UHGV virus genome: UHGV-0160030 | Origin: a virus | DNA: 40,988 nucleotides | Reading direction: 5' to 3' (one strand) | Shown: positions 1-40,988 of the stretch, piece after piece | Numbering within the stretch: the stretch's first letter is position 1 | Layout: every line of letters begins with the position of its first letter | Position numbers and translations under genes: made by a program | Notes under the pieces: generated by a model | Told to the model about the DNA's origin: nothing | The model's input: the letters and a program-made list of their open reading frames with translations, nothing else | Databases searched by the model: none

Positions 1-575
1 CAGTAAATGGCGGCATGATTCGGCACCGATGAACCAAAACAGCACAGCAGCACATCGCCCGGCTGCGCCGCTGACAACGGCACCTGATACAGCCCTGTGG
101 CCTCCAGATTATCCAGATAGAGATTCTGGCCGTTACACCACCAGTCATCCTCACGATGAAAGTCCGGCATCTCAATCCCCGCCAGATGATAAGCATCCCG
201 GAACAGCGTGTAACAGTCCGTCGCCCCGTGCTCAAAGCGCCGCCCGGTAAGATGCGGCACACAGCGGAATTTATGAATCTCACCCCGGCAGACCAGCCAC
301 CAAGGCAAATCGCTCTGCACCTGCAGCCGCCTGTCAGCCTCACTCAGCCAGGGCAGGCCACCGGGGTGGCTGTGGACCAGCGCCACAATCTCACCCTGCA
401 TCTCTGCCCGCAGCCAGTCCTCCGGCGACATCCGGAAATACGCCTCCGGCTCACCGGAGATATTCACGCAGGGAAAATATCTTTCCCCTTCCGGCGTTCT
501 CACCACGAAGCCGCACGACTCCGCTGGCGCACATCGCCGGGCGTGCGCCAGAATCGCTGATTCTGTCTGTGTCAT
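1..575 (-). CDS. K: Tail assembly protein K, N-terminal 191 codons plus 2 nt (gene continues at window end)
   Basis: Minus-strand ATG at 575..573; translation MTQTESAILAHA... and ...AQPGDVLLCCFGSSVPNHAAIY match my recollection of lambda K; frame runs off the window start. Confidence 0.85.
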   Translation of the reverse strand, partial: MTQTESAILAHARRCAPAESCGFVVRTPEGERYFPCVNISGEPEAYFRMSPEDWLRAEMQGEIVALVHSHPGGLPWLSEADRRLQVQSDLPWWLVCRGEIHKFRCVPHLTGRRFEHGATDCYTLFRDAYHLAGIEMPDFHREDDWWCNGQNLYLDNLEATGLYQVPLSAAQPGDVLLCCFGSSVPNHAAIY

Positions 576-579
576 GGGA

Positions 580-1278
580 TTACTGCGAAAGTTTGTTAAT
601 GGAAAGGAAGCCGCCAAAGTTGCCGACGTTATTGCGGAACTTACAACCACTCAGGCATTTGCTGCATTTATCCTTCGTGATATCGGACGTCGGCTGGTCA
701 TATTCATCCGCAACCGCCGGACCGTGATAACCGCACTCATCACCGCGATAGGTCCAGGTGCAGGTGTTGGCCAGCATGGTACGTCCCGGAAAAACAGCAC
801 CATCCGTTTCCGTCGGCGTGGACAGTACAAAAGAGGCACTCACCGCGCTCAGTTCGCTGCACTGCTCGATGCGCCAGCGGCTGATCACCTCCTGCTCTGG
901 ATCGGCTTCGCTGTTTCCGTTGACGAAGTTCACCACATCCAGAAAACGGGCGTAAACCTTACGCCTGACCACCGTTCCGCCGACCAGACTCTGCAGGTCT
1001 TCCGCCATCCCGGTGACCATGCCGTGCAGATTAGAGACTTTCAGCGTTGGCCTTGCACTGGCTCCTTTGCCGTTCATCTCAAATCCACTTCCCTGAATGG
1101 GATAGGCCTGATACTGCCGCCCCTGCCAGGTGACTGGTTCACCTTTTTCGTTCTGCTCATTACAGAAGAAATAACGATCTCCGCCGACCTCTGTCAGATC
1201 AATTTCCCAGAGCACGACCAGCGCGGATTGCTCCGTTTTAGTGCACTCATTGAGTGTTTCCTGCTGTATATCCTGCAT
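580..1278 (-). CDS. L: Tail tip assembly protein L
   Basis: 232 aa, MQDIQQETLNEC...FGGFLSINKLSQ, near-identical to recalled lambda L; stop 4 nt upstream of K start. Confidence 0.9.
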   Translation of the reverse strand: MQDIQQETLNECTKTEQSALVVLWEIDLTEVGGDRYFFCNEQNEKGEPVTWQGRQYQAYPIQGSGFEMNGKGASARPTLKVSNLHGMVTGMAEDLQSLVGGTVVRRKVYARFLDVVNFVNGNSEADPEQEVISRWRIEQCSELSAVSASFVLSTPTETDGAVFPGRTMLANTCTWTYRGDECGYHGPAVADEYDQPTSDITKDKCSKCLSGCKFRNNVGNFGGFLSINKLSQ

Positions 1279-1577
1279 CAGTGAGTGACCTCTTCAAAGG
1301 TACAGTTAAAATCGGTATACATGGCATTATCCGAAATGCTCCACTCCCTGCAGACAACCCGGACAGTCCTGTTGTGTTTTGGCGGACGCCACAAAAAAGC
1401 ACGAACCCCGGCATGACGGGATAAAAAACTGTCCAGCGCGGCACGGGAATATTCATCCGTGACACGAAATACCGGTTTAAACGTTTTCAGATCTGCATTC
1501 AGACCACCAGCCCGTCGCTGTTCATATCCGTCACCGAACTTTACCGTAATAACAGATGGCTTTCGTGTCGTCTCCAT
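1278..1577 (-). CDS. M: Minor tail protein M
   Basis: Position between H and L; FGDGYEQR...FLW.PP motifs as in lambda M; start chosen at ATG 1577 (METTRKP...) because track ORF begins at an upstream non-conserved start; TGATG stop/start overlap with L. Confidence 0.75.
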   Translation of the reverse strand: METTRKPSVITVKFGDGYEQRRAGGLNADLKTFKPVFRVTDEYSRAALDSFLSRHAGVRAFLWRPPKHNRTVRVVCREWSISDNAMYTDFNCTFEEVTH

Positions 1578-1611
1578 CCCCTCGCGGGGGATCCAGTTAA
1601 AAACTTCAGAC

Positions 1612-4600
1612 TCAGGCACTGCATAATCCTCCGTCCCGACGTGATGACTGCATAATTGACACAACCCTGCTGTCGATCAGATCCACCAGTCCCTTGGCTG
1701 ACTGCGTATCTATCTCGCCATTGCTCCCTTTATTCTGAATACTGATGTGATATACGGGAGAATAAACAAATCCACCGCCACCATTCACATTGCCAATGGC
1801 TCTGACTCCAAGAGAGCCGTCCGCTGCCCGAGTCAGTGGCATGATAGCTTCAGGCCCGGCCTCGCCCATCAGCCCGGCACCTTTCGCAAAAGCAAAATAC
1901 GTCGGGGTATCCACAATGGTGTTACTGTAAGCACTCAGATTTGCCGATGTATAAACACCACCTTTTGCGTTTGCCACTGCACCGGAAAGCCAGTCGCCGA
2001 CTGTACCAAGCCATCCTCCGGCACCGGACATGCTTTTGGAAAGTGACTTCAGCCCGTTAACGATGGCAGCGTTCATCAGAATTTTTGAAACTTCCTGGAG
2101 AATTGAACTCCCCCAGTTTCTCCAGTCCACAACATTTCCGGCCAGTGCATCGGAAATATTTGATACCAGCCCGTCCATCGTGGAAACGACAGCATCTGCC
2201 GCCTGCGAAGCATAATCGGTGGCACTGTCTGCCCAGTTCGTCAGCCCCTCTTTGAGCCCGGCATTCCAGTTACTGCGTAAAGCATCAGCCTTTACATAAT
2301 AATCCTGCTGATCGCTGAGACGCTCTTCCAGATATTTTTTATTCAGCTCTTTCTCCTGTTTCCACAGGGCTTCTTCAATTTCTCCGGCCTGATACTGTCT
2401 CAGTAGCTCGTTATTTTTCTGCTCAAACTCCTGCCGGATGCTCCACATTTCCTGAAGTCGTTCACGCATCCGTGAGCCTTCACCATATCCCAGTAACTGA
2501 GCCTCATTTGATGCTCTGACACTGGCATTACTGTCCGCCAGACTGCTCTCATACGCAGCAAGCTGCTCACGAATCTTTTTCTGGTCGATAAGTGCTGCAT
2601 TCTGCAAAAGCGTTTTTTTCTGCGCTTCTGACAGGGTTGATAATTCGCCCTGACTGACCTGATATTTCATCTTAGCCAGTTCAGTATTCTGCCCTGCCAG
2701 TGCTATCTGTTCTTTTTGCTGTTTAATCAGCCGTTTATAAATATCCTCTGTTTTTTCCGCTTCGGTCTTTTTATGCGCTTTGGGTTTATTTGCCTGGTTA
2801 TTTCGCCATGCATCCAGTGAGTTATTTATATAATTCAGTCTTGCTGTCTGATACGCCTCTCCCACAAATCCGAGATCATCCGCAGCATAACCCAGGCGGG
2901 CACGCTCACGAGCTTCCCCCTTCAGGCGGGACAGAGCCAGTTCGCGCTCGCTGTTATTCAGTGCGGTCTGCTGTTTATCATCCAGGGTTGCCTGTGGTAG
3001 CCGTAACGGTACATTCACCAGCCCCTGTCGCTGCTGAAGTAATTCATTACCGAGCCCGAGAAGGCGATTAAACTCGGTATGCTGCCCATTCATGATCAAC
3101 AGGGACTGATACGCTTTGTTTTGTTCCGCTGCCTGTTGACGGATCAACGCCACCCGTCGCTCCTCCAGCCCGGCAAGCACATCCTGAATGGATTGCGCTT
3201 TGCCCTGCATTTGAGTGAGGCGAGACTGTTCAACTGCCAGTTGATTTGTTGCTTCTGCAAGCCCTTCTGTGACAGTTTTTACCGACGTCATGTGGTTAAT
3301 CATAAAACCGTTATCGGTTGTCCAGCCCGGGTTTGCCAGCACATACTGATAGCCAGCAATTTTTTCCTGTAAGGATTTAATCTTACTTTTCTGCTCGTCA
3401 ATTAACCTGTTTTGCTCCTTCAGTGCCTGTCGCGTCTTTTCCTCATTATCTGACGCTTCAGGAAGCGACATTGCCGACGTTTTCTGGCGAATTTCGTCGA
3501 TTGTTGCGGCATACTGGCGTGCAGATTCTCTGGCCTGCTCCTGATTCTGATACATCGTGTACCAGGCCGCAGCCCCCAGCATGACGAGTCCCGGCACACC
3601 ACCAACCAGCCCCAGCGCGCCACTTAATAAACGACTCCCCACTGACGTAACATTATTCAGCGTTGTCTGTGCCGCTGTTCTGGCCGCAATATTACGGGTA
3701 AGTGACACCTGGGCAGCTGTCAGCTTCGCTTCTGCTGCGGCCTGCCTTTCGGTACCGCGAGCAGCAACAACCGCCTGTTGCGCACGATAAACCGCCGCAC
3801 GCGCCCTGGCGGTTGCTATCTGTGTCCCCCGAAGTTGCACTTCAGCAAGAGCCACTTCGTTTCTGGCTGCAGTAATTAATCCGGCAGTTGCAGATCCAGC
3901 AGACGACGCCATATTGCCAAAATATCGGGCTACCCCGACGGCAACCAGAGCACCAGCAGCGGTTGCCACGGTGTCAATATTGCCTGCAATACCATTCAGC
4001 ACACCGGAGAGCGTCTTCGTCACTCCGCTTGCCTCGTTCGCACCACCAACCCAGGCCATAAAGGCGTTTTCAACTTTGGTTGCAGAGGATGAAACCGTAT
4101 CAGGCATTGCTGCATATTCATCACGCAACGCCCCAAGCTGACTAATCAGTGCAGGAACAACCTTATCGGCGGTCAGTTTTCCGTTATCCGCCATGGCCTT
4201 CAGATCCTTACGGGCAACCCCCATTCCCGCAGCCAGCGCACGAATAACACGATCGCCGTTCTCATTCACCGAGTTAAACTCTTCACCGCGCAGCACTCCC
4301 TGCGCCAGTGCCTGACTGAACTGCGTGATCACCGAACTGGCTTCTGCTGTACTGGCACCGGATAATTTCAGGCCCGTGGAGATCGCCTCGGTGACTTTCA
4401 GTACCTCCTCAGAACTGTAACCATACTCCCGCATGGAAGCTGCAGAACGGGCAAAAAGGCTGGCGTTATCAGAAAACGCCGTCCCCGTTCTCTGGCTGAT
4501 CGCCATTAATTCACGCTGTGATGACTGAAAATCATCACTGGACTGTGAGGCCTGCTTCAGACGGGCATTTACTGAATTCCACTCATCAGCGAGAGAAATA

Positions 4601-4857
4601 AGATGACCGGTAGCAAAAGCCCCGGCAAATGCCCCCGCCATGTTCAGTGCCGAAGATTTAGCTGTATTTATCTGATCCGTCACTTCTGCCAGTGCACGCC
4701 GCATTTCACGGGATGCAGCAGCGGACTGTCGGCCTCCGTTCTGCATGGTACGGTAGTAATCCTGCCCCATACGCGAAGCCCGGGAGATCTCTGACTGGAA
4801 TGACCGGGAATTTGCCGAGATTTTAATAATCAATTCACGTAATGTCGCCACACTCAT
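1612..4857 (-). CDS. H: Tail tape measure protein
   Basis: 1081 aa, coiled-coil rich, Gly-rich C-terminus, position between G/T and M. Confidence 0.85.
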   Translation of the reverse strand: MSVATLRELIIKISANSRSFQSEISRASRMGQDYYRTMQNGGRQSAAASREMRRALAEVTDQINTAKSSALNMAGAFAGAFATGHLISLADEWNSVNARLKQASQSSDDFQSSQRELMAISQRTGTAFSDNASLFARSAASMREYGYSSEEVLKVTEAISTGLKLSGASTAEASSVITQFSQALAQGVLRGEEFNSVNENGDRVIRALAAGMGVARKDLKAMADNGKLTADKVVPALISQLGALRDEYAAMPDTVSSSATKVENAFMAWVGGANEASGVTKTLSGVLNGIAGNIDTVATAAGALVAVGVARYFGNMASSAGSATAGLITAARNEVALAEVQLRGTQIATARARAAVYRAQQAVVAARGTERQAAAEAKLTAAQVSLTRNIAARTAAQTTLNNVTSVGSRLLSGALGLVGGVPGLVMLGAAAWYTMYQNQEQARESARQYAATIDEIRQKTSAMSLPEASDNEEKTRQALKEQNRLIDEQKSKIKSLQEKIAGYQYVLANPGWTTDNGFMINHMTSVKTVTEGLAEATNQLAVEQSRLTQMQGKAQSIQDVLAGLEERRVALIRQQAAEQNKAYQSLLIMNGQHTEFNRLLGLGNELLQQRQGLVNVPLRLPQATLDDKQQTALNNSERELALSRLKGEARERARLGYAADDLGFVGEAYQTARLNYINNSLDAWRNNQANKPKAHKKTEAEKTEDIYKRLIKQQKEQIALAGQNTELAKMKYQVSQGELSTLSEAQKKTLLQNAALIDQKKIREQLAAYESSLADSNASVRASNEAQLLGYGEGSRMRERLQEMWSIRQEFEQKNNELLRQYQAGEIEEALWKQEKELNKKYLEERLSDQQDYYVKADALRSNWNAGLKEGLTNWADSATDYASQAADAVVSTMDGLVSNISDALAGNVVDWRNWGSSILQEVSKILMNAAIVNGLKSLSKSMSGAGGWLGTVGDWLSGAVANAKGGVYTSANLSAYSNTIVDTPTYFAFAKGAGLMGEAGPEAIMPLTRAADGSLGVRAIGNVNGGGGFVYSPVYHISIQNKGSNGEIDTQSAKGLVDLIDSRVVSIMQSSRRDGGLCSA

Positions 4858-4867
4858 TCTCCGGACG

Positions 4868-4889
4868 AAAAAAAACCGCCGAAGCGGTT
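4868..4889 (-). terminator. Stem-loop (AACCGC-cgaa-GCGGTT) followed by U-run on minus-strand transcript, between T and H
   Basis: Read directly: plus strand aaaaaaaaccgccgaagcggtt. Confidence 0.45.
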
Positions 4890-4897
4890 ATGTTGAC

Positions 4898-5188
4898 TCA
4901 CTGAGACACTATTAAAAGCGCGTTTTCCAGTCCAGCAAATGGATCTGATACGCCTTCTGTCTGCTCCTTCTCCCACTGAAGAAGCGCATCATTCAGTGGC
5001 ACTTTGACCCCCTGCGCACCGTAAACAGCTGAAACAATCTGGGCAGCCCGGATATCAGCCCGTTCGTCCCCCAGCGGGCTGAACCTGTCAAATTCTGCCC
5101 ACATCATGATTTCTGATGCGGACATTTCCCGGCGTAACTCTGACAATGTGCGCCCCATCCTGAGCGCCAGCATCATCAGAAAACGCAT
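4898..5188 (-). CDS. T: Tail assembly chaperone frameshift extension (T-like segment, expressed as G-T fusion)
   Basis: ORF in -1 frame relative to G, begins immediately after the A AAA AAG slippery site; synteny G-T-H. Confidence 0.6.
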   Translation of the reverse strand: MRFLMMLALRMGRTLSELRREMSASEIMMWAEFDRFSPLGDERADIRAAQIVSAVYGAQGVKVPLNDALLQWEKEQTEGVSDPFAGLENALLIVSQ

Positions 5189-5199
5189 CCCCGGAAGCG

Positions 5200-5571
5200 C
5201 TACTTTTTTTTAACCTCGCCGGCATCACTGATTAGTTCCAGAGACTGCCGAAGAAGCCGCGCATGCACCGGGCCATACACGGCAATCACCTGTTCACGAT
5301 CATCCTCTGAAAATACAGGTTGCAGTCCGGTATCACACAGAACATCGATGAACAGTTCAACATCCGCTTCCAGATTTCGGCGGGCGCGCTCCGCAACGGA
5401 TAACGGTGTCTCATCATCTTTTGCTTTAACGATCTCCTGCCAGCGCAACCAGGCTTCTGCAGAAGGTTCCCGTAATACAACCGTTGCCCCTTCCCATTCA
5501 GGCACATCAACAGTTTTATGGCGAAACCCCGACATCGTTGCCAGTGCCAGATTACGGATATTTTTAGTCAT
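5200..5571 (-). CDS. G: Tail assembly chaperone (G-like)
   Basis: Position between major tail protein and tape measure; start at ATG 5571 preceded by AGGA; the track start at 5586 overlaps the V stop. Confidence 0.6.
   Translation of the reverse strand: MTKNIRNLALATMSGFRHKTVDVPEWEGATVVLREPSAEAWLRWQEIVKAKDDETPLSVAERARRNLEADVELFIDVLCDTGLQPVFSEDDREQVIAVYGPVHARLLRQSLELISDAGEVKKK
5203..5211 (-). promoter_or_regulatory. Programmed -1 ribosomal frameshift slippery site (A AAA AAG) at 3' end of G
   Basis: Minus strand reads gtt aaa aaa aag tag; shifting -1 continues into the T-like ORF. Confidence 0.6.
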
Positions 5572-5585
5572 CACATCTATCCTCA

Positions 5586-6290
5586 TTAACTGACGGTAAC
5601 AGTGCAGGAAGTAGAGGTCACTTTGTTAACCGGGCTTGCTGAATCAGAAATCTCGCAGGTATATGCACCCGCATAACCGGATACTGCCGATGCCTTACTG
5701 AACGTTGCCGCCGTCTGTCCGGAAACAGGAGAACCACCTTTCTTCCAGACATAAGAATAAGGCGGCACACCACCCGCAGCCTCAACCGCCATTTCAAGTT
5801 TCGATCCGGAAGCAACCCGCAGCGTGCTTTTTAAATCGACCTTCACTTTCAGCGGCTCTGTCGTCAGCACAGGTTTACCTTTCAGGCGCAGAGAAAACGT
5901 TGCAGCCACAACACCATTGGTTCCTGCAGACCAGGTATGCTGACGCACCTCTGCCATAAAGGTAAATCCGTTGCCTGACGGAAAAATAACTTTAAAGCCA
6001 TACGTGGTGTCATTGTCATAGGCACTGCGCAACGCGTTCTGGGCAGCATTGAGGTAAAAGTTGCCTGACATGGAAATCTCTGAAGCAGCACCAAGGCCGT
6101 TAATATTTTCCTGCTCAACAGAACACAGCGTGGTGACATCAATATCCTGCTTTTGTCCTGCAGTAAACTGCACCTCTTTGATTGTACAGCTCAGGCCAAG
6201 ATAGCTGGCAGAATCCAGGGTTTCTGCTGTTACCGGTGCAGACGAAATCATAATTTTCGTCAGTTGCGAACGCTCAAAATTAGAGGACAT
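5586..6290 (-). CDS. V: Major tail protein with C-terminal Ig-like domain
   Basis: 234 aa from ATG 6290 (MSSNFERS...) with GGAG upstream; position and size as lambda V; C-terminal Thr/Ser/Val-rich segment. Confidence 0.75.
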   Translation of the reverse strand: MSSNFERSQLTKIMISSAPVTAETLDSASYLGLSCTIKEVQFTAGQKQDIDVTTLCSVEQENINGLGAASEISMSGNFYLNAAQNALRSAYDNDTTYGFKVIFPSGNGFTFMAEVRQHTWSAGTNGVVAATFSLRLKGKPVLTTEPLKVKVDLKSTLRVASGSKLEMAVEAAGGVPPYSYVWKKGGSPVSGQTAATFSKASAVSGYAGAYTCEISDSASPVNKVTSTSCTVTVS

Positions 6291-6303
6291 ACTCGTCTCC
6301 TGA

Positions 6304-6328
6304 AAATAAAAAACCCGCCAGCGGCGGG
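6304..6328 (-). terminator. Stem-loop (CCCGCC-agc-GGCGGG) plus U-run between tail-terminator gene and major tail gene
   Basis: plus strand aaaataaaaaacccgccagcggcggg. Confidence 0.45.
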
Positions 6329-6349
6329 TGGGTAAAATCATTAACGACC

Positions 6350-6694
6350 TCAGGCTATTACCTGAAATTCAAGCGTGGCTCTGCTCAGACGGGAGTCAGG
6401 ATCATACCCCTGCGTTTTAGAAATAACGGAGGGTGCCAGTTTCCTTACTGCATCAAGCGCCTGCTCACGAATATCATCTGCGTCATCAGGTACTGTCGCC
6501 CAGACATCGATCTGCACGGTAATTCTGGATTCAGCCTGCCCATCAAGCACATCAGATGCCGTGTCAGACACCACAGAAAACACCAGCCACGGCGGAGATA
6601 CCGCAGGCTTTCCCTCCGTCAGCGGGACCACATAAGGATAAACCTGTCCTCCGGCCAGCTGAGACAACAGGGAATACAGTGTGCCCTCCCTCAT
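6350..6694 (-). CDS. Tail completion / tail terminator-like protein
   Basis: 114 aa; synteny directly upstream of major tail gene. Confidence 0.5.
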   Translation of the reverse strand: MREGTLYSLLSQLAGGQVYPYVVPLTEGKPAVSPPWLVFSVVSDTASDVLDGQAESRITVQIDVWATVPDDADDIREQALDAVRKLAPSVISKTQGYDPDSRLSRATLEFQVIA

Positions 6695-7140
6695 TTACTT
6701 AAGACCTCATCAATAGCCTGATTCATTCGCTGTATGGCAACCTGCGCCGCCAGCTCCTCTGTCGTATCGAAAGCCGGGCGAATGAATGGATGCGCGGGCA
6801 TGTTTATCGTTCCCAGCTCCACAAAGCGCCAGTAAAATGCATTTCGGGGATCGCTGGCTTTCATGCTGTTATCACTGTTTCCGGTTCGCAGGTTCCGTCC
6901 GCGAATGTGGACACCCGAGATAATTTCCCCCCGACGCTTTGAACGCTGAGTGAGAACAACCACATTTTTCTTCAGTTTCCCGGTTCGCTCCGGCGCACGT
7001 TCAACAACTGCATCCCGCATAACTTCAGCACCGGCACGGGTGGCATCGCGCAGAACCTTATTGTTTTCTGCCCTGCTGAGCGTCTCCAGATCCCGTGCAA
7101 TATCCGCCAGGCCGGAAAAATCAAGACTGAAATCCATCAC
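6691..7140 (-). CDS. HK97 gp10-like head-tail joining protein
   Basis: 149 aa; conserved-looking PAHPFIRPA motif; synteny. Confidence 0.55.
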   Translation of the reverse strand: MMDFSLDFSGLADIARDLETLSRAENNKVLRDATRAGAEVMRDAVVERAPERTGKLKKNVVVLTQRSKRRGEIISGVHIRGRNLRTGNSDNSMKASDPRNAFYWRFVELGTINMPAHPFIRPAFDTTEELAAQVAIQRMNQAIDEVLSK

Positions 7141-7475
7141 ACATTCCCCTTCAGGCTGCAGAGTATTTCAAGCCGGGTAGCGCGTGCATCCGGTATTGGT
7201 GGACCTTCTATACCCAGAATGGCCCCTTTAAATGCACCGGTCAGCACTTTCAGACGTGAAGTCGCTGTCACATCGCGCCGGAATCTCATCCAGACTCTGA
7301 CCGTAGCCTGAGCGGTTTCTGCTCCGCCTGAGATTATCTCCCTCCCGCTGATACCCTTAACTTCTGCCCATACGGTAGCTCCCTCCGTCACCGTCTCCAC
7401 CGGATGCCCTGACGGAGAGCGGGCGGTGGTGACATTCAGAATAATTACGCGATCACGTAATCTGCCCGCCTGCAT
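7137..7475 (-). CDS. Head closure / head-tail adaptor protein
   Basis: 112 aa; synteny between connector and gp10-like genes. Confidence 0.5.
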   Translation of the reverse strand: MQAGRLRDRVIILNVTTARSPSGHPVETVTEGATVWAEVKGISGREIISGGAETAQATVRVWMRFRRDVTATSRLKVLTGAFKGAILGIEGPPIPDARATRLEILCSLKGNV

Positions 7476-7483
7476 GTCTCCTC

Positions 7484-7801
7484 CTACAAAGGAATAAAAC
7501 GATAAGGCTCCAGCAGAGAAGAAAAACCAAACGGGACTGGTGCCTTGCTGACATCTGAGGAATTTTCCCGGTTTTCGTACCAGTGCCCGACCAGCAACAT
7601 GAGCGCCAGCAAAACATCATCAGCTATAAGCACCCCTTCAGGATCACCTTCCGGCACCGTCTCCTCATAAAGCTTACGGTTGATAAAATTTTCTGCCTTG
7701 CGGCAGGCAGCCCGGAAATACAGCATCAGTAACTCATCATCAGTTGCATCATCTGTATCAATACGGCACTGCGCCCTGAGTTTTTCCACTATTGCTGCCA
7801 T
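7484..7801 (-). CDS. Head-tail connector (gp6-like DNA packaging protein)
   Basis: Start at ATG 7801 (MAAIVEKL...) with AGGAG upstream; the upstream part of the track ORF overlaps a terminator hairpin. Confidence 0.5.
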   Translation of the reverse strand: MAAIVEKLRAQCRIDTDDATDDELLMLYFRAACRKAENFINRKLYEETVPEGDPEGVLIADDVLLALMLLVGHWYENRENSSDVSKAPVPFGFSSLLEPYRFIPL

Positions 7802-7834
7802 CAGAAACTCCTGCCCGCAACACTGTGCGGGCAT

Positions 7835-7856
7835 AAAAAAACCGCGTCGGCGCGGT
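7835..7856 (-). terminator. Intrinsic terminator-like hairpin (ACCGCG-tcgg-CGCGGT plus U7) immediately downstream of major capsid gene
   Basis: plus strand aaaaaaaccgcgtcggcgcggt. Confidence 0.55.
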
Positions 7857-7877
7857 CTGTAACTGAACAACGAGTGG

Positions 7878-9095
7878 TTATTTGCCAGTGAGCGCCTTGA
7901 TGGCTGCCACATCTTCCAGCACACAGTCAAAACGATGGAAAGCCAGAAATGCCACCTGATCAAACTCAGCATAACGCTCAACCAGACGTTTCAGTTCCAT
8001 ATAAGTAACGCGGCGAATGATAAAGCGGTTGAAATCCCCCAGGAAAATGAATTTTTTTCCGGTACCAATCCCGTCAATAGCCTGATCAATAACATAAGGG
8101 ATCCCCAGCACAGTAGCCGGCGTACCGCCTGCAATATCCGGCAGCCATAACGGGCGTTTCTGCCCATCCTCCATCTCTTCAATAGTCTGCAATGTGGCAT
8201 CATTGAATGCCCAGCGGTATTTCGGCCCACCACGATATGCCGGATCAATGGCATGTTTCAGGGCATTCATTTCTTTCCAGGTGAAAGCGGCAGAGGCTGC
8301 AGTCTGGATGGTTCCCGTCACCGACGCTGCCAGCCCTTTTGGCTGTAACGGTGATCCCGTTCCGGTCCCCTGAACCAGATATTTTGCCTCTCCACGACCA
8401 ATACGCTGGGCAATACGGTTTGCCAGATAAGATTCAATATCCACCCCACTGTCCTGGAGCAGCTCATTGGACACACGAATTATTTTTGATGACAGCTTTT
8501 TAGCCCCCAGAATAGCGGTCCCGAACGTCACATCCTGTTCCGTTGCGGCTGTATTTTCCGCCAGCAGTTCGCCCTCTTCAGTCGTGCCATCAGACGTTGA
8601 CCAGGTGATATCCTGCCCGGTTGATGTGGTCAGAAGTTGCGCCACACTGGCAATCCCGCCATAAGCCTTCATGGTGTCAATGATTTTGTTACGCATCTGC
8701 GTGGGCACCGTATATCCGCCCTGAGAATCCGTTGTTACACTCTGAGCCCGCAGTTCACGCATCAGATTACGCTCTTCAGCATTCAGTTCTGCAAATCCGG
8801 CACGCAGAAAACGGTTAAATGCCGCAGCGCGCTTCTCTTCCACCGCCTTTTTCCCGTTCTCCGCCTCATTATTCTGGCGCTCTTCCGGCCCGGACTCATC
8901 CACATATGCCTGATCCTGACGGCGCAACTCTTCTTCACGGGCGATTTGCTCATCCAGCGCATCCAGCTCAGCTTTCGCCCTGTTCCACTCTGCCCGTTGC
9001 TCATCAGTCCATGCGTTATCACCAATTTTTTCATGCAGTGCACGCATATCCTTTGCAATGGTGTTTCGTTTTTGCTTCATCTCATGAAGTTTCAT
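7878..9095 (-). CDS. Major capsid protein, HK97 fold, with N-terminal coiled-coil delta/scaffold domain
   Basis: 405 aa; N-terminal coiled coil (EQRAEWNRAKAELDALDEQIAREEELRR); synteny protease-portal upstream. Confidence 0.85.
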   Translation of the reverse strand: MKLHEMKQKRNTIAKDMRALHEKIGDNAWTDEQRAEWNRAKAELDALDEQIAREEELRRQDQAYVDESGPEERQNNEAENGKKAVEEKRAAAFNRFLRAGFAELNAEERNLMRELRAQSVTTDSQGGYTVPTQMRNKIIDTMKAYGGIASVAQLLTTSTGQDITWSTSDGTTEEGELLAENTAATEQDVTFGTAILGAKKLSSKIIRVSNELLQDSGVDIESYLANRIAQRIGRGEAKYLVQGTGTGSPLQPKGLAASVTGTIQTAASAAFTWKEMNALKHAIDPAYRGGPKYRWAFNDATLQTIEEMEDGQKRPLWLPDIAGGTPATVLGIPYVIDQAIDGIGTGKKFIFLGDFNRFIIRRVTYMELKRLVERYAEFDQVAFLAFHRFDCVLEDVAAIKALTGK

Positions 9096-9109
9096 CGTCA
9101 GTAGTATCC

Positions 9110-9709
9110 TTATGCATTAAGAAGGGTCAAAAGACGCTCACGCGCCATTCGTTCGTTAACAGCTTTCTTCAGCGCACCACTCGCCCGCGCTTCCTGCCAG
9201 GCTTTCATTGAGCGGACACCAGAGTCTGCGTCCTGATAGGCCGGATATGTCACCGGGCTGACGTCATACAGACGAGAAATGCGCGTGATTTCCCGGATAA
9301 CAATCCCCTCGTCGTCTTCATACCAGCTCTCTCCGTCACGGGCGACACGAAACGCGAACGAGGACTGATTAATGTCACCACGCAACATTGGAGACAGCAC
9401 CAGGTCACAAATAGTCGGAGTATCCGGTGCAACAATGTCATAACGTAAACCGCGTTCATCCACCGACAATGACAACGTGCCGGCAGAACTTCGTCCGAGA
9501 ATGAAATTAGGATCATGATTAAACAAGCCACGTACATCATCATTCAGTACATCATCAAAAGCCCCCGGCTTGATGATTTCACGAAATCCCCACAGAGGTT
9601 CTGAACGACTGTTAAATACCGAGCCATACCCCAGAATGTGGGTCGGGGCATTATCATATTGTTCCGCCCGCACCTCCCCGCTGTAACAGCGCGTTTCACG
9701 GTCATTCAT
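9110..9709 (-). CDS. Prohead maturation protease (HK97 family)
   Basis: 199 aa; position between portal and capsid; overlaps portal 3' end. Confidence 0.8.
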   Translation of the reverse strand: MNDRETRCYSGEVRAEQYDNAPTHILGYGSVFNSRSEPLWGFREIIKPGAFDDVLNDDVRGLFNHDPNFILGRSSAGTLSLSVDERGLRYDIVAPDTPTICDLVLSPMLRGDINQSSFAFRVARDGESWYEDDEGIVIREITRISRLYDVSPVTYPAYQDADSGVRSMKAWQEARASGALKKAVNERMARERLLTLLNA

Positions 9710-10928
9710 CGTTCTTTTCCTCTTTGCCTTTCGTATCTTTAAAGTTATTCAACGGATTTGCTGCATTTACGCTGACCAGCATTTCATCCAGACCGTCAAC
9801 CGGGTTCATATCCTCAAATGCCCTGGCTTCATTCCGACTCATCCAGCCATCTGTAATGGCAAAGTGATAGAACTGCGCACGCTCCTGTGGGGTCCCACGG
9901 AGCAACCCCGTGAGGTTGAAACGAACGTAATACCCGGCAGCCCGTTCTGTACGGGTAAACAGGCGACGGTTAAGCTCCTGCTCCCAGTTCGCAACCCAGG
10001 GCATCATCGTGTAGCGAACAAACTGAATCGCCTGCTGCGTAATATTCGAAAATGTGGCTTTTTCCAGGTCATTAATCATGTGCGCCGGGACATTAAAAAT
10101 CCCGGCAATCATCGACCGGTTCAGCTTGGTCATATCAATGATCTGAGCATCCACCGGAGAAACTGTCAGAGCGCGGTAATCCAGTTGCGCAGGCAGCAAC
10201 ATGGTTTTATTTTCCTGGCTGCGAAGCGCTGTCACCGCCCGCTGCCACATATTTTTAAGCCTGCCCCAGCTTTGTTCGTTCAGTTCATTTTTCACAGAAA
10301 TAATACCGGCAGGACGGGCATTACCGTTAAAAAAGGCGCTGGTATACTGCTGGCCACTCATTCCCATACCAATGGTTTCAGCATGCTGCATGATCGGGCT
10401 CAGTCCCATTTTCTGATTGTTTCCCAGCGCCCTGATATGGATCATGTCGTCCGGACTTACCGCAAATGCACCCTCTTCGTTATACACCCCGTAAGTATGA
10501 CGCCCACCGGTGTTAAGTAACGTGGTTTCCCATGGCATACAGCATTCAAGGCTGGTAACCTCTCCACGACGATTACGTTTTACCCACGTATAACCATTGC
10601 CCCACCCCAGCACATGACGCTGCTTCAGTTCCCGCCACTTATAGCTGGTCTGCCAGGCATTAGGTTCATCATGAACGAGCCAGAACAACGGATGATCGCG
10701 TGCCGGCTGAACATGCTCATTCGTTTTTCGCATCACATGCAGGGGCATCTGAGCCACACTGGATGAAATAACATAAATACAGGCATAGACAGCAGCCAGC
10801 TTCATGGATGTTTCCGGACTGACATACACATCCCGGGCAAAAATATTATCCGTCTCAGCGGCCTCTCCGGTTACCGGAACCGAGGGATTTTCCAGAGGCT
10901 CACTGCGAAACAGAGCATCAAGAAGCAT
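9702..10928 (-). CDS. Portal protein (HK97 family)
   Basis: 408 aa; synteny downstream of terminase. Confidence 0.8.
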   Translation of the reverse strand: MLLDALFRSEPLENPSVPVTGEAAETDNIFARDVYVSPETSMKLAAVYACIYVISSSVAQMPLHVMRKTNEHVQPARDHPLFWLVHDEPNAWQTSYKWRELKQRHVLGWGNGYTWVKRNRRGEVTSLECCMPWETTLLNTGGRHTYGVYNEEGAFAVSPDDMIHIRALGNNQKMGLSPIMQHAETIGMGMSGQQYTSAFFNGNARPAGIISVKNELNEQSWGRLKNMWQRAVTALRSQENKTMLLPAQLDYRALTVSPVDAQIIDMTKLNRSMIAGIFNVPAHMINDLEKATFSNITQQAIQFVRYTMMPWVANWEQELNRRLFTRTERAAGYYVRFNLTGLLRGTPQERAQFYHFAITDGWMSRNEARAFEDMNPVDGLDEMLVSVNAANPLNNFKDTKGKEEKNDE

Positions 10929-11075
10929 GTTTTCTCCTCATGGACACCACCAGTGCATAAAGCAGCAACAAACAGCCCGACAGCATCAGAGACGCTGGCA
11001 GACCTGCATACAGATAAACGCCAGCAGTGAGCAAACCGAAACCGATCAGCCCGGTCATATCAGTAATAAGCTGTT

Positions 11076-12833
11076 TCACAGAATTAACAGGTCCTCATCA
11101 GGATCAAGCGTGGACAGAAAGTCATTCACGCCCCCTCCATTTACCAGAAAGCGGCTCATGGCTGTAAAAAGCGCAACAGGGCCGTCGATTTTGGCTTCCG
11201 GCGTGGATTTATTCGGGAAGATGTTGTCGTTTTTGTCCGGTTTTACAGTAACGTTAGACATCATCCAGTTCATGACCGGATGATTGCTGTGATGGAAACG
11301 CCCGGCATAAACCAGTGATTCCGTTTCCTTCATGGCCTCTGACAGATTGCGGACCGTCTGCGGAACCTCCACCAGCGGTATCCCTTCTTCAGCCAGTGCC
11401 AGGCTGAACTGCATTGCGCTCCACGGGTCAAATCCCAGTTCCCTGAGGTTTTCACCGCCAATCCATTCCAGTAAGTCACTTTTTATCTGAGCATGATCGA
11501 TAACATCACCATCCGTCAGGATGAGCTTATCCATCTCCGCCCACTTCCGGTAAAGTTCTGCCTGCTGCCGCGAGCATCGTTCCAGCCGTCCTTCCGGAAG
11601 CCAGAATTTAAAATCAGCATGAACATGTCCGTTATCGGTTCGCCAGAGTTTTGCCGCCGCACAGATATCAATCTTATGAGCAAGGTCGACGCCGACCCAC
11701 ATGGGATATGTTTTCAGCTCATGTTGTGGAGCAATGTATTCGCACTTCTCCCACTTAATCATATCCATCCAGGCAGATTCGGCAGTGACCCACACATTCA
11801 TGTGTTTGGTAAAAAAATTCACCCGCGCAGAGACCTGCTCCTTCGCTTTTTTCGCCAGACGACGCAGATCATCCCAGCGTTTACAGATGCCCAGGCCAGG
11901 ATTCGCTTTCTGCCAGACCGTTTCATCAAACGGATCATCTCCCTCATCAAGCGTGTAAATGATCGCAAAGTAAGAGTCGTCTTTTACAGCGCCCTCCACG
12001 TCGCTGTTATAGCCTCGCAATACCTTGATGGCGTAATCACGCTGCTCGTAACAAATCCCTTCCTTGTTAAAGCCAGCCGTGGTGATACCAAATAACAGGG
12101 ACTGCAGACGGGCACCGGTTGCCGTTTCCAGAACGTCCCACACGTCGCGGGTTTTATGTGCATGCAGCTCATCAATAATGGCGCAGTGGATGTTCAGACC
12201 GTCCAGGTTGTTTGCATCCGAGGAAAGCGGTTCAAATTTTGATGCGCTCTGCTCCTGGTAAATCGCCAGCTTGTTGAAATCAAACAACCGCCCGAGTGTC
12301 GACCGGGCTTTTCTGACCATATTTTTGGCGTCTTCAAACACGATTCTGGCCTGGTCACGCGTGGTTGCGGCTGAATACACCTCAGCTCCGCCTTCACTAT
12401 CTGCCCCCGTCATATACAGGCCGATACCCGATGACAGTGTTGATTTTGCGTTTTTACGGGCGACTTCGTTGTACGCCGTCCGGAACCGGCGCACCATCAC
12501 CGGACGTCCGCTGCCATCGCTGCGCATGACAACTTCCCCGGTTTCTTCATTGACCAGCGGAATGACAAAACCAAAAATATTAATGAGGATAAATACATGC
12601 CAGTCCATCAACTCAATGGGCTGGCCTGCCAGTGCCCCTTTTACATGAGGCACAAATTTGTAGAAATTCAGGATGTGCTGCGCACGGGGTTCACTGAAAT
12701 AAATCCCCCGCTTTTCGCCGTACTTCAGATCATCAAGAAAACGCTGGCAGGCCAGGCGGACAAATTCGCCAGCAACAATTTCTCCTGCAACAACACGTTC
12801 GGCGTAGCGGATCCCGTCAGCCACTTTTGCCAT
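11076..12833 (-). CDS. Terminase large subunit
   Basis: 585 aa; synteny; TGA/ATG overlap with small subunit. Confidence 0.85.
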   Translation of the reverse strand: MAKVADGIRYAERVVAGEIVAGEFVRLACQRFLDDLKYGEKRGIYFSEPRAQHILNFYKFVPHVKGALAGQPIELMDWHVFILINIFGFVIPLVNEETGEVVMRSDGSGRPVMVRRFRTAYNEVARKNAKSTLSSGIGLYMTGADSEGGAEVYSAATTRDQARIVFEDAKNMVRKARSTLGRLFDFNKLAIYQEQSASKFEPLSSDANNLDGLNIHCAIIDELHAHKTRDVWDVLETATGARLQSLLFGITTAGFNKEGICYEQRDYAIKVLRGYNSDVEGAVKDDSYFAIIYTLDEGDDPFDETVWQKANPGLGICKRWDDLRRLAKKAKEQVSARVNFFTKHMNVWVTAESAWMDMIKWEKCEYIAPQHELKTYPMWVGVDLAHKIDICAAAKLWRTDNGHVHADFKFWLPEGRLERCSRQQAELYRKWAEMDKLILTDGDVIDHAQIKSDLLEWIGGENLRELGFDPWSAMQFSLALAEEGIPLVEVPQTVRNLSEAMKETESLVYAGRFHHSNHPVMNWMMSNVTVKPDKNDNIFPNKSTPEAKIDGPVALFTAMSRFLVNGGGVNDFLSTLDPDEDLLIL

Positions 12834-13315
12834 CAGTCTCTCGCTTTTAAAAGCTCTGCCAGCGGATCAACATTATCCGGTCCGGCGGTATTTACTTTTG
12901 CCCGGCTTGCCGGTGACATACCAAATTCTGCAAGCATCGCCCGGATCCGCTTCCAGGCATCCGCTTTCATCGCAGCAGCCGGGTGTGCCTTAATCAGCAC
13001 ATCACCGTTCTGCGTTTCCGAGCGGTAGGTGTACCCCTCAACATCGAGTGTTTCGCAGTGATGCCGGTATTCGGTATAGGCTTCCACCAGTAGCTCAAGC
13101 GCACGCGCATCAAGCTGAGAAATGATCCCTTCCGCATTCAGCTCTTCCGCCATTCGCCTGAACCAGTACTTCCCCTGCGCCCCTAAATGTTGCGGAATTT
13201 TAGGGAGACCTTTTTCATCCTTTTTAGCGGTTTTTTTGAGGTCTTTAACTGGCCGCTTTGAGGGGTTGCCTCGTATCAAATGCAGGCGTGGCGGGATTTT
13301 CGGGGGTCCAGACAT
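12833..13315 (-). CDS. Terminase small subunit
   Basis: 160 aa, basic N-terminus; directly upstream of and overlapping TerL. Confidence 0.7.
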   Translation of the reverse strand: MSGPPKIPPRLHLIRGNPSKRPVKDLKKTAKKDEKGLPKIPQHLGAQGKYWFRRMAEELNAEGIISQLDARALELLVEAYTEYRHHCETLDVEGYTYRSETQNGDVLIKAHPAAAMKADAWKRIRAMLAEFGMSPASRAKVNTAGPDNVDPLAELLKARD

Positions 13316-13462
13316 AATCGGTTTTACCTATCAATCATTTAATCACATTCCAAAAAAAAGTTTTCGAACCTGCGGCGATGCGAGGAAAGGTCAGGCGGCG
13401 GTACTGAACAGCCAGGGTTGCAGAGATTTGACCCGCCCCTCCCCTGCAGATGGGAGCTGTTA
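13316..13462. other. Predicted cos / packaging recognition interval between HNH gene and terminase small subunit
   Basis: Inference from HK97-type gene order (HNH-cos-TerS-TerL); GC-rich GCGGCGA / GGCGGCGG tracts present; exact cohesive end not determinable from sequence. Confidence 0.35.
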
Positions 13463-13813
13463 TCAATTGATGCGTTCGCGCGCTGTTTTTGCTTTATGAC
13501 AGGGCCAGCACAGACTCTGCAGGTTACTGTCTGCATCCGTGCCACCATGAGCTTTCGGAATGATGTGGTCCACAGTTCTGGCTTCAACGGCTCTCCCATT
13601 GCGCAGGCAGTTCTGACACAGATGATTATCACGCTTCAGTATGCGCGCACGTATGGCATCCCATTTCGAGCCATAGCCACGCTGGTGGCGGCTCAGTCCG
13701 CGTTGATGCTGTACCCATCCTTCGCCACGATGTTTATCGCAGTAACCAGAACTGTCTGTGGTTGTACCTGCACATCCACGCTTACGGCAGGCGCGTGGGA
13801 TTAGTGCTGGCAT
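13463..13813 (-). CDS. HNH endonuclease (packaging-associated)
   Basis: 116 aa; Cys pairs plus DHIIPKAHGG...N motif typical of HNH; location just upstream of terminase. Confidence 0.8.
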   Translation of the reverse strand: MPALIPRACRKRGCAGTTTDSSGYCDKHRGEGWVQHQRGLSRHQRGYGSKWDAIRARILKRDNHLCQNCLRNGRAVEARTVDHIIPKAHGGTDADSNLQSLCWPCHKAKTARERIN

Positions 13814-13951
13814 GTTTCGCCCTTATATAAATCAAAGGTGACCTGCATTGAGTATCTCCATGGAATAGATTTGCTGCTGATATGAGACAGATCAATAGAC
13901 TTCATGAGCCAACGGGTGTAGATATTACTTTTTACTTCAGAGGGTTAACTC

Positions 13952-14491
13952 ATGGATATTAAAGATAAAATCAATACCATTTTGTTATGTGACATTGCCA
14001 TCCACCTAGGTATCGAAACTGATATTGATCCACAGCTTGTTAAATATGCTGTGTCATCTGGTAATGATTGGGTTATCAAGGCCGAATATTCACATTTGGA
14101 TGTTGACGAACCAAGTAAAGAAGATCGTGATTTTGTTACTGCTGTCTTGAATATGTATCGCGGACTTTCCAATGCTTTCAGGAAACTTAGTGATGACGAG
14201 CAAAAAGAATTAGTCCGTGACCATCATCTAAAAATACATGATGGGGCAATTCAGCTCCCAGGTTTCGACGGTAATAATGAATGCGATTACTTCAGTATCA
14301 TTGAGGCATATCAGAAAATTGATCGCTTCCCCGAACAGAAACAGCCCATTGCCAATACTCATTCACGTACAGAACATCTCTATAACGCAATGCTTGATGA
14401 GTTTAAGAAAATTGACGCTGTAAATCGAAGCTGGGATTTATCGAAGGAAGAACTGGCATCCATTCTTTCCACAGCTCCACGCAGTTTCTAA
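13952..14491 (+). CDS. Hypothetical cytoplasmic protein, AT-rich moron opposite to the late operon
   Basis: 179 aa; AGAGGG RBS; no signal peptide; visibly lower GC than flanks; own terminator hairpin at 3' end. Confidence 0.6.
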   Translation: MDIKDKINTILLCDIAIHLGIETDIDPQLVKYAVSSGNDWVIKAEYSHLDVDEPSKEDRDFVTAVLNMYRGLSNAFRKLSDDEQKELVRDHHLKIHDGAIQLPGFDGNNECDYFSIIEAYQKIDRFPEQKQPIANTHSRTEHLYNAMLDEFKKIDAVNRSWDLSKEELASILSTAPRSF

Positions 14492-14496
14492 GTGCT

Positions 14497-14763
14497 TTAG
14501 GCGGGTTTCCAACCCGCCTTATTATGCTCGTATATAGAGAAGGAAGCACCCAAATTAACCAGCGCGGATTTCTTTTCCTCAATACGGCTGTTAAGTTCAG
14601 CAACTGCATGCGGGCGTATGGCCTCAAGAAAAGCACTATATTGATAGGCAGACTGGATTGTCACACCAAGCCCTGCACCACTTTCCAGTATACCTTTCTG
14701 TCGCTGTAGCTCTTTCATCTCGTTATAGATGTAATGTGCGTTACTTAGGTTTTCTACGTTCAC
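14497..14763 (-). CDS. Hypothetical protein (88 aa), convergent with the moron
   Basis: ORF with GTG start; its 3' end runs into the terminator hairpin, so coding status is uncertain. Confidence 0.3.
   Translation of the reverse strand: MNVENLSNAHYIYNEMKELQRQKGILESGAGLGVTIQSAYQYSAFLEAIRPHAVAELNSRIEEKKSALVNLGASFSIYEHNKAGWKPA
14499..14519 (+). terminator. Hairpin AGGCGGGTT-tcc-AACCCGCCT followed by ttattat, shared by convergent genes
   Basis: Read directly from sequence. Confidence 0.6.
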
Positions 14764-14918
14764 GCCCTAAGTTCTTCCTGCAGTTAGCCTGCACTGATTT
14801 GTTATGCGCCAATATGTCCCGCTTCGTCTGTTGCATTATCATAAGTAATAGCGTAGGTTGACACCTTGGCTCTCTTTCGCCACCGGCGAATCTTTAGCGG
14901 ATTATCCTTGGCCGGTTT

Positions 14919-15386
14919 TTATCTGAGACATTGCTCACGAATGTATAGCTGTGCCCCTTCCAGTTGCTTCTGCATCGTCATCAACCGTTCTCTGAGGGTG
15001 AAATAATCCCGTTCAGCGGTGTCTGCCAATCTGGGGCTGGTTGCATTATCCACGCTGGTGGGTCCGGTGGCTTCACGCACGGCTGCGGAGCAACTGGCAT
15101 TGACCCGCAGGCGCTTACGACCAGCGGCAACATCAGCGCGCAGAGTTTCATTTTCAGCTTTCGCATTGGCTAATTCTCTCGAGTACTTTGCATCGAGCGC
15201 AGCAACATCACGCTGACGCTGCTGCATGTCAGCGATGGTGGCGGTCAGCTGCTTCAGCTCACTGACTTTTTTATCACGCTGTTCTTTGTAGGTGATGGCG
15301 TTATCACGGTAATGATTGACCGCCCACGACAGGCAGACGATGATGCAGATAACCAGAGCATAAATAATCGCGGCGACTCTGCTCAC
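14919..15386 (-). CDS. Rz: Inner-membrane spanin Rz
   Basis: Translation [33 protein letters not shown]... closely matches recalled lambda Rz; GTG start overlapping endolysin stop (GTGA). Confidence 0.85.
14981..15166 (-). CDS. Rz1: Outer-membrane lipoprotein spanin Rz1, embedded in Rz in another frame
   Basis: [22 protein letters not shown]... lipobox and proline-rich tail, matches recalled lambda Rz1; fully nested in Rz. Confidence 0.8.
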
Positions 15387-15916
15387 TGATCTATTCCCCA
15401 ACAGGCTAATGCGCTTTCTTGGTCACGACGAATAACCTGTCCATAGCAGTTATTTGAACGTATGCGGCAATCGCGCCCACCATCTTTTATCCACCAGCGA
15501 ATCGCCTCGCATGCGCCCTTACGATCACCAGCATTCAGCCGCTTATAAAACGTCGATGGAAAACACTTACCGGGGCCAATGTTATAGGGACAAAATGACG
15601 CGATACCCGCTTTTTGTGGTTCGGTCAGTGGTACTTTAATATTGCGCTCCACCCATGCCAGCGCCTTATCACGCTCAATGGCGTTGACCTGGTCGCATTT
15701 TTCCTTCGACAGTTTCATACCGGGAAAAACGGGTTTTCCATCCACCATCGTGGCACCCCGACAGATGGTCCAGATGCCGGAACCATCGCGGTATGCCGTT
15801 GTGTGGTTACCTTCTTTTTCATCCAGAAACTGGTCGAGAATATCAGGCGCGGGCGCACCGACGGCAATCAGTGCCAGAACGGCAGCCGACAGGCCGTATC
15901 TGATTTTTGCGTTCAT
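15383..15916 (-). CDS. Endolysin, lysozyme-like with N-terminal SAR (signal-anchor-release) segment
   Basis: 177 aa; Gly/Ala-rich weakly hydrophobic N-terminus [14 protein letters not shown]; position upstream of Rz. Confidence 0.75.
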
Positions 15917-15979
15917 GGATATTTATCAGGATTTATCGGTTTCTGCCCACGGACAGGTTTATCTGTTCCGGTCAGTGAC

Positions 15980-16330
15980 TTAAGGTTGTGATTCCGGAGG
16001 AGTCTTCAGAGAACCAGTAATTCTTCCTGGTAGCTTTCCTTTGTAGGTTATCCACACATTCTGCGCCTCTAAAATTACGGGGCGCTTTTCCGGCGACTGC
16101 TCATCCCCTTCACATAACCCGGCAGCAACATCCAGGAAGACCTGTCTGATGCTCCTTCTGGCTGCTGCCTCATAAAACCCCAGCGCGGCACCTTCAACAC
16201 GGTCCAGCGAGATGTCCAGGTCAAAAATTTCACCGTCAAAGCGTTTTTTGTCCCGTAACGCTAAAGTTACCGTAACTTTATTCTCAAAATTGCGGATCCC
16301 TTTCACAATCAGTTCATAGTTTTGAGTCAT
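15980..16330 (-). CDS. Hypothetical protein inserted between holin and endolysin
   Basis: 116 aa; ATG 4 nt after holin stop with GGGAGAG RBS; no recognisable motif. Confidence 0.6.
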   Translation of the reverse strand: MTQNYELIVKGIRNFENKVTVTLALRDKKRFDGEIFDLDISLDRVEGAALGFYEAAARRSIRQVFLDVAAGLCEGDEQSPEKRPVILEAQNVWITYKGKLPGRITGSLKTPPESQP

Positions 16331-16334
16331 TGAA

Positions 16335-16550
16335 TTACTCTCCCCGTGCAGCCTTACGACGGTCCTCTCTGATTTTGAAATACAGGTTAGTCAGATATGT
16401 CAGGAAGCCCAGAACCAGACTCCCCAGTACACCAATCGCAGCCCACTGTGACGGACTGACCTGATCAAGCCACTGTAAAAACCAGTAGCCAGCACTGCCT
16501 GCGGAGGTGCCGTAGGCAATGCCCGTTGAAATTTTATCCATGGATTTCAT
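16335..16550 (-). CDS. S: Pinholin (phage 21 S-like class II holin) with dual start motif
   Basis: 71 aa [27 protein letters not shown]...; two TM segments; Met1/Met4 dual start; strong GGAGGTGAGG RBS; the track ORF start at 16649 is an upstream extension. Confidence 0.8.
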
Positions 16551-16990
16551 AGCCTCACCTCCGCAGCGAACGGATGGCGTAGTTATAAGGGGAGCGAAAA
16601 AGAAAGAATGCGCGATTGCGCAATATGGTAACGTCAGGGTATTATCCACTGGCTGAATAGATCACTTCACGTTTTTTGTTCCTTGCCGCCCGTATCCATA
16701 TGCGGGCTTTTTTTTGCATGTAAAAAGGCCCCAACACATGTGCGTGGGGCCTGAGAGTATACATGGTTTCAGTCAACTGCATGGTGCCGGGTGCCTCCCG
16801 GTGAATTCAGTACCAGCACCTGAATCCGCGATTATCCCATATACCTACTCGCTGATTGCCCCTCCGCACAGGGGGATTCACCATGCCAGTTTCTTTTAAC
16901 AAACTCCCCGCAAAACAGACAACTGTCAACCGTCTGAATTGTGAGACATTTAAAAAAAGGCCCGCAAAAGCGAGCCGGGAAAAATAAGTC

Positions 16991-17067
16991 TGGCGCGTTG
17001 TACTGGATTCGAACCAGTGACCGATTGCTTAGAAGGCAATTGCTCTGTCCGGTTGAGCTAACAACGC
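16991..17067 (-). tRNA. tRNA-Arg (anticodon UCU)
   Basis: Hand-folded cloverleaf: acceptor GCGTTGT/ACAACGC, anticodon loop CUUCUAA, T-loop TTCGAAT, CCA encoded. Confidence 0.8.
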
Positions 17068-17080
17068 AGGGTACAGATAA

Positions 17081-17157
17081 TGGACCGCCATCGAGGACTC
17101 GAACCCCGCGCAACCAGCTTCGAAGGCTGGCGCTCTATCCTGATGAGCTAATGGCGG
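17081..17157 (-). tRNA. tRNA-Arg (anticodon UCG)
   Basis: Hand-folded: anticodon stem CCAGC/GCTGG, loop CUUCGAA, T-loop TTCGAGT, 3' CCA; exact 5' end uncertain by 1 nt. Confidence 0.7.
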
Positions 17158-17164
17158 TATGTGA

Positions 17165-17240
17165 TGGTGGCCCTTGCTGGATTTGAACCAGCGACCTGGC
17201 GATTATGAGTCGCTCGCTCTCACCACTGAGCTAAAGGGCC
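17165..17240 (-). tRNA. tRNA with anticodon CAU (Ile2 lysidine-type or Met), resembles E. coli ileX
   Basis: GGCCCTTTAGCTCAGTGGT...CTCATAA...GGTTCAAATCC...CCACCA. Confidence 0.75.
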
Positions 17241-17280
17241 GGGAGCCGCATAATAACGACGCGTAATTAATTCTTCAATA

Positions 17281-17559
17281 TCATCCGTTCTGGCTGACTA
17301 AATCCTGTACTTCCCGAACCGTCTGCTCAAAACGTTCAGTCTCCAGCTCAACGCCAATTGCACGACGCCCGAGCGCCAGTGCCGCTTTCACTGTCGAACC
17401 CGACCCCATGAAAAAATCTGCAATCAGGTCACCCGGACGACTGCTAGCGCTGATTATCTGCTGCAGCATTTCTGCCGGTTTTTCGCACGGATGTTTCCCG
17501 GGATAGAACTGCACCGGTTTATGCGTCCAGACATCGGTATACGGCACCTGCGCCGTCAC
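17281..17559 (-). pseudogene. C-terminal remnant of an N6/N4-type DNA methyltransferase
   Basis: Carries only the C-terminal AdoMet motif (DFFMGSGST) and HPCEKP; the N-terminal half with the DPPY-type catalytic motif is absent; frame opens at GTG just downstream of the Q terminator. Confidence 0.55.
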
Positions 17560-17617
17560 GCCAAAATACCGCCGCAGTCGGCATTCACAACCACCAGCGC
17601 ATTTAACGTTCAGCCAT

Positions 17618-17640
17618 AAAAAAACCCGCTCGCGGCGGGT
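17618..17640 (-). terminator. tR'-like intrinsic terminator immediately downstream of Q
   Basis: plus strand aaaaaaacccgctcgcggcgggt; on the minus transcript GC stem followed by U-run, about 70 nt after Q stop. Confidence 0.65.
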
Positions 17641-17710
17641 TTAAGCTGTGTGGCGAAGTAACCACTCTTAACATACTGACATACTTTTTGCGGACCGCAC
17701 TAATCATTTT

Positions 17711-18091
17711 TTACTTTTTTAGCAGCCAGTCGTCCATCTCCAGTCTTACCCCCAGCACAGACAAACATCCGTCAATAAACCCTTCGGCTATCTGCATCTC
17801 AATTCGTATTGCTTTTTCGCTTTTCTTTCTCGTCCTGGCTATCTGTCTTTTTGATATTCGCAACAAATAATGAGCAATGAGAAGCGAATACTCCTCAGGT
17901 TTTTTCTGCTTCAGACGAGCAAGACAGTTTTCAATGATAAGTCCGTCATCATCGCAGCAGGCCGGACGTGGTTTAGTGGCAGATGGTAAAAGTCCTTTGA
18001 ATCCGGCAGCGATCGGAGAATAGTCCACCCCGGTGTTACCACTTGCAGCCCATGCCCCCCAGCGTTCAAGAACCATCTGAATATCACGCAT
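17711..18091 (-). CDS. Q: Late gene antiterminator Q (phage 21 / 933W-type Q family)
   Basis: MRDIQMVLERWGAWAA...CCDDD...RLEMD matches recalled Q21-type proteins; ATG at 18106 is an alternative upstream start. Confidence 0.8.
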   Translation of the reverse strand: MRDIQMVLERWGAWAASGNTGVDYSPIAAGFKGLLPSATKPRPACCDDDGLIIENCLARLKQKKPEEYSLLIAHYLLRISKRQIARTRKKSEKAIRIEMQIAEGFIDGCLSVLGVRLEMDDWLLKK

Positions 18092-18108
18092 CAACTTTCT
18101 CCACAAAA

Positions 18109-19128
18109 TCAGGACAGCACACCAATCGCCAGCGCGCGATCGATAAAACGAAATATCAGCTCCAGTTGGGAGCCATACTTCTCTTCAAATGCCACGGTAT
18201 CCGCATGCAGTTCGTCATGGTGTTTTCTGCACAAAGGCAACACAAAAAGGTCATGCGCTTTTGTTCCCATTCCACCCTGACCGTGACCTATCAGGTGGTG
18301 GGGATCATCAGCGGGCTTTCCACAACATGCACACGGCTGTGTCTTAACCCAGCGCGTGTACTTTTCATTAACCCAGCGGCGACGTTTTGGGCGTAACATA
18401 AAAGACTCCGGCGACTCCGGATCCACTTTCAGCGCCAGCACCTTTTTCGCCTTATCCCGGATGATGCTGGTGGCAGGAACCGAAGGCACAAGGTCACTTT
18501 CCCGGGTAACAGTCGGCACAACAGGCTTCGGTAATCTCAGTGCCTTACGGGCTGCACTTTCCGGTAAGGCATCCGCCAGATCATTACGAATCAGCCACCA
18601 GCACAGTTCCGGCATTGTCACAACGTGACTGTCATCAAAACCGAGATCCCGACGCACAACAGACAACACCCAGCGGGCACAGTTATCCGTTGCCCTTGAT
18701 TCCAGCCGTTCCGTGAACTGATCGCGCAGCTGATTATCGCAGTGCCAGCACAGACGGATTGCACCCGGAGCGTGTCGCATTGTGGTCATGTTCTCGCTGT
18801 GCCAGTCGGAATGAGGCCACTGGCAGCCTTTTTCACGAAGTAACCAGCTTTCAAGACATTCCACGCCACCAGCACGACGGATCACTGCCTCATTGCGGAA
18901 CACGGCCCGAACGGCAGGATCATCCGCCAGCGGTTGTGATGCCGCCGGAACGGCACCACTGGCGAAAGATGAATAACGTTCCGGCTCAGGCTCCAGCAGG
19001 ACACGCCCCTGCATAAACAGGGGCATCAGCTCTGAACCGGGCCTGAACAATACAATCCCCATACGCGGGGCAATTTCAGGGGTCAGCAGTGCTCTCACGG
19101 TCACCTCAGCAAACGATATTGAATGCAT
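18109..19128 (-). CDS. Hypothetical protein with C-terminal Cys/His (HNH- or NinG-like) metal-binding motif
   Basis: 339 aa; C-terminus CACCGKPADDPHHLIGHGQGG...CRKHHDELH; occupies the nin region between replication genes and Q. Confidence 0.6.
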   Translation of the reverse strand: MHSISFAEVTVRALLTPEIAPRMGIVLFRPGSELMPLFMQGRVLLEPEPERYSSFASGAVPAASQPLADDPAVRAVFRNEAVIRRAGGVECLESWLLREKGCQWPHSDWHSENMTTMRHAPGAIRLCWHCDNQLRDQFTERLESRATDNCARWVLSVVRRDLGFDDSHVVTMPELCWWLIRNDLADALPESAARKALRLPKPVVPTVTRESDLVPSVPATSIIRDKAKKVLALKVDPESPESFMLRPKRRRWVNEKYTRWVKTQPCACCGKPADDPHHLIGHGQGGMGTKAHDLFVLPLCRKHHDELHADTVAFEEKYGSQLELIFRFIDRALAIGVLS

Positions 19129-19149
19129 ACAGAGAAAAAAACTCAGTCA

Positions 19150-19407
19150 TCACGCAGTAAACTCCTTCACCAGTATTTCAAACTGGCTTACCTGTCCTTC
19201 CAGTTCCTCCACGCAATCCACCAGCTCATCCACCGCCTTTTGTGTACGGTGTTTTGCCTGCAGCAGATCACGAAGCGCCGGAGTAAGCTGCTTGCGGAGC
19301 GTATCTTTTGCCACGCTCGTTTTTTCCATCTGTTCAGCACAACGAAGCATCTCCTGCGCCTGCCGACGAAGTTGTTCCGGTGAAACAGTGGTTGTTCTGT
19401 TGTTCAA
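19150..19407 (-). CDS. Hypothetical small protein (85 aa, predicted coiled coil)
   Basis: ORF between helicase and the Cys/His-motif gene. Confidence 0.5.
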   Translation of the reverse strand: MNNRTTTVSPEQLRRQAQEMLRCAEQMEKTSVAKDTLRKQLTPALRDLLQAKHRTQKAVDELVDCVEELEGQVSQFEILVKEFTA

Positions 19408-20804
19408 AATAAACGCTCCGTTTTACTGCCCGACATGCGGTTATTGCTGTATCTGCGCGGATTGCCCGGCGTCATGGGTGTGGAAAGAACCCGGGCACTC
19501 TCCTGGTCCACAGGCAGAAAATGTCCGTTATGAAAACGCCGGTAAATGGTCCCGAGCGTGCCATTACGCTGTTTCGTGATGTTGATTTCTGCTATGCCTC
19601 TGGCCTGAGTTTCCGGGTTGTATACCTCATCCCTGTAAAGCATCAGAATGATGTCGGCATCCGCCTCGATTTCCCCGGAGTTTTTCAGGTCCGAGTTCAT
19701 TGGGCGTTTATTGGGTCTGGATTCCACGCCGCGGGAGAGCTGGCTCAGAGCAATCAGCGGAAAACCGCCGGATTTTGCCAGGCTTTTAAGTCCCTTTGAG
19801 ATTTCCCCCACCGCAAGGTCGTGACGCCCCGTGCTGCGGGTTTTAATCAGGCCGAGGTAATCGACCACCACCAGCGCCGTTTCCGGGTGTTTCATCCGGT
19901 GGTGCTTCGTGGTTGCACATATCTCATCAATGGTCAGGTTTGCCTGGTCCACCATCCAGATATTACGCCCCGTCATTCGTCCCACGCCCTGCGAGAAACG
20001 CGCCCAGTCTTCATCTTCAAAACGGGCAACAGACTTAAGACGGGATACCGGCATTCCACCGGCAGCAGACACCATACGTTCACCAATCTGGATGTTCGCC
20101 ATCTCCATGGTGAACAGAAGCACGCCATGCCCCTGCTCAGTCACCTTGTCGATGATGTCCAGCGCAAGTTCGGTTTTCCCCATCGAAGGACGGGCGGCAA
20201 TGAATACCAGGTCACCGGGCTCCATACCGCCCGTTTTTGCGTCCAGTTCATCAATACCGGTCATCAGCGCCCTGGATTTCTCCAGTCCCTGATTGCGGCA
20301 TTCAACACGGTCGACCACTTCCGGAAGGACATCATCAATGTGAACCGGCTGAATGACGCCCTTTCCGGTCGACAGTGAGGCCATCATGTTCTGCACATCC
20401 TTCAGGGCATCCTCGGCTGCTTCACAGGTATACGCATCACGTAAATTCTGTAATGCTTCAGTCAGTGTTTTTTCTGCATCGCGCAGTGCGGCATTGCGCC
20501 GCAACGCTGCGACATAGTGCTCCAGTGAAGACTTCACCCAGGTTTTGCGTCCGGTGTCGGTAATCACCGGGGCAAGTTCCGGCATCTCATTGCACAGCAG
20601 TACGGGGTCAATGACGCCGGATATGCGAGCCTGTCTGCAAATCCCCGCGTAAATATCCCGGTACTGACGCACAAAAAATACATCCGCCGGAAGTGTGGCC
20701 AGAATATCCATCACTTCCGGATCGGCCCCACGCAGAAAAAACGCACCGATGACAGCGCCTTCCAGGTCATCGTTACGCCATGCCGGGGTGTTCTGGCTGG
20801 TCAT
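19404..20804 (-). CDS. Replicative DNA helicase, DnaB family
   Basis: 466 aa; Walker A AARPSMGKTELAL; DnaB-like C-terminal RecA fold motifs. Confidence 0.85.
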   Translation of the reverse strand: MTSQNTPAWRNDDLEGAVIGAFFLRGADPEVMDILATLPADVFFVRQYRDIYAGICRQARISGVIDPVLLCNEMPELAPVITDTGRKTWVKSSLEHYVAALRRNAALRDAEKTLTEALQNLRDAYTCEAAEDALKDVQNMMASLSTGKGVIQPVHIDDVLPEVVDRVECRNQGLEKSRALMTGIDELDAKTGGMEPGDLVFIAARPSMGKTELALDIIDKVTEQGHGVLLFTMEMANIQIGERMVSAAGGMPVSRLKSVARFEDEDWARFSQGVGRMTGRNIWMVDQANLTIDEICATTKHHRMKHPETALVVVDYLGLIKTRSTGRHDLAVGEISKGLKSLAKSGGFPLIALSQLSRGVESRPNKRPMNSDLKNSGEIEADADIILMLYRDEVYNPETQARGIAEINITKQRNGTLGTIYRRFHNGHFLPVDQESARVLSTPMTPGNPRRYSNNRMSGSKTERLF

Positions 20805-21709
20805 GCGGCAACACCTCCGATACGAGAACGGTAGCTGGGCCAGTTAAACGACAACCAGTTGCGCCCGCCATCGGTGATCCTGTCGGCAATCCGGGGACTG
20901 ATGAACGCCCACAATTCTTCCGGTGAAAGGTTGCTGATCAGGATAGTTGGCAAAATACCCTCATACCGGGCATTGATAATTTCCTGCAAAATGGCCATTT
21001 CAGCCGCACTGCCAAACTGAACGCCGACTTCGTCGACAATCAGCAAATCCAGTGACGCATAATGCTCAATGACGTCATCCGCTGTTTTTTCACTGTCATT
21101 CCGCCAGCAGTTTTTCACAGCCCGGGTAAGGCGCATCACGTCGGTGATCTCCACACTGGCCAGATAGTTACGGATGATGTGTTTTGCCATTGATACCGCC
21201 AGATGATTTTTCCCGGTACCGCAACTGCCGGTCATAACAAGACTGGTACCGTTCTCCAGCATATCTGGCCAGTTCTCCGCATAGCGGCGACAGGCCGCAA
21301 GATTTCTGGCTGCGTCAGGATTAACCTCCAGATAATTATCAAACTCGCAGTCCCGAAAACGCAGAGCAATTCCGGCGTTATCAGTCAGTTCTTCCGCCTT
21401 GAGGGACGACAGTTCCATGGTCAAATCACTGGCCTCAGCGATCAAGCAGTCAGGGCAGCATGAAATTTTTTCTCTGTCCTCGCCATTACGATCGATCCAC
21501 ACCAGTATATGCGTACGATATTTACCGTGTTTTTCGCAATATCCGCGACCTTCACGCATCAGGCAGGAACGATAAGGCCATGGCTTTTCGCCCTTCTGAG
21601 CAAATGCAATCTCTGCCCGTAACTCATCCATTTCTGCCCGTAACTCATCCATTCGCGCCTGTAGTCTTGTTTGTTTCTCACGTTGGTCAATCGTCATCAT
21701 CGCTGTCAC
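20801..21709 (-). CDS. Helicase loader, DnaC/IstB-like AAA+ ATPase with N-terminal Cys cluster
   Basis: 302 aa; Walker A GSCGTGKNHLA, Walker B LLIVDEVG; N-terminal tandem MDELRAE duplication. Confidence 0.8.
   Translation of the reverse strand: MTAMMTIDQREKQTRLQARMDELRAEMDELRAEIAFAQKGEKPWPYRSCLMREGRGYCEKHGKYRTHILVWIDRNGEDREKISCCPDCLIAEASDLTMELSSLKAEELTDNAGIALRFRDCEFDNYLEVNPDAARNLAACRRYAENWPDMLENGTSLVMTGSCGTGKNHLAVSMAKHIIRNYLASVEITDVMRLTRAVKNCWRNDSEKTADDVIEHYASLDLLIVDEVGVQFGSAAEMAILQEIINARYEGILPTILISNLSPEELWAFISPRIADRITDGGRNWLSFNWPSYRSRIGGVAA
21613..21654. repeat. 21-bp tandem direct repeat x2 (20/21 identical), in frame within loader gene 5' end
   Basis: ctgcccgtaactcatccatt(t/c) twice in succession. 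Confidence 0.9.
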
Positions 21710-21710
21710 C

Positions 21711-22703
21711 TCAGAATGTCAATTTGTTACTGGATTTACCGAATTTGTCAGACATGGCTCCCAGGCCAGCCAGGACATCGACCTGTCGCTGTCGCCCACC
21801 TCCGTGAGCGGCTGGCTGTTGCCAGTAATCTTCGAAGTGACGATCGGGTCCAAAGAACGTCGCAGCCTGCTTCACGAACTGTGTGCCGGTATTTCCTGTA
21901 GCACGTACCCAGGCGGCATACCGCTTCACGCCATCAAGCATGGTCTCCGGTTTTATTCCCTCCCTGATACGGGCTTTCCAGGCTTTGAAGGCTGCTGACT
22001 TGGAATTGCCACCAGCACGTTTGGGATATTCCTGCCAGGCCTGTTCAAATTCCGATGAATATTCCTGTCGGGCAGAACGCGCTGGCGCAGACGCGTCAGC
22101 GGATGCATCAATAGTGTTTTTAGTCTCCGTTGTAATCTCTGTAGTAATCTCTGTATTTGTATCAACATTCGGCGTATCCCCTGTTCCGTTATGACGTCGG
22201 GGGGTGTTCCGTTTTAACGTAATAGCTGTATCGCTGATTGCATTATTGCTGTTACTTTCTGGCGAAACAGAAGAAGGTGTGGTGATGGCCGCAATTGCCT
22301 GTGGGTTGATCCCGACAAACAAAATATTGCTGCATTTCACCCCATCGAGCATTTCCACCGTGCGTAAATCCAGAGTAATAAACCCTGCATCGCGCAGACG
22401 CTTCAGCGCATCTGCGGTTTCCCTTTTCCCGAAACCAAACTGCTCAGCAAACGCCTGGTAGCTTCTTTGCAGTTTGTCGCCCTGAAAACGCTTGCGATAT
22501 CCCAGCAACGCTCCGGTGTGCTCATCCCTGACCTCTGTCGGGCGGTACCAGTAAACGATCTCTGAAAGCAGAGCGATAGCCGTCGCATCCGGACGCCCAC
22601 TGGGTAGTCGAATATATTTCCACCAGTTCGCAGGTGTAACATTGCCGGAAATATTAATTTGACCAATAGCCATAACTTCCGGTGTGGGGGCGTAACGGCT
22701 CAT
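21711..22703 (-). CDS. Replication initiation protein (O-like) with internal origin iterons
   Basis: 330 aa; position upstream of loader and helicase; central low-complexity linker TEITTEITTE encoded by the iterons. Confidence 0.65.
   Translation of the reverse strand: MSRYAPTPEVMAIGQINISGNVTPANWWKYIRLPSGRPDATAIALLSEIVYWYRPTEVRDEHTGALLGYRKRFQGDKLQRSYQAFAEQFGFGKRETADALKRLRDAGFITLDLRTVEMLDGVKCSNILFVGINPQAIAAITTPSSVSPESNSNNAISDTAITLKRNTPRRHNGTGDTPNVDTNTEITTEITTETKNTIDASADASAPARSARQEYSSEFEQAWQEYPKRAGGNSKSAAFKAWKARIREGIKPETMLDGVKRYAAWVRATGNTGTQFVKQAATFFGPDRHFEDYWQQPAAHGGGRQRQVDVLAGLGAMSDKFGKSSNKLTF
22132..22155. repeat. Putative ori iterons: 12-bp perfect tandem repeat gtaatctctgta x2 with degenerate flanking copies
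   Basis: Read directly; lies inside the initiator gene as in lambda ori. Confidence 0.6.
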
Positions 22704-22999
22704 ACAACCTCCTTCCGCGGCATGAGAATTGTGTAGCCACGCGCAGGTTGTAGTCTGGCTTTTGCATCAATAGTAAGCGTTGCAATTTTTCGGATATGAA
22801 GATAACCAGCTCTTTCCAGTGCCAGGGTTTCCCTGAATATCGCTTGCTTAGAACAACAGCAGAAATCAGCAAGCACCTGATGATCAATAACTCTCTCGCC
22901 TTCACCGTCTGAAGAACCCGACATCAAAACACGCAACATAATCAGGCGCTGAATCGGGTTATCGAAAGCACATCCGCACACAAACTGAAAACAGTTCAC
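22700..22999 (-). CDS. Hypothetical protein, possible winged-helix DNA-binding
   Basis: 99 aa ORF, overlapping stop/start with neighbours. Confidence 0.45.
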   Translation of the reverse strand: MNCFQFVCGCAFDNPIQRLIMLRVLMSGSSDGEGERVIDHQVLADFCCCSKQAIFRETLALERAGYLHIRKIATLTIDAKARLQPARGYTILMPRKEVV

Positions 23000-23220
23000 G
23001 CCACACCTCCCAGACGCTTAAACATTTTTCCAGACAGAAATACCGCCAGAGGGTAACTGATGGTGTAGCTACGCCCCTGTAGTTCGCACACGACTTTCTG
23101 GCTTTCAGCGTTGACTAGGCAAACCCGCAGAACGTGACCGTTGCTGGTGGCGAACCACTGCCCCACACGGGGGCAACGGTTGTATCGGTGATACAGGGAA
23201 TTAACGATGTGGCGGATCAT
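22996..23220 (-). CDS. Hypothetical protein (74 aa)
   Basis: ORF with coupled overlaps. Confidence 0.45.
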   Translation of the reverse strand: MIRHIVNSLYHRYNRCPRVGQWFATSNGHVLRVCLVNAESQKVVCELQGRSYTISYPLAVFLSGKMFKRLGGVA

Positions 23221-23411
23221 GGACGCACCTCCACCGTAGTTACGTATTTAACCGGGCTACCTTTCATTGAGATGGTTTCACACATCTCTGCCGCTTTCAG
23301 TTCCGCTGTTTTTCTGGATTTATAGCGACGGTGCCAGACAGATACATCCGTGCGAACTGATACATCGTTTCTGTATTCCGTAGTGGAGATGATGATTTCG
23401 TAACTAATCAT
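23217..23411 (-). CDS. Hypothetical protein (64 aa)
   Basis: ORF with coupled overlaps. Confidence 0.45.
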   Translation of the reverse strand: MISYEIIISTTEYRNDVSVRTDVSVWHRRYKSRKTAELKAAEMCETISMKGSPVKYVTTVEVRP

Positions 23412-23959
23412 GGGCGAACCTCCTTGTCAGAACCATTCAGCCTGGAATCAACAAGTGCAGCGCCAAAAACAGCATCACCAACACGGTCGTACAGTTTGCT
23501 AGCCAGCGGAGATTCAACGGCCTTAAGCATTGGATAAAGCTGGCTTGTCCAGATTTGATGGATTTCACGCAAATGCAGGTATACGCCTCTGGCGTTTCGT
23601 GCGACAGCTGACATATCAGACGCATCGGCACCTGATAAACTCTTCTCCATCAGGTTAAAGGCGTTGATGTATGCCTCTTTGAACCGGGCAGCACGTTTAC
23701 CAGTGAAGCCCATGGCAAGGAACGCGAAGCCATCGCGGGTGATTTGATAGCAAGGTAGTTTGCGGCCTGATGCGTCGGTGTATTCACTTAACACAAAATT
23801 GTGTTCAGTAAATTCAGCGGAACATTCGAGGTTTCTAATTCTATCTAAAACCCGCTCATGCCGTTTAGTAAAGTAATTAGCTACTGCAAGAGATGTGGTG
23901 ACAACGCGACCATTGATAATCGTGATTTCAGGGTGAGATTGGGTTGGGAGAGTAGTCAT
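23408..23959 (-). CDS. Phage regulatory protein Rha family
   Basis: ITIINGRVVTTSLAVANYFTKRHERVLDRIRNL...ITRDGFAFLAMGFTGKRAARFKEAYINAFN typical Rha signature; start moved to ATG 23959 (MTTLPTQ...). Confidence 0.7.
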   Translation of the reverse strand: MTTLPTQSHPEITIINGRVVTTSLAVANYFTKRHERVLDRIRNLECSAEFTEHNFVLSEYTDASGRKLPCYQITRDGFAFLAMGFTGKRAARFKEAYINAFNLMEKSLSGADASDMSAVARNARGVYLHLREIHQIWTSQLYPMLKAVESPLASKLYDRVGDAVFGAALVDSRLNGSDKEVRP

Positions 23960-24129
23960 GGTGACAGCCCCTATGTTGAATTCAATGAACTCACCACCAA
24001 GGCTTTCCACGACCATATAGGTGGTGAGACGTACAGGGGTGGAAATACCGGTCAACATAGAACCCGGCCCAACCGAAGTTGGCCCTGCACGCCCCACCAT
24101 AATTTGGGCGTAACGATGCTCATGACACG

Positions 24130-24150
24130 AAAAAACCGCATGAGCGCGGT
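24130..24150 (-). terminator. tR1-like intrinsic terminator in the early rightward operon
   Basis: plus strand aaaaaaccgcatgagcgcggt; minus transcript ACCGC-gcucau-GCGGU followed by U6. Confidence 0.55.
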
Positions 24151-24370
24151 TGTGCTCTATATTGAATTTCGGGTTTCCACGCCCGGCACCCGCTTTATAA
24201 GGTGCCTGAGCAGTGTAACGTCCCGGAATTGCAGAATCAATATTTGGTCTTGAAATGATCATATAGCTGCTGATATCTTTAGAACTGTTCTTGGATGTTT
24301 CGGAGCCGTTTTATGCGAAACAGCTCCCCGTTATTGATGTTGAGTGAGCCGGGTTACTCCCGGCTTTTTT

Positions 24371-25078
24371 TCATCGCTGCCAACCAATAACCTGAAATAA
24401 CCCCATTTTCGGGTGATACCAGCGAGTCCCTCGCGGTTCTGCTTCCTCCATAACCCGATAAAAAGCAGCCATAAACGGTTCCACAGCAACAATTGCGCGA
24501 CGTGACAACAATCCGTCCGGCGTCATGAACTCATGGGTGTCTGTAGGAATCTGATAGGCGTTCACCAGATTGCGGCATTTATCATCTGACAAACCGGTTT
24601 TTGCTTTCAGTTGGCGATATCCGGCATAGCCCTCACGAATAGTGCCCTTTTTAATTTGCTCGACTGTTTCAGCAACGTGGCTGACTTTTTCTTCCACCTG
24701 AGTGATCCGTTTCTGTTGGCGAACGGCTTCAAGAGCCATCGCGGCAACCATTTCGATTTCGCTCATTGGCTTACGGATCTGTTCTTCCAGTTCGCGCCAG
24801 CGATCTACCAGGCGAGCAGTGAATTCAGGGCAGAGCTGTGCGACGACAATGATGCTGTCGCGCTTACCTTGTTCTCCTTCAAACAGGTAATGCTCATATT
24901 GAACTTTAAAACCTAAGTTATTGATTTTCTCGGAAACAGCCATTGGCGGTTTCCGGATGATGTTTTTAGCAACCAGGCGTTCGATACTACGTTTAACATC
25001 TGAGTGCTGACTACCCACCAGCTCTGCGATCTCAACGCTGGTCATGGATGCTTTGTCGTTAAAAATTGCGGTGTTCAT
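24371..25078 (-). CDS. Antirepressor-like regulatory protein (Rha/AntA-type N-terminal domain)
   Basis: 235 aa; N-terminal MTSVEIAELVGSQHSDVKRSIERL; ATGA overlap with the upstream small ORF. Confidence 0.6.
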   Translation of the reverse strand: MNTAIFNDKASMTSVEIAELVGSQHSDVKRSIERLVAKNIIRKPPMAVSEKINNLGFKVQYEHYLFEGEQGKRDSIIVVAQLCPEFTARLVDRWRELEEQIRKPMSEIEMVAAMALEAVRQQKRITQVEEKVSHVAETVEQIKKGTIREGYAGYRQLKAKTGLSDDKCRNLVNAYQIPTDTHEFMTPDGLLSRRAIVAVEPFMAAFYRVMEEAEPRGTRWYHPKMGLFQVIGWQR

Positions 25079-25302
25079 TGTTGGTCTCCTGTGGGCTTGT
25101 CATCTTCTGTATTCGCTAGACTTGGGTGTGTATATGGAATGCTCGTATCCAGATGACAAAGAATGGCAACATCCTCCGGAACACCTCGCGTTTTCCACTT
25201 TCCAACACCTTGACTGCCACGAGGCCTTCCTTTCTTTGGGAACCTGCGACCAATAGCGGCATTGGTTTTAAATTGAATTTTTAATATTTCATAAAGGGTC
25301 AT
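25075..25302 (-). CDS. Small basic protein in the cro position, divergent from cI
   Basis: 75 aa; starts 111 bp from the cI start on the opposite strand; translationally coupled (ATGA) to next gene; weak RBS; no clear HTH. Confidence 0.35.
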   Translation of the reverse strand: MTLYEILKIQFKTNAAIGRRFPKKGRPRGSQGVGKWKTRGVPEDVAILCHLDTSIPYTHPSLANTEDDKPTGDQQ

Positions 25303-25413
25303 TCTTTAGTCTCACACCAGATACTTTGTTATCCAACGATGTTAACCACAGGAACCCAAAGTATCAAGAAATTCTGTTACTTTAGTATCAACAGCCATGA
25401 GAGGAGAAGAAAA
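25303..25413. promoter_or_regulatory. Right operator/promoter region (divergent PR/PRM-like) with CCAAAGTATCAA-type operator motifs
   Basis: GTATCA at 25361 and 25385, inverted partial copy at 25320; 12-mer CCAAAGTATCAA at 25356 repeated at 26095. Confidence 0.55.
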
Positions 25414-26070
25414 ATGAAGTCTTTAGGTGAACGTCTCATCAACGCACGGCAAAAAGCTGGGTTAACACAAGATGCGTTGGCTAAAAAAGCTGGGGTCACC
25501 AGAGTTGCAATCAGTAAAGCCGAGCAAGGCCTTACAAAAAGTTTCAACGGTGACACCCTTTTTAAAGTTGCAGCTGCACTGCAGTGTTCACCGCAGTGGC
25601 TTCAGAACGGAGATGAAAAAGATAAGCATTGGGAAAATAATGTTAAGAGCTGCCCACAGAGAGACACAGCATACTCTTACCCTGTAATTAACTGGGTTCA
25701 GGCAGGATTATTCGCAACTTCTGGTGATGACTACAACATGTATGATCAGGATAATTGGAGGCATTCTGTAAAATACGCTGGTGAGAGGGGGTTCTGGCTG
25801 GAAGTGCACGGAGACTCAATGACTTCGCCCGTAGGAATAACATTTCCTGAAGGAATGTCGATCCTTGTCAACCCAGATAAAGAAGTTTTTTCAGGGTGTT
25901 ACGTCATCGCCAGAAAAAAATCCACCAATGAAGCAACATTCAAAAAATATATTTCTGACATGGGAAAGGCGTTTCTAAAGCCCCTTAATCCACAATATCC
26001 AATCATAGAAATGGACAATGATTGCGAAATAGTAGGTGTTGTGGTTGATGCCAGGTGGGATATTTTCTAA
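25414..26070 (+). CDS. cI: CI-type repressor: N-terminal HTH plus C-terminal S24 (LexA-like) autopeptidase domain
   Basis: 218 aa from ATG 25414 with GAGGAG RBS; HTH LTQDALAKKAGVTRVAISKAEQG; Ala-Gly cleavage site; GDSM serine motif. Confidence 0.85.
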   Translation: MKSLGERLINARQKAGLTQDALAKKAGVTRVAISKAEQGLTKSFNGDTLFKVAAALQCSPQWLQNGDEKDKHWENNVKSCPQRDTAYSYPVINWVQAGLFATSGDDYNMYDQDNWRHSVKYAGERGFWLEVHGDSMTSPVGITFPEGMSILVNPDKEVFSGCYVIARKKSTNEATFKKYISDMGKAFLKPLNPQYPIIEMDNDCEIVGVVVDARWDIF

Positions 26071-26173
26071 CCAGACACAAAACACAAAAAGAAACCAAAG
26101 TATCAAAAATCACTTGCCACACCTTGATACCTTAGTTACCATAAAACAAAGTTCGTAACTGAGGTATCATCTC
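26071..26173. promoter_or_regulatory. Left operator/promoter region (PL-like) with the same operator motif
   Basis: CCAAAGTATCAA at 26095, inverted TTGATAC at 26124, GTATCA at 26164; candidate -35 TTGCCA / -10 TACCAT. Confidence 0.5.
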
Positions 26174-26590
26174 ATGATCAATAAAGCTACAACTCTTGAC
26201 TGTCTCGAAGAACTGAAAAACCTCGGCAGCCTCATTACACTAATAGCAAAAGCAACACCTGATGCTACGCTCTCTAGCGATATAGAGTCATGCGCAGGGC
26301 TGGCATGGGATATGACAAATAGCATATCCAGAAAGCTATCGTCAGCAATGCTTTTACAGAATAAAAATTCTGCAATCAACAACCGTCTTCGCACCCAACG
26401 CGAAGCCTGCGGCTTAACAACCGCCGAACTCGCCAGGCTGCTCGATCTCGATGAAGAAATTATCATCCAGTGGGAGAGCGGAGAGTATGAACCAACTATC
26501 AGTATGCTTATCCCACTGGCAAATATTCTTGGCTGCGATCCGATGTGGCTGTTAACTGGTAAACCAACAGGTGGGGATACTTGCGCATGA
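26174..26590 (+). CDS. XRE-family HTH protein with N-terminal extension, first gene of leftward operon
   Basis: 138 aa; C-terminal HTH LTTAELARLLDLDEEIIIQWESGEYEP. Confidence 0.6.
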   Translation: MINKATTLDCLEELKNLGSLITLIAKATPDATLSSDIESCAGLAWDMTNSISRKLSSAMLLQNKNSAINNRLRTQREACGLTTAELARLLDLDEEIIIQWESGEYEPTISMLIPLANILGCDPMWLLTGKPTGGDTCA

Positions 26591-26829
26591 AAAACTGTGA
26601 TGCTTACCATATTTGTCTCATTGGTGAATTGCTTGATTTCATACAAAAAAGCACTGCGCGCAATAATAAAAATATAACATATGGTGATCTGGTAATAATT
26701 TCAGAGGATATAAAGAGCATCGCTCTTAAATTCAAGAGCGACGCGAGTATTGATGACGCTATTTACGCTTATCTTGCGAAAATAATTGACGGATCCAAAA
26801 TCCAGCCTCTGGATGAACCTCGTCAGTGA
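26581..26829 (+). CDS. Hypothetical protein (82 aa)
   Basis: ORF overlapping previous gene 3' end; 3' end overlaps a convergent minus-strand gene. Confidence 0.4.
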   Translation: MRMKNCDAYHICLIGELLDFIQKSTARNNKNITYGDLVIISEDIKSIALKFKSDASIDDAIYAYLAKIIDGSKIQPLDEPRQ

Positions 26830-26986
26830 AAAACTCCTTTGATGAAGATGAGAACTGCTTCATAAACTTTACTTTATCTTCAGGTGAAACTACCTGACGA
26901 ATTAATGCGGAGATAGCAACTTTGTGCCAAATTAATTCTTTTTTGAGTTCTGAAATCTCTTTTTCGAGTTGCTCTGCGTTAATCAT
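26759..26986 (-). CDS. Hypothetical protein (75 aa), opposite strand to the surrounding operon
   Basis: Strong RBS GGAGGATAA before ATG 26986. Confidence 0.55.
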   Translation of the reverse strand: MINAEQLEKEISELKKELIWHKVAISALIRQVVSPEDKVKFMKQFSSSSKEFFTDEVHPEAGFWIRQLFSQDKRK

Positions 26987-27165
26987 TTATCCTCCATTGA
27001 GAGCTGAATTGAAAATGGGGACCAACACGCGGCTACGTGTGGTCGTGCGCCGGACACGGATAAGCATCCGGTAACTGATTATCAATCATTGCGGAAACAG
27101 TCTCAATATGAAAACACTTCTGAGACTCGCTATATAGCAGGACATATAAGTCAGCTGAGGAAGCC

Positions 27166-27531
27166 ATGAAAAAGTTCGAAAACATAACTGTTCTCCATGT
27201 TGATGACTTTGATTATACAAACCCGGAACTTCTCCCGGAGGTTGTAAAGGCAATAGATGTTGCCGATATAGTGATTAGAGGAAAGAGAATTGTCAAAAAC
27301 AGGCTCGCATGCACTTCAGAAGCAATGACAGAAACAACCTCACAGCAAGATAATTACGAAGGCATTTGTCTGGAGCCTGATTCATTTGCGGTAAATGTTT
27401 ATCATTTATTGCATGCAACACAGGTATTACATATGTCCAGTAATCACGAAACGAAAACACTCGGCAGCGAAATTCTGAATTTTGCATGTGAGTATGCAAA
27501 AACTGCTGCCGAAAAAGAATTAGCGCAATAA
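27166..27531 (+). CDS. Hypothetical protein (121 aa)
   Basis: GAGGAAG RBS; AT-rich coding sequence. Confidence 0.6.
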   Translation: MKKFENITVLHVDDFDYTNPELLPEVVKAIDVADIVIRGKRIVKNRLACTSEAMTETTSQQDNYEGICLEPDSFAVNVYHLLHATQVLHMSSNHETKTLGSEILNFACEYAKTAAEKELAQ

Positions 27532-27609
27532 CAACAAATATGCTCTGAACGTTTATTGCGGTTTTATCGCCGGGGATTGTTACAATCTTAATCCACAGGA
27601 GGATTTATT

Positions 27610-27723
27610 ATGACTTTTATAAAGAATATGGCATCACACAAGACCGCCTGTCTTATTGCACAATACGGTGAAAATTACATGCATATTGCCTGCTTATTTC
27701 TGCGTAAAGCATACGGGAAATAA
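27610..27723 (+). CDS. Micro-ORF (37 aa) with strong RBS
   Basis: ACAGGAGG then 7 nt then ATG; MTFIKNMASHKTACLIAQYGENYMHIACLFLRKAYGK; below the ORF-track size cutoff. Confidence 0.4.
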   Translation: MTFIKNMASHKTACLIAQYGENYMHIACLFLRKAYGK

Positions 27724-27726
27724 CAA

Positions 27727-28086
27727 ATGACACATGAACCCATTAATACATATCGTCGCCGTATAGCTGTTGCAGCACTCCATCGAATAAAACGTAAAAC
27801 AGGTGGTGATCTGCTTATTGTTGACCTTCTGGATGGGAACATTACGACCATAGAAATAACAGAACAGTTTATAAACCAGTTGCTGTTGCGCTTTGAAGAT
27901 ATTACCCGTGGTGAATTGGGTCGAGTGGAGGGTGAAACAGAATTCCGAACTGCATACCAGAATGCCATCGGGATTAATCAACATACTGAATACCAGGCTG
28001 AAACCGGAAAGTTAATTATAGACAACCTTTTACAAGAGGTTATTGATTACGCGAAAGAAAAATATATCAGCGGAGGAATTAACTGA
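27727..28086 (+). CDS. Hypothetical protein (119 aa)
   Basis: ORF, coupled ATGA overlap with next gene. Confidence 0.55.
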   Translation: MTHEPINTYRRRIAVAALHRIKRKTGGDLLIVDLLDGNITTIEITEQFINQLLLRFEDITRGELGRVEGETEFRTAYQNAIGINQHTEYQAETGKLIIDNLLQEVIDYAKEKYISGGIN

Positions 28087-28301
28087 TGGCTAATTTATCC
28101 CCTGTATCTGTTGTGCACGAAAAAGTGCAGATCGTTATGACAATTGAAAATGGCCAGGTAACAGATGTCTGCAAAGTCCGCGATGGAGAGCTGATTGCCA
28201 GCATGGATACATTCATATGGCTGGCAGAAAGAGCGGGGTATCAGATAACAGCACCTGCTCAGGAGGAAACCAGTGACATTAACAGCAACGCGAATTCCTG
28301 A
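28086..28301 (+). CDS. Hypothetical protein (71 aa)
   Basis: ORF, ATGA overlap with previous gene. Confidence 0.5.
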   Translation: MANLSPVSVVHEKVQIVMTIENGQVTDVCKVRDGELIASMDTFIWLAERAGYQITAPAQEETSDINSNANS

Positions 28302-28491
28302 GTGGGTCCACCAGCAGGCGTTGCTGGTCCTGCGGCGGTACAGATGCCGACGTATATTCCCGCATCGGATACAGCGCAACGGATATCTCAGTCTGAAGGT
28401 TAACCGTCGCTGGCGGCTGTTATCGAAAGACGACGGCCGGAACTGGGAAATAATGAGTCATGAACGTTATTCGGGAGAAATAAAGAAATGA
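28273..28491 (+). CDS. Hypothetical arginine-rich small protein (72 aa)
   Basis: GTG start 6 nt after AGGAGG; Arg-rich LLVLRRYRCRRIFPHRIQRNG...RRWRLL. Confidence 0.5.
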   Translation: MTLTATRIPEWVHQQALLVLRRYRCRRIFPHRIQRNGYLSLKVNRRWRLLSKDDGRNWEIMSHERYSGEIKK

Positions 28492-28880
28492 TCGACAACC
28501 GCACCGCCAGCGCCATTGACCAGGCATTACAGAAACATGATACACCCGTCGGCCCGTTATTTTTTGTAACACATCACGGAAGAACAAAAAAATGCCTCAC
28601 TCGAAAAACGGCAATTCGTTACCTGGCATTCTTTATGACCACCCGCGCTTTTGAACGTTCAGGATTCCGACAACGCCATCCTGACAAGCGTTTTATCTTC
28701 AACGGGAATGAAATATGGAAACGTGGAGAATCAACCACAGAGTACACCCGCGCACACCAGCGAACAATCAGACGACTGCGCAGACTCATCGCCAGGAAAC
28801 AGTATACAGAAAAATGGTTCAGAAAATATGACACATGGAGCGCCGGATATTACGAACTGATGGCAACAAAACCATTCTGA
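28488..28880 (+). CDS. Hypothetical basic protein (130 aa)
   Basis: ATGA overlap with previous gene. Confidence 0.55.
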   Translation: MIDNRTASAIDQALQKHDTPVGPLFFVTHHGRTKKCLTRKTAIRYLAFFMTTRAFERSGFRQRHPDKRFIFNGNEIWKRGESTTEYTRAHQRTIRRLRRLIARKQYTEKWFRKYDTWSAGYYELMATKPF

Positions 28881-28940
28881 CGTAAACGAAATTAACCATG
28901 ACGCAATTAAATAAGGCAAGCTGAATACAGCAGGAGGACC

Positions 28941-29129
28941 ATGAACATTTATTTCAGAATAGTTATATCACTGGCAATTATCGCATGTATTTACGGATTG
29001 CTCGTCCCGTTTCTGATATCAATGAAGGATACGGTAGCGGTGATTTCTGGCTTTGCACTGACGTTTCTAACCCCGCCATGTATTTATACCATTTATAAGG
29101 GGCTTTCTTTCACTAAGGATAAAAGATGA
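28941..29129 (+). CDS. Small two-transmembrane-helix protein (62 aa), coupled to SPFH gene
   Basis: AGGAGG RBS; two hydrophobic helices; stop overlaps start of next gene (ATGA). Confidence 0.65.
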   Translation: MNIYFRIVISLAIIACIYGLLVPFLISMKDTVAVISGFALTFLTPPCIYTIYKGLSFTKDKR

Positions 29130-29953
29130 AAAAAATTATTTTTTCTTTAGCCATTGTTCTGCCTGCCATTGGCCTTGTCGGTTGTGATCGTGTTGAGCCT
29201 GGTAATGTGGGCATCAAAGTCAACAAACTTGGCGACGACAAAGGCGTCGGTGAAGTGGTCGGTGTTGGTCGCTACTGGACAGGCTGGAACACTGAAGTTT
29301 ATATCTTCCCGACCTTTAAGCAGATGAAGACCTACGATGATCCATTCAGTTTCCAGATGAGCGATGGAACAACCATTGGTTACCACATCGGAGTAGCCTA
29401 CAAGGTTGATCCATCCAAAGTTACCACAGTCTTTCAGACCTACCGCAAAGGCGTGGACGACATTACCGACACCGACCTGCGCCAGAAGATAGCCGACGCA
29501 CTCAACCGACTGGCCAGCAAAATGACCACCGACAAATTTATCGACGGCGGCAAGTCTGAGCTGCTGGATGCAGCTCTTAAAGACATTCAGGAAGAAATGA
29601 CGCCCATCGGTATTCAGGTAATAAGCCTCTCATATGTGGGTAAGCCGGAGTACCCGCCTACTGTTATCGACAGCATTAATGCCAAAGTCACGGCGAACCA
29701 GAAAACTCTGCAACGCGAGCAGGAAGTAAAACAGCGCGAAGCGGAAGCCAACATGTTGCGCGCGGAAGCTGCCGGACAGGCTGATGCGATTCGCACAAAA
29801 GCCCAGGCTGAAGCCGATGCTATTCGTTTACGCGGTGAAGCTCTGCGTCAGAACCCCGGTGTTATGGAGCTGGAAGCCATCAATAAATGGAACGGCACGC
29901 TGCCGCAATACATGACCAGCGGTGCCAATACACCATTTATCCAGGTTAAATAA
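29126..29953 (+). CDS. SPFH/band-7 (stomatin/prohibitin/HflKC-like) domain lipoprotein
   Basis: 275 aa; signal peptide with lipobox LVGC; coiled-coil Ala/Glu/Gln-rich C-terminal region typical of SPFH proteins. Confidence 0.7.
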   Translation: MKKIIFSLAIVLPAIGLVGCDRVEPGNVGIKVNKLGDDKGVGEVVGVGRYWTGWNTEVYIFPTFKQMKTYDDPFSFQMSDGTTIGYHIGVAYKVDPSKVTTVFQTYRKGVDDITDTDLRQKIADALNRLASKMTTDKFIDGGKSELLDAALKDIQEEMTPIGIQVISLSYVGKPEYPPTVIDSINAKVTANQKTLQREQEVKQREAEANMLRAEAAGQADAIRTKAQAEADAIRLRGEALRQNPGVMELEAINKWNGTLPQYMTSGANTPFIQVK

Positions 29954-30024
29954 CTTAATATGCCCGGCAGGCCGTCGGGCTAAGGGAAAAGCAGATAAAC
30001 ACTCATAATACTCAACCGCAAATA

Positions 30025-30366
30025 ATGAACTATGACCCAAATCTGACGTCATGCGGACGCATGGCGAAACAAACCGTTCGATTAACTTTCGGGCAATGGG
30101 AATACCGCGAAACATTCGAAGTCACTGTCGGTGGCAACCTGACCGGACTCGATGTTATCAGTTGCGCTATTGAAAGCCTGTACGCAACGCTGCCTTATGA
30201 AGAAGTCGAGGATGAGCGTACAGGGGAAACAGATATCATGGCCACCATTAATATTGGCGAACTGACATGCCAGGATGAAGACCTGTCCGGAGAGCTCTGG
30301 CTTGCCGGGATGCTTATCTCAGCAGAAATTATCAGTATTGAACCCGCTACAAACATACGGCTCTGA
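30025..30366 (+). CDS. Hypothetical acidic protein
   Basis: ORF; start ambiguous (ATG 30025 or 30061), both with weak RBS. Confidence 0.4.
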   Translation: MNYDPNLTSCGRMAKQTVRLTFGQWEYRETFEVTVGGNLTGLDVISCAIESLYATLPYEEVEDERTGETDIMATINIGELTCQDEDLSGELWLAGMLISAEIISIEPATNIRL

Positions 30367-30397
30367 AGTTCTCACTATTCAGAGAGCAGGAGAAAAA

Positions 30398-30640
30398 ATG
30401 TTCGCTTTGATTAATCAGGGACAACTGTATACCGACAGTGCCGGTTACCCGGTAATAATTATTCGCTGCATAAACAACACTGTGTTGTACAGAAGAATTG
30501 ATGGGCGAACACAGTCAGTAAAAATAAACGATTTCAATGAACTGTTTGAACGGATTGATCACCAGGAATACCGACAAATTCTGGCAGAAACAGAGCAGGA
30601 GGCTCATCTGAAAAAATTACGGGCCATGAAAAGGAAGTAA
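30398..30640 (+). CDS. Hypothetical protein (80 aa)
   Basis: ATG 30398 preceded by AGGAG; the track start is an upstream extension. Confidence 0.55.
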   Translation: MFALINQGQLYTDSAGYPVIIIRCINNTVLYRRIDGRTQSVKINDFNELFERIDHQEYRQILAETEQEAHLKKLRAMKRK

Positions 30641-30643
30641 AGA

Positions 30644-30790
30644 ATGAATAAAGCGTTTGAGCTATGGGTGCGCCAGCGTTACGGCAATCGCTATGACCTG
30701 ACGCGAGATGTTGACGGCTTCCACTGTCGTGAAGTTGTGAAGCGAATGTTTGAAGTGTGGTGCCACTGCCGTGGGCTGAGTGTTGTGTGA
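30644..30790 (+). CDS. Small Cys-containing protein (48 aa)
   Basis: AAGGAAG RBS, ATG 30644; below ORF-track cutoff. Confidence 0.4.
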   Translation: MNKAFELWVRQRYGNRYDLTRDVDGFHCREVVKRMFEVWCHCRGLSVV

Positions 30791-30798
30791 GGTAATAC

Positions 30799-31035
30799 AT
30801 GGGCAATGTGATTCAACTGGCTCCCAATGAATGGGTTTGTGAAAGCGTTCTTATCGCAATTACCGGGCTCAAACCAGGCACAATTCTTCGGGCCCGGAAA
30901 GAATGCTGGATGGTTGGAAGAGAGTATATTCACGTATCACCAGACGGTAATCCAAAGCCTTCCAGTGAATGTATGTATAACAGAAAAGCAATAGATGCCT
31001 GGGTCGCCTCAATGAAAAACAAACAACCCAGGTGA
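30799..31035 (+). CDS. xis: Excisionase-like small protein
   Basis: 78 aa directly upstream of integrase, same strand; GAGG RBS. Confidence 0.6.
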   Translation: MGNVIQLAPNEWVCESVLIAITGLKPGTILRARKECWMVGREYIHVSPDGNPKPSSECMYNRKAIDAWVASMKNKQPR

Positions 31036-31090
31036 TTTAATATCATGAAATATGTAAGCTCGTATCGCTCTTGGGCGTCTGGAGGTATCG

Positions 31091-32404
31091 ATGGATAAAG
31101 TCAAATATCCAACAGGCGTCGAAAACCACGGCGGCACATTACGCATCTGGTTTAATTTTAAAGGTAAACGTGTCAGGGAAAATCTTGGTGTCCCTGACAC
31201 TGCCAAGAACAGGAAGATCGCCGGGGAACTGCGGACATCAGTATGTTTTGCCATCCGCACAGGAAGCTTTGATTATGCTGCACAGTTCCCTGACTCCCCC
31301 AACCTTCAGGCTTTTGGGGTAAGTAAAAAAGAAATTACGGTGAAGGAACTTGAAGAAAAGTGGCTGGATCTGAAACGAATGGAAATCTCTGCAAATGCAT
31401 TCAATCGCTATGAATCCGTTGCAAGAACGATGGTTCCGAAAATTGGAGGCAGTAGACTGGTGTCATCGGTAACCAAAGAGGAATTGCTGTATATCAGGAA
31501 AGATTTGCTTACCGGGTATCAGAATTCAACGAAAAACAAAGCAGCAGCAAAAGGACGGAGCGTCGTTACTGTAAATTATTACATGACGACAATCGCTGGA
31601 ATGTTTCAGTTTGCTGCAGATCACGGTTACTTAGAAGCAAATCCCTTCCAGGGAATTAAGCCTCTTAAAAGAGCCAGGGCAGAGCCAGATCCGCTAACTC
31701 GTGACGAATTTATTCGCCTGATAGATGCTTGCCGACATCAGCAGACGAAAAACCTGTGGTCATTGGCTGTGTACACAGGAATGCGTCACGGTGAACTGGT
31801 CTCCCTGGCCTGGGAAGATATCGATCTGAAGGCAGGAACAATTACCATCAGGCGCAATTATACGAAACTTGGTGAGTTCACTCTACCGAAAACTGAAGCA
31901 AGCACAAACAGGGTTGTGCACCTTATCCAGCCCGCTATCAGTGTCCTGAAAAATCAGGCTGAAATGACAAGACTGGGTAAGCAGTACAACATCAAGGTGC
32001 AACTACGTGAATATGGACGTTCAGTGAACCATGAATGTACTTTCGTGTTTAACCCTCAAGTGGTTAGAAAAAGCGAACAGGTAGGTTTTGTCTACAAAGT
32101 CGATTCTGTAGGTGACTCATGGGAAACAGCCATTAAGCGTGCAGGGATCAGGCATCGAAAGGCATACCAGTCACGACACACTTATGCGTGCTGGTCATTA
32201 TCTGCCGGAGCAAACCCAAGCTTCATTGCCAGCCAGATGGGCCATGCAAGTGCCCAGATGGTATTCAATGTATACGGAGCATGGATGACTGACAGCAATG
32301 CAGAACAGATCGCAATGCTGAATCAGAAGCTGACAGATTATGTCCCAATGATGCCCCATAGTCACCAAAGTGACACCAGAGGCTTATTAAAATCAGTAAG
32401 TTAA
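31091..32404 (+). CDS. int: Tyrosine integrase
   Basis: 437 aa; GGAGG RBS; C-terminal catalytic region with R...H..R...Y spacing (HRTYACWSLSAGANPSFIASQMGHASAQMVFNVYGAW). Confidence 0.85.
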   Translation: MDKVKYPTGVENHGGTLRIWFNFKGKRVRENLGVPDTAKNRKIAGELRTSVCFAIRTGSFDYAAQFPDSPNLQAFGVSKKEITVKELEEKWLDLKRMEISANAFNRYESVARTMVPKIGGSRLVSSVTKEELLYIRKDLLTGYQNSTKNKAAAKGRSVVTVNYYMTTIAGMFQFAADHGYLEANPFQGIKPLKRARAEPDPLTRDEFIRLIDACRHQQTKNLWSLAVYTGMRHGELVSLAWEDIDLKAGTITIRRNYTKLGEFTLPKTEASTNRVVHLIQPAISVLKNQAEMTRLGKQYNIKVQLREYGRSVNHECTFVFNPQVVRKSEQVGFVYKVDSVGDSWETAIKRAGIRHRKAYQSRHTYACWSLSAGANPSFIASQMGHASAQMVFNVYGAWMTDSNAEQIAMLNQKLTDYVPMMPHSHQSDTRGLLKSVS

Positions 32405-32630
32405 TCCTTAATACCCGTCATGTTAACTGCGTGATACGGGATTTTTAAAAATCACTAAAGAACGCCCAAGAGCATGTGTTTTCTTTAGAATAATCAAAGC
32501 GTTGGATTGCCATGTCATATGAAAATCGGCAAAGTTCATATGTAACAAAGTGTCCCAATCATGCCCCAAAATGCCCCACAACAAATATTTTTGCCCCATG
32601 CATGCCCCAAAAAATCACTTTCCCTCACCC
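32405..32630. other. attP region
   Basis: Located at int 3' end as in lambda; contains direct repeats and a hairpin after int; core not definable without a host sequence. Confidence 0.45.
32551..32610 (+). repeat. Four to five direct copies of (A)TGCCCCA, candidate arm-type integrase/accessory factor binding sites
   Basis: atgcccca at 32561, 32571, 32602; tgcccca at 32592; degenerate tgtccca at 32551. Confidence 0.6.
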
Positions 32631-32680
32631 TTGACACTGTTTATCTATACAGTTAAAAATAACACTGTATACAAACACAG
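32631..32680 (+). promoter_or_regulatory. Sigma70-like promoter (TTGACA -35) with two tandem LexA boxes
   Basis: CTGTTTATCTATACAG at 32637..32652 and CTGTATACAAACACAG at 32665..32680, both CTG-N10-CAG. Confidence 0.8.
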
Positions 32681-32695
32681 TATAGAGGGACTTTT

Positions 32696-32944
32696 ATGCG
32701 TATTGAAATCTGCATAGCCAAAGAAAAAATGACTAAAATGCCAACCGGTGCTGTGGATGCGTTAAAGGAAGAATTAACCCGACGCATCAGTAAACGTTAT
32801 GACGATGTAGAGGTGATCGTAAAAGCCACCAGCAACGATGGCCTTTCTGTTACGCGCACCGCCGATAAAGATTCAGCTAAAACTTTTGTTCAGGAAACTC
32901 TGAAAGATACCTGGGAGTCTGCTGACGAGTGGTTTGTTCACTAA
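32696..32944 (+). CDS. dinI: DinI-family protein (SOS-inducible RecA modulator)
   Basis: 82 aa; [27 protein letters not shown]...[16 protein letters not shown] closely resembles recalled E. coli DinI; AGAGGGA RBS. Confidence 0.8.
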
Positions 32945-33011
32945 TTAGCACGTAAAATCAGTAACAGCTGGAAATCATTCAATACTCGCACTATCGAAAG
33001 TTAACCAGCCA

Positions 33012-33050
33012 GCCGCAGTATCCTGTCATGACAAGTTACTGCGGCTTTTT
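33012..33050 (+). terminator. Intrinsic terminator after dinI (long GC stem around the palindrome tgtcatgaca, then T5)
   Basis: gccgcagtatcctgtcatgacaagttactgcggcttttt. Confidence 0.7.
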
Positions 33051-33061
33051 ACTTTTTATAT

Positions 33062-33349
33062 TTAACGGATCAACATCCAGATCAGCAGACACGCCACCAC
33101 CGGCACAGCAAAATCCATCAGGCTTGCCACATCCCATGCACGTGGATCAAAACCGCCCCACCACGGCATGTTAATCCGCTTGCCATGCCCGAACATTTCA
33201 ATCCAGCGATATTCTGCCTGGGTGTGTTCACGCGCAATGAAGAACGTACAACCGGCTATCGCCCCGTAAGCCCAGTTTCCGGTAAAAAGACCAGCCAGTA
33301 CCTGCACCGCCACGGCACAAAGCGCATGAAGTATCGACGTGATATCCAT
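33062..33349 (-). CDS. Predicted small inner-membrane protein (95 aa)
   Basis: AAGGGGAG RBS; hydrophobic segments; last gene of the tail-fibre operon. Confidence 0.55.
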   Translation of the reverse strand: MDITSILHALCAVAVQVLAGLFTGNWAYGAIAGCTFFIAREHTQAEYRWIEMFGHGKRINMPWWGGFDPRAWDVASLMDFAVPVVACLLIWMLIR

Positions 33350-33358
33350 CTGCTCCCC

Positions 33359-33637
33359 TTAAAACCACTCCCTGAGCGGGCGCTCTGGTGTAACCACCCA
33401 CTCACGGAACACGGATTCATCAAAGCCATCGTCAAGAAGACGAATATTAACAAAGTACCCTTCGTCTCGCGTGTATTCAGGCTCCCCGTCAGCAGAAACA
33501 CCTGACTCACTGAACGTAAAACCAATCTCATCAACCAGAACGGCATTCTGCAGCTCTTCGTCCTCTTCCCAGTTAAGTTTCCTGAGAAATGCCCTGAAAT
33601 CTGCTTTATCACTGAAACGCAACGTGAAATCTCTCAC
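33359..33637 (-). CDS. Hypothetical acidic protein (92 aa), possible tail fibre assembly/accessory protein
   Basis: GTG start overlapping stf stop (GTGA coupling); position of tfa in lambda but no sequence resemblance recognised. Confidence 0.45.
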   Translation of the reverse strand: MRDFTLRFSDKADFRAFLRKLNWEEDEELQNAVLVDEIGFTFSESGVSADGEPEYTRDEGYFVNIRLLDDGFDESVFREWVVTPERPLREWF

Positions 33638-35697
33638 TCCACAACCTCCCCAAGCTGCGCATCTGTTAGCTCTTTATGCCAGAGACGAAAATTCCTCACA
33701 TGCCCAAATAAATGGCGTAATCCTGCTGTAGTTTGTCCACCAATGCGAATGGTTGCTGTACTCCGGATATATTCCCATTTGGTTTTAGTTTCGCTGCTTA
33801 ACTTACCGTTACTGACTACACATGTGGACCGTTCGGACTTTACCCGCATACCAATAAGCATTTTTTCCAGCCCGGCATTTTCATTTATTCGTCGGTCTGA
33901 ACCACCTATATCGCAATACGGAAAACCGTCGTACCCACCTGATGAACCAAACCCCATTACGATCCCCGCATCTGCCTGATGCCGGTATGTGTCAAAAACA
34001 CGCGGTGCTGCATTTGGCGTTTTATACCAGTTCTTATGTACCTCACAAAGAACCGTAAAAGGAAGATTATAAAGATTATTCTTAATCGGAACTGTAACCA
34101 TATCGCTTGCCCGCGTTACCGGTGCCGTCCCCGTAACAATAAAAGATGATGCGCCTGTACCAGCCTCAATCTGTGGAGTGGTTACATCGAGATAATCCCC
34201 TGATGCAACCATCTGCCCTGTATCCGGAGAATACTGGACAAAACCACCAACCGTATTTTCTGTTGTATCTGCTTTTAATGTAGCCTCAAAAAATATCCAG
34301 CCAGTTGCATCATCCTTAACAGACCTTGCTGTAACACGGCTTGTCTGACCTGTCTTGCTAATTATGCGGGTGGTAAGGTTCAGGTTTGCTGCTCCTATTG
34401 ATGTCCTTACCTCCCCATCATAATGTTCAAATAAAATACGAACGGCGATATTATCAACTTCACTTTTTACCCGACAGGATATAGTTACATGCTTTTCGTC
34501 CCCTGAAGTATCAACCCCTCCGGTACTCGAATACAGTCCGATAATGGTATGCGCTTTACTTGTACCAACAATCGAATCCTGTACGACAAACCGGCCATAA
34601 TTAAACCCGAAACTATCTGTGCCTGTTTCTGTAACGTCCAGTGAAGTTGACTTATTCCACTTCGAAGGGTCTGTACTGTTCTGGAAGAAGTTCGTTCTTT
34701 GTCCCTCAATAAGCAGGCCATCACACTCAAATCGCGGCTCATTAATTTCCGCCGTTTTCAGTTCGCCAGATTTGTTGATATATGTTGCCGTTGATGCGCG
34801 ACTGAAATTAATCTGTTTATCACTGGCAACCTGAACCACATTATCGCCAATCTTCACTTTTTTATAACCCGGAGAATAGCCCGTAATCATATCCAGCGAA
34901 TCATTAAAGGGTATCCACACATCCGGCAGCGGCTGTAAAACATATCTGTACGGCTCTGCTGTCTGGTTTGCGTATTCTCTGGCAGCATCTTCACTTGCTT
35001 TTGCTGCCGTCTGGCTTGCTGCCGATGCTTTCGCCGAGTTCGCCGCCGCTGTTTCGCTCACCTTTGCGTTGGCTTCACTGTCTTTGGCATTCGTCTCACT
35101 GGTTTTCGCTGCCGTCTGGCTGGATTTTGCGTTTTTTTCGCTGGCCTTTGTGGCTGTCTCGCTATTTTTCGCGCTGGTTTCTGATTTTTTGGCTGCTGTC
35201 GCGGAGTTTGCCGATGCAGTCTGCGAGGCCGCTGCCGCCTGTGCGCTGTTAGCTGCATTCGTTTCTGAGGTTTTCGCCGCATTCTTCGATGAGGCTGCTG
35301 CCGTTTCGGATTTCTTTGCCGCCGCTGCACTCTGTGATGACGCTCCGGCATGACGTGCCACTTCATTCACCATCAGCTCAAAACGGCGCAGTGCCTCCGG
35401 ACGGGCATCATCCTCCGTCATGGCACCGAGAAAATCATTCAGCGTACCTGGTCTGGAACCTTCATAGACGGTAATGGTCCCGGCATGTGAAGGTGGAAAA
35501 CCTTCAACCAGCAGGGTGACGCTGTACTGGCCATACTCAACATCCATGCTGTAACGCCCGGCTTCATCCGGATTTTCAGAGGCCACCGTGTTCACCACCA
35601 CCGTGCTGCTGGTCCGTCTGGCCTTCAGCACAATGGTGCAGTTCTGTACTGGTTTTCCTGTGCCATCTTTAAGCACGCCAGAAATTTTTACTGTCAT
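33634..35697 (-). CDS. stf: Side tail fibre protein
   Basis: N-terminus MTVKISGVLKDGTGKPVQNCTI... matches recalled lambda Stf; Ala/Ser/Thr-rich repeats; divergent C-terminal domain. Confidence 0.85.
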   Translation of the reverse strand: MTVKISGVLKDGTGKPVQNCTIVLKARRTSSTVVVNTVASENPDEAGRYSMDVEYGQYSVTLLVEGFPPSHAGTITVYEGSRPGTLNDFLGAMTEDDARPEALRRFELMVNEVARHAGASSQSAAAAKKSETAAASSKNAAKTSETNAANSAQAAAASQTASANSATAAKKSETSAKNSETATKASEKNAKSSQTAAKTSETNAKDSEANAKVSETAAANSAKASAASQTAAKASEDAAREYANQTAEPYRYVLQPLPDVWIPFNDSLDMITGYSPGYKKVKIGDNVVQVASDKQINFSRASTATYINKSGELKTAEINEPRFECDGLLIEGQRTNFFQNSTDPSKWNKSTSLDVTETGTDSFGFNYGRFVVQDSIVGTSKAHTIIGLYSSTGGVDTSGDEKHVTISCRVKSEVDNIAVRILFEHYDGEVRTSIGAANLNLTTRIISKTGQTSRVTARSVKDDATGWIFFEATLKADTTENTVGGFVQYSPDTGQMVASGDYLDVTTPQIEAGTGASSFIVTGTAPVTRASDMVTVPIKNNLYNLPFTVLCEVHKNWYKTPNAAPRVFDTYRHQADAGIVMGFGSSGGYDGFPYCDIGGSDRRINENAGLEKMLIGMRVKSERSTCVVSNGKLSSETKTKWEYIRSTATIRIGGQTTAGLRHLFGHVRNFRLWHKELTDAQLGEVVE

Positions 35698-35711
35698 ACT
35701 TTTCCACCAAT

Positions 35712-35743
35712 AAAAAAAGCCCGCAGCAGTGACGCCACGGGCT
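35712..35743 (-). terminator. Intrinsic terminator downstream of lom
   Basis: plus strand aaaaaaagcccgcagcagtgacgccacgggct; minus-strand stem AGCCCG/CGGGCU then U7. Confidence 0.55.
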
Positions 35744-35848
35744 TCAGGACAATGTAACTTTACGTTTCCTCAAACGCAGTTCACCCCATAAGGCGGATGA
35801 ACCTGCGTATCATAACAATATTTACAGAAGATAAATCGGCGTCTGTTG

Positions 35849-36448
35849 TCAGAAACGGTATCCGATACCAACAATAAATGCATCCGTTCGCCAGTCGCCA
35901 CTGCCGGAGCCTTCATAAGCAATATCAATGGCCACGGATTCGGTCGGGTTAAACTGCACGCCAGCTCCCCACGCCAGAGAGGTATTGCTGTGGCGACCGT
36001 CATCACTTCCGGTCAGCACGTCGTGCGTTTTCCCCTTGTTGTCAGTTACGCGGAGATAATCCCCGGAGAAAGTCGACACACGGCTGTAAGCCACACCCGC
36101 GATCGCATACGCGCTGAACCATTCATTCACGCGCACAGACGGCCCCGCCATCACGCTGAACCAGCGGTTACGCACGGAATCTTCATGCCAGCGGGTATCG
36201 CTGTAATGCGTTTTTTGCTCATCTTTGGCATTGGCATAACTGAATGACGTCACCAGCCCCAGCGTGTCCGTAAATTCATAACGGTATTTCACGTTAATGC
36301 CCTTCAGGTCATCGCTGCCTGGCATATCAGTATGGGTCTGAAGATACCCGGCGCTTAGTGTGGACTGATGCTCTGCTGCGCTCGCTGGCGTACCAGCGGC
36401 AACCAGCCAGACTACTGCGGACAGAATAACAGCACATAATTTACGCAT
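35849..36448 (-). CDS. lom: Outer membrane beta-barrel protein Lom (Ail/Lom family)
   Basis: 199 aa; signal peptide; C-terminal aromatic residue (IGYRF); position between J and stf as in lambda. Confidence 0.85.
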   Translation of the reverse strand: MRKLCAVILSAVVWLVAAGTPASAAEHQSTLSAGYLQTHTDMPGSDDLKGINVKYRYEFTDTLGLVTSFSYANAKDEQKTHYSDTRWHEDSVRNRWFSVMAGPSVRVNEWFSAYAIAGVAYSRVSTFSGDYLRVTDNKGKTHDVLTGSDDGRHSNTSLAWGAGVQFNPTESVAIDIAYEGSGSGDWRTDAFIVGIGYRF

Positions 36449-36472
36449 AATTACCTCTCGCTTTTCTGCAAT

Positions 36473-36496
36473 AAAAAAGGCGCCATTTCTGGCGCC
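36473..36496 (-). terminator. Intrinsic terminator between J and lom (GGCGCC palindromic stem plus U-run)
   Basis: plus strand aaaaaaggcgccatttctggcgcc. Confidence 0.55.
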
Positions 36497-36515
36497 CGTA
36501 TTGGGGTTATAAAAT

Positions 36516-39500
36516 TCAGCTAATCGTGATGCCTGCAGTGGCTTTCTTCATCACAACAACCAGCAAATCGCTGATACTTGCTGTGGGATACCAGCCATTT
36601 ACCCACCATGCTGATACAGAAAACTCCAGCGTCATGTCGCCGCGACCAGCAGGCATATCAATAACACCACTGTAAACCAGCGTATTATCCATCGCGGTAC
36701 GGTTATAAATTTCAGCACCGTTTTTCTTCACTATCAGGCGGCATGACGAATAAGTATCGCTGTTCTCCCGCTCATGTCTGGCACCGCTGAAAGCCACCGC
36801 CGGAATAACAATCTGCCGGTTAAACGGCTGATCGTCATAAACCCTGACGGTAATGGTTCCTGATGGCCAACGCTTCGGTGCACGGGAGTCACGAGGGAAA
36901 GCCTTACCCACTGTTTTAACGAGATCGCCTTCAATCTGGTTTGCAGACAGTTTCCCTCTGATGACACAGTTCTTGTTAATGGTGACATTATTGAGCGTGC
37001 CGGTATTCGCCGTGATGGCTCCACTGATATCCGCATTGCGGGCTGTCAGCCTGCCATCCGGCGTCAGGGAAAACGTCGGAGGATTGCCGGATGACGTGAT
37101 GCTCACCGCAAACAGTCGCTTCAGGAACACGTCGTTCATGAACAGCTGATTCCCCTGCGCCACAAACAGCGGCGTGGTGTTGCCGTTCTCCGGGGTAATC
37201 ATCGCAATGCGATCGGCCTGCAGCAGAATGTTACTCAGGGTCTGACCATCAACATCCTCAATCCCCGCACCAATCCCGGCCACATAGGGAATACCGTTTT
37301 TTGTTTTCTGCACCTTCAGCATATACATGGCATTCAGCTCATTGCGCGTGTCTGACTGAACCCGCTGGATTTGCTGTATGGTCACGGCCTGGTCACCCAG
37401 CTTTTTATCCGTGGTCGAGGTAATTTCACTCCCTTTTTTATCCACGTACTGGCGGACCTGTGCTATCTGTCGGGCGTTTTCTGACTGCCCCTGGCTGACA
37501 GTCTGTGAGATTTCACTGCTCACCCGGTCCACTTTCTGGCTCACCTGCGCGATGGCCAGTGTCTGATCCTCATTCTTTTTCGCAACCAGCTGCGTGAGGC
37601 TGTTTTCCGCCTTCCCGATTTTCCGGGTCACTTCTGCGATATCCGTGTCCATCCGCTGACGGATATCTTCTTCCAGTTGCGTGACCTCCGTACGCAGCGC
37701 TGAAGCATCAATGCGCTCTTTCAGTGCCTGACCCAGAAGCGTCTCATCTATCAGCCCCCGGAAAATTTCCAGATACCCTTCACCATCATTGCTGGGCTGC
37801 CCGCTGGCTTCCACAAAAGCAGATTTTCCCACCAGGTTGACGCTTCGCACGTAAAACCAGAAATCCGTCCCCGGCTTAATCCGGCTCCCCTGGACAGTCC
37901 ACTGACTGCCGGTCCCCAGATAACGGGCAGATTTTTCCACCTGTGCTGTGTTCGTGATGCGTTTTTCTGAGAACCAGAATTCAAACTGTACCGTCGGGTC
38001 ATACACCGCAAGACGCGGGACCGCCGTTATCTGAAAATACCCCGGCGTCAGCTCAATGGTGGCGGGTTTTGCAGGTGCGTTAATCCGGAACGATACCGAC
38101 GCCGGATCGCCCTGCTGTCCCCGGGCATTTACCGCCCGGACCGTCAGCGTGTAACGCCCCAGCGCCAGCTGCCTGAAGCGGTAAGTGGTTTCCGCCGTCC
38201 GGGCCGTGCTGACCAGCCGCTCACTGCCGTCATCCGCTGTTACGGTCAGACGGAGCAGGAAGCTCACGCCCTTCACCACCTTCGGCGTGTCCCAGCGCGC
38301 CAGCACCTGATATTCCCCGCTGTCTGCGGTGACTTCGGCGGTCAGGTGCTGCACCGCTGGCGGCGTGACACCATTCACCGTGCCGCTCTGGTCGCCGTCA
38401 AAGTGCGCTCCGTTATCCACGATGGCCTCTTTTTCCGGTACATGCTGCACGGCGGTGATGGCATACGCACCGTCATCGTTCTCCCGGATACTCACACAGC
38501 GGAACAGGCGCTGGCGCAGCGTCGGCAGCTTCAGCCCCCACACGCTGTATTCGGCAACGCCGTCAGGAATACGGCTCACTTTCACCTTCACGCCGTCGGT
38601 GACGGACTGGACCTCCACGCTGACCGGATTCCCACTTCCGTCAACCAGGCTTATCAGCGTGGTGCCGGAGGATGACAGCATGATTTCACGGTCGAGCGTC
38701 AGCGTCCGGGTCTGGCTGTTCACCGCCAGCACGCGCCCGCCGGTGCTGATACCGGCATAGTCATCATCACAGATTTCAATGACATCGCCCGGAACATGGC
38801 GAAGCCCTTCTGCGCCGACGCTGAAGTCCACGGTCTGCGTTTCCAGCAGTTCTGTTTTAATCAGCCACAGCCCGGCGCGGTGTGCCTGCCCCCGGCTGGT
38901 ACAGCCAAAGGCATCCATCTTCGTGACGTTACGACCGTAACGGGCAATGGCCTGCGTGTCCTCCACAAGCTCTGTTGCCGTCTCCCAGCCGTTATCCGGG
39001 TCAATCCAGTTCACCTCAACGGCATTATGGCGGTCCTTCAGGGCGCTGAAGCTGTAGCGGAACGGCGCGCCATCATCCGGCATCACCACATTACTGCGGT
39101 TATAGGTCCACACCTTATCCGACGGTCGGTCCTGCACGAACGTCAGCGTCTGCCCGTTCCATACCGGCATACAGCGCATCGCCGAGCAAAAATCACTGAG
39201 CACATCCCACGCCTTGCGCTGTGTGGTCAGGTACGCATTACAGGTGATGCGCGGCTCCGTGCCGCCAAAGCCGTCCGGCACTGACTGGTCGCAGTACTGG
39301 CCGATGACATACAGCGCCCATTTATCCACATCCGCTGCACCAAGACGTTTCCCCATGCCGTAGCGCGGATGGGTCAGCATATCCCACAGACACCAGGCCA
39401 TGTTGTTGCTGTATGCCGGTTTAAACGTTCCGTCCCAGATACCGCTGTATTGCCGCGTCTGCGGGTTATAATTCGACGGCACCTGCAGAATACGCCCGCG

Positions 39501-40214
39501 CAGATGATAATTACGGCTCACCTGCTGGCTGCCGAACTGTTCCGAGTCCACCTGTACGCCGACCAGTGCCGTGTTCGGGTAGCACTGTTTCACATCGATG
39601 ATTTCGGTGTATGACGACCAGAGCGTTTTGTTCTGCAGCTGGTCTGTGGTGCTGTCCGGCGTCATCCTGCGCATCCGGATATTAAACGGGCGCGGCGGCA
39701 GGTTATCCACCACCACCGAGGCCAGATACTGCGAGGTGGTTTTGCCTTTAATGGTGATGTCTTTTTCCGTCACCCAGCCACCATTACGCTGTATCTGAAC
39801 CAGCAGGCGGACTTCCGACGGATTCCGGTCACCCTTTGAGGTGGTTTCCACCAGTGCCTGCACACCGAAGGTAAAGCGCAGACGGTCGATGTTTGCCGAC
39901 GTGATGGTGCGGGTGATCGGCGTGTCATATTTCACTTCTGTACCGAGCACCGTCTCGGAGCCGGAGGATTCAAAACCTTCCGGCGGTGTCTGCTCCTGCT
40001 CACCTGCCCGGAACACCACCGTGACGCCGGAGATGTTGGTATTCCCCTCACTGTCCAGCACCGGCGTACTGTTCAGCAGCACGCTTTTTAATCCATCCAC
40101 CGGACCTTCAATCGGCCCTTCGCTGATGGCATCAATCACACTCAGCAACTGCGTGGATTTCAGGTTGTCCTTCGCTTCGCGCGGGGTATGCCCCTTACTG
40201 CTTCCTTTGCCCAT
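36516..40214 (-). CDS. J: Central tail fibre / host specificity protein J
   Basis: 1232 aa; N-terminal ~900 aa match recalled lambda J ([37 protein letters not shown]...); C-terminal region longer and divergent. Confidence 0.9.
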
Positions 40215-40274
40215 TCGTCATGCTCCATAAACGACAAAACCGCCCGGAGGCGGTTTCACATGAAATATTTTGCA

Positions 40275-40922
40275 TCAGCGGCCAATCACCACAACCTGAC
40301 CACCGTCCCCTTCATCTGCCGTGCTGATCTCCTGAGAAACCACACGAGACCCCACGCGCATTTCACCGTACAGAACAGGCAGAACATTGCCCTGGGCAAC
40401 CATGTTATCCAGTGATGAGAAATAGGTGTTCTGCTTACCGTTATCCGTGCTGGTCGCTGTGGGCGTCCGGGCTTTCGGTGCCAGCATCTGGGCCACACCA
40501 CCCAGGATCATACTGGCCCCTGCCGCATACATGCCCGATACAGCCGCGGCACCCAGCCAGCCCACAGGGTTCCACCATGCCACCGCAATCAGCGCCGCCC
40601 CCAGCACCACCTGAAACACACCGCCACTTTTAGCTCCCGCCAGACGCGGCACGATGTGGATCACGGCACCATTTGCCAGCGGCTCATTAAGACGGGCAGA
40701 TAATTCGGTTTCACCTGCATCACGCCCGGCAATGCGCACCTGATACCAGCCGTCATTCAGTTTCTGACGAAACGCCGGGAGCTGTGTGGACAACGCCCGG
40801 ATGGCTTCAGCCCCCGTTTTTACACGAAGGTCGATGCGGCGGCCAAATCGTTGTAAATCCCCGTAAAGGCAGATGCGTGCCATGCCCGGTGACGCCAGAG
40901 GGAGTGTGTGCGTCGCTGCCAT
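40275..40922 (-). CDS. I: Tail assembly protein I
   Basis: 215 aa; MAATHTLPLASPGMARICLYGDLQRFGRRIDL...VVVIGR matches recalled lambda I. Confidence 0.9.
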   Translation of the reverse strand: MAATHTLPLASPGMARICLYGDLQRFGRRIDLRVKTGAEAIRALSTQLPAFRQKLNDGWYQVRIAGRDAGETELSARLNEPLANGAVIHIVPRLAGAKSGGVFQVVLGAALIAVAWWNPVGWLGAAAVSGMYAAGASMILGGVAQMLAPKARTPTATSTDNGKQNTYFSSLDNMVAQGNVLPVLYGEMRVGSRVVSQEISTADEGDGGQVVVIGR

Positions 40923-40988
40923 TTGTCGGTATACCTCTCTCGTTTGCTCAGTTGTTCAGGAATATGGTGCAACAGCTCACCGTCGCCG
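40820..40988 (-). CDS. K: Tail assembly protein K, C-terminal segment (continuation of the gene that starts at 575)
   Basis: Minus-strand translation from window end: (C)GDGELLHHIPEQLSKRERYTDKWQRRTHSLW..., stop at 40822..40820; overlaps I start as in lambda. Confidence 0.8.
   Translation of the reverse strand, partial: GDGELLHHIPEQLSKRERYTDKWQRRTHSLWRHRAWHASAFTGIYNDLAAASTFV

What the first reader, a model, noticed from the sequence alone, without database searches (positions are those of the whole stretch)
28941..29953. Translationally coupled 2-TM peptide plus SPFH/band-7 lipoprotein pair carried as phage cargo
A 62-aa protein with two hydrophobic helices overlaps (ATGA) a 275-aa protein that has a lipoprotein signal (lipobox LVGC) and a long coiled-coil region characteristic of SPFH (stomatin/prohibitin/flotillin/HflKC) proteins. 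Host SPFH proteins HflK/HflC regulate FtsH, which controls lambda CII/CIII stability, and SPFH membrane scaffolds recur in membrane-based exclusion and defence contexts. A phage-encoded periplasm-facing SPFH module might modulate the lysis-lysogeny decision or block superinfecting DNA entry. Both roles are my inference; I know of no characterised phage system of this architecture.
Basis: partly seen in the sequence, partly recalled or inferred. Interest (0 to 1): 0.75.

Follow-up and report, generated by a model that had tools for sequence, protein, structure and literature searches.

The report
Phage membrane-scaffold (SPFH) gene pair
This prophage carries a real, tightly linked gene pair, a tiny two-helix membrane protein plus a lipid-anchored SPFH scaffold protein, that recurs in hundreds of temperate and strictly lytic phages (including coliphage N4), so it is probably a phage infection function at the host inner membrane, but nobody has yet shown what it does.

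Summary
ORF A (28941-29129, 62 aa, two hydrophobic helices) overlaps by ATGA ORF B (29126-29953, 275 aa). ORF B has a signal peptide, lipobox LVG|C and Asp at +2. It matches Pfam Band_7/SPFH at E=2.9e-31, and its AlphaFold model matches HflK/C, prohibitin, erlin, stomatin, flotillin and QmcA cage subunits.

The pair is not peculiar cargo of this prophage. It belongs to PHROG families 1130 and 200 and equals coliphage N4 gp19/gp20. It also occurs in phiP27/Stx2 phages, P2-like P88, P1-like phage-plasmids, an Enc34-like Salmonella prophage and Burkholderia phi1026b. SPFH homologues lie in 413 phage records and 571 of 5426 complete E. coli genomes.

The small partner sits directly upstream in about 78 of 84 loci, and both genes are under purifying selection. 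Natural fusions (2-TM module, signal-like helix, lipobox, SPFH) tie the proteins together and fix the topology: partner N-in/C-in, SPFH periplasmic on the inner membrane.

Everywhere the pair sits in early or replication operons. It is present in virulent phages, which weakens a lysogeny-specific (HflKC/CII) role. Superinfection exclusion or envelope conditioning remains plausible but untested. No functional study was found.

The parts
28932..28937 (+). Shine-Dalgarno-like AGGAGG ahead of the small ORF
   Evidence: Read directly from the sequence.
28941..29129 (+). Gene for the 62-aa two-helix inner-membrane partner (phrog_1130; homologue of N4 gp19)
   Evidence: ORF. PHROG E=3.6e-23. No Pfam family. 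Conserved directly upstream of the SPFH gene in about 78 of 84 loci. dN/dS 0.10-0.30 in 14 of 15 comparisons.
28959..29018 (+). Predicted TM helix 1 of the partner (residues 7-26)
   Evidence: Hydropathy scans and alignment A3.
29007..29033 (+). Conserved end-of-TM1 and periplasmic-loop motif VPFLISMKDT (family pattern P-x-(L/M)-(I/V)-S-x-x-(D/S)-(S/T); Pro23 invariant)
   Evidence: Alignment A3. The same motif appears in about six sequence types of partner and in the N-terminal module of the natural fusions.
29034..29096 (+). Predicted TM helix 2 of the partner (residues 32-52), followed by a basic C-terminal tail KGLSFTKDKR (cytoplasmic by the positive-inside rule)
   Evidence: Hydropathy at a 17-residue window on the identical ORF and alignment A3. 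The topology is fixed by the fusion architecture.
29115..29119 (+). Shine-Dalgarno-like AAGGA for the SPFH gene, inside the small ORF
   Evidence: Read directly from the sequence.
29126..29129 (+). ATGA start/stop overlap (translational coupling)
   Evidence: The same 4-nt overlap occurs in most related loci, with 8-20 nt overlaps in N4-like and P1-like phages.
29126..29953 (+). Gene for the 275-aa SPFH/Band-7 lipoprotein (phrog_200; homologue of N4 gp20 and phiP27 L05)
   Evidence: Pfam PF01145 E=2.9e-31. PHROG E=9e-115. 62% identity to N4 gp20. AF2 and Foldseek.
29126..29188 (+). Lipoprotein signal peptide, lipobox LVG-C (Cys20 codon 29183-29185) and Asp at +2 (29186-29188)
   Evidence: Sequence. 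Cys20 is invariant in alignment A1. Asp+2 as the E. coli Lol-avoidance (inner-membrane retention) signal is established knowledge, not tested here.
29189..29749 (+). SPFH domain (residues 22-208), starting two residues after the lipidated Cys
   Evidence: Pfam envelope. AF2 strands and helices at pLDDT 80-95.
29657..29851 (+). Long Ala/Glu/Gln-rich helix (residues 178-242), the wall-forming coiled-coil element of SPFH cages
   Evidence: AF2 secondary structure. Full-length matches to cage subunits HflK/C, prohibitin, erlin and stomatin.
29879..29950 (+). Family-specific C-terminal motif AINKWNGTLPQYM...PFIQVK (low monomer confidence; probably an oligomer contact or cap)
   Evidence: Invariant K254, W255, G257 and P260 in alignment A1. 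pLDDT below 50 in the monomer model.

Best explanation
The two genes encode one inner-membrane complex that the phage makes as part of its own early lytic programme.

ORF B is exported, lipidated at Cys20 and, because of Asp at +2, kept in the outer leaflet of the inner membrane. Its SPFH domain lies flat on the periplasmic face. Like all structurally known full-length SPFH proteins, it most likely assembles through its long helix and conserved C-terminus into a closed homo-oligomeric ring or cage that fences off a patch of membrane.

ORF A is made in fixed ratio by translational coupling. It is an N-in/C-in hairpin whose conserved periplasmic loop (P-x-L-I-S-x-K-D-T) meets the SPFH base. It supplies the transmembrane part that a lipid-anchored SPFH lacks, so the pair works as a 'split' version of the usual TM-anchored SPFH protein.

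The purpose I think most likely is to condition or protect the inner membrane of the infected cell. That could mean excluding DNA entry or envelope damage by superinfecting phages, or stabilising the membrane until programmed lysis. It is not a lysogeny switch.

Steps shown here: gene reality, SPFH fold, lipobox, pair conservation, fusion-derived topology, and position in early operons. Steps inferred: inner-membrane sorting, cage formation, loop-SPFH contact and the biological role.
For: SPFH identity and cage-type architecture.

Lipobox: Cys is invariant across Enterobacteria, Pseudomonas, Burkholderia and Caulobacter phage homologues.

Inner-membrane location: Asp+2 in the window, P88, RCS47 and phi1026b. 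Family members also exist with an uncleaved single TM anchor and no Cys.

Pair as a unit:
- A 2-TM ORF lies directly upstream and overlapping in about 78 of 84 loci, across at least six partner sequence types that share one loop motif.
- Both genes are under purifying selection.
- About 20 of the 150 best 50%-identity representatives are natural fusions of 2-TM module, linker, signal-like helix, lipobox and SPFH. One of these is confirmed as a continuous ORF on two independent contigs.
- The fusion only makes topological sense if the partner is N-in/C-in and SPFH is periplasmic, which agrees with the charge distribution.

Early-programme placement:
- The window has no promoter or terminator hits flanking the pair, and it lies on the same strand as the repressor, xis and int.
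- In P88 it lies in the P2-type early operon with 4-nt overlaps to its neighbours.
- In P1-like RCS47 it lies in the slot of the C1-repressed ban operon.
- In N4 it lies just after the RNAPII genes.
- In a Salmonella prophage it lies between an ssDNA-binding protein and DNA polymerase A.

Presence in virulent phages. Usually there is a single SPFH gene per phage (415 places in 413 records), which fits a homo-oligomer.
Against: No experiment or computation here addresses the biological role.

- Cage formation is inferred from homology only. The monomer model has low confidence at the C-terminus.
- The mature SPFH protein is about 90% identical in siphophage, P2-like and P1-like backgrounds that use different receptors and entry routes. 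Known exclusion proteins are usually specific to one route, so this is unusual for that class.
- PADLOC has no match, and the PHROG annotations are 'lipoprotein' and 'membrane protein', not exclusion.
- The +2 residue varies across the family (S, T, D, G, F and others). Sorting may therefore differ between hosts, and N4 gp20 has Tyr+2/Asp+3.
- The partner is absent or different in some lineages: none in phiEa21-4, one TM in DL54, three TM in phiCbK.
- Expression timing is inferred from gene position, not measured.
Confidence: 0.4

Rival explanations
1. HflKC mimic or FtsH modulator. The periplasmic SPFH ring, with or without its small membrane partner, traps or re-tunes the host FtsH protease. 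This changes the stability of CII/CIII/Xis-type regulators in temperate phages, or of phage membrane proteins and LpxC in lytic ones.
For: HflK and HflC are the best solved-structure neighbours by sequence (E=2e-4) and among the top fold matches. HflKC is the only E. coli SPFH complex that faces the periplasm (established knowledge). Weak NCBIfam hits to hflC and hflK. The prophage has a CII-like regulator gene at 26174-26590. Small membrane or amphipathic proteins that modulate FtsH are known, for example lambda CIII, SpoVM and YccA (established knowledge). Others have proposed the same link (PMC8540360, PMC10269572).
Against: HflK/HflC equivalog scores are 24-26 bits against cut-offs of 134-159, and structural identity is about 17%. 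Prohibitin, erlin and stomatin match equally well. Only one SPFH gene is present, not a K/C pair. The family is present in strictly virulent phages, where a lysogeny decision is irrelevant. No residue-level evidence for an FtsH contact.
Confidence: 0.2
2. Counter-measure against membrane-targeting attack. The cage stabilises the inner membrane, or sequesters pore-forming host abortive-infection effectors or colicins, and so keeps the infected cell energised.
For: In P1-like phages the pair occupies exactly the slot that in reference P1 holds tciA (TerB-like, annotated 'tellurite or colicin resistance'), tciB and tciC. That hints at interchangeable membrane-stress modules. The broad, receptor-independent distribution fits a generic membrane function.
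Against: Slot sharing is weak evidence because phage hot spots hold unrelated genes. No homology to any known anti-defence protein was found, and nothing was tested.
Confidence: 0.12
3. Lysis-timing or export scaffold. The small holin-like protein and the SPFH ring organise holin rafts, or Sec-dependent export of phage envelope proteins.
For: The partner has holin-like features: 62-78 aa, two TM helices and a basic C-tail. Staphylococcal Kayvirus phages keep an SPFH protein (MbpS) and a small holin-like membrane protein (MbpV) inside the lysK-tgl lysis region, with a proposed role in Sec export (PMC7150955). N4 is known for delayed lysis (own knowledge).
Against: In every Gram-negative phage examined the pair lies in early or replication regions, far from the lysis cassette. 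In the window the P21-type holin, endolysin and Rz-like spanin lie at 14.9-16.6 kb on the other strand. There is no Pfam holin match above noise.
Confidence: 0.1
4. Lysogenic-conversion or virulence lipoprotein, expressed from the prophage for the benefit of the host.
For: A prophage-encoded HflK/C-like SPFH protein of Pasteurella multocida (PM0222, 25-35 kDa) is detected in lysogen cells and outer-membrane vesicles. It signals through TLR1/2, and its deletion attenuates virulence (PMC9872710). PHROGs files the partner under 'moron, auxiliary metabolic gene and host takeover'.
Against: Homology of PM0222 to this family was not verified. There is no own promoter or terminator. The pair is embedded in repressor-controlled early operons, and its presence in virulent phages cannot be explained by lysogenic conversion.
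Confidence: 0.08

Closest known systems
Coliphage N4 gp19/gp20, phiP27 L05, and P88 gp11/gp12 (PHROG families 1130 and 200)
   Same: This is the same gene family and the same two-gene architecture. N4 gp20 is 62% identical, with an 8-nt overlap to the 68-aa two-helix gp19. phiP27 L05 is 98% identical. P88 gp11/gp12 has the same 4-nt overlap.
   Different: None has a tested function. GenBank names such as 'putative serine protease' are unsupported, since Pfam finds only Band_7. The small partner and the signal peptide diverge strongly between phage types, while the mature SPFH protein stays about 90% identical.
E. coli HflK/HflC-FtsH complex
   Same: SPFH fold with a long wall helix, periplasm-facing orientation on the inner membrane, and the best sequence and fold neighbours among solved structures.
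   Different: The anchor is lipid rather than an N-terminal TM helix. There is one gene rather than a K/C hetero-pair. Equivalog models are far below threshold. A dedicated 2-TM partner is present. No evidence of FtsH binding.
SPFH-NfeD operons (QmcA-YbbJ, YqiJ-YqiK, Pyrococcus PH1510/PH1511)
   Same: An SPFH gene is coupled in an operon to a small membrane-protein gene, and the partner's TM helices are expected to sit in the fenced membrane patch. The QmcA-YbbJ structure is among the fold hits (8z5g).
   Different: The partner has no NfeD/OB-fold domain and no Pfam family. QmcA and YqiK face the cytoplasm (own knowledge), whereas this protein is exported and lipidated.
Phage superinfection-exclusion membrane proteins and lipoproteins (T4 Imm/Sp, T5 Llp, P1 Sim, P22 SieA, TP-J34 Ltp)
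   Same: They are early-expressed, non-structural, envelope-located small proteins or lipoproteins encoded by both lytic and temperate phages (own knowledge). This is the role class proposed here.
   Different: There is no sequence or family relationship. Those proteins are not SPFH scaffolds and are usually specific for one receptor or entry route.
P1 tciA-tciB-tciC (TerB-like module)
   Same: It occupies the same slot of the C1-repressed ban operon that holds the 2-TM and SPFH pair in RCS47-type P1 phages. It is also a larger protein accompanied by one or two tiny ORFs.
   Different: The folds are unrelated (TerB versus SPFH). The function of tci is also only inferred by homology.
Kayvirus MbpS (SPFH) and MbpV (small membrane protein)
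   Same: A phage SPFH protein lies next to a small, basic-tailed membrane protein (PMC7150955).
   Different: The host is Gram-positive, the branch is stomatin-like, and the genes lie in the lysis region. Homology to this family was not tested.

Membership tests
SPFH / Band 7 superfamily (Pfam PF01145) | Sequence match to the Band_7 profile above the gathering score | tested here: met
   E=2.9e-31, 109.3 bits against a cut-off of 23.6, residues 22-208 covering profile positions 2-176 of 176.
SPFH / Band 7 superfamily (Pfam PF01145) | SPFH alpha/beta fold followed by a long coiled-coil helix, as in cage-forming members | tested here: met
   AF2 model at pLDDT 79 with helix 178-242. Foldseek probability 1.0 to HflK/C, prohibitin, erlin, stomatin, flotillin and QmcA.
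SPFH / Band 7 superfamily (Pfam PF01145) | Assembly into a large ring or cage oligomer on a membrane | not testable with these tools
   Only monomer prediction is available. The conserved C-terminal motif has low monomer confidence.
HflK / HflC (FtsH modulators) | Score above the NCBIfam equivalog cut-offs (TIGR01932/TIGR01933, NF008181/NF008259) | tested here: not met
   20-26 bits against cut-offs of 134-660.
HflK / HflC (FtsH modulators) | Two paralogous subunits encoded together, each with an N-terminal TM anchor | tested here: not met
   There is a single SPFH gene with a cleavable lipoprotein signal instead of a TM anchor.
HflK / HflC (FtsH modulators) | Physical association with FtsH | not testable with these tools
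   Needs pull-down or cryo-EM.
SPFH-NfeD operon pairs | Partner protein carries an NfeD (OB-fold) domain, PF01957 | tested here: not met
   The 62-aa partner has no Pfam family at E<=0.01. Only hydrophobic noise appears at E<=10 across six homologues.
SPFH-NfeD operon pairs | SPFH gene co-transcribed with a membrane-protein partner gene | tested here: met
   4-nt overlap in the window, the same arrangement in about 78 of 84 loci, and natural fusions.
Bacterial lipoprotein (Lgt/LspA/Lnt substrates) | Signal peptide ending in a lipobox [LVI][ASTVI][GAS]C | tested here: met
   MKKIIFSLAIVLPAIG-LVGC. The Cys is invariant in diverse homologues, and a lipobox was found in at least 81 of 150 representatives.
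Bacterial lipoprotein (Lgt/LspA/Lnt substrates) | Actual lipidation, and inner-membrane retention through Asp at +2 | not testable with these tools
   Asp21 is present. The sorting rule is established knowledge for E. coli. Localisation itself needs fractionation.
PHROG phrog_200 / phrog_1130 (phage lipoprotein with membrane protein) | Profile match to both families | tested here: met
   phrog_200 E=9e-115 and phrog_1130 E=3.6e-23.
Known anti-phage defence systems (PADLOC-DB 2.0) | Match to any defence-system protein model | tested here: not met
   No family at E<=0.1 for either protein.
Holins | Match to a holin family, or location in the lysis cassette | tested here: not met
   No holin hit for the window protein, and one homologue hits Phage_holin_3_6 at only E=0.038. 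The prophage has its own P21-type holin at 16335-16649, an endolysin and a spanin.

The most novel reading that the evidence does not exclude
Phages from N4 to Stx-converting prophages build their own 'split' SPFH nanocage on the periplasmic face of the inner membrane. It consists of a lipid-anchored SPFH ring plus a separately encoded 2-TM fence subunit. The cage captures a universal host inner-membrane machine, such as FtsH or a DNA-entry or energy-coupling component. This would define a new, broadly distributed class of host-takeover or superinfection-exclusion device, and a minimal model system for SPFH cage biology.
Probability: 0.25. Interest if true: 0.8.

Novelty: new variant of a known kind. 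Interest (0 to 1): 0.55.

Why it matters
SPFH cages (HflK/C, prohibitin, stomatin, flotillin, erlin) have only recently been seen at high resolution, and what they do to the membrane patch they enclose is still debated.

This phage family is small, probably homo-oligomeric, lipid-anchored, and comes with a defined 2-TM partner. It is present in the tractable model phage N4 and in about 10% of complete E. coli genomes, including Stx2-converting phages. It would therefore be a convenient handle on that question.

For phage biology, it is one of the more widespread early genes of unknown function shared by temperate and virulent phages. Finding its role would annotate hundreds of phage genomes at once, whether that role is exclusion, FtsH control or membrane protection. 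It would also correct the legacy 'serine protease' label. If the gene is expressed in lysogens, a triacylated SPFH lipoprotein could also matter for host inflammation, as reported for P. multocida PM0222.

Tried and rejected
- PADLOC scan of both proteins: nothing.
- NCBIfam: only sub-threshold HflC/HflK/FloT hits.
- Pfam on the small protein and five homologues at E<=10: only hydrophobic noise, no NfeD and no credible holin.
- 'Putative serine protease' (GenBank label on phiP27 L05 and relatives): rejected. No protease domain is present, and the label derives from old 'membrane protease subunit' naming of SPFH proteins.
- Autonomous moron with its own promoter and terminator: the consensus scan found no + strand promoter-like site between 27756 and the pair, and no + strand terminator-like site before 30439. 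GC content is unremarkable.
- Literature: six full-text searches for SPFH together with prophage, phage-encoded, defence, exclusion, lysis or early genes found no functional study. The CRISPRi-ART and phage transposon-mutagenesis papers do not mention SPFH or lipoprotein, and the CRISPRi-ART paper mentions neither phage N4 nor gp20. The 'phage N4 / gp19 / gp20' search was unproductive.
- PhiSH19 neighbour annotated 'superinfection exclusion protein': it is a soluble acidic 106-aa protein, not the membrane partner, so it gives no guilt-by-association.
- ATCC 43886 as the source of the window: the 1061-bp query is 100% identical, but the flank beyond int and the lysis region differ. The window comes from a related prophage in another strain, and the TerB gene seen in ATCC 43886 is not in the window.
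- My first coordinates for the phiP27 small ORF were one base off. This was corrected.
- Homology of P. multocida PM0222 to this family could not be checked because no sequence was at hand.
Full report
**Observation.**
- ORF A runs 28941-29129 (+) and encodes 62 aa (MNIYFRIVISLAIIACIYGLLVPFLISMKDTVAVISGFALTFLTPPCIYTIYKGLSFTKDKR).
- ORF B runs 29126-29953 (+) and encodes 275 aa.
- The stop of A and the start of B share ATGA. AGGAGG lies at 28932-28937, and AAGGA lies six nt before the second ATG.
- ORF B starts with a textbook lipoprotein signal, MKKIIFSLAIVLPAIG-LVG|C, followed by Asp.
- Pfam assigns residues 22-208 to Band_7/SPFH at E=2.9e-31.
- An AlphaFold2 model built on 25 homologues (pLDDT 79) shows the SPFH alpha/beta core, a 65-residue helix (178-242) and a poorly defined C-terminus.
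- Foldseek against the PDB returns HflC/HflK, prohibitin, erlin, stomatin, flotillin, QmcA and major vault protein at probability 1.0.

**The pair belongs to a large phage family.**
- PHROGs places ORF A in phrog_1130 ('membrane protein') and ORF B in phrog_200 ('lipoprotein', E=9e-115).
- The nucleotide sequence is 92% identical to phiP27 (gene L05) and 89% identical to a series of Stx2-converting phages. The mature SPFH part is 87-90% identical to P2-like phage P88 and to P1-like phages such as RCS47.
- 571 of 5426 complete E. coli genomes carry it, with 241 places on plasmids; the plasmid records listed are of the size of P1-type phage-plasmids, but their identity was not checked.
- PGAP already annotates both genes: 'hypothetical protein' and 'SPFH domain-containing protein'.
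- tblastn finds homologues in 413 phage records. These include coliphage N4 (gp20, 62% identity), Vequintavirinae (Mydo, 4MG), Ounavirinae (phiEa21-4), Bruynoghevirus, Burkholderia phi1026b and Caulobacter phiCbK. Distant homologues occur in jumbo phages, crAss-like phages, Lak megaphages and a haloarchaeal virus.
- A full HMMER scan of 1.84 billion representatives gives 225 clusters at E<=1e-30 and 961 at E<=1e-10.
- SPFH folds are also common in predicted viral structures, all unnamed functionally.

**The small ORF is a real gene and a constant partner.**
- In N4 the 68-aa gp19 overlaps gp20 by 8 nt.
- In P88 the 67-aa gp11 overlaps gp12 by 4 nt.
- In RCS47 an unannotated 78-aa ORF overlaps the SPFH gene by 20 nt.
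- Across 90 loci held (80 from IMG/VR), 84 had a recognisable SPFH motif. About 78 of those have a 62-78-aa two-helix ORF directly upstream on the same strand, mostly with the ATGA overlap. In Vequintavirinae one 54-aa gene intervenes.
- The partners fall into at least six sequence types that are only 20-35% identical. All keep an invariant proline and the motif P-x-(L/M)-(I/V)-S-x-x-(D/S)-(S/T) at the end of helix 1 and in the short loop.
- Nei-Gojobori dN/dS is 0.10-0.30 for the small ORF in 14 of 15 comparisons and 0.02-0.05 for the SPFH gene. The remaining comparison, between two near-identical small ORFs, gave 0.96 and is uninformative.
- The partner has no Pfam family, is not NfeD, and is not a recognisable holin.
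- It is missing or different in some lineages: none in phiEa21-4, one TM in DL54, three TM in phiCbK.

**Natural fusions link the two proteins and give the topology.**
- About 20 of the 150 best representatives are 320-390-aa proteins. In these, the same 2-TM module with the same loop motif is followed by a linker, a signal-peptide-like hydrophobic stretch, a lipobox Cys and the SPFH domain. Several have no internal Met before the signal-like segment.
- One fusion (P0283) is a continuous ORF on two independent contigs in a phage-like context.
- Such a fusion can only place the SPFH domain outside the cytoplasm if the 2-TM module is N-in/C-in. That is also what the positive-inside rule predicts, since all partners have basic C-tails and a neutral or acidic loop.
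- Other family members have an uncleaved single TM anchor and no Cys.
- Asp at +2 is present in the window, P88, RCS47 and phi1026b proteins. It is the E. coli Lol-avoidance signal (established knowledge).
- Together these points argue that the family works on the periplasmic face of the inner membrane. The SPFH domain begins only two residues after the lipid anchor.
- The +2 residue varies across the whole family. N4 gp20 has Tyr-Asp. Sorting therefore remains an inference.

**Context.**
- The window is a phiP27-like prophage (terminase 'P27 family' in the close relative). Its repressor (25339-26070), CII-like regulator, several small ORFs, a ParE-like ORF, the pair, DUF5406, DUF4222, xis and int all lie on the + strand.
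- No promoter-like or terminator-like site brackets the pair, and its composition is unremarkable.
- The prophage has its own P21-type holin, endolysin and spanin 13 kb away on the other strand.
- In P88 the pair sits inside the P2-type early operon.
- In P1-like phages it sits in the C1-repressed ban operon, in the slot that holds tciABC in reference P1.
- In N4 it follows the RNAPII genes.
- In a Salmonella prophage it lies between an ssDNA-binding protein and DNA polymerase A.
- In Mydo, phiEa21-4 and phiCbK it lies among DNA- and RNA-metabolism genes.

The consistent picture is an early or middle lytic-programme gene, not an independently expressed moron. This is inferred from position, not measured.

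**Mechanism.** I am fairly confident about the following core:
- The pair is a two-subunit inner-membrane complex.
- The SPFH subunit is lipid-anchored, faces the periplasm and is probably homo-oligomeric, since there is one SPFH gene per phage.
- The co-translated hairpin partner supplies the transmembrane element that canonical SPFH proteins carry themselves, making this a 'split' SPFH protein.

The purpose of the complex is not settled by any result here.
- I favour conditioning or protection of the infected cell's inner membrane: exclusion of superinfecting DNA or damage, or membrane stabilisation until lysis. The reasons are that the pair is early, envelope-located, non-structural, and shared by virulent and temperate phages of many morphotypes.
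- The HflKC/FtsH idea keeps some weight, given the periplasmic orientation and HflK/C as nearest solved relatives. It loses its lysogeny-specific form because virulent phages carry the pair and the HflK/HflC models score far below threshold.
- Other rivals are a counter-measure to membrane-targeting attack (the tci slot in P1), a lysis or export scaffold (the Kayvirus MbpS/MbpV analogy), and a lysogenic-conversion lipoprotein (P. multocida PM0222).

**Comparison with known systems and novelty.**
- The protein is a member of the SPFH superfamily and of PHROG 200.
- It is not HflK/HflC, not part of an SPFH-NfeD pair, not in PADLOC, and not a holin (see membership tests).
- The gene family is known at annotation level, and speculation about HflKC is already in print. 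A 2026 paper still calls its presence in phages unexplained.
- I rate it a new variant of a known kind, with moderate interest (0.55). It is real, widespread, tractable in N4 and functionally open, but it is neither unique to this window nor a new observation.

Noticed in passing
window 28273-28491 (+): A 72-aa GTG-start ORF with a Pfam ParE_like toxin domain (E=1.6e-17). PGAP calls the identical gene in ATCC 43886 'ParE family toxin-like'. It overlaps the upstream 71-aa ORF (28086-28301) and the downstream 130-aa ORF (28488-28880), two genes before the SPFH pair. It may be a toxin-antitoxin-like element in the early operon.
   Followed up: partly
window 33634-40922 (- strand): Beyond int (ends 32404) the window continues into the tail end of a second lambdoid prophage: tail fibre (687 aa), Lom, central tail fibre J (1232 aa) and tail assembly protein I. 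The prophages are therefore in tandem. In ATCC 43886, which is 100% identical over the pair, int is instead followed by DUF72/yecN/cmoA. The window thus comes from a different strain.
   Followed up: partly
L003 2731-2967 (RCS47) and L091 15234-15930 (P1): In RCS47-type P1 phages the 2-TM and SPFH pair replaces tciA (TerB-like), tciB and tciC of reference P1, at the same slot between upl and the tRNA/ban genes of the C1-controlled ban operon. The 78-aa partner ORF is unannotated in RCS47.
   Followed up: partly
P0264, P0272, P0283, P0284, P0305 and others; L092 6001-7077, L093 1494-2570: Natural single-polypeptide fusions of the 2-TM partner, a signal-like helix with lipobox, and the SPFH domain occur in about 13% of the 150 closest 50%-identity representatives. 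If LspA still cuts at the lipobox, these would be self-splitting precursors of the two subunits.
   Followed up: partly
L094 2432-2650 (- strand), Salmonella phage PhiSH19: An unannotated 72-aa GTG-start ORF with two hydrophobic helices and a very basic loop abuts the start of the Kuttervirus SPFH lipoprotein gene. That gene belongs to a distant SPFH branch lacking the KW(D/N)G motif. This may be an independent recurrence of the architecture, or a chance ORF. The neighbouring 'superinfection exclusion protein' is a soluble acidic protein.
   Followed up: no
L001, L006 and many GenBank phage records: Homologues are widely annotated 'putative serine protease', 'transposase', 'protein QmcA' or 'Dda-like helicase'. 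None of these labels is supported, and only the Band_7 domain is detected. In phiP27, the Stx2 phages and RCS47 the small partner gene is not annotated at all.
   Followed up: yes
window 16991-17240 (- strand): There are three prophage tRNA genes (Arg-tct, Arg-tcg, and a CAT-anticodon tRNA called Met by ARAGORN, Ile in PGAP). They lie between the Q antiterminator/DUF968 region and the P21-type holin.
   Followed up: no
window 29174-29920 versus L002 and L003: There is a mosaic joint inside the gene. Nucleotide identity to the P88 and P1-like copies starts at the lipobox codons and stops about 33 nt before the stop codon. The mature SPFH protein therefore travels as a conserved cassette, while the partner gene, the signal peptide and the last 11 residues belong to phage-type-specific lineages.
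   Followed up: partly
window 30025-30366 and 30275-30640 (+): The DUF5406 and DUF4222 ORFs overlap by 92 nt as listed mechanically. The Pfam match of the second begins at residue 45, and PGAP calls a shorter gene. The real DUF4222 start is probably downstream.
   Followed up: no

Follow-up and report, generated by a model that had tools for sequence, protein, structure and literature searches.

A dinI-like moron with two putative LexA operators beside the attP site of a yecE-integrating lambdoid phage

Why does a temperate phage carry a DinI-family gene directly beside its attachment site and behind a promoter that looks SOS-controlled, and in which direction would the product shift RecA-dependent cleavage of the phage repressor? 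The question comes from the virus genome UHGV-0160030 (40,988 bp; this whole stretch is referred to as the window), in which an initial annotation had described such a gene as SOS-controlled cargo, positioned to influence RecA-dependent CI autocleavage, and hence induction kinetics, or host SOS mutagenesis. All coordinates refer to the window; the genes given with coordinates, the Shine-Dalgarno sequence, promoter hexamers, 3' UTR, terminator and P' arm segment lie on the plus strand, and the LexA boxes and the att core are listed without a strand.

The family assignment made in the initial annotation stands. A CDS of 82 aa (32696-32944), preceded by the Shine-Dalgarno sequence GAGGGA (32685-32690, read from the sequence, 5 nt before the ATG), encodes a protein that covers the Pfam DinI profile PF06183 completely (positions 1-63 of 63; 70.9 bits against a cutoff of 24.2, E 1.1e-19) and aligns to positions 71-149 of the 151 positions of PHROG 189, 'RecA filament binding protein DinI' (E 5.7e-31). 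By sequence comparison it also resembles E. coli DinI of known structure (1GHH and 7YWA) along the full length, residues 1-81 against 1-79, with 49% identity (E 3.7e-13), and this settles membership of the family. For the NCBIfam DinI equivalog NF007893, on the other hand, it reaches 73 bits and remains under the cutoff of 111, which accounts for the RefSeq name 'DinI-like family protein' and also means that functional equivalence to true DinI is not guaranteed. Judged from its sequence, the 82-aa protein is thus a DinI paralogue and not the chromosomal orthologue. Relative to chromosomal DinI, two extra residues are inserted after K9 and another two near residue 60, and the 'GH' insertion is absent.

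The residues through which DinI contacts RecA can be followed into this paralogue. In the RecA-DinI cryo-EM structure, L13, L21, W71, W77 and F78 of E. coli DinI form a hydrophobic pocket for F203 of RecA, and E24, E69 and D76 form an acidic patch (PMC9926225). Alignment to E. coli DinI places M15, L23, W73, W79 and F80 of the window protein in the pocket and E26, D71 and E78 in the acidic patch, so that eight out of eight contacts are identical or conservatively replaced. Since these contact residues are kept, binding of the 82-aa protein to RecA filaments is a well-founded expectation, and we infer that the phage paralogue binds RecA.

Investigating the region upstream of the gene, the promoter scan recovered the perfect -35 hexamer TTGACA (32631-32636) that had been pointed out before, which is at the same time the left edge of a mosaic cassette described below. 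It is followed by a -10 hexamer AAAAAT (32655-32660; 18-nt spacer, 10 of 12 consensus positions) or, alternatively, by TAAAAA (32654-32659; 17-nt spacer), and either hexamer makes a weak -10 element. Two LexA boxes overlap this core promoter: box 1, CACTGTTTATCTATACAGTT (32635-32654), occupies the spacer between -35 and -10, and box 2, CACTGTATACAAACACAGTA (32663-32682), starts 3 nt past the -10 hexamer and overlaps the predicted transcription start. The boxes lie 28 bp apart from centre to centre, as a direct-repeat family with a spacing of 28. The initial annotation had reported them as two tandem near-consensus palindromes of the form CTG-N10-CAG at 32637 and 32665, and both are indeed present as 16-nt palindromes (CTGTTTATCTATACAG at 32637-32652 and CTGTATACAAACACAG at 32665-32680) and even meet the stricter pattern CTGT-N8-ACAG. 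This pattern occurs three times in the 40,988-bp window, against 0.48 occurrences expected, and none of 100 shuffles reached three; the count is independent of the position weight matrix (PWM) described next.

Scoring by PWM, which had been suggested as a check, gave the same picture. The matrix was symmetrised and built from 29 E. coli LexA sites known from the literature, and its absolute scores are approximate; on this approximate scale, box 1 came out highest in the window with 22.3 bits and box 2 reached 20.3 bits, compared with a median of 19.2 bits for the training sites. The third-best site of the 40,988-bp window lies far below, at 13.7 bits within int, and the top site in 30 shuffles reached 17.0 bits. 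Taken by score and pattern, no site in the 41-kb phage other than the boxes at 32635 and 32663 is credible as a LexA site, and the PWM detected no further LexA-controlled phage gene, e.g., an SOS-controlled antirepressor, anywhere in the 41-kb window. A search of the window with the 20-mer LexA consensus, allowing up to 3 mismatches, returned no match, because each box departs from TACTGTATATATATACAGTA at four mostly peripheral or central positions; the suitable tests here are the PWM and the search for CTGT-N8-ACAG.

The two-operator layout is not peculiar to this phage. Where an IMG/VR locus extends at least 70 nt upstream of the gene, both boxes stand at the same offsets, -61 and -33 (56 of 56 loci), with each site scoring at least 15 bits and with variation found mainly outside the CTGT and ACAG arms. 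The same layout occurs in 1720a-02, PhiR12_2, P-EibC and BP-4795, whose DinI-like proteins are 60-80% identical to the window protein, and overall the operators are kept across relatives at 60-94% protein identity. Weaker boxes are found in BP-4795 (14.7 and 15.6 bits) and Stx1_499 (15.2 and 17.9 bits), and a Klebsiella relative with 68% protein identity has one LexA box. A separate clade of 77-aa proteins, 41-51% identical and including those of Gifsy-1, mEp237 and Klebsiella and Aeromonas phages, shows only one strong box, placed at about -39 to -35. The promoter of the window gene therefore combines operator scores in the range of proven E. coli sites, overlap with the core promoter and conservation in homologous loci, and on these sequence features the cassette would be expected to be repressed by LexA in vivo.

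At its 3' end, the gene is followed by a UTR of 66 nt (32945-33010) and by an intrinsic terminator (33011-33059), which forms the right edge of the cassette and consists of a 10-bp stem with an inner helix (33011-33046), followed by TTTTTACTTTTTAT. The hairpin at 33011-33046 folds with -19 kcal/mol and its 123-nt context with -29 kcal/mol (z -3.7), so that the gene ends, as proposed, in a strong terminator. A simple automatic terminator scan reported no terminator here and the hairpin emerged on folding; the interrupted stem or the long apical region is probably the reason for this miss. Relatives, distant ones included, have other hairpin terminators of their own at the same place.

No ORF of at least 20 aa lies between the dinI stop codon and the terminator, which makes the unit monocistronic. 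A hidden antirepressor gene of the Gifsy type downstream of dinI was considered and rejected for the same reason. The possibility that the 3' UTR is a structured or known RNA was likewise rejected: an Rfam search of the 66 nt gave no match at E values up to 1, and conservation is restricted to near-identical cassettes. The UTR is kept only among close relatives (more than 90% protein identity), and the sequence downstream of the gene is unrelated in P-EibC, PhiR12_2, BP-4795, 1720a-02 and Klebsiella P18-100, so that its conservation reflects recent common descent.

Megablast searches against phage records revealed homology with mEp460, cdtI, 2H10, SKA5, CP-1639 and dozens of Stx1 and Stx2 phages, which starts at 32627-32631 and mostly stops at 33015-33018, within the terminator stem. 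Across 80 IMG/VR loci whose DinI-like protein is 99-100% identical, everything from the promoter through both boxes and the gene to the UTR is constant, whereas the sequence upstream of the -35 hexamer and beyond the first arm of the hairpin varies. The neighbours vary as well; in mEp460 and 1720a-02 the cassette stands behind a different, shorter integrase gene (1098 nt, approximately 365 aa; Rci-like in mEp460). The dinI-like unit thus brings its own promoter and its own terminator, has discrete mosaic boundaries with unrelated flanks, and occurs beside differing neighbours, and for these reasons we consider it a moron. The cargo status suggested earlier is thereby made precise, with one boundary at the -35 hexamer and the other in the terminator stem.

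With attP on one side and the tail-fibre genes on the other, the cassette occupies a non-essential region of a lambdoid phage that integrates into yecE. Comparing three sequences, the window and the two prophage junctions of E. coli JNEC-KY173 (NZ_AP045169.1), defined an 11-bp common core, TTAACTGCGTG (32423-32433), which lies 19 nt past the int stop codon and 198 nt ahead of the -35 hexamer of dinI, and the gene does adjoin attP, as had been claimed. Matches to the E. coli chromosome begin at window position 32411 or 32423 and abut a truncated yecE beside yecD, and at the other prophage end in the same genome int is joined to the remainder of yecE. The integrated prophage accordingly sits in host yecE, downstream of yecD, and a lysogen read from the yecD side has dinI as its first prophage gene, transcribed inward. 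Upstream of attP and on the same strand as dinI lie an excisionase gene (30799-31035; DUF1233) and a tyrosine integrase gene (31091-32404; Pfam Arm-DNA-bind_2 and Phage_integrase). Between core and promoter, a repeat search found the P' arm segment 32561-32612, with three copies of ATGCCCCA(A/C)AA and a fourth TGCCCCA; the four TGCCCCA repeats, which lie outside the conserved dinI cassette, are plausible candidates for arm-type Int sites. Downstream, two small ORFs (PHROGs 1443 and 1361) converge on dinI and are followed by the side tail fibre gene.

Close relatives of the cassette are already present in public records. The proteins of SKA5, PhiR40_1 and mEp460 (gp21, YP_007112095.1, 'RecA filament binding protein DinI') are 100% identical to the window protein, and mEp460, cdtI, SKA5, PhiR40_1 and many Stx1 and Stx2 phages share the promoter, both LexA boxes and the 3' UTR. 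Cassettes of the mEp460 type are likewise located between int and tail-fibre genes, while mEp460 differs from the window in its integrase, which is Rci-like, and in its terminator hairpin. In the mEp460 record the promoter is annotated already, whereas the LexA boxes are unannotated in the records of mEp460, cdtI, SKA5, PhiR40_1 and the Stx phages. The element is therefore a common and already annotated cargo of E. coli lambdoid phages with a predicted function, and the gene, its family and the LexA control of prophage dinI homologues in Salmonella are known; what is new is the layout with two operators that the E. coli clade of 82-aa proteins conserves, the exact placing of the cassette boundaries, and the finding that this clade, unlike Gifsy, is monocistronic and in this window rides with a repressor of the RecA-cleavable type.

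Chromosomal DinI of E. coli belongs to the same fold family, aligns over the full length and is LexA-controlled, as is predicted for the window gene. The phage gene differs in being phage-borne and variable in copy number, and in having two strong operators where E. coli chromosomal dinI has a single LexA box. Salmonella dinI, for comparison, has one strong and one very weak LexA box (PMC8072944).

The best-studied prophage counterparts are those of Gifsy-1, -2 and -3, in which a LexA-controlled operon begins with a dinI homologue and continues with an antirepressor gene and irsA, and the small antirepressor triggers induction (Lemire et al. 2011, PMC3121763). Both there and in the window, dinI is prophage-borne and stands directly behind a LexA-type promoter, and for Gifsy the induction by DNA damage is experimental: a mapping of the Salmonella SOS regulon found their LexA-boxed dinI homologues 4.6- to 23-fold up after nalidixic acid (PMC8072944), and the DinI homologue protein builds up after mitomycin C (PMC3121763). 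In other respects the two systems diverge. The Gifsy protein belongs to the 77-aa clade and is 42-44% identical to the window protein, its gene has one LexA box at -39 instead of two, and it lies in the early/nin region and not beside att. [quoted passage not shown] Non-polar deletions of the dinI homologues in Gifsy-1 and Gifsy-3 did not significantly change the level or rate of induction (PMC3121763), a result that does not transfer directly to the window phage because the Gifsy repressors are non-cleavable.

A further relative is Tum of phage 186, a LexA-controlled antirepressor with a DinI-like second half (PMC3121763), to which the split genes of PSP3 and Fels-2 belong as well. Tum and the window protein share PHROG 189, but Tum has 146 aa with an N-terminal antirepressor half, and the 82-aa window protein corresponds to the DinI module only (profile positions 71-149) and is not an antirepressor-DinI fusion of this type.

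The repressor of the window phage itself (25339-26070, an ORF inside which the likely Met start lies) contains HTH_3 (PF01381, E 9e-15) and a complete Peptidase_S24 domain (PF00717, E 4e-22). With both domains present, this CI is presumably self-cleaving in a RecA-dependent manner, and RecA-dependent cleavage is at least plausible from its sequence. The earlier idea that the gene affects CI autocleavage or SOS mutagenesis would fit this S24-type CI together with the kept RecA contacts.

We consider it likely, on the combined evidence, that the element is a monocistronic LexA-controlled dinI moron whose product binds RecA filaments, most likely dampening UmuD and CI cleavage. In the lysogen, dimers of host LexA would sit on both operators, in the promoter spacer and at the transcription start, and keep the dinI-like gene off. 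After DNA damage, activated RecA would stimulate LexA self-cleavage and the cassette would be transcribed. Like chromosomal DinI, the 82-aa product would then bind RecA-ssDNA filaments in their groove, which is also where LexA, UmuD and CI of the lambda type dock, and the phage-borne DinI would add to the dose of the chromosomal one. The likeliest outcome would be that the late and slow RecA-dependent cleavages, those of UmuD and of the phage's own S24-type CI, are dampened, which might raise the damage threshold for prophage induction and SOS mutagenesis or delay both.

At high concentration DinI inhibits RecA-mediated UmuD cleavage, i.e., the coprotease activity, as well as the recombinase activity, and at stoichiometric concentration it stabilises RecA filaments (reviewed in PMC6590174); in addition, it was found to lengthen and stabilise them (PMC9926225). 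With filaments stabilised, stoichiometric DinI could favour cleavage and not hinder it. That phage DinI dampens late CI and UmuD cleavage, so raising the threshold or delaying induction and mutagenesis, is put forward tentatively, as something quite possible rather than probable. A limiting effect of phage DinI on the induction of Stx phages is already in print, as speculation (PMC8456039), and our literature search yielded annotation-level mentions and speculation only, and no study testing the function of a DinI-like protein from an E. coli phage.

Among the other readings, one in which the host is the beneficiary survives best. Here the cassette would be a case of lysogenic conversion: the extra DinI would limit UmuD cleavage and with it SOS mutagenesis or toxicity, and lysogens would survive damage, e.g., by quinolones, better. 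The cassette's own promoter and terminator make expression independent of the lytic programme of the phage, the cassette is very widespread in E. coli chromosomes, and DinI does block UmuD cleavage (PMC6590174). Furthermore, a DinI-like gene from a viral region is among the groups associated with emerging quinolone-resistance mutations in E. coli (PMC10575684), although this association is correlative, and chromosomal dinI already supplies DinI activity. We regard a host benefit as possible but somewhat doubtful; it overlaps the dampening explanation and is compatible with it.

The opposite direction, in which near-stoichiometric phage DinI would stabilise RecA filaments, sustain or speed CI cleavage and commit the prophage to induction once damage is deep, appears unlikely. 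The lengthening and stabilisation of filaments by DinI (PMC9926225; PMC6590174) speaks for it, as do the two strong operators, which suggest expression only after substantial depletion of LexA. However, DinI sits on groove elements that lambda CI needs, so that competition is structurally expected, and the Gifsy dinI deletions did not lower induction (PMC3121763).

The silence of those same deletions with respect to induction (PMC3121763) could also be taken to mean that the cassette is a near-neutral passenger, a remnant of Gifsy-type dinI-antirepressor operons or of 186 Tum fusions from which the antirepressor was lost. In the Gifsy-type 77-aa clade an antirepressor gene does follow dinI, at a position where the window has no ORF of at least 20 aa before the terminator, and truncated copies of the 3' end of the cassette persist in Qin-like and other defective prophages. 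Against this, the ORF, both operators and a terminator are kept down to 60% protein identity while the terminator sequences differ, and the RecA contacts are invariant or conservatively replaced, a pattern that indicates purifying selection and makes neutrality improbable.

It is very improbable that the protein works as an antirepressor in its own right, or that its target is not RecA but, e.g., the repressor of a co-resident prophage. PHROG 189 unites DinI with Tum-like proteins, and in the Gifsy phages, 186 and PSP3 dinI is linked with an antirepressor under LexA control (PMC3121763), but the window protein aligns within PHROG 189 only to positions 71-149 of 151, the DinI half. Tum has been inferred to be an antirepressor fused to a DinI-like second half (Lemire et al., PMC3121763), and in PSP3 it is the upstream, non-DinI gene that encodes the antirepressor (PMC3121763); the RecA contacts are kept in the window protein, and the CI of this phage belongs to the self-cleaving type. 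Finally, an origin of the LexA-like palindromes by chance, or a role of theirs in attP or Int function instead of transcription control, has hardly any prospect of being right, even though they lie approximately 200 bp from the att core and near the TGCCCCA repeats, as their scores exceed the median of genuine sites with no shuffle coming close, they accompany dinI beside unrelated integrases (mEp460, 1720a-02) and not with this attP, and the homology begins at the -35 hexamer with the boxes overlapping exactly the core promoter.

Returning to the dampening of RecA-dependent cleavage, small proteins encoded by mobile elements and acting in this direction have precedents. PsiB, encoded on plasmids, restrains RecA-mediated cleavage. 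Hex of phage 434 is a functional analogue, i.e., a small element-encoded protein that limits the coprotease activity of RecA on repressors (PMC3564112), which differs from the window gene in being made from the PRM transcript in the lysogen and not from an SOS promoter. Neither Hex nor PsiB is related in sequence to the window DinI-like protein.

If phage DinI does tune the RecA coprotease, the antibiotic induction of lambdoid prophages, including Shiga-toxin phages, would be affected, and so would the amount of toxin released and the SOS mutagenicity in lysogens. The only direct test of such tuning, in Gifsy phages, gave no effect on induction (PMC3121763). The 82-aa clade, rather than Gifsy, is the right place to test it, because here a stand-alone dinI is paired with a repressor of the cleavable type.

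Of 5426 complete E. coli genomes, 3162 match at least part of the cassette and 1590 match it at 80% coverage or more. With more than half of the complete E. coli genomes matching at least part of the cassette, sometimes in many copies, even a modest effect of DinI would be widespread. As up to 8 matching places were found per genome, the dosage of the cassette can vary widely. We suggest, as a speculative and rather unlikely extension, that the double operator delays phage DinI until LexA is deeply depleted, and that in polylysogens with up to 8 copies the summed dose acts in trans as an SOS damper, which would set the induction threshold of co-resident prophages with cleavable repressors, Stx prophages included, and the level of SOS mutagenesis. 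If true, this would be a dosage-based crosstalk between prophages, distinct from the antirepressor crosstalk of Gifsy.

As a minor observation, some of the chromosomal matches are truncated remnants of the 3' end of the cassette, located where defective prophages, Qin-like ones among them, end.

In the P' arm, four TGCCCCA repeats (window 32561-32612), three of them of the form ATGCCCCA[A/C]AA, are situated between the att core and the -35 element of dinI, with the last repeat only ~20 nt from the -35. Stx1_499 and BP-4795 likewise carry the ATGCCCCA motif a short way ahead of their dinI promoter. The repeats are possibly arm-type Int sites, in which case binding of Int could interfere with activity of the dinI promoter, and vice versa. 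In lysogens, as at L083, a compared locus in another genome (1853-2774, window 32423-32696), host yecD and the 5' fragment of yecE are oriented into the prophage, toward dinI, and host read-through transcription could reach the dinI cassette independently of its own promoter.

Cassette remnants were found at two further loci, at the end of the Qin prophage beside ydfJ' in E. coli NCTC10973 (L098 2001-2069) and at a ybhB-side prophage end (L099 2001-2067). Both comprise only the final ~70 nt of the cassette (window 32949-33018), i.e., the 3' UTR and the first terminator arm, are unannotated, and lie in defective prophages without dinI; they are probably deletion remnants. In Yersinia phage YeP1 (L091 912-1443), the dinI homologue is located immediately 3' of a 91-aa ORF, an order resembling that of PSP3 and Fels-2, in which the antirepressor precedes DinI, rather than that of Gifsy, and no LexA box was found directly upstream of this homologue.

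Convergent with dinI, and placed between its terminator and the tail-fibre gene, are two conserved small ORFs on the minus strand (window 33062-33637), one encoding a hydrophobic 95-aa product (PHROG 1443) and the other a product of 92 aa (PHROG 1361). Between the immunity region and xis/int, in an early-left position, a plus-strand SPFH/Band 7 family lipoprotein-like gene (29126-29953) may represent a further cargo gene. On the minus strand at 16716-17240, a match to the STnc100 sRNA (140 bits) is adjoined by three tRNA genes, all housed in a late-gene regulatory region of the kind typical of Stx/phiP27-like phages.

Rfam matches to the C4 antisense RNA (82 bits) and the Hfq-binding RNA isrK (62 bits) on the minus strand (24017-24205) fall within a mechanically called ORF (23408-24262), directly upstream of the Phage_pRha (+Ash) coding region, and a second Rha-family gene is present at 24371-25078. 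The combination looks like an RNA-controlled antirepressor or regulatory module of the P1/P7 c4-ant or Gifsy-1 IsrK type, placed in the early operon; a LexA box is absent from it.

At the whole-genome level, Escherichia phage PhiR49_2 (PV340570.1) matches the window only partially and at only about 95-97% identity; for tail and tail fibres the window is closer to PhiR40_1, and for heads and the early region to phiP27. The ends of the PhiR49_2 record are cut at the att core, so that it represents the prophage permutation.
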